From IMG/VR virus record IMGVR_UViG_2531839666_000016: a stretch of 36,379 bases of DNA. One strand, written 5' to 3'. Origin of the DNA: a virus (lineage: Duplodnaviria; Heunggongvirae; Uroviricota; Caudoviricetes). This document shows positions 1-36,379 of this stretch, piece after piece. How positions within the stretch are numbered: the first letter of the stretch is position 1; each line of letters opens with the position of its first letter. Made by a program: the position numbers and the translations under genes. The notes under the pieces are model-generated. The model made no database searches. It was not told the DNA's origin and saw nothing but the letters and a program-made list of their open reading frames with translations.

Positions 1-268
1 AAGTTCGGCGCGGGTAAGAACGGTTTTACCCGTGGTAACCCCCAGACCGGCACACCTGCCACCGATCTGGATGATGACTACTTTGACATGTTGCAGGAGG
101 AACTTTGCAGTGTTGTGGAGGCATCCGGTGCCAGCCTAGAGAAGGGGCGGCATGACCAGCTGCTTACAGCGCTTCGTGCGCTGCTGTTAAGCCGCAAGAA
201 TCCGTTTGGCGATATCAAATCGGATGGCACGGTGAAAACGGCTCTCGAAAACCTTGGTTTGGGAGAAG
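1..268. repeat. Left arm of long inverted repeat (IR) flanking invertible tail-fibre segment; truncated by window edge
   Basis: Bases 1-268 are the exact reverse complement of 2113-2380 (checked over several blocks). Divergence begins at 269 / 2112. The repeat may extend beyond position 1. Confidence 0.85.
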
Positions 269-327
269 GTGCTCCAGCTATTGGCGTTCCGTTCTTCTGG
301 CCGTCGCCGCAATGCCAAATACTGTAA
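1..327 (+). CDS. Tail-fibre gene fragment (IR-encoded shared segment, 5' end outside window), ending in a short out-of-frame tail
   Basis: Frame 1 translation from base 1 gives [15 protein letters not shown]...NLGLGE, identical to the N-terminal part of the minus-strand fibre 1793-2416, then 20 unrelated codons and a stop at 325-327. Confidence 0.55.
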
Positions 328-785
328 TCGACAGTTGGTCCAGTATGGTGTTTTTGAAGTTCAACGGCGCGAAATTCTCTGCCACTGATTACCCTGTGCT
401 GGCGAAAGTGTTTCCGGCGCTAGCATTACCTGACGCACGGGGTGATTTCATTCGTATCTGGGATGATGGGCGCGGGATTGATGTCGGACGTACCCTACTT
501 TCAGGGCAATCACACACAATTATGGATCATGCACACAATATGGAATTGTGGACGGGGGACGGGCTTGCCGCAGGAAGTGCACGGGAAGGAGTAAACCCAG
601 GAATACTGGCTACATACGGTGACGGGGGAATAGTTAAAACGGACGAACCCGGTCTTAAGGTGCCTTCCTCACTACGAGCTCTTAGCTCTCGTAGTGTTAA
701 ACGTTATGGTGAAATTAGTGGAAATGTAGATACAGAAACCCGTCCACGAAATATTGCATTTAACTTTCTGGTGAGGGCTAAATAA
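312..785 (+). CDS. Alternative tail-fibre C-terminal (receptor-binding) domain, stfE-like
   Basis: 157 aa ending ...[16 protein letters not shown], typical of phage side-tail-fibre C-termini; immediately followed by a tail-fibre assembly gene. It is in a different frame from the IR-encoded shared segment. Confidence 0.65.
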
Positions 786-1378
786 TGATACCTGTTTTTG
801 ATGAAAATGGGCTGGCTACAGTGCCGGGCGATATGCGTTGTTTTTATTATAATGCAGTAACGTATGAATATACCGGCTGGTCTGATGAATATATTAATAC
901 TGGCGTAAGTATACCCGCCTGTTCCACTGGTATTGACCCGGGCGAAAACATCCCGGGAAAAGTGGCAGTATTTACGGGTAAGGGATGGAGCCATGAAGAA
1001 GACCATCGCAATGAGACCGTTTACTCAACTGAAAATGGCGCAGCTGTTACAGTGGATTATATCGGTGCCATCAAAGACGGTTATGTCACGCTTTCACCGT
1101 TAACGCCATACGATAAATGGGATGGTGAGAAATGGGTGACGGATACCGAGGCACAGCATAGCGCCGCAGTAGAAGCGGCAGAAGCACAGCGCCAGTCGCT
1201 GATTGATGCTGCAATGGCTTCCATCAGTCTGATTCAACTGAAATTACAGGCTGGGCGGAAGCTGACGCAGCCAGAAAACACCCGACTTAACGCTGTGCTG
1301 GATTACATTGACGCGGTGACGGCAACAGATACCAGCACAGCGCCGGACGTCATCTGGCCTGAACTGCCGGAGGCGTAG
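785..1378 (+). CDS. Tail-fibre assembly protein (Tfa/U-like chaperone)
   Basis: 197 aa; C-terminal ...LNAVLDYIDAVTATDTSTAPDVIWPELP motif typical of Tfa chaperones; ATGA start overlap with preceding fibre domain. Confidence 0.8.
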   Translation: MIPVFDENGLATVPGDMRCFYYNAVTYEYTGWSDEYINTGVSIPACSTGIDPGENIPGKVAVFTGKGWSHEEDHRNETVYSTENGAAVTVDYIGAIKDGYVTLSPLTPYDKWDGEKWVTDTEAQHSAAVEAAEAQRQSLIDAAMASISLIQLKLQAGRKLTQPENTRLNAVLDYIDAVTATDTSTAPDVIWPELPEA

Positions 1379-1793
1379 ACCATTCAATATCTGGCGCACC
1401 GGAAGTATCGACCAGTTCCAGTGCGTCCAGATAATCCAGCCACAAATTATATTGCGCCAGTTCCTCACCTTTCAGACGACCAATTGATGCTTTACCTGGC
1501 CATTGTTTACTGTTTATGTATTCGTTGGCCTGGTTAATCAATTGCTGCTTTTTAGTTTCGGCTGATGCAATTTGTTCTTCACGTGTTGGTGGAGGAATAT
1601 CTGCCCATGCAGGCAGTCCATCCTCTCCGACACATCTGTATTTTCCTTCTGGTGGTGTATCATAGAAATATTCCCTGAAAATTACTTCGTCTATATCAAC
1701 ACCTTTTTCTTCAGGCCATTCACCTTTTTCAACATAAAGAGACTGAAGTTCGTAAGGATATGCCAGGTTGTTTACGTACAGATATTTCATCAT
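1350..1793 (-). CDS. Tail-fibre assembly protein (Tfa/U-like chaperone), partner of minus-strand fibre
   Basis: 147 aa; C-terminal NLWLDYLDALELVDTSGAPDIEW motif; 3' ends of the two tfa genes overlap convergently (1350-1378) as in Mu G-type segments. Confidence 0.8.
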   Translation of the reverse strand: MMKYLYVNNLAYPYELQSLYVEKGEWPEEKGVDIDEVIFREYFYDTPPEGKYRCVGEDGLPAWADIPPPTREEQIASAETKKQQLINQANEYINSKQWPGKASIGRLKGEELAQYNLWLDYLDALELVDTSGAPDIEWSTPPAVQAR

Positions 1794-2416
1794 TACCAGC
1801 CCTTAGCGAAAAACGCACCACCTTCAAGACCATAATTGCAGTGAGCTATGAAGCCGGTAGTGCTCCAGTTGGTCGCCCCCCACATATTCCCGCCCCCGAA
1901 ACCACCATCGCACACAATTACAATGCCCGGTGTCTGTGTAAATGGAATCGGGAATGAAACATTGGCGGATACAGGCCCGTGTTCACCAGGAAAACTAATT
2001 CGTCCCCACTGTTCAATTGAACCATCTGGCATTTTTCGCCAGCCTGAACCTGATGCATATGATGACATATCAGGTATCTGATTTTCCCCTGTTCCCACAT
2101 TTCGTTTTGCCGCTTCTCCCAAACCAAGGTTTTCGAGAGCCGTTTTCACCGTGCCATCCGATTTGATATCGCCAAACGGATTCTTGCGGCTTAACAGCAG
2201 CGCACGAAGCGCTGTAAGCAGCTGGTCATGCCGCCCCTTCTCTAGGCTGGCACCGGATGCCTCCACAACACTGCAAAGTTCCTCCTGCAACATGTCAAAG
2301 TAGTCATCATCCAGATCGGTGGCAGGTGTGCCGGTCTGGGGGTTACCACGGGTAAAACCGTTCTTACCCGCGCCGAACTTATCCTTCTGCGCGGTTTTCG
2401 TGTCTATACGATGCAT
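1793..2416 (-). CDS. Tail-fibre protein (short side tail fibre, stfP-like), currently in the expressed orientation
   Basis: 207 aa continuous ORF following the gp48-like gene; N-terminal 100 aa encoded by the IR, C-terminal 105 aa unique Gly-rich domain. Confidence 0.8.
2113..2380. repeat. Right arm of long inverted repeat flanking invertible tail-fibre segment
   Basis: Reverse complement of 1-268; encodes residues 13-102 of the minus-strand tail fibre (KFGAGKNG...NLGLGE). Confidence 0.85.
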
Positions 2417-2419
2417 GGA

Positions 2420-3004
2420 TTACTCCGGATATTTAAAAATTACGTAGGTATGCGACGGGCAGAGTTTGTTAAGCACACATTCGACAACGGTGTCGCCCCA
2501 GATACGCAGCGCGGAATCACAGGGATCGCCACATGTCATCCAGGTGGTGTTTGTGGCGGCTGGCATGTTGACCTGCCAGTAATACCGCCATTCCGGCGCA
2601 TTCACCGCGTCAGTACAGACCGATGAGCAGGTGAACGTGCTTTTGTCGTATCGCGTGATGTTGGCATCTGGTCTGCCCAGGGCAGCAAGCTGTGCAAGAT
2701 AAAAATTCTCGTTGATGCTGCCCGCCAGGTTAACCTTCGCATCCAGCCGTTGCTGACGCTGACGAAGGGTCTGTGTCCCTGCGGGAATACATTCATCCGG
2801 CAGACCGCACAGACGCTCCCAGCGGTTTATCAGTTCAGTGGTGGTGCGCGGATCCAGCTCCCGCATCAGGGCATCCGCACGCTGATGAACACGGGTTAAT
2901 GACGGTGCCGCACCGGCAATCGCCGGATCGCTGGCTGACCACGCCGGACCGGGCGGCAACAGTGCCGATAACAGGCGGATGTAATCATCGTTTGTCACGT
3001 CCAT
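2420..3004 (-). CDS. Mu gp48-like tail/baseplate protein (DUF2313, YmfQ-like)
   Basis: 194 aa; position between baseplate J-like gene and tail fibre; resembles e14 YmfQ / Mu gp48 family from memory. Confidence 0.6.
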
Positions 3005-4053
3005 GAAATCGTCCCCAGTACCGCCAGTTCGTTTTTCGCAATGGAGATATTGTCCACCGGTGCAAGCAACTGATGGCTGTATTCCCCGTTCGCACCGGAA
3101 ATCGCCTCACTGATACGCGATACCTTCAGTTCTCCCTGCGGATAACCATCACGCAGCAGGAACGAACGCAACTCCGCGGTAATGGCAGCCCGTATTTCTG
3201 GTGTGTCCGGCGTCACGCGGATATGAAAATCCACCGTATGTGCCACCGGCCTGAATACATACAAATCAGAGCCTGCCTCCGGGGCCAGTGGCCCGATATG
3301 TTGTCTTGCTGCCGTTTCCGTTGATTCTTCCGGAATGGGATTAATCAGGTCACTGCTGGCAATCATCACACCGACAGTTCCCGTTCCCATCCAGTGACGG
3401 TATGTCCATGCGCGGGTAATGCCGGGCACTTCTTTAGCCCAAACGACATAGTCCCCGTCAGCCCCGCCCTGCGGCGTCCAGTAATACCGCTCAATGACGC
3501 GGGCGCGCCACGTTTCCAGCTCTTCAGTATCAAATCCGCCTGTAATGGTGTCAGCCACACCGGAAGACGGCAGACCATTCACCGGCGTGACCAGGATTAA
3601 TGCCGTACCGTCGTCAGCGTTACCGACCGCACCTGCACTTGAGCAGGCGATCGGCACGCGCAGGACACCACCGGAGCTGGTTGCATCGTCAGTTGTCGTG
3701 TACTGAACCAGGTCATCGCGCTGAATAACACTCCCGGCGGTCACCTTCAGGCCATCGCTGACACCTTCCCAGCGCATATACCCGCTGGCAGACGTGGCCC
3801 CCTTGCGCGGACACCGTTTCATCGCAGCATGTCGCGCCAGCCAGGACTCATCGCACAGGTCAGGCAGCATGTTCATTGCCAGATAATCGATGTAACCGTA
3901 AACCGTATGCAGCGCCGCCGCATACACCTTTGCCCGCACGTCTTCATCCATGCGCCGGAGCGTGTCGCTGACGTCCAGCCTGGCGAATAAATCGTTACGG
4001 AGCATACTGATATTTTCTGCCAGCGTCGGGCGTTGAAATTCACTGTCCGCCAT
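2995..4053 (-). CDS. Baseplate J-like protein (Mu gp47 family)
   Basis: 352 aa; gene order within Mu-like baseplate cluster; overlapping start/stop with neighbours. Confidence 0.7.
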
Positions 4054-4468
4054 GCGTTATCGCACTCCACAGATCATCAAAAGAAATCATTACCGGTCCG
4101 TCACGACGCCAGAGGGTGATACTGTTACCCAGCTCATTAATCCCGGTGCGGCGGATATCCAGATCAATACGGGACACCACGCCGTCATCAATCATCCATT
4201 GCAGGCATTCGCGGATATATCCCCTTACCGTCTGCACCAGCTGATTGGTCAGTTTGCTGCGCTGAAGCAGCCACAGTCGGGAGCCGTAACGGTCATTCTG
4301 TACCGCAGGCCAAGTATCCCCCCACCATCCCATCGGGACGTCGGCATTGTCATCAGGTTCAGCCCGCCGCCAGGTGAACAGGGAAATCACCACGGCACGG
4401 GTCAGCGGATCCAGCGGTGCGCTGGCGCAGGTGCGTTTACCGTTCACCGTCAGCCACAGTTCCATCAT
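4040..4468 (-). CDS. Baseplate protein (Mu gp46-like)
   Basis: 142 aa ORF in conserved position between spike and J-like genes. Confidence 0.55.
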   Translation of the reverse strand: MMELWLTVNGKRTCASAPLDPLTRAVVISLFTWRRAEPDDNADVPMGWWGDTWPAVQNDRYGSRLWLLQRSKLTNQLVQTVRGYIRECLQWMIDDGVVSRIDLDIRRTGINELGNSITLWRRDGPVMISFDDLWSAITHGGQ

Positions 4469-5013
4469 GCCTCCATCGCTTTATCAGGTTTGTCGGTGTT
4501 ACTGCCCTGACCGTTCTCTCTGTGACGATGCCCGTTATAGGCAAGCCGCATCGCTGACATGGTGGTGCCGGTGGAGTCGCACAGGTCTTTCACCTGTCCG
4601 GTCACTTCCAGGTCCATTTCAAAACGAGCCTTAGGCGCATTGCGAAACGTGATTGTTTTACCTGCACCGTCCACCACGATCCCCTCCCGGGTCAGCGTCA
4701 CGGACTGCCCCTGATCGTCATAGACAGCCACCTCCCCCGTATGCAGCCCTTTCAGGCGGTAGCGCCGGTCCGACACCGTAACAACCACCGCATGAGAACG
4801 GTCGCCATCCGGAAACAACACCACCGCTTCCGCACCGCTGTTTGCCCTTGCGGTAAAACCGTAGGGTTCAAGATGTTCAACCCCGGCTTTGGGTTCACCG
4901 GCAATCAGGGACACATCCACGGTCTGACATTTCGTGGCGGCACTGATGCTTTTCACCACTGCCCGCCCAATCAGGCCGAGAAGTTGTCGCTGCATGGCTT
5001 CAATCGTCCTCAT
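4465..5013 (-). CDS. Baseplate assembly protein V / spike (Mu gp45-like)
   Basis: 182 aa; position and size fit the gp45/V spike family. Confidence 0.6.
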   Translation of the reverse strand: MRTIEAMQRQLLGLIGRAVVKSISAATKCQTVDVSLIAGEPKAGVEHLEPYGFTARANSGAEAVVLFPDGDRSHAVVVTVSDRRYRLKGLHTGEVAVYDDQGQSVTLTREGIVVDGAGKTITFRNAPKARFEMDLEVTGQVKDLCDSTGTTMSAMRLAYNGHRHRENGQGSNTDKPDKAMEA

Positions 5014-6092
5014 CAGAACGGGTCCTCCTGTACTCTGGCTTTTTTCTTTTTCCGCGCGCCGGGGTCTTCAGGTTCAGGCAGATAAGCATCAGGCGGGCCG
5101 ACACGGATTTCCGTCAGGGTGCCGTTCTGGTCCTGAGTAAACGTGACTTCCGAAACAAGCAGTTCGGTATTGTCAAAACCACAGACCGGATCAAAGACAA
5201 TCACCCGCTGGTTGGGTTGCCACAGCGTACCGTTACCCTGTCGCCAGCCCTGCACCACATAGGTGGTTTCATCCGTCCGCGCCGCCCGTTGCCGGGCTTC
5301 AAAGTCAGCACGCGCAATACAGCCTGCCCCCGTAGCCTGCCCTGTCTGCCTGATATACATCGGACGGTAACGGGCAATAAATGCGTCCTCTGTGCGGGCC
5401 CGCAGCGCGGTGGTGGTGGCCTCACCGAAATCATCGTCGTTTCCGGCACGCTGCCCCGCCACCTGGTAAACAGAAAACCGCTCCCGGATACTCTTCTCCG
5501 TATCGCAGGAAAGGATGTTTTCCCCAAGTACCAGCGCGGTATGTGCCCGCGTTGAGCCAATACCGCCAATCACCAGCCTGCCGTGCGGATCGTCGTAAGC
5601 CAGTGCCTGCTGCTGACCGAGTATTTTGTTGATTACCTCAATCACCGTTTCACCGTGATCAGGCTGGACATCAGGAATAACACCCGACGGCGCACCGCTG
5701 TTCACCACCTCAATGCCGAAAGGCGCAGCAAGCGCCTGCGCAATCTGTACCAGCGATCGTCCGTTAAACTGTGTCGGTTCGGCTGCACAGTCAATCAGGT
5801 CAGCGGTCAGACTGCGTCCGGCAATACCGGTGCTGACCGAACGGGCATCGTAACGAACGGGAGTCGCCTCCACCCAGCCGGTGATCACCCGCTCATCACC
5901 AATCAGCACTTCCACTTTTGAACCGTTTTTAATGCGCGGCTGAAGCGTGGTGATACCCTCATCTCCCGGCCACTGGCGGGTGATCTCCACACTGAAATCC
6001 CGCGCCAGCCGTTCAATACCGGCACCGATGCGCACCGATGTCCAGCCATTCCACTCCCGGCCATTTACCCGTAGCGTGACGTTATCGTTCAT
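5013..6092 (-). CDS. Baseplate hub / tail protein (Mu gp44, late-control-D-like)
   Basis: 359 aa; follows DNA-circulation gene, precedes spike; C-terminal lysine-rich tail. Confidence 0.6.
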   Translation of the reverse strand: MNDNVTLRVNGREWNGWTSVRIGAGIERLARDFSVEITRQWPGDEGITTLQPRIKNGSKVEVLIGDERVITGWVEATPVRYDARSVSTGIAGRSLTADLIDCAAEPTQFNGRSLVQIAQALAAPFGIEVVNSGAPSGVIPDVQPDHGETVIEVINKILGQQQALAYDDPHGRLVIGGIGSTRAHTALVLGENILSCDTEKSIRERFSVYQVAGQRAGNDDDFGEATTTALRARTEDAFIARYRPMYIRQTGQATGAGCIARADFEARQRAARTDETTYVVQGWRQGNGTLWQPNQRVIVFDPVCGFDNTELLVSEVTFTQDQNGTLTEIRVGPPDAYLPEPEDPGARKKKKARVQEDPF

Positions 6093-7459
6093 TGCACTGG
6101 CACCTTCAGAGGGATCACCGGCACAAAGCCGGGATGCGTAATGGCATTACGCCGGATAATGTCCGCGTCACGCGTCGCGTTATCAAACCAGGTCGCCGCC
6201 AGCACCAGCGCGGGTAAAACCTCATCCGGTGTGCGCTGAATGATCCGTGCAGACTGTTCAAGGCGCGTGTTGATATCCGCATTCAGATCTGCTTTCACCC
6301 GGCGCAGCGCCAGAAACAGCGCATCACTGGTTGTACGGGACAACTCCTTATCAATTGCCGTATTCAGTGTGTCGCGAATGTCAGTCAGTTCTTCCCACGT
6401 CGGCAGATCAACCGTGTTTTTCATCGCCGGTGCATTGTTCAGTGCCGGATGCGTGACGGAAGGCCAGCCGGTGCTCTGTGCAGCTGTTGTTGCCTGCCCC
6501 ACTGCGGCATTCTGCATCACCGCGGAAGTTGTTGGCGCAGGCAATCGGGTGACGGCATACGCCGCTTCGCTGATTGCGGTCGTACGAAGGGTGCTGGCAA
6601 CCACGTTACGCTGCTGCGTCGCCGTAGCGGTGGTTTTACTGTCCGTTTTCCAGACGCCGCGCGGTTGCAGATCACTGCCGAGGCTGACACCGGAAAGCGT
6701 TTTGATCATGGTGACCAGATCGCTGGCGTTACCATAAAGGCGTTTCCCGGTACGCCACATTTTCTGCACCTGCTCAACGAAATTTTTGCCTGACGATGGC
6801 GGCGGCAGAAGTACCGAGATATCCCCCTGCAACAGCCTGGCGGCATCCGATACGGCAGAATCCACCACTTTCATCGCATCAGAAACATACCCCAGCATTA
6901 TGCTGGCATTACCAATAACGTCGTTCTGCACGAAATCCGCCACGCCATCGATACTGAAACCGCTGAAGCTGTCACTGATGCAGTCATCCAGTGCAGAACA
7001 GGATGACATCAGCGTCTGCGCCGTCGCCGCACCTGAAGTGGGGTAAGAGAGTTCTCCCGCTTCGACAAACTTCAGGTCAAAGCGGACAATACGCCCTTCA
7101 CTCTTCGATGTGCTGACCCGAACCTCTCCGTCAACACAGACTTTCAGCTCACCGTAAGTCGGATGGACAAGCGTGCCGGGACCGGGTTTATTCAGCGCGT
7201 CAATCAGGCGATCGCGCTGGTCAAAGCAGTCATCTCCCACCACATAAGCCGTGATGGACGGGCGGAAAGTGATTTTCCCCAGGTCTTCGGTATAGGGTTT
7301 GTCGCGGTTCGGGTATTCGTGCGTTTCCACACGACGACCGGTTCCCGTACTTTCTTCTTCAACCTTAAACGGCACACCGCGAAATGACGCGTCCTGAAGT
7401 CTGTCTTTCCACGTCATATAAACTCCGTACATAAAAAATCCCACCGGAGTGGGACTCAT
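6089..7459 (-). CDS. DNA circulation protein-like tail protein (Mu gp43 family); true start probably internal (about 7417)
   Basis: 456 aa ORF directly downstream of tape measure. The first 14 codons overlap a terminator-like hairpin; an internal ATG at about 7417 has a GGAG RBS. Confidence 0.6.
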   Translation of the reverse strand: MSPTPVGFFMYGVYMTWKDRLQDASFRGVPFKVEEESTGTGRRVETHEYPNRDKPYTEDLGKITFRPSITAYVVGDDCFDQRDRLIDALNKPGPGTLVHPTYGELKVCVDGEVRVSTSKSEGRIVRFDLKFVEAGELSYPTSGAATAQTLMSSCSALDDCISDSFSGFSIDGVADFVQNDVIGNASIMLGYVSDAMKVVDSAVSDAARLLQGDISVLLPPPSSGKNFVEQVQKMWRTGKRLYGNASDLVTMIKTLSGVSLGSDLQPRGVWKTDSKTTATATQQRNVVASTLRTTAISEAAYAVTRLPAPTTSAVMQNAAVGQATTAAQSTGWPSVTHPALNNAPAMKNTVDLPTWEELTDIRDTLNTAIDKELSRTTSDALFLALRRVKADLNADINTRLEQSARIIQRTPDEVLPALVLAATWFDNATRDADIIRRNAITHPGFVPVIPLKVPVQ

Positions 7460-7460
7460 T
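7439..7460 (-). terminator. Candidate intrinsic terminator/attenuator between tape-measure and DNA-circulation genes
   Basis: On minus strand: stem TCCCAC / GTGGGA with 4-nt loop followed by TTTTTT. Confidence 0.35.
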
Positions 7461-7477
7461 AACAGATTAATTTTTCA

Positions 7478-9313
7478 TTACCTGCCAAAGCGCGTATAGC
7501 CAACATCATGGCTGACATCAAAACCGCTGGATCGCGTTTCCATAACCCGCATACCCGGAGGCGAATTCACAAAAGAGACCTTGATCTCACCATCAACTTT
7601 TGGCGCAGAAGCTTTGTTAATCATGAAGGGATTCGAGCCTGTGGCATCGGAGGCGTTGTTTGCCTGAGCCGGATCCACCGCCGGATAAGGAGTGTATCCC
7701 CGTGCCGGTATTCCCGTCCCATAAGCATCATAAGCACCCGCGCCCCACTGCGCCGAGTTAATGGCATCGACCGTGTCACCGGAACTGTCGGTAAACCATT
7801 CAATAATCGGCTTCAGCTTATCCCACATATGCTGAAACCACTTAACAACCGGTCCCCAGTTATTGATCACCATCCCCAGCGGCGACCAGGCAAAAACCTT
7901 CTTCAGAAGTTCCCAGCCAGCCTCAAAATAAGGACTAATGGTTTCCCAGAGTTTCTTAAAATAAGGTCCGACAACATCCCAGTTAGTGATAATTAATCCC
8001 GCAGCCAGGGCAATCGCCGTCGCAATCATGCCAATCGGCGTCATCGACATGATCCTGCTGACGATACTGATGGCACTGCCCACGCCCATCAATCCCAGTT
8101 TCAGAATCGCAAGACCGGCAGCAAGCCCGACGACGCCGCGAATAACCCGGGGATTTTCATCCGCAAACTTCGTGAATTTTTCCCCCAACTCCCCCAGCCA
8201 TTGCGTGATATTTTTAGCGTCACCAGAAAATGCGCCGCCAATAGCTGCAAGACCGTTAGTTGCGGTCCCCGTCATTGCCTCCCACAGGTTGGACAGCGTA
8301 CCAAGCTGTGCCTGAACACGTTTATTCAGGCTGGCCTGTTTATTCATCTTCTGCTGGATCTGATCGTAACCATCCTTTCCTTTATCGATCAGAGCATTGA
8401 CCACCTGAAGGGTTTCGGCATCATCACCAAATATTGCCTTAAGTACACCTGTTCGCTTAACGTCGGTCAGTTTTCGCAGCTTTGCCAGTTGCCTGAACAT
8501 GTTATCAAGACCGCCAAAACTCCCTTTGCCGTCAGTAAAATCGAGCTGCACTCCGAGTTTCTGGCGGGCCATGACTTTATTGACGTCCCTGATTTTCTTA
8601 ACGCTTAATCCGGACTGGATAACTTTTCGCAGGGCATTACCTGCCGACTCCCCGTTCATCCCCATCTGATCCATCATGACGCTGATAGGGGCAAGGCTCT
8701 GTGCAGCCTGAAGACCGTCCTTGTTCACCATCTTCAGAACAGAACTGGTTTTAGTGAAGAAGGACAACATGTTGGTATCGTCAACGCCCAGATAAAACGC
8801 CTTCTGGATAGTGTCGAACAGCCCCATCATGTCTTCTGACGCCGTTCCGGTAGCATCCTGCATCTTTGCAGCAAACTCAGCAGCCGCTTCCGGTGTTTTT
8901 TTCAGTTGTACCGCAAGATAAGCTGTCGCTTTACCCACACCACCAAGAATGTTTTCTGCCGGGATCCCCTGACGCACCAGCATCTGCATCATGTTCTGGA
9001 AATCAGCCGTTGTACCGGGTAGCTGGTTACCCAGGCCAATAGCCAGTTTATTGATGTCCTGAAAGCTCTTTCCGACCTCGCCGTTCGCATCCATCATGGC
9101 GACTTTCAGCCCGGTGGCGGCGTTTTCCTGATCGGCATAAGATTTCAGGGAAAGCGTCAGACCCGCTGCCAGTCCGCCACCAAGCGCCAGCCCACCCTGT
9201 GATGCTTCTTCCGCCTGGCGTTTAAATCCCCGGATTTTCTTTTGCATTTTCGACAGCGCGGGAGAAAGTCTGTCGACACCGGTGATCAACGCCTTAAGCT
9301 CAAATTCAGCCAT
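7478..9313 (-). CDS. Tail tape measure protein
   Basis: 611 aa; Ala/Gly-rich with hydrophobic segments; located after frameshifted chaperone and before baseplate genes. Confidence 0.8.
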   Translation of the reverse strand: MAEFELKALITGVDRLSPALSKMQKKIRGFKRQAEEASQGGLALGGGLAAGLTLSLKSYADQENAATGLKVAMMDANGEVGKSFQDINKLAIGLGNQLPGTTADFQNMMQMLVRQGIPAENILGGVGKATAYLAVQLKKTPEAAAEFAAKMQDATGTASEDMMGLFDTIQKAFYLGVDDTNMLSFFTKTSSVLKMVNKDGLQAAQSLAPISVMMDQMGMNGESAGNALRKVIQSGLSVKKIRDVNKVMARQKLGVQLDFTDGKGSFGGLDNMFRQLAKLRKLTDVKRTGVLKAIFGDDAETLQVVNALIDKGKDGYDQIQQKMNKQASLNKRVQAQLGTLSNLWEAMTGTATNGLAAIGGAFSGDAKNITQWLGELGEKFTKFADENPRVIRGVVGLAAGLAILKLGLMGVGSAISIVSRIMSMTPIGMIATAIALAAGLIITNWDVVGPYFKKLWETISPYFEAGWELLKKVFAWSPLGMVINNWGPVVKWFQHMWDKLKPIIEWFTDSSGDTVDAINSAQWGAGAYDAYGTGIPARGYTPYPAVDPAQANNASDATGSNPFMINKASAPKVDGEIKVSFVNSPPGMRVMETRSSGFDVSHDVGYTRFGR

Positions 9314-9723
9314 GTGTGCGTTTCTCCTGCTCTATCCTGTTTGCCTGACTGACCAGCAAGGGAATTTCACTGATCGGCATATTCAGCAATTCGAAGGGAT
9401 TAATGCGCCAGTAGCTGGCGCAGTCAAAGAAGCGATCAGTGAGGTATTCAGCCGTCAGGCCTGGAGGAAAAACCAGCCACAAGCCACGCCGCAGCATTCA
9501 GGTCTGCCGGAGACATCTGGTCGACAGAGTTTTGCGGCACTTTCGCCAGCCGCACAATGTATTTCGATACCACATGCGCCAGAAGTCTGACGGACTCATC
9601 CTGATTCATCTGGTAGGGATACCCCAGCTCGCGGACATCTTTCCCGGTGGGCTCATCAAACTCCAGTACGGAGAGTGTCTCGCCATGAGCAGTAATCGGT
9701 TTCTTTAACTCAAGCTCTTTCAT
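9306..9723 (-). CDS. Tail assembly chaperone with overlapping frameshift extension (two frames: 9448-9723 and 9306-9497)
   Basis: 91-aa ORF and a 63-aa ORF in another frame overlap by 50 nt around a GGTTTTTCC run, immediately upstream of the tape measure: the conserved chaperone frameshift arrangement. Confidence 0.55.
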
Positions 9724-10079
9724 TACTGGTAATCCCCTTCTTCACCGTGGAACTCAAGATCAACCGTCCCTTCTTCGGCATTATGGTTCGCTTCGCCGTG
9801 CAGCCAGGCAGACGACAGTACATAGACCTGACCGTTCGCCAGCTCGGCAGTGATGGTCATCTCATCAGACGAGGTGATTTTGCTCACCGGAAAATTCTTC
9901 GGCACCTTGAAGGTCCCTTTAACATAAGGCGCACGGTGAGTTTCCTTGCGGTCCACTGAACCGTCCAGGCCGATGATGTCATCATTGACCGTCCTGTTCA
10001 TGGGCACCTCAATGCCGCCGGTCAGCGATAGCTGCTGACCGTCAATTTTGAAATAACAGGTTCCCCCGATACGGGCCAT
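9723..10079 (-). CDS. Tail tube protein
   Basis: 118 aa directly downstream of sheath gene; size and position match Mu-like tube proteins. Confidence 0.7.
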   Translation of the reverse strand: MARIGGTCYFKIDGQQLSLTGGIEVPMNRTVNDDIIGLDGSVDRKETHRAPYVKGTFKVPKNFPVSKITSSDEMTITAELANGQVYVLSSAWLHGEANHNAEEGTVDLEFHGEEGDYQ

Positions 10080-11575
10080 TATGCAGACTCCTCTGAATAC
10101 TGAAGACGGAACTGGTTAACCACGGCAAAGACACGCAACTGGTTAACATAGTCAGGCGGGAACAGCGTGTTCAGGCGGTTCGGATCGCTGGCATCACGCT
10201 CCACAACCAGGTACTGCTTAAACAGTTCGTAGTTTTCCACGATCCCCGCACGCTCAAGCTGACGGTAGGTTGCCAGCAGTTCCCCTTTGATCACCGCCGG
10301 GGTGACAATCGCCTGACCGGGACCAAAGCGGGTACCGTCGCTGGCAAGCTTGTGACGCCCGTACTTACTGGTAATGACGGATTTCAGTTTGCGCAGTACA
10401 TACGCACTGCTATGCAGCGTCTCGCTGTCGAGGTAGCTGTTATCCGCAACCCCGTAAGCGTTTTTCCTGTACGTGGTGACATCACGCTGAATGCGCAGTA
10501 CCCCGCTTTCGACATACGCCGTTGCCACGCCATGAGACAGCAGGGTCTGTTGTTCGGTCATCGTGAACCGTTTCCCCTTCGGCGCAGGCAGCATACCCAC
10601 CAGCTCACCGGTCTGCGTGGGACGTGCCGGATCGTTGCGGATAAACACCGCTGCGCGGGCGGTACGGCTTGCCGCCAGCTCGTCGGCAGGCGTCTGGGTG
10701 TCTTTTTCGTACCCCGCCAGGGTAATGTGCTGCTGGTTAAACTGGTCACCTGCGGTCACCAGTTCTGACAGCGTGCCGATCTTTGCCGTATACACATGAC
10801 CATACAGCTGACGCGCATAGCTCCAGCGACCGCTGGTATCGTTCATCTCGGTCACCAGCGTGTTAACGGAGGCCGTGTCGTTGAACGGCAGGCCGATATA
10901 ATCAAACGGCTCATCCGCCATTGCAGCCACCGCGCCGGTGAGAACCGGAGCACCCGTTCCGGCGGTACCCGTCGCCACGGCAATCTGTACGCCCGCTGGC
11001 AGCACTTCGCCCCCACCAAAGCCGTAGTAATTGAGGCTGACAGGAATTTCATTCCCGCAAAGCCCCTTATGACGCGCGGTCAGTGTAACCACGCCTGCCG
11101 AAGATGAAGCCGTAAACGGCAGGGCCGGAACGGCATTGATGGCATCCTGGATACTGCTGGCAATCATCGTGACGTTATCGCCGTTAGTCACCGGTGCCTG
11201 CACGCGGGTACGTCCCACATACACATTCACCGTGCCGGTTTCGGTTGCCGCCCCGGTCACCGTCAGCGTAACCGTTGCCGCCGCGCCTGTGGATTCAGGA
11301 ACGGCAATCACATACAGCTCGCCAAACGGGTCAGTCTGGCGATAAGCCTCGACCATACGCGCCAGCTGACTTCCCGCACCACAAATCTGGCGTGCATAGT
11401 CTGCCGACGGCATCAGTACCAGACTGTTGGCAACAATCTCTGCACCGTTATTGGCATGACCAATCAGCAGCGATGCTCCGCTGTCCTGTGCAGTATTCGC
11501 CGCCTGGTTATCCATTTCCGCATAAAACAACGGAACCAGCGTATTCGACGGAATGGTGTTAAAGCTTATCGTCAT
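10079..11575 (-). CDS. Tail sheath protein
   Basis: 498 aa; contractile-tail sheath size; followed by tube gene with ATGA overlap. Confidence 0.8.
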   Translation of the reverse strand: MTISFNTIPSNTLVPLFYAEMDNQAANTAQDSGASLLIGHANNGAEIVANSLVLMPSADYARQICGAGSQLARMVEAYRQTDPFGELYVIAVPESTGAAATVTLTVTGAATETGTVNVYVGRTRVQAPVTNGDNVTMIASSIQDAINAVPALPFTASSSAGVVTLTARHKGLCGNEIPVSLNYYGFGGGEVLPAGVQIAVATGTAGTGAPVLTGAVAAMADEPFDYIGLPFNDTASVNTLVTEMNDTSGRWSYARQLYGHVYTAKIGTLSELVTAGDQFNQQHITLAGYEKDTQTPADELAASRTARAAVFIRNDPARPTQTGELVGMLPAPKGKRFTMTEQQTLLSHGVATAYVESGVLRIQRDVTTYRKNAYGVADNSYLDSETLHSSAYVLRKLKSVITSKYGRHKLASDGTRFGPGQAIVTPAVIKGELLATYRQLERAGIVENYELFKQYLVVERDASDPNRLNTLFPPDYVNQLRVFAVVNQFRLQYSEESA

Positions 11576-11737
11576 CGGTATTCACCTTTTTATTCACGCG
11601 CCGGATATCACCCGCTGCTTCACGGCGCAGCCAGTAGTTGTTCTCGTCAACATTTCGCCCTTCGGCGGGCAAAAGGTCGCCGCGGGCAGGGTCAGGAACT
11701 GACCGCCCTTTAACAGGTTTGACAAACATGAGGATCC

Positions 11738-12298
11738 TCAGGAAGGAAGGGTTATTTCGGTGTGATGTTCGATATCGCCGTCAGGCCCGTTACCGGGCTC
11801 GAGATAATCAACATCAATCGCCAGCGTTTGCAGTTCATCCAGACTGTTCAGATCATCCTGCTGGCGGGTATCGTCTTCAGTCAGCTCGCTGATGACCGAA
11901 AAATCGAACTGATAAATCAGCTCATGACGATTCAGATCCAGCAGCGTGCCGCCGTCATAGGTAATCGGGTTACCGCACGCCTCCGGGTTCCAGCCCAGCA
12001 GAGCCTTAAAGAGCATCTGCCGGACATCGTCCACCACATCATACGAGGCAAACTGACCGCGCTCATCACGCCCGTTACTCAGTATGACAACCACGGAGAA
12101 GCCCTCTTTCAGCTCCTGCCAGTAGTCGGTCTGGCTTTTGTTTTCTCCCGGAGAGTCATCACCCGGTACCACATACGCCGCCGGGAGTCTCAGCTTTCCG
12201 ACCTCCGGCAGATTTTTGAACTGGGCCGCGCCTGCCACCCGGTTTTCAAAATACGGACAGCGGGCACGCAGTGCAGCAATAACAGGCGTCAGTTTCAT
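11738..12298 (-). CDS. Virion structural protein (Mu gp37/38-like, tail completion)
   Basis: 186 aa acidic protein between head-completion genes and sheath. Confidence 0.45.
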   Translation of the reverse strand: MKLTPVIAALRARCPYFENRVAGAAQFKNLPEVGKLRLPAAYVVPGDDSPGENKSQTDYWQELKEGFSVVVILSNGRDERGQFASYDVVDDVRQMLFKALLGWNPEACGNPITYDGGTLLDLNRHELIYQFDFSVISELTEDDTRQQDDLNSLDELQTLAIDVDYLEPGNGPDGDIEHHTEITLPS

Positions 12299-12801
12299 CT
12301 GTGTCGTCGCTCCGGCTTCAGTGATTTACGCAATTCCCGCGCCAGAAAATAGCGTGTCCAGCTGCGGTTCTTTTCAAGCGTTTCCACCATGAAGTTATTA
12401 CGTGGAGCCAGTCGCCAGCCGCTGCCACCGGATGCACCACGATGATGACTACGACGACGTTTTGCTCCTCCCCGGACACCAAAAAACAGAAACGCCGGAT
12501 AGAAGTCACCAGAGATCATCCGGTTCCCCTTCCCGTTGCGCTGGTTAGGGGCAATGCGTGTCATAAAACCGGCTCGCTTTTTACTGGCTCTCGGCACCAT
12601 GTAACCAATCGAACGAGCCAGGCGTCCGGTCTGATAACCGGGGTTTTCACCCGGTGCCGACCGCGCACGGCGCATCACCAGCCGACGGGCATCACGCATA
12701 TGACGCTGACCAATCGTGACAAACGCCCGCCGGACACGGGCGCGGTTAAAGCGCATCTCCGCGGGCTGCTGAAAATCAACGTGTAAAAAGGAAGTCGTCA
12801 T
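12295..12801 (-). CDS. Virion morphogenesis / head-tail joining protein
   Basis: 168 aa basic protein in head-tail joining region; overlapping stop/start with neighbours. Confidence 0.4.
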   Translation of the reverse strand: MTTSFLHVDFQQPAEMRFNRARVRRAFVTIGQRHMRDARRLVMRRARSAPGENPGYQTGRLARSIGYMVPRASKKRAGFMTRIAPNQRNGKGNRMISGDFYPAFLFFGVRGGAKRRRSHHRGASGGSGWRLAPRNNFMVETLEKNRSWTRYFLARELRKSLKPERRHR

Positions 12802-13185
12802 TGTTGCCTCCGTGACTCTGCCTACATTCGCCCAGCTCCGTACACTCCAGCAGCAGAAAGCGCCGCGCCCCGTTCAGATCGCGCTGACGTTTCACCCGGT
12901 ACACACTGTCACCGCAGACCACCTCATAATCAGCGGTGATCCCCCGGCGGTAACGAATGGTGATGTAATGGGTGATGGCGTCCCGGTCTGCGCGGTTTCC
13001 TGCCAGGTGGTGGCACTGGTCTGGATAACCTTCGCCCATGTCCGGAACGTAACCGGGTATTGAGGCTCCACGCCAAAGTTATCCGCGGGCATATCCACCC
13101 GCAGGCGGATCAGGACGCGTTTATTCAGTTCACCGGGGTCCGGCAGAATGTAGGTTGCGCTGGTCTGCGCCTGACGAATTTTCAT
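12776..13185 (-). CDS. Head-tail adaptor / head closure protein, split over two frames by an apparent -1 frameshift near 13020-13035
   Basis: N-terminal half (…FRTWAKV) is in frame of ORF 12892-13185; the C-terminal half (…DAITHYITIRYRRGITADYEVVCGDSVYRVKRQRDLNGARRFLLLECTE) is in frame of ORF 12776-13039. Together they match the usual adaptor pattern. Confidence 0.45.
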
Positions 13186-13511
13186 TGAGGAAAGTACCTG
13201 TACGGGCCGACAAGCCAGCCAAAACTCTGCGGCATGTCGAGTTTCTCCACTTCCGTAACCGACGAGCGGTTTTCGTAAAAATGGCTGATAAGCATCAGCA
13301 TCCCCAGACGAATATCATCCGGCAGGTGCAGCCCGTCCGGATCGCTGTCCGGAATGGTTTCATCCGGTGCATAGAGCTTCCGGTTCAGATACGTTTCCGT
13401 CCGCTTTTGTGCCGCACATGCCAGCAGTTGCAGATGGCGGTCATCAGTATCGAAATCCTCATCCAGCCGGAGTTGGGCTTTAATCTCTTCCATTGTCAGA
13501 AGCATACTCAT
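13182..13511 (-). CDS. Head-tail connector (gp6-like) protein
   Basis: 109 aa beginning MSMLLTMEEIKAQLRLDEDFD, typical of gp6-like connector proteins; downstream of capsid gene. Confidence 0.55.
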   Translation of the reverse strand: MSMLLTMEEIKAQLRLDEDFDTDDRHLQLLACAAQKRTETYLNRKLYAPDETIPDSDPDGLHLPDDIRLGMLMLISHFYENRSSVTEVEKLDMPQSFGWLVGPYRYFPQ

Positions 13512-13708
13512 CCCTCTTTACTGGTCGTGGCTTTTTTCTCTTTTGCCGCTTTACTGCTTTTTGCACTGATTCCGCGCTCTGCTAACCCGGCCTGAAGTGC
13601 AATCTCCTGCACCCGGGCAGGAAGCGCCCCGTCGTCATACTCACCGGCCTGAATGACCTCAACACGCATACCGTCCGGTGACCATTTCAGATCTTGTTTC
13701 AGGATCAT
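13508..13708 (-). CDS. Small hypothetical head protein
   Basis: 66-aa ORF between capsid and connector genes with overlapping stop/start; no recognisable domain. Confidence 0.3.
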   Translation of the reverse strand: MILKQDLKWSPDGMRVEVIQAGEYDDGALPARVQEIALQAGLAERGISAKSSKAAKEKKATTSKEG

Positions 13709-13757
13709 GATTCTTCACCCGTCAGAACAGGGGGCGCGGTTCCGCACCCCTGAGTGA

Positions 13758-14963
13758 TTACGCCGCTGCAATCTTCAGCAGTTTGATGGCCTGCGAATCG
13801 ACCAGCATCCCGCCGGTGCGCTTGGTGGTATAAAAACCGACAAACGGTTTATTGGTGTACGGGTCACGCAGAATGCGGGTGCCGATACGGTCAACGATGG
13901 TGTAACCCCGTTTGAAGTTACCAAATGCAATGGCTTTCGCATCAGCGGCGATATCCGGCATCTGTTCGTTTTCAGCGATACCGTAACCCGCCAGAGAGGA
14001 CGGCTGTCCCAGTTCCAGCCCCGGACGCCACAGATAGTTACCCTCGCTGTCTTTAAGCAGACGGATGGCAAACAGGCTGTTGTTGTTCATCATGAACTTC
14101 GCGCCAGTGCGGTGTGCCTTTCGCAGCGTGTAAATCAGTTTGATAATGGCGTCTGCGGTCACCCCCGTCGCTTCGCCGGATACAATATGCTGAAGTTTGC
14201 CGAACGCCCGGACCTTATCGGTTTCATCAGTGGATTCATACGCCAGGAACCCTTTCGGCTTCTTGGTACCATCGCCGGTGGTAAAGGCAATTTCTTCCTG
14301 TTCGGCAAATTCGGTTGCCAGCTCGCTGTTGATCCATGCTTCCACGTTGAAAAAGGCATCATCCAGCATTTTCTGGGTGGCCTGCGGGTTACCGTAGATT
14401 TCCCCCATGAAAGGTTCAATCAGGCCCAGTTTTGAGGTGGCAGTCTGGGAGCGCGCGTCAGTCTCGCCAACCCATCCGGAAGCCGTGCCGCCCAGATTCA
14501 CCAGTTTTTTGTAGTCGGAACCACCAACGGTGATCACCGTGGCTTCCTGGCGCATCACCACTTCATCTTTCAGCAGGGTGAGAATGTTGCGATCCAGTGC
14601 TTCCGGCACGGCATAGCCGCCGTCTTCATCGGTGCCCACCTGTAATGCCTTGCGCTCCAGATCGCGCAGGCCATCTTCACGGCCTTTACGCAGGAAGCCC
14701 ACAAACGCTTCTTTATGCTCGGTGGCCAGTTTATTTTGCGCACCACCTGCCGGACGTTTCAGCTCAAGCAGCTCTTTTTCAAGATCGCTTTTGAGGTTTT
14801 CCAGCTCGCTGAGTTTCCCGTTCAGGGTTTCCACCTGCCCGGCAAGTTTGCCTTTTTCCTGCTCAATCGCATCCACGCGCTTGTCGTTCTTTGCTTTGAA
14901 GTCGTCAAACTTCTGCTGCAGCTCCTGCGCGACCTGTTCGACATCTTTAATATCAACCGCCAT
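13758..14963 (-). CDS. Major capsid protein (HK97-fold, with N-terminal coiled-coil delta domain)
   Basis: 401 aa; N-terminal charged coiled-coil region followed by capsid body; downstream of protease. Confidence 0.85.
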   Translation of the reverse strand: MAVDIKDVEQVAQELQQKFDDFKAKNDKRVDAIEQEKGKLAGQVETLNGKLSELENLKSDLEKELLELKRPAGGAQNKLATEHKEAFVGFLRKGREDGLRDLERKALQVGTDEDGGYAVPEALDRNILTLLKDEVVMRQEATVITVGGSDYKKLVNLGGTASGWVGETDARSQTATSKLGLIEPFMGEIYGNPQATQKMLDDAFFNVEAWINSELATEFAEQEEIAFTTGDGTKKPKGFLAYESTDETDKVRAFGKLQHIVSGEATGVTADAIIKLIYTLRKAHRTGAKFMMNNNSLFAIRLLKDSEGNYLWRPGLELGQPSSLAGYGIAENEQMPDIAADAKAIAFGNFKRGYTIVDRIGTRILRDPYTNKPFVGFYTTKRTGGMLVDSQAIKLLKIAAA

Positions 14964-14977
14964 CGTATTTCTCCTGA

Positions 14978-15664
14978 TTAGAAGTTCAGATTTTTCAGTG
15001 CATTCAGTGCAGAGCCCACATCCTCAGCGTCGCGCAGGGACAGTGCGCCATAGCCCCCGGCCATGAATGCTTTGGCCTGGGTACGGGAGAGTCCGACATC
15101 ACGCAGGACTCTTTCGATTTTTTTCTGTTCGGGGATTTCCCCGCGGGCCAGTGCGTTCTTGACGTCGCTGATCCGCGCCTCGTCGTTAGACGGAAACGTC
15201 ACCAGACTGACTTCCCAGAGGTCGATTTCTTTCAGCAGAAAGGCTTCTTTCGTCCGGTCGTATTCCCAGTCCTTCAGGACGTACCCAATAGAAAGGCCGG
15301 TTAACGAACCGGCCTTCATGTGTGCATGTGCGCGTTTTGCCAGGGGATCATCATCAATGAGCAACCGCCCTCTGACGTAAAGCCCGACATCGTCTTCCTT
15401 CATTTCGGTGTAAACACCGATGGGCTCATCCATGCGGTGCTGCCAGAGCAGCGCAGGTAACGCTTTTCTGTCACTCCACGCCCGCAGGGACGCAGCAAAT
15501 GCCCCGGACATCACCACATCATCGTGACTGTCCTTTACACCAAAGACGGAGCCATATCCTTCAAACTCACCGGAGTCACTGACAGATTTCAGACTCAGCG
15601 GTACATCAAGACGTTGTTTCGTCTGCATTGGCGTTATCCTTCTGCTTACCGGCTTTACTGCCAT
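14978..15664 (-). CDS. Prohead protease (HK97 family)
   Basis: 228 aa between portal and capsid genes; start overlaps portal 3' end. Confidence 0.8.
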   Translation of the reverse strand: MAVKPVSRRITPMQTKQRLDVPLSLKSVSDSGEFEGYGSVFGVKDSHDDVVMSGAFAASLRAWSDRKALPALLWQHRMDEPIGVYTEMKEDDVGLYVRGRLLIDDDPLAKRAHAHMKAGSLTGLSIGYVLKDWEYDRTKEAFLLKEIDLWEVSLVTFPSNDEARISDVKNALARGEIPEQKKIERVLRDVGLSRTQAKAFMAGGYGALSLRDAEDVGSALNALKNLNF

Positions 15665-16847
15665 CGGAGGGTTTCGTGGTCATGTTCATCGGTGTGAGAT
15701 AGACATCACCACCGGGACGCGGATTCATATCTTCCAGGTCGCGGCAGTCATTGGGAGAGTAAATTCCCCAGTTAATCCCGGTGGCGTAGGCTTCAAAACG
15801 GGACTTCATATCCCCGCGCAGTAACGCCCCGGCGTTAAATTTGGCGTAATAAACACCCTGCTTACTTTTTCGTACCAGTCCGGTGTTGATCCGCTGCTCA
15901 ATGCGGGTCAGATACGGCACCAGTGAATAGTTGATAAATCCGAGCCCCAGCTCTTCGATATTGTTGAAGGTGGCGCGATCGGTGTTCTGCACCATGTGCA
16001 ATGGCACACGGAACAGACGACAAATTTCTTCAAGCTGAAACTTGCGGGTTTCCAGGAACTGGCTGTCCTCGGCGTTCAGCGCCATCGACTTCCAGTCCAG
16101 CCCCATCTCAAGGATCATCGGGCGGTGAGCATTACCAAGCCCGGTGTGACGCTCCTCAAAATCTTTCTTCAGGCGCTCGTAAGCCTGATCTGACAGCGTC
16201 TGCTCTGTACGCAACACACCCGACGTCACCGCACCATTGCTGAACAGTCTGGCCCCGTGCTCTTCGGTCGCAGCTGCCAGCGATATTGCCTCGCGGGCAT
16301 AGGCGATGGGATTCAGCCCCACCAGACCGTCCAGCGTCAGCGTGCGCACATGCCAGATATCCTCCTGGGTCAGCACATCCGTGGAGCCGTCCGGGAATGT
16401 GACCTGATAGACCGGCTCCCAGCTACTGTTAAGCTTCGGTACCACACAGCCAGGATCGACGGGCAGCAGTTCAGCCACTTCGCCAAATGCTTTCACTTTG
16501 TAGGCGTAAAAGTTTCCCCGCAGGCACAGACAGGTGACCACCAGCTCCCAGAACTCCTGCGGCGTCATATAGCTATTGGGATGCGTGGAGATCAGCTTAT
16601 GCAGACGTTCGCCGGTGGCTCTCTGTTTCAGGCTGCCGTTCAGGTGATACAGATTGCAGGGCAACATCCCGACCGACTCTGCCAGCCCCCTGACGCAGGA
16701 AAAAACCGCCGTCAGTCGCATGGCCCGCTGGCTGCTGATCTGCTTTCCGGTATAGGTGTCATATGACAGCCCTATAGCATCCGCCAGCTCTGCTGGGGGG
16801 GTCACCGGCGCGTCACTTTTTCGTTGAAATAATCCCGAAAAGAACAC
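15606..16847 (-). CDS. Portal protein (HK97 family)
   Basis: 413 aa following terminase large subunit. Confidence 0.8.
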   Translation of the reverse strand: MFFSGLFQRKSDAPVTPPAELADAIGLSYDTYTGKQISSQRAMRLTAVFSCVRGLAESVGMLPCNLYHLNGSLKQRATGERLHKLISTHPNSYMTPQEFWELVVTCLCLRGNFYAYKVKAFGEVAELLPVDPGCVVPKLNSSWEPVYQVTFPDGSTDVLTQEDIWHVRTLTLDGLVGLNPIAYAREAISLAAATEEHGARLFSNGAVTSGVLRTEQTLSDQAYERLKKDFEERHTGLGNAHRPMILEMGLDWKSMALNAEDSQFLETRKFQLEEICRLFRVPLHMVQNTDRATFNNIEELGLGFINYSLVPYLTRIEQRINTGLVRKSKQGVYYAKFNAGALLRGDMKSRFEAYATGINWGIYSPNDCRDLEDMNPRPGGDVYLTPMNMTTKPSDGSKAGKQKDNANADETTS

Positions 16848-17029
16848 TATTTACCTCCGCCGACAGACAGCTGTGTACGGTCGAGATATCGCGCCACCAG
16901 CCACGACCAGAACAGACACAACGCCCCGGCAACAACAAACCCCGCCGGGGGATAAATCAGCCAGGCACCATACGCCAGCAAAAGCGCCCCCAGCACGCCC
17001 ACCAGAGGCGCGAGAATCAGCATGATCAT
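16847..17029 (-). CDS. Small hydrophobic protein (two predicted TM helices)
   Basis: 60-aa ORF between terminase and portal; entirely hydrophobic. Confidence 0.3.
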
Positions 17030-17040
17030 AATTACCTCAG

Positions 17041-18774
17041 TTAAAGCGAGCGGATCCCGTAGGACTCAATGTGGTCAGACAGCGTGTCTTCTTTCTCATA
17101 CAGCATGGCTCTGCCAACCGCCATAATCAGCGCAACTGCACCGTCAATTTTGTTTTCCGCCTGCTCTTTGACGGGCTTCACCACATCATCGTTACCCGGA
17201 ATAGTTTTGCCGACCACGTTGCCGATACACCAGGTCATGATGGGATTGCCATCATGATGAAAGCGCCCCGATTCAATTGCCGCTTCCAGCTCTTTCATCG
17301 GATCGGACATGTTGGTGTAGTTCTGAATGATGGTGATGGGGTTCAGGTCTTCATCAGCAAGGTCATGTGACAGCCCGGTCGCCCCGAAGGGGTCGATGGG
17401 TGACTCGCTGACCGGGCTGATTTTGTTCGCCGCTTTGGCCTCTTCGAGGATGTAGCGATAATCCACCTCTGCACCATCGGTAACGGTCAGGACGCCCATT
17501 TCCACCCATTTCTGAAAGCGTTCGGCTGTCCGGCGATCTTCATTTTTCTCGACGCTGTACACCGTGTCATACGGTACCCAGAAACGCGGGGCCACACTGT
17601 AGTAATGCGTTTTACCGTCAATCTCGCGGGTATAAAGTCGCGCCATGCTGTTCATATCCAGCTTACGCGCCAGGTCAAAGGCCAGAATGCACGGCTGCCC
17701 CTCGAACTGCTCAAGAGTCAGTGATTTATCCTCGCAGCTCTGCCAGCTCACCAGGTTGAAATACGCCGAACGCGCCGACACCCAGATATTGAGGTGTTTT
17801 GTTTTAAAGACGTTTGCCAGACGGGCGTTATTTTTCGCACGTTGCTGCTGGCTTAACAAAAACTCGCGATAAACCGACACACCGATATTCGGGTTAGCTT
17901 TTTCAAGTACCTGCGGGTCGGTCCAGTCGTCGCCTTCGTCAACGGTATAGATGATCCCGAACAGTTCATCGTTGGGCACCGAGCCGTTGAGCATCTCGAT
18001 GACTTCCCGCCGTTTGTCGTAGCACGGCCCCTCAATGTTGTACCCGGCGGTGGTAATGGCCCACATCAGTGGCTGACGTCGCGCCCCCATCCCGGTAAGC
18101 ATCGTGGTGTAAAGCGCATCTGTGGCGTGCTCGTGATATTCATCCACCACCGCACAGTGGGGTGATGAACCATCACCGGGGTTACCAATCAGCGGTTCAA
18201 ACCGCGCCCCATCCTCCGGACGGTTCATGTTTGAGGCGTTAACCTCAATCCCGAACGCTTCCGTCAGCATGGGTGTGCGTTTACACATCAGTCGCGCCGG
18301 GCGAAAGACTTCCCACGCCTGTTTCTCTGTCGTGGCACCGGAATACACTTCCGCGCCAAACTCGTTATCACAGGCAAAACAATACAGGGCAACACCGGCA
18401 GAGATTGCCGATTTGCCGTTCTTACGGGGGATTTCGGTATACACCTCCCGGAAGCGGCGCAGCCGGGAGCCTTTATTGACCCAGCCAAACGCGCAGCAGA
18501 TCACAAAGAGCTGCCACGGCTCCAGCGTGATGGGCATCCGTTTAAATGCCCACTCACCCTTGGTGTGCGGCAACAGCTGAATAAATTTGGCGGCCCGTTC
18601 AGCCAGATCCTTGTCGAAGCGGTAACGAAACGACTTACTTTTTTCCGCCATCAGGTCATCAAGATGGCGCTGGCAGGCCTGAATCACAAACTGGCAGGCC
18701 ACAATCTTTCCGCGCACGACATCCCGGGCATACTGATTGGCAGCATTTACGTTGGGGTAAGATTTCCGGCTCAT
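17041..18774 (-). CDS. Terminase large subunit
   Basis: 577 aa; ATPase and nuclease regions recognisable by eye; follows terminase small subunit. Confidence 0.9.
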
Positions 18775-18880
18775 GATTCGATAATTTTCAGAAACGGGTT
18801 AGTGGCTTTCTTCTGCCCCGCCAGGCCAATCAGACGCTGGCGGCTGCTGGGGTCGAGTCCGAGCATTGCCCCCGTACTGC

Positions 18881-19273
18881 TCATCTCGGACTCCTGTTCT
18901 TTTTGGCGGTCAGCTCAGGATTTTTGACCATACCGCCCATTGCACCGGTGATGGTGTTGCCCTGTCTGGCAATATTTTTCACGGCACGTCGCCAGAACTC
19001 GTAGGCCACGCACCACCGCTCAAGCACCGCGAGGTCAGTCACGCACAGCAGGCCCTGACCGCAGAGTTCTTTGGTTGTCAGTTGCCACATGATCGTGGCG
19101 AGAGGGAGATCTTCTTCAGCGAACCACTCCGGTGGCTCAACACCTTTGATGGGCGTAAAAACAGGTTCATCTTTGTTCAGGGCTCGCTTGCCGGGATTTC
19201 CGGCCAGCGCCTTGCGCGCCGTTGGCTTGGGGCGACGCCCGGAACGCCCCGCCGTTCCAGCCATATGCGGCAC
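18881..19273 (-). CDS. Terminase small subunit (P27 family)
   Basis: 130 aa basic protein immediately upstream of large subunit and downstream of HNH endonuclease. Confidence 0.65.
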   Translation of the reverse strand: MPHMAGTAGRSGRRPKPTARKALAGNPGKRALNKDEPVFTPIKGVEPPEWFAEEDLPLATIMWQLTTKELCGQGLLCVTDLAVLERWCVAYEFWRRAVKNIARQGNTITGAMGGMVKNPELTAKKNRSPR

Positions 19274-19388
19274 TCCTGGTTAAATTTCATTTTTCGCGGG
19301 TATAAAAAACGATGGGGCGGGCAGTCCGGAAGACGTCAGGTCACAGGGATTTGACCCGCCCCTCCCCTGTGGCAGTGGGAGCTGGTTC

Positions 19389-19739
19389 TTACTTCAACCG
19401 TTCACGGGCCGTCTTCGCCTTATGACACGGCCAGCACAGGCTCTGCAGATTGCTGTCGGCATCAGTGCCGCCATGCGCTTTAGGGATGATGTGGTCAACG
19501 GTTTTCGCCTCACGTACCACACCACCACGCAGACATAACTGACACAGTCCTTTGTCACGCTTGAGCACACGTTCACGGATAACATCCCATTTCGAACCAT
19601 AACCGCGCTGGTGTCTGGACTGGCCCGGCTTGTATTGCTTCCAGCCTTCACTTTTGTGGCTTTCGCAATAGCCTGACGGGTCAGTTGTGGTATGGCGGCA
19701 GCCGCGAACACGGCAGGCTTTTGGGGTTCGTGGTGGCAT
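19389..19739 (-). CDS. HNH endonuclease (terminase-associated)
   Basis: 116 aa with Cys-rich zinc-finger-like pairs and the HNH-type motif DHIIPKAHGG...N...H; typical position upstream of terS. Confidence 0.85.
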   Translation of the reverse strand: MPPRTPKACRVRGCRHTTTDPSGYCESHKSEGWKQYKPGQSRHQRGYGSKWDVIRERVLKRDKGLCQLCLRGGVVREAKTVDHIIPKAHGGTDADSNLQSLCWPCHKAKTARERLK

Positions 19740-19770
19740 TAATCGACTCTCTTTACGCTTATCAATGCAT

Positions 19771-19794
19771 AAAAAAGCCTCGCATCAGCGAGGC
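19771..19794 (-). terminator. Intrinsic terminator (minus strand)
   Basis: Hairpin GCCTCGC-loop-GCGAGGC followed on the minus strand by a T run. Confidence 0.5.
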
Positions 19795-19850
19795 TCAGTC
19801 TATCCCATGAAGGGAAATATAGAGGCGATTCCGTCCATTGGACAAGCAAT

Positions 19851-19875
19851 AAAAAACCGCCCGAAGGCGGTTTTT
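19851..19875 (-). terminator. Bidirectional intrinsic terminator just after the moron cassette stop
   Basis: A6-CCGCC-CGAA-GGCGG-T5; lies 4 nt downstream of the stop of ORF 19879-20457. Confidence 0.6.
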
Positions 19876-19878
19876 ACA

Positions 19879-20457
19879 TCATGCATATGCATAATTTTCT
19901 TCTGCAACAAGCTTTGCAACCTGTCTATCAGGAAGAAGTAAAACAGCCTGCTCTAGGCTTTGTTTTTCAGTGAGTAACTCTAAAAATTGGTTGGCTGTTT
20001 GCAGAACTTTTGCCACAGACCAAATTGTTAACATAATTGGAAGAGAATATATAATCAACATTAAACTATTGAAAAGCAAAACCTTATCCAAGATTTTAGC
20101 TGATTCTCGTATCGTTGCTATTAACTTCCCGTTATCACATTTCTGAAAAAGTTCAACCTCACGTTTGATCCTTGCCTGTATCTCTGGATTAGCACTGAGC
20201 CGCCTTTGAGCCCTCACTCTGTTGGGCAAAGTCATAAGGTGCAAACGATTGATTGCGTTGTTTAAGGCCTCATGTACAAGCTCAGCCGCTTGTACATCAT
20301 CTTTACTTTCATTCGAAATTATTTGATTTCTAACTATATCTCTCAGTTCAAAAAGCTTATTGCGGTAATGCAAACGAACAGATGGAAGTAGTATCCTTTC
20401 GTAAATAAAATGCACTGCTGCCATACATAACAGCACATAAAAAAGCACTGTCAGCAT
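19879..20457 (-). CDS. Moron-encoded membrane protein (N-terminal and C-proximal TM helices, central coiled region), function unknown
   Basis: 192-aa ORF in markedly AT-rich DNA; hydrophobic segments LTVLFYVLLCMAAVHFI and LLFNSLMLIIYSLPIMLTIWSV; terminator immediately downstream. Confidence 0.55.
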   Translation of the reverse strand: MLTVLFYVLLCMAAVHFIYERILLPSVRLHYRNKLFELRDIVRNQIISNESKDDVQAAELVHEALNNAINRLHLMTLPNRVRAQRRLSANPEIQARIKREVELFQKCDNGKLIATIRESAKILDKVLLFNSLMLIIYSLPIMLTIWSVAKVLQTANQFLELLTEKQSLEQAVLLLPDRQVAKLVAEENYAYA

Positions 20458-20473
20458 AGTTTCTCCTTAGGGA

Positions 20474-20860
20474 TTAATTGTCGCTTGATCCCAGTGGCAC
20501 TTGTGTTCTCGCCTGTTGATGCAGAGTTTTTTCTGCTCCAATACGACGAGCTTCCACGCTAAAACATCTGCGCATCATACTTGCATGCCAAGACCACGCT
20601 AGGATAACAATGACACAAAGTCCATACCCAATTAGAGAGTGATCTGCTAAGCCGTCAATAATTCGATGCGCTAGTATTCCTAATTCCTCTGATGGCATGC
20701 GCCAAGCTGCAATCATCAGTACAATACTTATAGTTATAGGCACTAGTTGACCGGTTGTCATGGCTTTGAGCATCACATCTCGCCATGCCTGAGCAAAACT
20801 TACTGAATGTTGCCCTTTACCTGATTTTCCACCTTTGCCCTTTGACTTACCCATTATCAT
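20474..20860 (-). CDS. Moron-encoded small membrane protein (Lys/Gly-rich N-terminus, two TM helices), function unknown
   Basis: 128-aa ORF 17 nt upstream of 19879-20457 in the same AT-rich block; TM segments LVPITISIVLMIAAW and LIGYGLCVIVILAWSW. Confidence 0.5.
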   Translation of the reverse strand: MIMGKSKGKGGKSGKGQHSVSFAQAWRDVMLKAMTTGQLVPITISIVLMIAAWRMPSEELGILAHRIIDGLADHSLIGYGLCVIVILAWSWHASMMRRCFSVEARRIGAEKTLHQQARTQVPLGSSDN

Positions 20861-21612
20861 CCAGCCGCGGTTATGATTTTAGGTAAATTCTACAGCTATA
20901 AATAACAAAATAAAACATCCACTTACTACATCTCTTCTTCCATTAGCCATATTTCTCACTTGCAAATCAAGCTTTTTTTGCACAACAAGGCATTATTCTC
21001 CTCAACTTTCTATATGTTGTGTCCCAACAGCTAACAAACAACTATCACCCACATCACATATGTAGGATGCTTAACTTTTTTAAAAGTTCATTATCACTTA
21101 ACTAAGAACCATATTTTCAGACAATTATCTACAGCTGCCATCCATACTTTGCTGTATGCCTGTATATTTTTCTTTGACTACTTATCGAGCTCATCCAAGT
21201 AATCAACAGCCGCACAGATAGGTCTCACCCGGTCCCGCCCTGTGTCAATTAACTCAACCTTGCATGTCCTACTTGTGCGCAGTTCGTGATCAACGCCACT
21301 ATCAGACATATGATTAACAGTTTGCTATACCTTGTTGGTATCTTTCGTTGCTTATATCCAGCGCTCTGCTATAGCCTAGATGTTGAGTCCTCCTATTCGT
21401 AACGCTTCTGATCAGCGTTCATTTGTACTTCGCTAGTACCGTATGAATATCCTAGACCGAATACCCTAGCGGTAGCAGTGCTAAACGCAGCAGCTAGCAA
21501 GATAATCATTTCGATACCCATTGTGCTCCCACATCAGAGTAGATCTCAGCAGATTGAACAGAATGTGCTAGGAATAACAATTCGAAAAAAGCTATCGTTC
21601 AATCCGCCCCTG

Positions 21613-22050
21613 TTAATCCAGGCATTGAGTTCTGATGTATTCCTGTAGGTAATTAACCTGTGCAGTTATCTTGTCGATTCCACTTCGGAGGCGGTAATAA
21701 TTGAGTTCAGCATCTGCTGTAAGTCTTGGGCTTTCTCCATCGCCCATGCTGCTGGCTCCGGTCGTTGACTTTGCACAGGTGGCGGCGACTTGCAGCCGCT
21801 TACGCCCAGCAGAAACATCATCACGGAGACTTTCGATAGTCGCGTTAGCATCAGCAAGCTCCTTTGTATATCTGGCATCGAGTTCTGCTACATCATGTTG
21901 ACGCTTCTGCATGTCAGCGATTGTGGATGTGGCCTTATCGCGCTGCTCTTTGTAGGTAATGGCGTTATCACGGTAATGATTAACCGCCCATGACAGGCAG
22001 ACGATGATGCAGATAACCAGAGCGGAGATAATCGCGGTTACTCTGCTCAT
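21613..22050 (-). CDS. Rz: Rz i-spanin
   Basis: 145 aa; N-terminal sequence [34 protein letters not shown] matches lambda Rz as recalled; follows endolysin. Confidence 0.8.
21666..21878 (-). CDS. Rz1: Rz1 o-spanin (lipoprotein embedded in Rz in alternative frame); likely start at MMFLL (about 21821)
   Basis: Embedded ORF with lipobox LLGVSGC followed by a Pro-rich segment, the hallmark of Rz1. Confidence 0.6.
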
Positions 22051-22523
22051 ACCTCAATCTCTCTGACCATTCCGCCAGCTTCTTTGAATTTTGCAATCAG
22101 GTTGTCAGCCTTATGCTCGAACTGACCATAACCAGCCCCCGGCAGTGAAGCCCAGATATTGCTGCAACGGTCGATTGCCTGACGGATATCACCGCGATCA
22201 ATCATCGGTAAAGCGCCACGTTCTTTAATCTGCTGCAATGCCACTGCGTCCTGGCTTTTGGGGGAGAAGTCTTTCAGGCCAAGCTGCTTACGGTAAGCAT
22301 CCCACCAGCGTGAAAGAAGCTGATAACGTCCGGCTGCTGTTGATTTGAGTTTGGGGTTTAGCGTGACAAGCTTGCGAGGGTGATCGGAGTAATCAGTGAA
22401 GAGTTCTCCACCGACAATAACATCATAACCGTGGTTACGTGTCGGTTGTCGCCCGTTATCCGTTCCTTCTGACCATGCCACCATATCGAGGAAAGCTTTA
22501 CGCTGAGGATTAAGATTTTGCAT
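22047..22523 (-). CDS. R: Endolysin, lambda R-like lytic transglycosylase
   Basis: 158 aa, near-identical over most of its length to lambda R as recalled (…[19 protein letters not shown]…). Confidence 0.9.
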
Positions 22524-22827
22524 TTTTCACCCCTGTCAGTCGTTCCCAGAAGTACGTCAGTGCAACCGACCCCATCGCACCGCTAATCCCCGCTGTCGCG
22601 AGAATCATGTAAATACTGAATCCACTTTCGATGCTAATCAGGCCACCAATAACACCGGTGAATCCTGATACCACTATTTGAGCCAGAGCATTTATCCAAC
22701 TCCACGTTGCTTTACTCTGCTTCACATCTATCAGGTAGCGGACCAGACCGCCCCAACCTGCAATGATCAGCAAAACGAGCCAGAACGCTCCGGCAAGGCT
22801 CTCTTTTTCGTGCATATGAATAGCCAA
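22510..22827 (-). CDS. Holin (possible dual-start, TTG codon 1 and ATG codon 5)
   Basis: 105 aa with three hydrophobic helices and charged C-terminus; immediately upstream of endolysin. Confidence 0.7.
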   Translation of the reverse strand: MAIHMHEKESLAGAFWLVLLIIAGWGGLVRYLIDVKQSKATWSWINALAQIVVSGFTGVIGGLISIESGFSIYMILATAGISGAMGSVALTYFWERLTGVKNAKS

Positions 22828-23038
22828 TGTTTCGCCGCCGACAAAAGGCCGGGACGTTAAATGTCAGAATGCAGGCTCACGGGTTAATTTAACGACAAAG
22901 CACGGAGTTGATGCTCCCCGCAAGCCTTGAATAAAAAAGCCAGCATATGGCTGACAACAGAGGGTTAAGCAATGTCAATTCATCAGGCGAAGGCAACAAA
23001 AAGCCCCAGCAAATACCAGGGCTAGACAGATATGAATA

Positions 23039-23218
23039 CTACTGTTCTTCTATTTTTTTACTGGAAATCAATCCACTGGTCATTTCATAACCGTTTGTGT
23101 GGCCACAGTAAGGGCAAATAATTGGCTCTTTATCCTTTCCTCCTGGATAGCCTCCACTGTGCTCCCAATAAATAAACTCTTTATTGCAACTTTCATTACT
23201 ACATCTTGTATTGCTCAT
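23039..23218 (-). CDS. Small Cys-rich (zinc-ribbon-like) protein, 59 aa, first ORF of the late transcript
   Basis: Hand-translated: MSNTRCSNESCNKEFIYWEHSGGYPGGKDKEPIICPYCGHTNGYEMTSGLISSKKIEEQ; GGGAG Shine-Dalgarno 7 nt upstream of ATG; below the 60-aa cutoff of the ORF track. Confidence 0.35.
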   Translation of the reverse strand: MSNTRCSNESCNKEFIYWEHSGGYPGGKDKEPIICPYCGHTNGYEMTSGLISSKKIEEQ

Positions 23219-23288
23219 TGCATCACTCCCTCAGTAAGTAAGGAAATAAATACATAGCATAACCAAATCATTATTCGAAATTTGAGCA

Positions 23289-23314
23289 CAAAAAAACCCG
23301 CTCGATGGCGGGTT
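23289..23314 (-). terminator. Candidate tR' (terminator of short pR' leader transcript)
   Basis: On minus strand: AACCCGC-loop-GCGGGTT followed by T7; about 100 nt downstream of Q stop. Confidence 0.5.
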
Positions 23315-23360
23315 CAAGAAGATTATCAACGGTAGACACACAAAGCCCATCGTTAGGATA

Positions 23361-23389
23361 ATCCTAACCATATTTTTTGAAAAATGCAA
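23361..23389 (-). promoter_or_regulatory. Candidate late promoter pR' with overlapping palindrome (possible Q-utilisation site)
   Basis: Minus strand TTGCAT, 17-nt spacer, TAGGAT; the 17-bp palindrome GTTAGGAT-A-ATCCTAAC (23352-23368) overlaps the -10. Confidence 0.35.
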
Positions 23390-23420
23390 GAATCATGTCG
23401 CCATCTTCGGCGAAAATCAT

Positions 23421-24173
23421 TTATCTTGTCACTCTCCTCAATTGTGTCTCAGCATATGCTTCTTCCTGCCAGCACTTTGTAACCAGTTTATCAATGACAT
23501 CTGCATATCCTTTGTACCACTGATAATCCGTCAGGTCTGGTACCAGCTTCTGGACATGATGCCGCGCCAGTGTGGTTGGTAAACGGCTAAACCGGTTTCC
23601 ATTGCAACGCCCACAAATCTTATAAACAGGCGTGCCATGAAGCCGGGTCCTTTTTTCATCCAGGACAATACCTTTACCCTTACACCCTCTGCACGCTGTG
23701 CTGACTTCTCCCTTACCATGACAATGCTGACATAGTTCCTTCACCCACTCTTCCTTGATAACAGATTCCCCGCTTCTGGAGTGTTTCACCACCTCGCGCA
23801 ATACATTATGAAATCCAGTACCAGCACAATGCTCACAGCGAGCCTTACTTGCCGCAGACCTGGAATAATCAGCAAAGGCAAAATTCACAAGGTAAGGGAT
23901 GATCTGTAACCGGATTTCTTCACTCAATTTGTTCAATGTCGGGTTATCCAGTGCCATCGCGTAATTGAGCAGACCTTCAATCGCAAACTGAGGATCCTGA
24001 ACGCCAACTTTTGCCAGGAATAAGGTAAACCCAAGCGGTGCTTTCGACTGCACCATCCCCTGTGCAGCCATCACATCCGTAATCGTTAAACCACCTGAGC
24101 CTGTCGCCGGTGCGTCATCACTCAATTTTGGAGATTTTGGGGAGTAATATTTTGGTAAGGCTTCAAGGTTCAT
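23421..24173 (-). CDS. Q: Late-gene antiterminator Q (zinc-finger type)
   Basis: 250 aa with Cys/His clusters (CEHCAGTG, CQHCHGKG, CRGCKGKG, CGRCNG); located immediately upstream of pR'-lysis cassette. Confidence 0.75.
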   Translation of the reverse strand: MNLEALPKYYSPKSPKLSDDAPATGSGGLTITDVMAAQGMVQSKAPLGFTLFLAKVGVQDPQFAIEGLLNYAMALDNPTLNKLSEEIRLQIIPYLVNFAFADYSRSAASKARCEHCAGTGFHNVLREVVKHSRSGESVIKEEWVKELCQHCHGKGEVSTACRGCKGKGIVLDEKRTRLHGTPVYKICGRCNGNRFSRLPTTLARHHVQKLVPDLTDYQWYKGYADVIDKLVTKCWQEEAYAETQLRRVTR

Positions 24174-24186
24174 GCTCGTTCTCCAC

Positions 24187-25182
24187 TTACGCCAGTACGC
24201 CTATTGCCAGCGCACGATCGATAAAACGAAATATCAGCTCCAACTGGGAGCCATACATCTCTTCAAATGCCACGGTATCCGCATGCAGCTCGTCGTGATG
24301 CTTTCTGCACAAAGGCAACACAAAGAGGTCATGCGCTTTTGTACCCATTCCCCCCTGACCGTGGCCTATCAGGTGGTGGGGATCATCAGCAAGCTTTCCA
24401 CAACATGCACACGGCTGTGTCTTAACCCAGCGCGTGTACTTTTCATTAACCCAGCGGCGACGTTTTGGGCGTAACATAAAAGACTCCGGCGACTCCGGAT
24501 CCACTTTCAGCGCCAGCACCTTTTTCGCTTTATCCTGGATAATGCTGGTGGCAGGAACCGAAGGCACAAGGTCACTTTCCCGGGTGACAGACGGCACAAC
24601 AGGCTTCGGTAATCTCAGTGCCTTACGGGCTGCACTTTCCGGTAAGGCATCCGCCAGGTCATTACGAATCAGCCACCAGCACAGTTCCGGCATTGTCACA
24701 ACGTGACTATCATCAAAACCGAGATCCCGACGCACAACAGACAACACCCAACGGGCACAGTTATCCGTTGCCATTGATTCCAGCCGTTCCGTGAACTGAT
24801 CGCGCAGCTGGTTATCGCAGTGCCAGCAGAGACGGATTGCGCCCGGAGCGTGCCGCATTGTGGTCATGTTCTCGCTGTGCCAGTCGGAATGAGGCCACTG
24901 GCAGCCTTTTTCACGAAGTAACCAGCTTTCAAGACATTCCACCCCACCAGCACGACGGATCACTGCCTCATTGCGGAACACGGCCCGAACGGCAGGATCA
25001 TCCGCCAGCGGTTGTGATGCCGCGGGAACGGCACCACTGGCGAAAGATGAATAACGTTCCGGCTCAGGCTCCAGCAGGACACGCCCCTGCATAAACAGGG
25101 GCATCAGCTCTGAACCGGGCCTGAACAATACGATCCCCATACGCGGGGCAATTTCAGGGGTCAGTAGTGCTCTCACAGTCAC
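24187..25182 (-). CDS. DUF968-family protein with C-terminal HNH-like motif (nin region)
   Basis: 331 aa; C-terminal CACCGK...HHLIGHGQGG...CRKHHDELH. Confidence 0.55.
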   Translation of the reverse strand: MTVRALLTPEIAPRMGIVLFRPGSELMPLFMQGRVLLEPEPERYSSFASGAVPAASQPLADDPAVRAVFRNEAVIRRAGGVECLESWLLREKGCQWPHSDWHSENMTTMRHAPGAIRLCWHCDNQLRDQFTERLESMATDNCARWVLSVVRRDLGFDDSHVVTMPELCWWLIRNDLADALPESAARKALRLPKPVVPSVTRESDLVPSVPATSIIQDKAKKVLALKVDPESPESFMLRPKRRRWVNEKYTRWVKTQPCACCGKLADDPHHLIGHGQGGMGTKAHDLFVLPLCRKHHDELHADTVAFEEMYGSQLELIFRFIDRALAIGVLA

Positions 25183-25183
25183 C

Positions 25184-26026
25184 TCAATGAACGGTATCGA
25201 GCAACTTTAACAGCTCGGGGAATCGGGATTCGAAGAAATACGGCTGCGTCTCGCGCGGATTTGCGGGACTGGTGATGTTCTTGCCGAACATGCAGCCTTT
25301 CGCCGTCAGCGACCAGAATTTTTTGATGTTGTTAATCGCGGTACGGCTGTATCGTTCGCGTTGTTCAACGATCCCCAGCTTCACCATCTGGTGATATGCC
25401 TGATTAGCCGTCAGGCGGATACCATACTGTTTCAGCAGTGCACTCAGCGACAGCGTGGGGCGACTTGAGCCATCAGGCGCGTCAGCAGGAGCATCAATGG
25501 CATAGCGCGGTGCCAGATTCGGTAAGCCAACAGCCTCCTGGAGTTTCTGACAGGCACCAAGCACTGATGAGTTAGACAGGTTTAATTCCCGGCGCATAAA
25601 GTCCAGCAGGATCACACCAGCCTGCATCTTGTCAGCAGCCTGCCCGGATAATTTTTCCGGTGCGCTGGTTACCATATCGAAAGTACGGATCACCTTCAGA
25701 TGGAATGACGAGCTGATCCACATTGCATAGGCATACACCAGTTCTTTGCAGACATACGTCCCCTGGTTATTTCCGCCATTAATGACGCTAACTGGTTGAT
25801 TTTGTTCCAGAGGCGGAATTCCACCCTCGGTGAAAAGTTGTTCAATCAATTCACAGGTTTGCTTATTGGAGAGCCAGTATTTCGGGCGGTTTTTTTGTTC
25901 TCCCCCGGCTGCCCTGTGCAGATCGTTCAGGCTGTAACGCCCATAAGCATCACGACGAACTTCAATACCATCAATGACCATCAGATTATTCATACTTCGT
26001 TTCTCCTCTTGCTCAGGCGGCTGCAC
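25184..26026 (-). CDS. KilA-N domain protein
   Basis: 280 aa; N-terminal MNNLMVIDGIEVRRDAYGRYSLNDLHRAAG resembles KilA-N DNA-binding domain. Confidence 0.55.
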   Translation of the reverse strand: MQPPEQEEKRSMNNLMVIDGIEVRRDAYGRYSLNDLHRAAGGEQKNRPKYWLSNKQTCELIEQLFTEGGIPPLEQNQPVSVINGGNNQGTYVCKELVYAYAMWISSSFHLKVIRTFDMVTSAPEKLSGQAADKMQAGVILLDFMRRELNLSNSSVLGACQKLQEAVGLPNLAPRYAIDAPADAPDGSSRPTLSLSALLKQYGIRLTANQAYHQMVKLGIVEQRERYSRTAINNIKKFWSLTAKGCMFGKNITSPANPRETQPYFFESRFPELLKLLDTVH

Positions 26027-26402
26027 CCGCCGTTTTCTCGTACTTACTGATAGTGATCTCGACCTTCCCTTCCGGGATAACCGGTCCCCACTCCACCAGC
26101 ATTCTTTTCACCAGACTGTCGTCTTCCCACACACCCGCGTGGGTCAGGGCGTCAAACAGCGCCTTGTTATAGTTGTCCAGATCGCGGATCCGGTTATCCG
26201 GAGGAAACAACACGATCTCCACTGAAGCAGGTGCCGACGTTGGTTTTGGCAGACGACGTAACTGCTCAACTATTGCGGCACACGCCGCGCTCTGGAATTT
26301 TCGCCCCGCCGCGCTTATCAGGCTCTTACCAGCAAACGCCCCTTTGTTGGGGTGTCGCCAGTACGTGTTCACGCTGGGCGGAAAAGGCAGAATCAGCTTC
26401 AT
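26013..26402 (-). CDS. rusA: RusA Holliday-junction resolvase
   Basis: 129 aa with LPFPPSVNTYWR…RDLDNYNKALFDALTHAGVWEDDSLV, matching the RusA signature. Confidence 0.85.
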   Translation of the reverse strand: MKLILPFPPSVNTYWRHPNKGAFAGKSLISAAGRKFQSAACAAIVEQLRRLPKPTSAPASVEIVLFPPDNRIRDLDNYNKALFDALTHAGVWEDDSLVKRMLVEWGPVIPEGKVEITISKYEKTAGAAA

Positions 26403-26725
26403 ACTTTCAGCTCCCTCTCATGTAACCAGTGGGCTGCACGCAGCCTGGCGTTTTCCTCACCGGCAAGCAGTGAGCGGATAATCCCGGCCGCCTCGCTGTC
26501 GTCGCCCTTCACCGCGGTATGAAGCGTTATCCCCCGGGCCACGCCACGCTTTATCGTGATGACGCCTTTTTTCTCCAGTGCGCGAAGATGCTCCACCGCT
26601 GCATTCACCGAACGGTATCCCAGCATGGTTGCCACCTCCTGATTGGTTGGCGGGAAACCACGTTCTTTCTGATAAGAAATCAGCATATCCAGCACCTGCT
26701 GCTGGCATTGAGTTAACGTCGTCAT
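26399..26725 (-). CDS. LexA N-terminal DNA-binding-domain homolog lacking the S24 peptidase domain
   Basis: 108 aa; by-eye alignment to E. coli LexA residues 1-65 (LT.RQQEV.D.I…G.PPT..E.A..LG.RS.NAA.EHL.AL..KGVI.I..G..RGI.L); no Ser/Lys autocleavage domain. Confidence 0.6.
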   Translation of the reverse strand: MTTLTQCQQQVLDMLISYQKERGFPPTNQEVATMLGYRSVNAAVEHLRALEKKGVITIKRGVARGITLHTAVKGDDSEAAGIIRSLLAGEENARLRAAHWLHERELKV

Positions 26726-27408
26726 GCCGCCATCTCCCTGACCAGTTTTTCCGCCTGCTGGCGAACCTGCGCCAGAAACGCCTCACCACATGCCTCAAGT
26801 TCATCGCGCCCGATGTAGCTGATTGCCGGTCCCTTCCAGGTCTTGTCGAAAACAGCAATAGCACCAGCGAAGAAAGCACCTGTCGGCACCTGCTTCTCGT
26901 CCTTCGGGATAAACCAGGCAGGCAGTTCAAAACCAATACGCCCGCGAATAAAAGCAATATGGTCCGCATCTTCCGGCCACCACACTTCACTGGTGGCAGC
27001 TTTGATCAGGAAAACATAGCGCCCGCCTTTATCACGCATGGCACTGGCATGTTTCATGATGTAACGCATGCCGGTGATGTATTGCCCCTCATGCTGACTG
27101 GCGCGGCTGTATGGGGGATTACCAAAGGCAGCACCTTTAAGCTCCGCAAGGCGTTCTGACCAGTCATGCGCCAGCGCGTTGTCTTCCGCCGTGTAATACG
27201 CGGCACATTTGGCGTTATCACCGTCAGTGAACAGATCCAGAACAAACGGGCCAAACAGGGTGTTAATTCCCCAGAAAATGTTGTCCGGCGTGCGCCACTG
27301 ATCGCCCACTTCCTTCAGTTCATGGGCTGGTTTGTTCCGCAGTTCCACCAGTGCCTGACAATATTTATTACTCATTAAGCCCCCACGTAATTCCCTGACA
27401 GATACCAC
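26722..27408 (-). CDS. Orphan N6-adenine DNA methyltransferase (phage Dam family)
   Basis: 228 aa with catalytic NPPY motif (GNPPYSRA); no adjacent restriction endonuclease. Confidence 0.75.
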   Translation of the reverse strand: MVSVRELRGGLMSNKYCQALVELRNKPAHELKEVGDQWRTPDNIFWGINTLFGPFVLDLFTDGDNAKCAAYYTAEDNALAHDWSERLAELKGAAFGNPPYSRASQHEGQYITGMRYIMKHASAMRDKGGRYVFLIKAATSEVWWPEDADHIAFIRGRIGFELPAWFIPKDEKQVPTGAFFAGAIAVFDKTWKGPAISYIGRDELEACGEAFLAQVRQQAEKLVREMAA

Positions 27409-27869
27409 TCTTCACCCGATGCAGCGCGCTTGCTGCTTTTCTGTAAGCACTGCTCACGACGCGCCAGAAAATTGTTTCGTTCTGGCTGGGAGTGGCTTTC
27501 ACGGAATGCCGCCATCCACACCGTTGCAGCACGACGGTATAAGCCCCTGGACTCCAGTTCTTCAGCCTGGCGGGTCAGGCACAAAATCACTCGGGGATCG
27601 TTAGTGCCGACATAGAAATTACGCACAGGTCTGGTTTCACGAACTGGTTGTGGTTCCGGCTCCTGCGCTCTCTCAGTCAGGCGCGGGAAATGTCTGCGTG
27701 TATCTCCTTCACAACGGTGAGCCACACGCCCACTCTGACGTAACTTGCTTGCTGACTGCAGAACGCGCTGCCGTGAGTAACCTGCAAAAGCATCCGCAAT
27801 GTCTCCGGAAGTACACCCCGGATGGGCTTCAATGAATTTCTGAACGTCATTCAAAAGACTCATGATCAC
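27375..27869 (-). CDS. Hypothetical regulator-like protein (C-terminal PerC-like motif), in the position normally held by a helicase loader
   Basis: 164 aa; C-terminal RGLYRRAATVWMAAF resembles the PerC-family motif as recalled; immediately downstream of O-like initiator. Confidence 0.35.
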   Translation of the reverse strand: MIMSLLNDVQKFIEAHPGCTSGDIADAFAGYSRQRVLQSASKLRQSGRVAHRCEGDTRRHFPRLTERAQEPEPQPVRETRPVRNFYVGTNDPRVILCLTRQAEELESRGLYRRAATVWMAAFRESHSQPERNNFLARREQCLQKSSKRAASGEEWYLSGNYVGA

Positions 27870-28807
27870 CCCCTGAATCCTGCCGGGATCTGGCTGTAGT
27901 CCACGTTGTCGTAACTGGATTTGAAGTACGGGTCTTCGCGTTTTTCGGTGTACGTGCTTACGGACGGCGATAAGCGCAGGGAAAGCTCATCCCATTTTTC
28001 CCGCAGCTTCGACGGGCTGAGCACGTTACGGCACCAGAACGGATCGCGGCTGACGCGGCTGTACATCTCGCAGATTTGTTTGTGAGTACGACCATCCTGC
28101 ACACACATCAGGCGAATTTCGTTTGCCCAGGCTGTCCAGTTCGTTTTTTTGGGACGAACCACCTCGCCGTCACATTCGGCGGCCTGCTCGTACAGGGCGA
28201 TGATTTTTTTCCAGAGCCACTGTGCACAGGTCAAATCATCCTGCGTCCCCCACTGGCGCTTTTTAGGGCTGAATACAACCGCATCAGGATGGCGAGTTAA
28301 AAAATCCTGTTCATCCATCTGCGTGTCCGGTTGCGAAGCGTCCGGACGAGAGGGTTTTTTATCTGACGGATCATGTTTTGATTTTACTGACGGATCCCCG
28401 CCAGATTCTGACGGGTGAAAACCCGCTTTTTTGCCAGATTTCGACGCATCAAATTTTGACGGGTCAGATTTTGATGCGTCAGATTTTGACGGGTCAGAAT
28501 CTGACAGTTGAGAAAATGCCGCTGCCTGAAGCTTCGCAACGTTAAGCTGATAAACATTCGACGCATTGCGGTTACCCTGGCGACGCGCCTTACGCGTTAA
28601 CCAGCCTTCTGCTTCCAGCCGTGCGATAGCCGTTCTGACGGTACTCATCCCCGCGCCAATCTGGCGGGCAATGGTTTCAATTGATGGCCAGCACACACCT
28701 TCGTCATTACTGAAATCAGCCAGGCGGGCCATAATTGCCACGCTGGATAACTTCATGCCTGATGCAGCGCAACCATCCCATACATAGCCGGTTAATTTAG
28801 TGCTCAT
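27866..28807 (-). CDS. Replication initiator (lambda O-like) with internal iteron origin
   Basis: 313 aa; N-terminal winged-helix-like region, central low-complexity linker (SDSDPSKSDASKSDPSKFDASKSGKK) encoded by iterons, C-terminal domain. Confidence 0.65.
   Translation of the reverse strand: MSTKLTGYVWDGCAASGMKLSSVAIMARLADFSNDEGVCWPSIETIARQIGAGMSTVRTAIARLEAEGWLTRKARRQGNRNASNVYQLNVAKLQAAAFSQLSDSDPSKSDASKSDPSKFDASKSGKKAGFHPSESGGDPSVKSKHDPSDKKPSRPDASQPDTQMDEQDFLTRHPDAVVFSPKKRQWGTQDDLTCAQWLWKKIIALYEQAAECDGEVVRPKKTNWTAWANEIRLMCVQDGRTHKQICEMYSRVSRDPFWCRNVLSPSKLREKWDELSLRLSPSVSTYTEKREDPYFKSSYDNVDYSQIPAGFRG
28361..28510. repeat. Iteron array (putative replication origin) inside initiator gene
   Basis: About eight tandem 15-16 bp repeats of consensus AGATTTTGACGGGTC (e.g. 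28451-28465, 28466-28480, 28481-28495). Confidence 0.6.
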
Positions 28808-28816
28808 GACCGACCT

Positions 28817-36379: not shown

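Follow-up and report, generated by a model that had tools for sequence, protein, structure and literature searches.

In the accessory hotspot of the P2-like phage AC1, the gene for a 2TM protein (126 aa) is followed by those for a 1TM protein (185 aa), a TIR protein (315 aa; PF13676, PDLC03016) and a 305-aa protein of unknown function. An AC1 lysogen is protected against phages lambda and LF82_P8, and a plasmid with the three genes 2TM, 1TM, and TIR (pFD240) confers protection from lambda, LF82_P8, and P2 (Rousset et al. 2022, PMC9122126). It has been proposed that the AC1 TIR protein activates the membrane proteins by way of a nucleotide signal, and the P2 hotspots were reported to contain largely anti-phage systems (Rousset et al., PMC9122126, also the source of the name 1TM for the second protein). 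No single-gene dissection of the AC1 locus was found in the text or supplements of PMC9122126, and the TIR protein by itself might account for all of the protection. Literature searches turned up no mention of the system beyond Rousset 2022 and one survey, and no paper that treats the three-gene system as a stack of independent modules.

The window analyzed here, i.e., the whole stretch of 36,379 nucleotides in the IMG/VR virus record IMGVR_UViG_2531839666_000016 (Caudoviricetes), encodes relatives of the first two of these proteins, 62% (2TM) and 53% (1TM) identical to those of AC1, which was the only phage record in the phage collection with a relative of the pair. The region is 100% identical to a prophage of Escherichia coli FHI_NMBU_10, in which an IS3-family element splits the HNH gene beside the cassette (locus L002, 1429-3040), the prophage being otherwise identical. 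The features of the region are as follows.

19775..19796, minus strand: second terminator, in the phage backbone upstream of the HNH gene (fold; cassette-free prophages)
19852..19875, both strands: intrinsic terminator of the cassette (fold; travels with the cassette)
19879..20457, minus strand: ORF-B, the 1TM gene, 192 aa (ORF, PADLOC, AC1 homology)
20474..20854, minus strand: ORF-A, the 2TM gene, 126 aa (ORF, PADLOC, AC1 homology)
20855..21020, minus strand: AT-rich leader (∼84% DNA identity with a Klebsiella aerogenes prophage)
21115..21521, minus strand: pseudogenes of a second spanin pair (tblastn matches to mEp390 gp51/gp52)

Every gene in the region around the cassette is on the minus strand. 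On its upstream side lie the genes for the antiterminator (24173..23421), the holin (22827..22510), the GH24 lysozyme (22523..22047), and Rz (22050..21613, with an embedded Rz1); on its downstream side, the HNH gene (19739..19389) is followed by those for a P27-type TerS and TerL. This annotation agrees with an earlier sequence-only reading of the window, which had placed the cassette between the lysis genes and the HNH/terminase genes and had described it as two co-directional ORFs of 128 and 192 aa in an AT-rich block of a GC-richer late operon, with a bidirectional terminator just after the second stop codon and another one before the HNH gene. Both ORFs are indeed present, co-oriented and separated by 16 nt. 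The first can start at an ATG at position 20860 (20860..20474, 128 aa), but the ATG at 20854 (MGKSK..., 126 aa) is the likelier start; the RefSeq model WP_000520336.1 and all homologues begin there.

The difference in base composition noted in that reading could be measured both as overall GC content and at third codon positions. The block 19850-21200 has a GC fraction of 0.35 to 0.44, compared to 0.52 to 0.60 downstream and ∼0.50 upstream of it; the GC fraction of the cassette is 0.38 to 0.45, and both ORFs have a GC3 of 0.33, compared to 0.56, 0.64, and 0.66 in the HNH, TerS, and TerL genes, respectively, and 0.47 to 0.51 in the lysis genes.

Both terminators were likewise found where they had been described. 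The cassette terminator (19875..19852; AAAAACCGCC-TTCG-GGCGGTTTTT followed by a T-tract) begins 3 nt past the stop codon of ORF-B and has a folding energy of -17 kcal/mol (z -4.1); on the opposite strand, the values are -15 kcal/mol and -4.8. Since its hairpin is flanked by an A-tract on one side and a T-tract on the other, it can act bidirectionally. The second terminator (19796..19775) folds at -21.3 kcal/mol (z -6.05), and none of 200 shuffled sequences reached the stability of any one of the three structures. The first terminator belongs to the cassette, given that DNA homology with foreign cassettes runs through the hairpin and ends within 19846-19851: in P2-like phages (loci L007 and L033) it extends from 20883, upstream of the start codon, to 19848, and in a lambdoid prophage of K. 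aerogenes (L024) it extends from 21020 to 19846 at ∼84% identity. The second terminator belongs to the backbone, as cassette-free prophages, such as that of E. coli TUM13936, share the segment 19700-19816.

The AT-rich leader accompanies the cassette in lambdoid contexts. It contains candidate promoter elements, namely TTGATT (20970-20965) and GCTAAT (20947-20942) spaced by 17 nt, as well as TAGAAT (20892-20887), and the blocks resembling promoter elements are conserved in the alignment. A consensus promoter scan called no minus-strand promoter in the leader, and these elements are regarded as candidates for a promoter of the cassette's own. On the plus strand, antisense within the 1TM gene, positions 20028-20055 match the sigma-70 consensus at 11 of 12 positions (TTAACA, 16 nt, TATAAT); in AT-rich DNA, such a match may be fortuitous. 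No Rfam family matched the segment 19300-23500 above its gathering score.

Between Rz and ORF-A lie 750 nt without a long ORF. Most of this gap is accounted for by the segment 21115..21521, which in tblastn comparisons shows 50 to 61% amino acid identity to the mEp390 proteins gp51 and gp52 in two frames, interrupted by a frameshift and in-frame stop codons. This decayed spanin pair, located between the functional Rz/Rz1 genes and the leader of the cassette, looks like a recombination scar; the remainder of the gap is the AT-rich leader. A decayed TIR gene had been considered for the same stretch and was rejected on these grounds. Another low-GC islet of the window (23000-23400, GC fraction 0.37) lies in the interval between the antiterminator and holin genes and is probably another moron; it contains a hydrophobic 52-aa ORF and a 59-aa ORF (23218..23039; RefSeq WP_023154804, hypothetical) whose product has a Cys-rich motif resembling a zinc ribbon.

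The HMM search of the two proteins returned one full-length PADLOC match each, to the membrane components of the anti-phage locus: ORF-A matched the 2TM-TIR model PDLC02978 (E 5.8e-57, model positions 2-124 of 124) and ORF-B matched the 1TM-TIR model PDLC02977 (E 8.9e-79, positions 1-185 of 186), and no other PADLOC model was matched by either. There were no matches in Pfam or NCBIfam, and the only PHROG matches of the pair, phrog_33772 and phrog_24550, are both of unknown function. Accordingly, the earlier statement that neither protein resembles structural, lysis, or packaging families stands with respect to Pfam, NCBIfam, and PHROGs, and the identity of the two proteins is close to certain.

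Hydropathy analysis gave two TM-grade segments in each protein, as the sequence-only reading had predicted. In the 2TM protein, they span residues ∼37-53 and ∼73-92 and are separated by a ∼19-aa loop with 1 basic and 4 acidic residues. They are preceded by a Lys/Gly-rich N-terminal tail and an amphipathic helix with the conserved R25-D26 pair and are followed by a basic, conserved C-terminal helix that is predicted to be cytoplasmic. This charge distribution suggests an N-in/C-in topology with both ends in the cytoplasm. Residues conserved among 83 sequences of the 2TM protein include G35, Q36, P54, G76, W87, H90, R95, E101, R104, and Q113. The 1TM protein has hydrophobic segments at residues ∼2-24 and ∼125-150. 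The first is an N-terminal TM helix that bears H16, F17, and Y19 and leads into a juxtamembrane helix, in which P25 is followed by a ladder of charged residues (R28, R32, R39, D40, and R43); a predicted helical cytoplasmic domain of ∼100 aa (19 basic and 13 acidic residues) separates it from the second hydrophobic helix, which contains N130 and P140 and is followed by an acidic, poorly conserved tail. All the named residues of the 1TM protein, together with I22 and N66, are nearly invariant. Its AlphaFold2 model is all helical (pLDDT 82.8, pTM 0.63); a Foldseek search of PDB and BFVD with this model gave no match below an E value of 0.3, profile searches of PDB sequences gave no match, and none of these searches yielded a relative, by fold or by sequence, whose function is known.

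No TIR gene accompanies the pair in the window. A tblastn search of the whole 36-kb window with the AC1 TIR protein found nothing at E≤10, and the terminator that follows the 1TM stop codon by 3 nt is itself followed by the HNH gene. When the AC1 locus was used in sensitive DNA searches of the six E. coli genomes that carry the cassette, the cassette alone was found, with no homologue of the TIR gene.

The same absence characterizes nearly all relatives of the pair. Word-indexed searches identified 44 clusters of 1TM and 26 clusters of 2TM proteins, from Enterobacterales only, and a scan of genome contigs found a single locus. When a profile was run in full against 1.84 billion representative proteins, clustered at 50% identity, it retrieved 976 clusters of the 1TM protein (E≤1e-3; 730 of them at E≤1e-10), with lengths of ∼170-195 aa and end-to-end matches throughout; each of ten sampled family members matched PDLC02977 and none matched Pfam. 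From IMG/VR, metagenomes, and assemblies, 124 loci were collected, representing 75 lineages at 80% identity, and every ORF in them was scanned with HMMs for 2TM, 1TM, and TIR. A 2TM gene was found directly upstream of the 1TM gene and on the same strand in 62 of 67 evaluable lineages, most frequently with a 4-nt overlap. In contrast, a TIR homologue anywhere in the locus was present in just 1 of the 43 lineages with at least 1 kb of downstream sequence, namely AC1 itself, with no weaker match in the others even at E≤10. The pair thus occurs independently of TIR.

This distribution bears on the possibility that the pair is an orphaned effector, a killing arm that needs TIR or another host sensor and is inert or decaying when alone. 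Such a reading would follow the proposal of Rousset et al. (PMC9122126) that the TIR signal activates the membrane proteins, and the existing functional data are for the three genes jointly. However, 42 of the 43 evaluable lineages are without TIR, no homologue of the AC1 TIR gene is present in the host genomes, and both reading frames are intact in every lineage examined. Between the window and the TIR-less copy of K. aerogenes, the dN/dS ratio is 0.085 for 2TM and 0.083 for 1TM; as judged from these ratios, the pair is under purifying selection without TIR. The occurrence of the closest TIR relatives without the pair and the indel boundaries, both described below, also speak against an orphaned effector, which is improbable. 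The same ratios and the PADLOC homology rule out chance ORFs.

The TIR protein, in turn, behaves as a separate module. More than 1,500 proteins are related to that of AC1, and the closest ones, 47 to 74% identical, are encoded by solo genes without the pair (L037/L038 4001-4960, L039/L040 4001-4936, and L041/L042 4001-4864). The gene for the 74%-identical protein makes up all the cargo of a P2-like hotspot in Klebsiella; other solo TIR genes are found in a Serratia chromosome, between genes for LacI- and LysR-type regulators, and in an Enterobacteriaceae chromosome, beside a prophage remnant. Compared to the P2-like locus L013, which contains the pair alone, AC1 has an additional 2.9 kb that comprise TIR and gp01, whereas in comparison with the Klebsiella phage locus L038 the additional 1.7 kb are the pair, both differences being clean indels with the boundaries expected of separate modules. 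P2-like hotspots hold the pair, the TIR gene, or the pair with TIR and gp01, and the three-gene form, detected 14 times among 5,426 complete E. coli genomes at 99.6 to 100% identity, represents one lineage. These comparisons suggest that what is catalogued as one three-gene system consists of independent modules stacked side by side. The fourth hotspot gene of AC1, gp01 (L001 6499-7416, 305 aa), adjoins TIR and has no Pfam or PADLOC match; neither the Klebsiella hotspot with TIR alone nor the pair-only hotspot L013 contains it. A stronger version of the modular reading, in which the pair would be a self-sufficient and widespread two-gene system that confers phage resistance alone and has a fold unseen in solved structures, AC1 being two stacked systems, has somewhat less than even chances.

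The cassette shows the insertion polymorphism of mobile cargo. It is carried by 6 of the 427 matching E. coli genomes and by 6 of the 5,426 complete ones. In the collinear E. coli prophage of TUM13936, Rz is followed by the HNH gene with a 207-nt ORF in place of the cassette, and phage SfI has an unrelated 124-aa ORF at the same Rz-HNH site. Together with its terminator, the cassette recurs in unrelated backbones, namely, the gpA-portal hotspot of P2-like phages and the lambdoid prophage of K. aerogenes, where it occupies the same spanin-to-HNH slot. The pair alone is found between gpA and the portal gene in P2-like phages of E. coli, Proteus, Serratia, and Cronobacter. Other lambdoid-type positions include the lysis cassette of a Plesiomonas shigelloides prophage, where the pair lies between an M15 endolysin and a DUF2514 spanin (L035 3542-6342), the interval between Q and the holins (L019), and a site after Q (L131). 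The sequence-only reading had considered the cassette a moron, and this is borne out by its insertion polymorphism, deviant composition, own terminator, and recurrence in unrelated backbones, with the promoter still only a candidate; moron status is close to certain. The block from ∼21020 to 19846 on the minus strand is best read as a horizontally acquired moron that consists of a leader, two membrane-protein genes, and its own terminator and that is inserted between the lysis genes and the HNH-terminase genes of an SfI/HK97-like E. coli prophage.

The location of the pair in lambdoid phages is invariably the Q-lysis-terminase zone, be it after Rz (in the window and in K. aerogenes), between the endolysin and the spanin (in Plesiomonas), or between Q and the holins (in L019). 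The pair might, in principle, be a lysis accessory that is expressed from the late operon and tunes holin timing or spanin function. This is very improbable, however, as the pair of P2-like phages occupies the accessory hotspot between gpA and the portal gene, a long way from any lysis gene, chromosomal loci likewise have no lysis genes as neighbors, many relatives are found among housekeeping genes, and closely related prophages do without the pair; nor did Pfam, NCBIfam, or the functionally annotated PHROGs offer a match to any holin, spanin, or lysis family.

The neighborhoods of the distant family members are heterogeneous and include genes for IlvD, IlvA, FliD, Kup, AhpC, UvrD, and an Mrr-type nuclease, as well as IS transposases, phage Q, antirepressors, and an S24 repressor; the neighbors of environmental relatives are mostly housekeeping or unrecognized genes. 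All-against-all BLASTP, Pfam, and PADLOC comparisons revealed no recurrent third gene beside the distant relatives; the only repeated neighbors were P2 backbone genes and one IS transposase in five loci. In the metagenomic loci L043, L071, L078, L091, and L114, an IS-type transposase gene (HTH_38/DDE) is located downstream of the pair and convergent with it, a hint that insertion sequences mobilize the pair as well. In a sample of 10 large neighbors, one gave PADLOC matches, all of them weak and to helicase-type models (mostly GajB), so that no enrichment of defense genes near the pair was seen in this small sample. That result and the existence of 976 clusters, some adjoining ilvD, ilvA, fliD, kup, ahpC, and uvrD in metagenomic contigs, would fit a membrane module with no part in defense, such as an addiction (toxin-antitoxin-like) element or a stress or transport accessory, carried by phages for some other benefit to the host. 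Against this stand the repeated capture of the pair in the P2 hotspot, whose contents are largely anti-phage systems (PMC9122126), and its recurrence in other prophage accessory slots, which leave the non-defense reading with as low a probability as the orphaned effector.

The sequence-only reading had considered superinfection exclusion or abortive infection plausible, and the full-length homology of both proteins to the membrane components of the AC1 anti-phage locus supports this indirectly. The pair probably acts against phages, and the chances are about even that 2TM and 1TM form an autonomous module of the inner membrane, with a probable anti-phage role, that the prophage carries as a moron. 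The tight coupling of the two genes and the conserved polar residues in the membrane helices fit a heteromeric membrane complex with a gated function, the most likely form of the module; the hydropathy profiles, the positive-inside charge pattern, and the conserved polar residues in or beside the TM helices are consistent with such an inner-membrane complex, which would have nearly all of its soluble mass in the cytoplasm. The complex would be made in the lysogen and stay quiescent until infection by a heterologous phage triggers it, whereupon the inner membrane would be permeabilized or depolarized and the infection aborted. Because the structural model of the 2TM protein is of low confidence (pLDDT 59.7), this mechanism is drawn from topology and analogy, and infection-triggered permeabilization is favored over a block of entry only tentatively.

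Superinfection exclusion at entry, in which the complex would block the passage of phage DNA across the inner membrane and the cell would survive, ranks a close second among the mechanisms. HK97 gp15 and T4 Imm are known to stop incoming phage DNA at the inner membrane. Small inner-membrane proteins encoded in a prophage moron slot with its own terminator would suit such a role, as would the action of the AC1 locus on the related phage P2 (PMC9122126). However, the predicted periplasmic exposure is small, being limited to the ∼19-aa loop and the poorly conserved tail; the family occurs on contigs of 29 to 67% GC, often with no phage genes nearby, which is unusual for phage-specific exclusion proteins; and neither protein had a Pfam match above noise to SieB or other exclusion families. 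Exclusion at entry is thus considered unlikely.

If the pair works alone, as the modular reading has it, a catalogued defense system has been wrongly delimited, and the pair would be a new compact, sensor-less membrane module for defense or exclusion that is traded between prophage types. As far as is known, detection tools require all three genes, so a TIR-less locus would go uncalled; should the pair work alone, tools that demand TIR would overlook almost every instance of a large family of membrane proteins that has no name.

Among the known systems, the cassette is closest to Rst_2TM_1TM_TIR (PDLC02978, PDLC02977, and PDLC03016), with which it shares gene order and orientation and the status of accessory cargo of a temperate phage. 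The window contains the 2TM gene and the downstream, co-oriented 1TM gene but not TIR; having two of the three components, the cassette is not assigned to this system and is instead described as its TIR-less variant. It also differs from AC1 in the type of host phage and in the insertion site, a lambdoid late region rather than the P2 gpA-cos hotspot, and in its 1TM protein, a 192-aa subtype with a longer C-terminal tail. Like the classical lambdoid morons (lambda bor and lom, HK97 gp15), the cassette is a late-operon insert with deviant composition and its own terminator that is absent from collinear relatives, but it is a two-gene operon, has no sequence relation to them, and has only a candidate promoter. 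The membrane effectors of signaling systems, namely the 2TM/4TM effectors of CBASS, PycTM of Pycsar, and the 2TM protein of retron Ec48, as well as lambda RexB, are thought to kill or arrest the infected cell. By analogy, the 2TM and 1TM proteins would be comparable to them as small helical inner-membrane proteins. No sequence or fold similarity to those effectors was detected, and neither in the window nor at the related loci is the pair linked to a cyclase, a TIR protein, a reverse transcriptase, or a sensor like RexA.

What the first reader, a model, noticed from the sequence alone, without database searches (positions are those of the whole stretch)
20861..21612. 750 bp AT-rich stretch with no ORF of 60 codons or more on either strand
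In a tightly packed phage genome a 0.75 kb gap is unusual. It lies upstream of the moron cassette and downstream of Rz. It may hold the cassette promoter and a long leader, a regulatory RNA, or the decayed remnant of a gene. I found no tRNA-like T-loop motif by eye.
Basis: seen in the sequence. Interest (0 to 1): 0.4.

Follow-up and report, generated by a model that had tools for sequence, protein, structure and literature searches.

The report
Dead spanin genes plus defence-cassette promoter
The 0.75 kb gene-less gap in this E. coli prophage is ordinary: most of it is the decayed wreck of a second, redundant pair of lysis (spanin) genes, and the AT-rich rest is the promoter region carried by a mobile two-gene anti-phage cassette.

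Summary
Window 20855-21612 has 40% GC against 51% for the window, has no ORF over 56 codons, and is the largest unannotated stretch in this e14/SfV-like prophage. All genes here read on the minus strand.

The gap has four pieces.
- **21522-21612 (91 bp):** unique sequence after the intact Rz/Rz1. No relative was found.
- **21112-21521 (410 bp):** a collinear but dead copy of an overlapped i-spanin/o-spanin pair of the mEp390/HK639/SaltyDalty type. It carries four in-frame stops, at least two 1-nt deletions and a lost o-spanin start codon (ATG to AGG).
- **21048-21111 (65 bp):** a junction.
- **20855-21047 (193 bp, 34% GC):** the upstream region that travels with the downstream cassette. It carries sigma-70-like boxes at positions conserved in relatives sitting in P2-like and lambdoid phages.

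The cassette matches the PADLOC models 2TM-TIR and 1TM-TIR but has no TIR gene. The unit 19850-21047 ends in a terminator, so it is a classic moron.

There is no tRNA, no Rfam match inside the gap and no unusual RNA folding of the leader. The only mildly novel item is a 40-nt element around the cassette start codon. It is 92% conserved and may form a hairpin that hides the start codon; this is suggestive, not shown. Interest is low.

The parts
21613..22050 (-). Intact Rz (i-spanin) with Rz1 (o-spanin) embedded in it within the ORF 21666-21878. This is the working spanin pair, and it makes the downstream copy redundant.
   Evidence: Pfam PF03245 at 3.7e-37 and PF06085 at 2.2e-19. Homology with Rz of other E. 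coli prophages stops exactly at the Rz stop codon.
21522..21612 (-). 91-bp unique spacer between the Rz stop and the dead i-spanin start. It keeps a GGGAG Shine-Dalgarno sequence in front of the old ATG. Its origin is unresolved.
   Evidence: No homology at blastn or tblastn level, and no endolysin 3' remnant.
21254..21521 (-). i-spanin pseudogene of the mEp390 gp51 / HK639 type. ATG at 21521, transmembrane segment intact, TAG at codon 43, a 1-nt deletion after 21382, then two further in-frame stops (TAA, TAG).
   Evidence: tblastn E = 2.4e-15 with 50-60% identity in two frames. Collinear DNA alignment A2. Three-frame translation. Indel list and relaxed codon-position pattern. Intact relatives match phrog_1026, Rz-like spanin.
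21112..21332 (-). o-spanin pseudogene overlapping the i-spanin remnant. Start codon ATG changed to AGG (21332-21330). Lipobox LIASC changed to LITNC. A 1-nt deletion after 21262. An in-frame TAG (DRQTKK to DK*SKK). A periplasmic Cys lost (DTACDW to DTGRDR).
   Evidence: tblastn E = 7.9e-12 against SaltyDalty CDS23 in two frames. Alignment A2. Lesions. Intact relatives match phrog_1275, Rz-like spanin. The intact arrangement is seen in L022.
21048..21111 (-). 65-bp junction, 31% GC, between the spanin remnant and the left end of the cassette unit.
   Evidence: It lies outside the L058 homology, which ends at 21047, and outside the spanin alignment.
20855..21047 (-). 193-bp upstream regulatory region that belongs to the mobile 2TM/1TM cassette. 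It is 34% GC.
   Evidence: It is contiguous with the coding region in an 82-83% identical alignment to L058, which sits in a different phage context. Block conservation with 13 other loci.
20887..20915 (-). Proximal promoter-like site. The -10 box is TAGAAT (20892-20887). The -35 is degenerate (TTTATT/TTTTAT at about 20915-20909). The predicted transcription start is near 20880, giving a 5' UTR of about 26 nt.
   Evidence: PWM scan. The homologous position in 10 of 14 loci carries TTGAC[T/G]-18-TAnnnT at a fixed distance from the start codon. The consensus scan did not list it.
20942..20970 (-). Distal promoter-like site. The conserved hexamer TTGATT (20970-20965) is followed 17 nt later by GCTAAT (20947-20942).
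   Evidence: TTGATT or TTGCTT is conserved in 12 of 14 loci. PWM score is 5.2.
20846..20883 (-). 40-nt element spanning the 5' UTR and the first codons of the 2TM gene. It is conserved far more strongly than the coding sequence. It is predicted to form a hairpin pairing UUACCUA (just after the -10 box) with UGGGUAA (start codon and codons 2-3).
   Evidence: 92% identity to L068 and L015, whose proteins are 53-57% identical. The same hairpin topology is the minimum-energy fold in 12 of 14 loci; window z = -2.48. Controls are weak.
19850..20854 (-). The cassette itself, outside the finding. It consists of the 2TM gene (20474-20854), the 1TM gene (19879-20457) and an intrinsic terminator (19875-19852).
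   Evidence: PADLOC 2TM-TIR at 5.8e-57 and 1TM-TIR at 8.9e-79. Terminator. Unit boundary.

Best explanation
The gap is a mosaic scar plus a promoter region. It is not a hidden gene or a regulatory RNA.

**Spanin fossil (shown).** Reading on the minus strand after the intact Rz/Rz1, there is a 91-bp orphan spacer. Then comes a 410-bp fossil of a second two-component spanin pair, of the overlapped i-/o-spanin type found in mEp390, HK639 and SaltyDalty. The phage already has a working Rz/Rz1, so this copy was redundant. It has accumulated at least seven disabling lesions.

**Origin of the fossil (inferred).** It is most likely what remains of an earlier lysis module. It is part neither of the backbone shared with sibling prophages nor of the cassette unit shared with the cassette's nearest relative.

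**Cassette leader (homology shown, function inferred).** The last 193 bp (20855-21047) belong to a 1.2-kb mobile moron at 19850-21047. The moron consists of an AT-rich leader with two sigma-70-like promoter sites, a 2TM gene, a 1TM gene and an intrinsic terminator. I infer that this leader lets the cassette be transcribed from the repressed prophage, independently of the Q-dependent late operon in which it sits. The terminator closes the unit.
For: **Spanin remnant**
- Distant blastn links window positions about 21147-21521 to annotated Rz-like spanin genes at 68-78% identity.
- tblastn gives E = 2.4e-15 for the i-spanin and 7.9e-12 for the o-spanin. Each match is split over two frames with internal stops.
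- A collinear four-way DNA alignment runs from the i-spanin ATG to the o-spanin 3' end.
- The lesions are listed.
- Substitutions against mEp390 are spread 0.39/0.21/0.45 over codon positions 1/2/3. Between two intact relatives the figures are 0.14/0.16/0.46, so constraint has been relaxed in the window.
- Intact relatives belong to the PHROG spanin families 1026 and 1275. Kongari et al. 2018 (PMC6139136) list mEp390 and HK639 among two-component spanins.
- An intact Rz/Rz1 lies immediately upstream.

**Mosaic boundaries**
- The sibling prophage CAVP776 shares the backbone only up to 19819 and from 21620 onward.
- L058 shares 19850-21047.
- Sibling prophages carry other cargo between Rz and HNH.

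**Leader**
- The same upstream blocks occur before 2TM homologues in at least five kinds of phage context.
- A TTGAC[T/G]-18-TAnnnT promoter lies at a fixed distance from the start codon in 10 of 14 loci. The window has TAGAAT at the homologous place.
- A terminator lies at 19875-19852.
- GC is 40% against 51% for the window.

**Negatives that fit**
- No tRNA.
- No Rfam hit in the gap.
- Leader fold z = -0.79.
- No TIR or endolysin remnant.
Against: - Promoter activity is inferred from consensus and conservation only.
- In the window and its closest relative L058, the proximal -35 is degenerate (3 of 6 matches). The simple consensus scan listed no minus-strand promoter in the gap.
- All six E. 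coli copies are essentially identical, so they say nothing about selection on any part.
- The 91-bp spacer and the 65-bp junction have no identified origin.
- A 42-codon ORF (21393-21521) keeps its Shine-Dalgarno sequence, ATG and transmembrane segment. It could still be translated from late transcripts.
Confidence: 0.85

Rival explanations
1. The whole 750 bp is a long structured 5' leader or a regulatory RNA (riboswitch, sRNA or antisense RNA) controlling the cassette or lysis.
For: It is long, AT-rich and gene-less, and lies directly upstream of the cassette. A small conserved hairpin may exist at the start codon.
Against: - No Rfam family matches inside the gap, even at E <= 1, and there is no tRNA or tmRNA.
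- The leader folds no better than shuffles, z = -0.79.
- 55% of the gap is recognisably dead spanin coding sequence.
- Homology with other copies of the cassette stops 193 nt upstream of the start codon.
- The conserved promoter predicts a UTR of only about 26 nt.
Confidence: 0.03
2. The spanin remnant is still functional. Either recoding (frameshifting or read-through) yields a second spanin, or the surviving 42-aa N-terminal membrane peptide (21393-21521) acts in lysis control.
For: The 42-codon ORF retains a GGGAG Shine-Dalgarno sequence, its ATG and an intact transmembrane segment. It lies in the late operon and would be transcribed.
Against: - There are at least seven independent lesions. 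They include loss of the o-spanin start codon, loss of a periplasmic cysteine and a non-canonical lipobox.
- The truncated peptide lacks the periplasmic coiled-coil domain that makes an i-spanin work (established knowledge, Kongari 2018, PMC6139136).
- Codon-position substitution patterns indicate relaxed constraint.
- An intact Rz/Rz1 is present.
Confidence: 0.04
3. Alternative origin. The spanin remnant was not resident. It hitch-hiked as flanking DNA when the cassette was captured from a donor lambdoid phage in which the cassette sat just downstream of mEp390-type spanins.
For: The cassette does occur directly downstream of spanin genes in other phages: L062 after Rz and L067 after DUF2570. 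The remnant, junction and cassette together replace one segment relative to the sibling prophage, 19820-21619.
Against: - The nearest cassette relative, L058 (88% protein and 82% DNA identity), shares nothing upstream of 21047.
- No locus was found with intact mEp390-type spanins followed by this cassette.
- The heavy decay implies that the remnant is older than the 82%-identity cassette split, or evolved neutrally for a long time.
Confidence: 0.3
4. The AT-rich 254 bp hides an unannotated small protein gene, for example the 34-codon GTG ORF at 20879-20983 on the minus strand.
For: Small ORFs exist there.
Against: - Alignments of this region across loci are full of indels that are not multiples of three.
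- Only short DNA blocks are conserved.
- Stop density is that of random sequence.
Confidence: 0.03

Closest known systems
Overlapped two-component spanins of phages mEp390 (gp51/gp52), HK639 and SaltyDalty (PHROG 1026 i-spanin, PHROG 1275 o-spanin; Kongari et al. 2018, PMC6139136)
   Same: Collinear nucleotide and protein homology over the whole gene pair. The overlapped architecture is the same, with the o-spanin start inside the i-spanin 3' part. The N-terminal transmembrane segment and the lipobox-like LITNC are recognisable.
   Different: - Both genes are dead, through stops, frameshifts and a lost start codon.
- They lie downstream of another complete spanin pair of a different (embedded, lambda-type) architecture, with no cognate endolysin or holin.
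- Identity to any known member is only about 70% at DNA level and 40-60% at protein level.
Morons of lambdoid phages: promoter-gene-terminator units inserted between Rz and the terminase genes, such as lambda bor (concept of Juhala/Hendrix, from my own knowledge)
   Same: - It occupies the same slot, which is variable among sibling prophages.
- Its GC is lower than the backbone's.
- It has its own promoter-like sites upstream and an intrinsic terminator downstream.
- It occurs in unrelated phage contexts.
   Different: The promoter has not been demonstrated. The cargo is a two-gene membrane-protein defence module rather than a single lysogenic-conversion gene.
The 2TM + 1TM + TIR anti-phage system of P2-like phage AC1 (Rousset et al. 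2022, PMC9122126; PADLOC models 2TM-TIR, 1TM-TIR, TIR-TM)
   Same: The two genes downstream of the gap match the 2TM and 1TM models end to end, at E = 5.8e-57 and 8.9e-79. The gene order 2TM then 1TM is the same as in L013, which also carries the TIR gene.
   Different: - No TIR gene or remnant exists anywhere in the window.
- The cassette is in a lambdoid late-operon slot, not the P2 gpA/portal hotspot.
- The two-gene, TIR-less form is the common one among the loci examined: every locus whose downstream region I inspected lacks the TIR gene except L013.
Fold-back inhibition of IS10/IS50 transposase translation in read-through transcripts (from my own knowledge)
   Same: The predicted hairpin pairs a segment lying between the -10 box and the predicted start site with the start codon. 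Only transcripts entering from outside would mask the AUG. In the window, predicted start-codon accessibility is 0.98 in the short transcript and 0.30 in the long one.
   Different: This is a prediction only. The short-versus-long contrast is weak or absent in several homologues. The shuffle control is weak. RNAalifold finds no consensus structure on the MAFFT alignment.

Membership tests
Two-component spanin (i-spanin/o-spanin, mEp390/HK639 type) | Sequence homology to established family members over the length of both genes | tested here: met
   tblastn E = 2.4e-15 (i-spanin) and 7.9e-12 (o-spanin). Collinear DNA alignment.
Two-component spanin (i-spanin/o-spanin, mEp390/HK639 type) | Two intact reading frames with start codons | tested here: not met
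   Four in-frame stops, at least two 1-nt deletions, and o-spanin ATG changed to AGG. These are pseudogenes, not functional members.
Two-component spanin (i-spanin/o-spanin, mEp390/HK639 type) | i-spanin N-terminal transmembrane segment; o-spanin lipobox [LVI][ASTVI][GAS]C and periplasmic cysteines | tested here: inconclusive
   The transmembrane segment is retained in the 42-aa ORF. The lipobox reads LITNC, with Asn at -1, which is outside the consensus quoted in PMC6139136. One conserved Cys is lost (DTACDW to DTGRDR).
Two-component spanin (i-spanin/o-spanin, mEp390/HK639 type) | Position directly after a cognate endolysin in a lysis cassette | tested here: not met
   It lies after another spanin pair (Rz/Rz1). 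No endolysin remnant is found in the 91 bp upstream.
Moron (autonomous promoter-gene-terminator insert in a phage late operon) | Present or absent among otherwise similar phages, and compositionally distinct | tested here: met
   Sibling prophages carry other cargo in the slot. GC is 40% against 51%. The unit is found in at least five phage contexts.
Moron (autonomous promoter-gene-terminator insert in a phage late operon) | Own promoter upstream | tested here: inconclusive
   Conserved TTGAC[T/G]-18-TAnnnT in 10 of 14 homologous leaders. The window has TAGAAT with a weak -35. No transcript data are available.
Moron (autonomous promoter-gene-terminator insert in a phage late operon) | Own terminator downstream | tested here: met
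   A hairpin of 10 pairs followed by a T-run at 19875-19852, inside the unit shared with L058 and L008.
2TM/1TM/TIR defence system (Rousset 2022; PADLOC) | 2TM and 1TM proteins | tested here: met
   PDLC02978 at 5.8e-57 and PDLC02977 at 8.9e-79.
2TM/1TM/TIR defence system (Rousset 2022; PADLOC) | TIR-domain protein encoded next to them | tested here: not met
   tblastn of the L013 TIR protein (PADLOC TIR-TM, 2.3e-118) against the whole window gives nothing at E <= 10. The terminator and the HNH gene follow the 1TM gene directly.
2TM/1TM/TIR defence system (Rousset 2022; PADLOC) | Anti-phage activity | not testable with these tools
   It was shown only for the three-gene AC1 system (PMC9122126).
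Known structured RNAs (Rfam families, tRNA/tmRNA) | Covariance-model or ARAGORN match inside 20855-21612 | tested here: not met
   No hit in the gap at E <= 1. No tRNA or tmRNA in the window.
Fold-back inhibition element (IS10-like insulation of translation from read-through transcripts) | Conserved hairpin that pairs the start codon with a segment upstream of the element's own transcription start, supported by covariation | tested here: inconclusive
   - The same topology is the minimum-energy fold in 12 of 14 loci; z-scores run from -3.1 to +0.5.
- A few compensatory changes are visible by eye, in the window and L062.
- RNAalifold finds nothing.
- Shuffled upstream sequence pairs the start region nearly as often, 0.61 against 0.71.
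- The accessibility contrast is clear only in some loci.

The most novel reading that the evidence does not exclude
The 40-nt element around the 2TM start codon (window 20846-20883) is 92% identical even between cassettes whose proteins are only 53-57% identical. It may be a translational insulator. Its 5' arm lies between the cassette's own -10 box and the transcription start. Transcripts made from the cassette promoter in the lysogen would then have an open start codon. Read-through transcripts from the phage late promoter, or from whatever lies upstream after the cassette moves, would fold back and hide the AUG. A potentially toxic membrane effector would thus be protected from over-expression wherever the moron lands. 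This would be fold-back inhibition as in IS10/IS50, but in a mobile defence cassette.
Probability: 0.15. Interest if true: 0.45.

Novelty: new member of a known kind. Interest (0 to 1): 0.17.

Why it matters
- **Annotation.** The largest unannotated stretch of this prophage is explained. No new gene or RNA class needs to be invoked. Pipelines could label 21112-21521 as spanin pseudogenes.
- **Phage evolution.** The locus is a dissectable example of mosaicism. A working embedded Rz/Rz1 sits next to the fossil of an overlapped spanin pair from a different lysis module. Next to that lies a 1.2-kb defence moron whose ends can be placed to within a few bases.
- **Defence systems.** The 2TM/1TM module circulates without its TIR partner. 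It always travels with the same roughly 190-bp leader, through P2-like hotspots and several lambdoid slots. This raises the question of whether the two membrane proteins work alone.

Tried and rejected
- **Near-identical phage matches.** Megablast of the gap against GenBank phages found nothing. Only distant blastn revealed the spanin link.
- **Rfam and ARAGORN.** Neither found anything in the gap. The subthreshold Rfam hits nearby (19769-19963 and 23288-23372) are terminator hairpins.
- **Endolysin remnant in 21522-21612.** None was found with mEp390 (epsilon15-type) or GH108 endolysins.
- **Decayed TIR gene in the gap.** I considered this because the cassette belongs to a 2TM/1TM/TIR system. 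I rejected it because the TIR gene lies downstream of 1TM where present (L013). No TIR similarity exists anywhere in the window.
- **Searching for the cassette by single protein in one-genome-per-species contigs.** This found nothing. The profile search found only distant Pasteurellaceae relatives.
- **Searching for an intact ancestor.** Viral contig scans with repaired spanin sequences found only the window's own prophage and relatives of 58% identity or less. No intact spanins-plus-cassette locus was found.
- **P2 Ogr-type TGT-N12-ACA site in the leader.** I looked by eye. The spacings are 11, 13 and 15 nt, not 12, so I did not pursue it.
- **RNAalifold on the start-codon element.** No consensus structure came out on the MAFFT alignment. 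The shuffle control showed that UGGGG pairs readily with any upstream sequence. I therefore downgraded the hairpin to a possibility.
- **Early scripting error.** They are stored as multi-record files.

Full report
**Setting.** The window is the reverse complement of an e14/SfV-like prophage. It carries intE, xisE, a Q antiterminator, a lysis cassette, HNH, a P27-family TerS, HK97-type head genes, a contractile tail and pinE. It is essentially identical to a prophage of E. coli O91 RM7190.

Around the finding, all genes read on the minus strand:

| Gene | Coordinates |
|---|---|
| Q | 23421-24173 |
| LydA-type holin | 22510-22827 |
| GH24 lysozyme | 22047-22523 |
| Rz, with Rz1 embedded | 21613-22050 |
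| the gap | 20855-21612 |
| 126-aa protein | 20474-20854 |
| 192-aa protein | 19879-20457 |
| HNH | 19389-19739 |
| TerS | 18881-19273 |

**Observation.** It is confirmed.
- No ORF of 60 codons lies between 20861 and 21612 on either strand.
- GC is 40.4% against 51.2% for the window. It drops to 33.5% in 20861-21114, where the plus strand has a strong C-over-G skew.
- ORF-lessness is not itself surprising. Half of the shuffles of the same bases also lack a 60-codon ORF.
- The size is what is unusual. This is the largest unannotated stretch of the prophage; the next largest is 279 bp.
- The sequence occurs, at least 99.9% identical and always unannotated, in 6 of 5426 complete E. coli genomes.
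- The true start of the downstream gene is the second ATG, at 20854. This follows RefSeq annotation and homologues that begin MGK. The gap is therefore 758 bp.

**Piece 1: a dead spanin pair (21112-21521).**
- Near-identity searches against phages found nothing. Distant blastn matched window positions about 21147-21521 at 68-78% identity to genes annotated as Rz-like spanins in phages mEp390, HK639 and SaltyDalty, and in several E. coli prophages.
- tblastn with the intact proteins gives an i-spanin match split over two frames. Residues 1-42 map to 21521-21396 and residues 50-82 to 21375-21277, with combined E = 2.4e-15.
- The o-spanin match is also split over two frames, at 21329-21255 and 21261-21115, with E = 7.9e-12.
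- A four-way DNA alignment is collinear from the i-spanin ATG at 21521 to the o-spanin 3' end near 21112.
- The i-spanin lesions are TAG at codon 43, a 1-nt deletion after 21382, and two further in-frame stops.
- The o-spanin lesions are a start codon changed from ATG to AGG (21332-21330), a 1-nt deletion after 21262, an in-frame TAG, a lost periplasmic cysteine, and a lipobox altered from LIASC to LITNC.
- Substitutions between the window and mEp390 are almost as frequent at codon position 1 (0.39) as at position 3 (0.45). Between two intact relatives they are 0.14 and 0.46. This is what relaxed constraint looks like.
- The intact relatives fall in PHROG spanin families 1026 and 1275. Kongari et al. 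2018 list them among two-component spanins (PMC6139136).
- A viral contig, L022, shows the normal setting of such a pair: holins, GH108 endolysin, i-/o-spanin, a small moron, then terminase.
- The window's own Rz (PF03245, 3.7e-37) and embedded Rz1 (PF06085, 2.2e-19) are intact. The second pair was therefore redundant.

**Piece 2: the orphan spacers.**
- Homology of the window with Rz of thousands of other E. coli prophages ends exactly at the Rz stop codon.
- The next 91 bp (21522-21612) match nothing and hold no endolysin 3' remnant. They retain a GGGAG ribosome-binding site before the dead i-spanin's ATG.
- A 42-codon ORF (21393-21521) encoding only the transmembrane segment therefore survives.
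- The 65 bp at 21048-21111 are the junction to the cassette.

**Piece 3: the cassette's own upstream region (20855-21047).**
- The two downstream proteins match the PADLOC models 2TM-TIR (5.8e-57) and 1TM-TIR (8.9e-79). These models derive from the three-gene system of P2-like phage AC1, which Rousset et al. 2022 showed to protect against lambda, LF82_P8 and P2 (PMC9122126).
- Homologues of the 2TM gene were collected from viral contigs, metagenomes and assemblies. They sit in at least five kinds of place:

| Context | Loci |
|---|---|
| P2 hotspot between gpA and portal | L008, L010, L011, L063, L064, L066 |
| Downstream of spanin genes, as in the window | L062, L067 |
| Between endolysin and spanin | L065 |
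| Between Q/pRha and the lysis genes | L061 |
| Upstream of HNH-TerS | L068 |

- In every case 300-700 bp without a called gene precede the 2TM gene.
- The closest relative, L058 (88% protein identity), sits in yet another neighbourhood. It aligns with the window in one uninterrupted 82%-identical block from 21047 to 19850. That block contains 193 bp of upstream DNA, both genes, and the terminator hairpin at 19875-19852.
- The sibling prophage CAVP776 shares the backbone only up to 19819 and from 21620 onward. Other siblings carry different cargo between Rz and HNH.
- The unit 19850-21047 is thus a moron. The spanin fossil belongs neither to it nor to the shared backbone.

**What the 193 bp contain.**
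- In 10 of 14 distinct loci a near-consensus promoter, TTGAC[T/G]-18-TAnnnT, lies at a fixed distance from the start codon, with the -10 box ending 32-36 nt upstream of it.
- The window has TAGAAT (20892-20887) at the homologous place, but its -35 is degenerate. Its closest relative L058 shares this trait.
- A second conserved hexamer, TTGATT (20970-20965), and a block about 52 nt further upstream (consensus CACTATATGTTGTGT, diverged in the window) recur at fixed relative spacing.
- These features make the segment a promoter/operator region. No transcription data were available, so this step is inferred.
- Folded as RNA, the leader is unremarkable, z = -0.79. Rfam finds nothing in it.

**A possible extra.**
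- The 40 nt spanning -31 to +8 of the 2TM start (20846-20883) are 92% identical even in L068 and L015, whose proteins are 53-57% identical to the window's.
- In 12 of 14 loci the minimum-energy fold pairs a CC[CU]A-containing segment just after the -10 box with UGGGG of the start codon. The window gives -12.4 kcal/mol and z = -2.48; L011 gives z = -3.14; the others are weaker.
- Two sequences show changes on both sides that keep pairing. In the window, codon 2 is GGU and faces an A. In L062, GAG faces a U.
- The 5' arm lies between the -10 box and the predicted start site. It would therefore be present only in read-through transcripts, which resembles IS10 fold-back inhibition. For the window, the predicted start-codon accessibility is 0.98 in the short transcript against 0.30 in the long one.
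- The controls are weak. RNAalifold finds no consensus on the MAFFT alignment. Shuffled upstream sequences pair the start region nearly as often, 0.61 against 0.71. The short/long contrast is absent in several loci.
- I treat this as a lead with about 15% probability.

**Mechanism, with status.**
- *Shown:* the sequence homologies, the lesions and the mosaic boundaries.
- *Inferred, about 0.75:* the 193-bp leader drives transcription of the two membrane-protein genes from the repressed prophage, and the terminator ends that transcript. During lytic growth, Q-modified polymerase from pR' reads through everything, including the fossil.
- *Inferred, about 0.5 against 0.3:* the fossil is the residue of a former resident lysis module displaced by the present holin-GH24-Rz/Rz1 module, rather than donor flank dragged in with the cassette.

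**Verdict.** This is an ordinary, well-explained feature: pseudogenes plus a moron promoter. It is a new example of known kinds and its interest is low. The TIR-less two-gene form of the defence system and the ultra-conserved start-codon element are the only points worth a follow-up.

Noticed in passing
window 19850-20854 (- strand); loci L008, L010, L011, L013, L058, L061-L068: The moron cassette is a two-gene, TIR-less version of the 2TM/1TM/TIR defence system of Rousset 2022. Among the loci I inspected downstream of the 1TM gene, only L013 carries the TIR gene (5148-6095; PADLOC TIR-TM, 2.3e-118). The same two-gene unit sits in the P2 gpA/portal hotspot and in at least four different lambdoid slots.
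   Followed up: partly
window 20846-20883 (- strand): A 40-nt element around the 2TM start codon is 92% identical in homologues whose proteins are only 53-57% identical. It is predicted to form a hairpin that sequesters the start codon. Its 5' arm lies between the -10 box and the predicted transcription start.
   Followed up: partly
window 23288-23372 (- strand): A subthreshold Rfam Trp_leader-like hit (25.5 bits, E = 0.044) lies between Q and the holin. It is a GC-rich hairpin with a T-run, most likely the tR' terminator on which Q acts. The 180-bp gene 23039-23218 (a 59-aa Cys-rich protein) lies in the AT-rich stretch just after it.
   Followed up: no
window 19769-19963 (- strand): Two tandem intrinsic terminators lie at 19875-19852 and 19796-19775. 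They drew weak Rfam sRNA-like hits. The first belongs to the cassette unit. The second belongs to the backbone shared with the sibling prophage CAVP776.
   Followed up: partly
L001 3268-4879 (E. coli FHI_NMBU_10): In one of the six genomes carrying this prophage variant, an IS3 element splits the HNH endonuclease gene next to TerS. The window's copy is intact.
   Followed up: no
L065 1750-4230 (Plesiomonas shigelloides contig): Here the 2TM/1TM cassette is inserted inside a lysis cassette, between the endolysin (Peptidase_M15_4) and a DUF2514 spanin-like gene. It splits what is normally a contiguous module.
   Followed up: no
window about 2100-2420, the reverse complement of L057 33966-34281: The tail-fibre gene stfP is annotated as truncated (C-terminus missing), next to the pinE invertase region. 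This suggests that the tail-fibre end of the prophage is rearranged or decayed.
   Followed up: no

Follow-up and report, generated by a model that had tools for sequence, protein, structure and literature searches.

A phage-encoded LexA-type DNA-binding protein with a conserved C-terminal hairpin and no autocleavage domain

The delayed-early (nin) region of an SfII/SfV-like prophage encodes a 108-aa protein in which a LexA-type winged-helix DNA-binding domain is joined to a predicted two-helix hairpin, without the S24 autocleavage domain of LexA. The prophage makes up the window, the whole stretch of 36,379 nucleotides analysed here. The protein belongs to the LexA_DNA_bind domain family (PF01726) and is not a LexA repressor proper (TIGR00498 / MEROPS S24); it is the uncharacterised enterobacterial counterpart of the phage-encoded truncated LexA homologues, among which the conserved C-terminal hairpin is its distinguishing trait. 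We tentatively propose, with somewhat less than even confidence, that it binds SOS-type operators without being sensitive to RecA, is produced from pR in lytic growth and dimerises through the hairpin. The domain assignment is already in public records and adds nothing to existing annotation; the value of the observation lies only in the function of the protein and in a conserved hairpin that would replace the dimerisation domain of LexA.

A LexA-type head on a family-specific helical tail

A Pfam profile search aligned residues 1–65 of the protein with the entire LexA_DNA_bind model (PF01726, positions 1–65 of 65) at 69 bits (E = 3e-19), against a gathering cut-off of 23.7 bits. Over residues 1–68, 35 of 68 positions are identical to E. 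coli LexA (51%, ungapped; BLASTP, E = 2e-21), and similarity ends at residue 68. The closest PDB sequences found by phmmer were the LexA domain 1lea and full LexA chains (E ~1e-15). An AlphaFold2 model, computed as a single chain from an input alignment of 18 family sequences, has a mean pLDDT of 83 and places helices at residues 6–22, 28–35 and 40–52 and wing strands at 56–58 and 66–68. When this predicted model was compared with the PDB by Foldseek, the leading matches were 3jso, 1lea and 1jhh (rmsd 0.9–1.2 Å over 67–70 columns), headed by the LexA–DNA complex 3jso_B with an rmsd of 0.9 Å over 68 columns at 50% identity. The likeness to the LexA winged helix over the first 65 residues, which the original prediction had drawn from alignment by eye, is thus borne out by a full-length PF01726 match, 51% identity and an rmsd of 0.9 Å, and fold prediction, the check proposed for it, returned the LexA fold with 3jso_B as the top match.

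The same prediction held that the protease is missing, and this also stands. Peptidase_S24 found no match anywhere in the 108-aa protein in the Pfam profile search, and the LexA equivalog model TIGR00498 scored 66.7 bits, below its cut-off of 110.95, with alignment over model positions 1–91 of 203 only. Since the stop codon overlaps the rusA start, the gene is not a frameshifted full-length lexA. Compared with E. coli LexA (1lea, 1jhh, 3jso), the phage protein shares the winged-helix fold, the residues S39, N41, A42, E45 and H46, and the wing R64-G65-I66; it differs in lacking the S24 protease/dimerisation domain, Ser119/Lys156 and the conserved Ala-Gly site, in carrying Val in place of Glu44, and in ending in a two-helix hairpin. 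The coordinates of these elements, together with the gene overlaps and the candidate operator discussed below, are collected in Table 1.

Table 1. Features of the LexA-like gene and its surroundings, in window coordinates.
Feature	Positions	Strand	Basis
Complete CDS, LexA-like protein, 108 aa, stop codon included	26399..26725	-	ORF list, sequence, PHROG 362
LexA-type winged helix-turn-helix, residues 1-68	26522..26725	-	Pfam PF01726, LexA identity, model
Recognition helix, residues 39-52 (SVNAAVEHLRALEK)	26570..26611	-	Translation, LexA alignment
Flexible linker, residues 69-74	26504..26521	-	Low pLDDT, variable in alignments
Family-specific two-helix hairpin, residues 75-103, putative dimerisation element	26417..26503	-	Model, conservation
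ATGA overlap, dam stop / LexA-like gene start	26722..26725	-	Sequence; dam ORF 26722-27408
ATGA overlap, LexA-like gene stop / rusA start	26399..26402	-	Sequence, ORF coordinates
Near-consensus SOS box inside cI linker codons, candidate operator	30269..30288	.	Matrix scan

Head and tail are separated by a linker in which pLDDT drops below 50 (residues 71–75) and which varies in family alignments. Beyond it, AlphaFold2 places two helices, residues 75–88 and 93–103, with pLDDT ~88–90. The tail pattern EA..IIRALLAGE..AR.RA..WL..R is kept in relatives down to 40–48% identity, and hairpin-bearing relatives are found in prophages of Cronobacter, Enterobacter, Leclercia, Kosakonia, Pantoea, Citrobacter and Salmonella. 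Foldseek matches were confined to the wHTH, with no PDB fold match for the tail. Being both confidently modelled and conserved at 40–50% identity, the hairpin is likely to be functional. The simplest reading of an isolated hairpin of ~30 residues on a flexible linker is an oligomerisation element; so read, it probably dimerises the protein and replaces the C-terminal dimerisation domain of LexA. Five relatives (P0128, P0147, P0151, P0172 and P0213) carry tandem LexA_DNA_bind pairs within one chain. Judged by their sequences, these relatives would solve the pairing otherwise, which fits a need for two heads.

A related arrangement is known from LexA itself, whose N-terminal cleavage fragment 1–84 likewise consists of the LexA head without the C-terminal domain. 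As reported by Little and by Neher and colleagues, this fragment is said to keep weak operator binding and to repress if spared by ClpXP. LexA 1–84 ends in a VAA degron, whereas the phage protein has no terminal VAA, adds the conserved hairpin and would be a stable gene product.

Operon context and distribution

The genes of the − strand run in the order cro, cII-like gene, replication gene, PerC-like gene, dam, LexA-like gene, rusA, KilA-N gene, DUF968/HNH-like gene and Q, and cI, which encodes an S24 domain, is divergent from this cro-to-Q operon. This gene order, from cro through Q, is the evidence that the earlier placement in the nin region was correct; the ORF boundaries given with it were exact, on the − strand with an ATG start and 108 codons for amino acids. 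Both ends of the LexA-like gene are ATGA overlaps, and the one with dam makes co-transcription and coupled translation probable. The 4-base overlap with rusA is also present in ~45% identical relatives from Enterobacter, Pantoea and mEp390. A promoter of its own was considered for the gene and ruled out, as a consensus scan of the − strand from pR to Q found no sigma-70 consensus promoter. Given this result and the translational coupling to dam and rusA, the LexA-like gene is, from its sequence context, most likely a delayed-early pR product. In this it would differ from LexA, which is expressed from an autoregulated SOS promoter.

More widely, the order LexA-like gene, rusA, an optional ANT/KilA-N/Rha (antirepressor-like) gene, DUF968 gene and Q recurs at only 45–48% identity, in relatives from Cronobacter, Enterobacter, Pantoea and mEp390. 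The operon also encodes a second putative regulator, placed two genes ahead of the LexA-like gene (27375–27869, − strand): it is a PerC-family homologue, named yfdN in RefSeq E. coli annotation, and PerC-like prophage proteins are annotated as transcriptional activators.

The gene is common. It is present in 2233 of 5426 complete E. coli genomes (41%), at up to four copies each, and a single cluster at 90% holds 2527 sequences. PGAP names it 'LexA family transcriptional regulator', and GenBank phage records use 'LexA DNA binding domain protein', 'LexA-like protein' and 'repressor, lexA family'. The whole protein (1–108) matches PHROG 362 over profile positions 1–106 of 106 (E = 2.8e-57); the name of that family, 'transcriptional repressor', is an annotation only. 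Annotated orthologues from SfV (orf42), SfII, SfIV, mEp460, cdtI and Stx2 phages are 93.5–97% identical at the protein level (45 of 50 orthologue records at 95–97%, two at 93.5–94.4%), and they too lie between dam and rusA. A survey of Stx phages includes the gene as pham 237, with no comment (PMC8136144). A literature search found no functional study of the protein family.

With tblastn against the phage collection (E ≤ 1e-5), matches came from phages of Enterobacterales only. Standalone LexA-domain proteins are common among predicted viral structures, in unrelated phages, and the head also occurs in one-chain fusions, as LexA_DNA_bind+DUF968 (P0156, P0316 and P0317) and LexA_DNA_bind+HNH_3 (P0200). 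The LexA head thus appears, from these sequences, to be reused as a portable DNA-binding module.

Candidate SOS operators and DNA specificity

The original prediction had also pointed to an SOS box inside cI. The box is present and operator-grade: scored with a matrix built from 18 E. coli boxes (PMC3009722), TACTGTATATAAAAACAGTA reaches 27.9 bits, compared with 18.4 bits for the best of 300 simulated windows, and the 20-mer is identical to the E. coli umuD and sbmC boxes (PMC3009722 Table 4). In the 92%-identical mEp460/Stx2a cI allele the box is kept with one central change, and nearby bases vary. A consensus scan of the relevant strand found no promoter at the box, and inspection by eye gave only weak ones, with 4/6 matches per hexamer. 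LexA bound at this position might form a roadblock or control an antisense or internal promoter. Judged by its sequence, the box could serve host LexA, and possibly the phage protein too, as an operator.

Other sites in the window are weaker. The second-best one, at 23059–23078 near the Q–late junction, scores 12.9 bits and is within chance, as 17% of simulated windows reach that value. A perfect CTGT-N8-ACAG at 31577–31592 was rejected as a LexA site: it scores below 6 bits with the matrix and is not credible.

Boxes at other positions were seen in several carriers of the gene. In SfV (L002, 12907–12926) and mEp460 (L001, 41021–41040), a DNA methyltransferase moron located between Q and the lysis genes contains a 23-bit SOS box that begins 8 nt into the gene; the window has no such methyltransferase. 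In mEp460, a dinI homologue additionally has two boxes upstream (23255–23274 and 23283–23302). Edwardsiella phage EPP-1 (L005) carries a 24.6-bit SOS box at 3231–3250 ahead of a Rha-like gene, which is immediately followed by a 71-aa LexA-domain-only gene (no hairpin), a DUF968 gene and a Q-like gene (genes 3312–5253). Its LexA-like gene therefore appears, from this arrangement, to be under host LexA control, and feedback would be possible if the Rha-like and LexA-domain genes were co-transcribed.

We then scanned 80 gene-carrying IMG/VR loci, with flanks of up to 10 kb on each side, for strong boxes. The cI box occurred in 22 loci and the methyltransferase-moron box in ~20, and 42 had no strong box; divergent relatives mostly had no SOS box within 5 kb. 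Among loci with the cI allele of the window, 56 of 61 carry the gene. All 61 share the replication gene as well, so the association of the gene with this allele reflects common descent of the early-region module. Co-occurrence with SOS boxes was accordingly discarded as functional evidence, given the 42 of 80 loci without a box and the shared descent behind the 56 of 61. In three of the 61 loci (L126, L134 and L166), dam abuts rusA and the LexA-like gene is precisely absent; their modules are otherwise 98–99% identical and represent natural deletion or insertion variants. That natural phages keep this cI box yet precisely lack the gene shows that the immunity region does not require it. Nor is the cI box linked to the gene in any specific way. 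If the protein does bind SOS boxes, its main targets would lie in the host genome rather than at a dedicated phage site.

In E. coli LexA the DNA-contacting residues are Ser39, Asn41, Ala42, Glu44 and Glu45 (PMC3091678, a published summary); the phage protein has S39, N41, A42, V44 and E45, of which four of the five are as in LexA. S39 and N41 are invariant family-wide, and position 44 is variable (V, T, F, A or L). V44 also occurs in bona fide LexA, in at least one case: a full-length protein encoded by a Halothiobacillaceae MAG, in which both the S24 domain and a VAAG site are present. By sequence, the recognition helix (S-x-N-A-A-x-E-H) clearly belongs to the gamma-proteobacterial LexA type, which makes CTGT half-sites and SOS-box-like operators the most likely targets.

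Proposed function and competing readings

We suggest that the protein may be a LexA descendant that acts as an accessory DNA-binding factor encoded in the delayed-early (nin) region. The hairpin would pair two subunits and thereby present two winged helices to a two-fold symmetric site. With no catalytic Ser/Lys domain, the protein would not be triggered by RecA filaments to inactivate itself. Its synthesis from pR would follow infection or induction, just as host LexA is destroyed, so that LexA operators could be re-occupied: those of host SOS genes, of LexA-controlled morons and of rival elements, and also the cI-internal box of this phage. The operator-grade box in this phage, and those at the methyltransferase moron and dinI in other carriers, are sequence features that speak for such SOS-box binding.

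A different target is suggested by the only characterised phage-encoded truncated LexA homologue, gp6 of the Bacillus thuringiensis tectivirus GIL01, and this precedent argues for caution on specificity. Although 44% identical to the LexA domain of its host, gp6 recognises a palindrome, GaCACAnnTGTGaC, that does not resemble the host LexA box, and it activates the late promoter P3 (PMC6182141). It is made early in the lytic programme and is uncleavable (PMC6182141). The two proteins differ in that gp6 ends soon after the wing, the extra hairpin of 35–40 residues not being described for it, and in their origin, a Gram-positive tectivirus in one case and a lambdoid prophage in the other. No relatedness beyond the Pfam domain was seen, gp6 not being among the tblastn matches in the phage collection at E ≤ 1e-5.

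By analogy with gp6, the protein might be a phage-specific transcription factor whose specificity has drifted and which tunes phage nin or late transcription, an alternative that we regard as somewhat less likely. Four observations favour it, and the first three also count against SOS-box binding. The gp6 precedent shows a change of specificity, with activation rather than repression; Glu44 of LexA is replaced, at a position that varies in the family; most carriers have no SOS box near the gene, so that no phage-borne box travels with it (42 of 80 loci without one); and standalone LexA-domain proteins are widespread in unrelated phages. Also against SOS-box binding, a dimer held together by another scaffold could depart from the 8-bp spacing of LexA. 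Against drift, the recognition helix (SxNAAxEH) is much closer to that of enterobacterial LexA than a new specificity predicts. The window also offered no alternative site: CTGT/ACAG half-sites at other spacings, counted as inverted, everted and direct repeats with spacers of 0–20 bp (63 tests against simulated sequence), were not enriched, the excesses above 3 sd being scattered, inside structural genes and compatible with 63 tests. No candidate for a late-promoter site of the gp6 type was found in the window, and no conserved candidate site emerged.

It is considerably less probable that the protein is not a transcription regulator at all but serves the RusA resolvase, the DUF968 HNH-like protein or both as a partner for DNA binding or targeting. 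The LexA-like/rusA/DUF968/Q order is indeed kept at 45–48% identity, LexA_DNA_bind is fused in a single chain to DUF968 (three clusters) and to HNH_3, and EPP-1 and a Klebsiella phage have the gene beside DUF968 with no rusA between. Yet lambdoid nin gene order is conserved whatever the function, and RusA and DUF968 are both widespread without a LexA-like gene. The fusions are rare, 3 among the best 120 DUF968 matches, and the same list contains Dam+DUF968, KilA-N+DUF968 and replication-protein HTH+DUF968 chains that look like deletion products. The LexA_DNA_bind+DUF968 fusions were therefore set aside as a Rosetta stone, being real but rare and found alongside such artefacts of neighbour-gene fusion. 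The DUF968 neighbour in the window (24187–25182, − strand) is a protein of 331 aa whose DUF968/HNHc_6 match is confined to residues 162–328; its first 160 residues have no family match, and it is this place that the LexA head takes in the rare fusions.

Very improbable is a role at the protein level, as a decoy or inhibitor of RecA filaments or of the LexA, UmuD or cI clefts through LLAG (residues 86–89), or as a substrate cut in trans: although the LexA equivalog HMM aligns positions 1–91, beyond the DNA-binding domain, and MAFFT repeatedly sets IIRSLLAG under LexA (V/I)G(R/Q)VAAG, the similarity found by BLASTP does not extend past residue 68, the model makes the segment helical, unlike the strand-loop of LexA, and the A88-G89 pair, which lies in the modelled helix, is not conserved among more distant family members. 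On the same three grounds, LLAG was rejected as a vestigial cleavage site.

Should the favoured reading hold and SOS boxes be bound, this very common prophage gene would limit or end the SOS response of induced cells, with consequences for mutagenesis, for the induction of Shiga-toxin phages, for the release of colicins and for competition between co-resident prophages; the gene is present in several Stx2 phages. A stronger form, which we consider doubtful, is a RecA-proof LexA surrogate that, upon infection or prophage induction, shuts the host SOS regulon down again together with everything else under LexA control in the cell. The elements silenced would then include rival prophages with LexA-controlled antirepressors, colicins, SOS-induced toxins and defences, and the phage's own box inside cI. 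As 41% of complete E. coli genomes carry the gene, it would represent a widespread unrecognised modifier of SOS output and prophage competition. If another target is bound, the protein would be one more phage-specific regulator. Interference between prophages has been described for one carrier of the gene, phi1720a-02, which interferes with co-resident prophages; its authors credit Cro, and Cro alone suffices for the effect of phi1720a-02 on phiNP (bioRxiv 10.1101/2025.01.01.630987).
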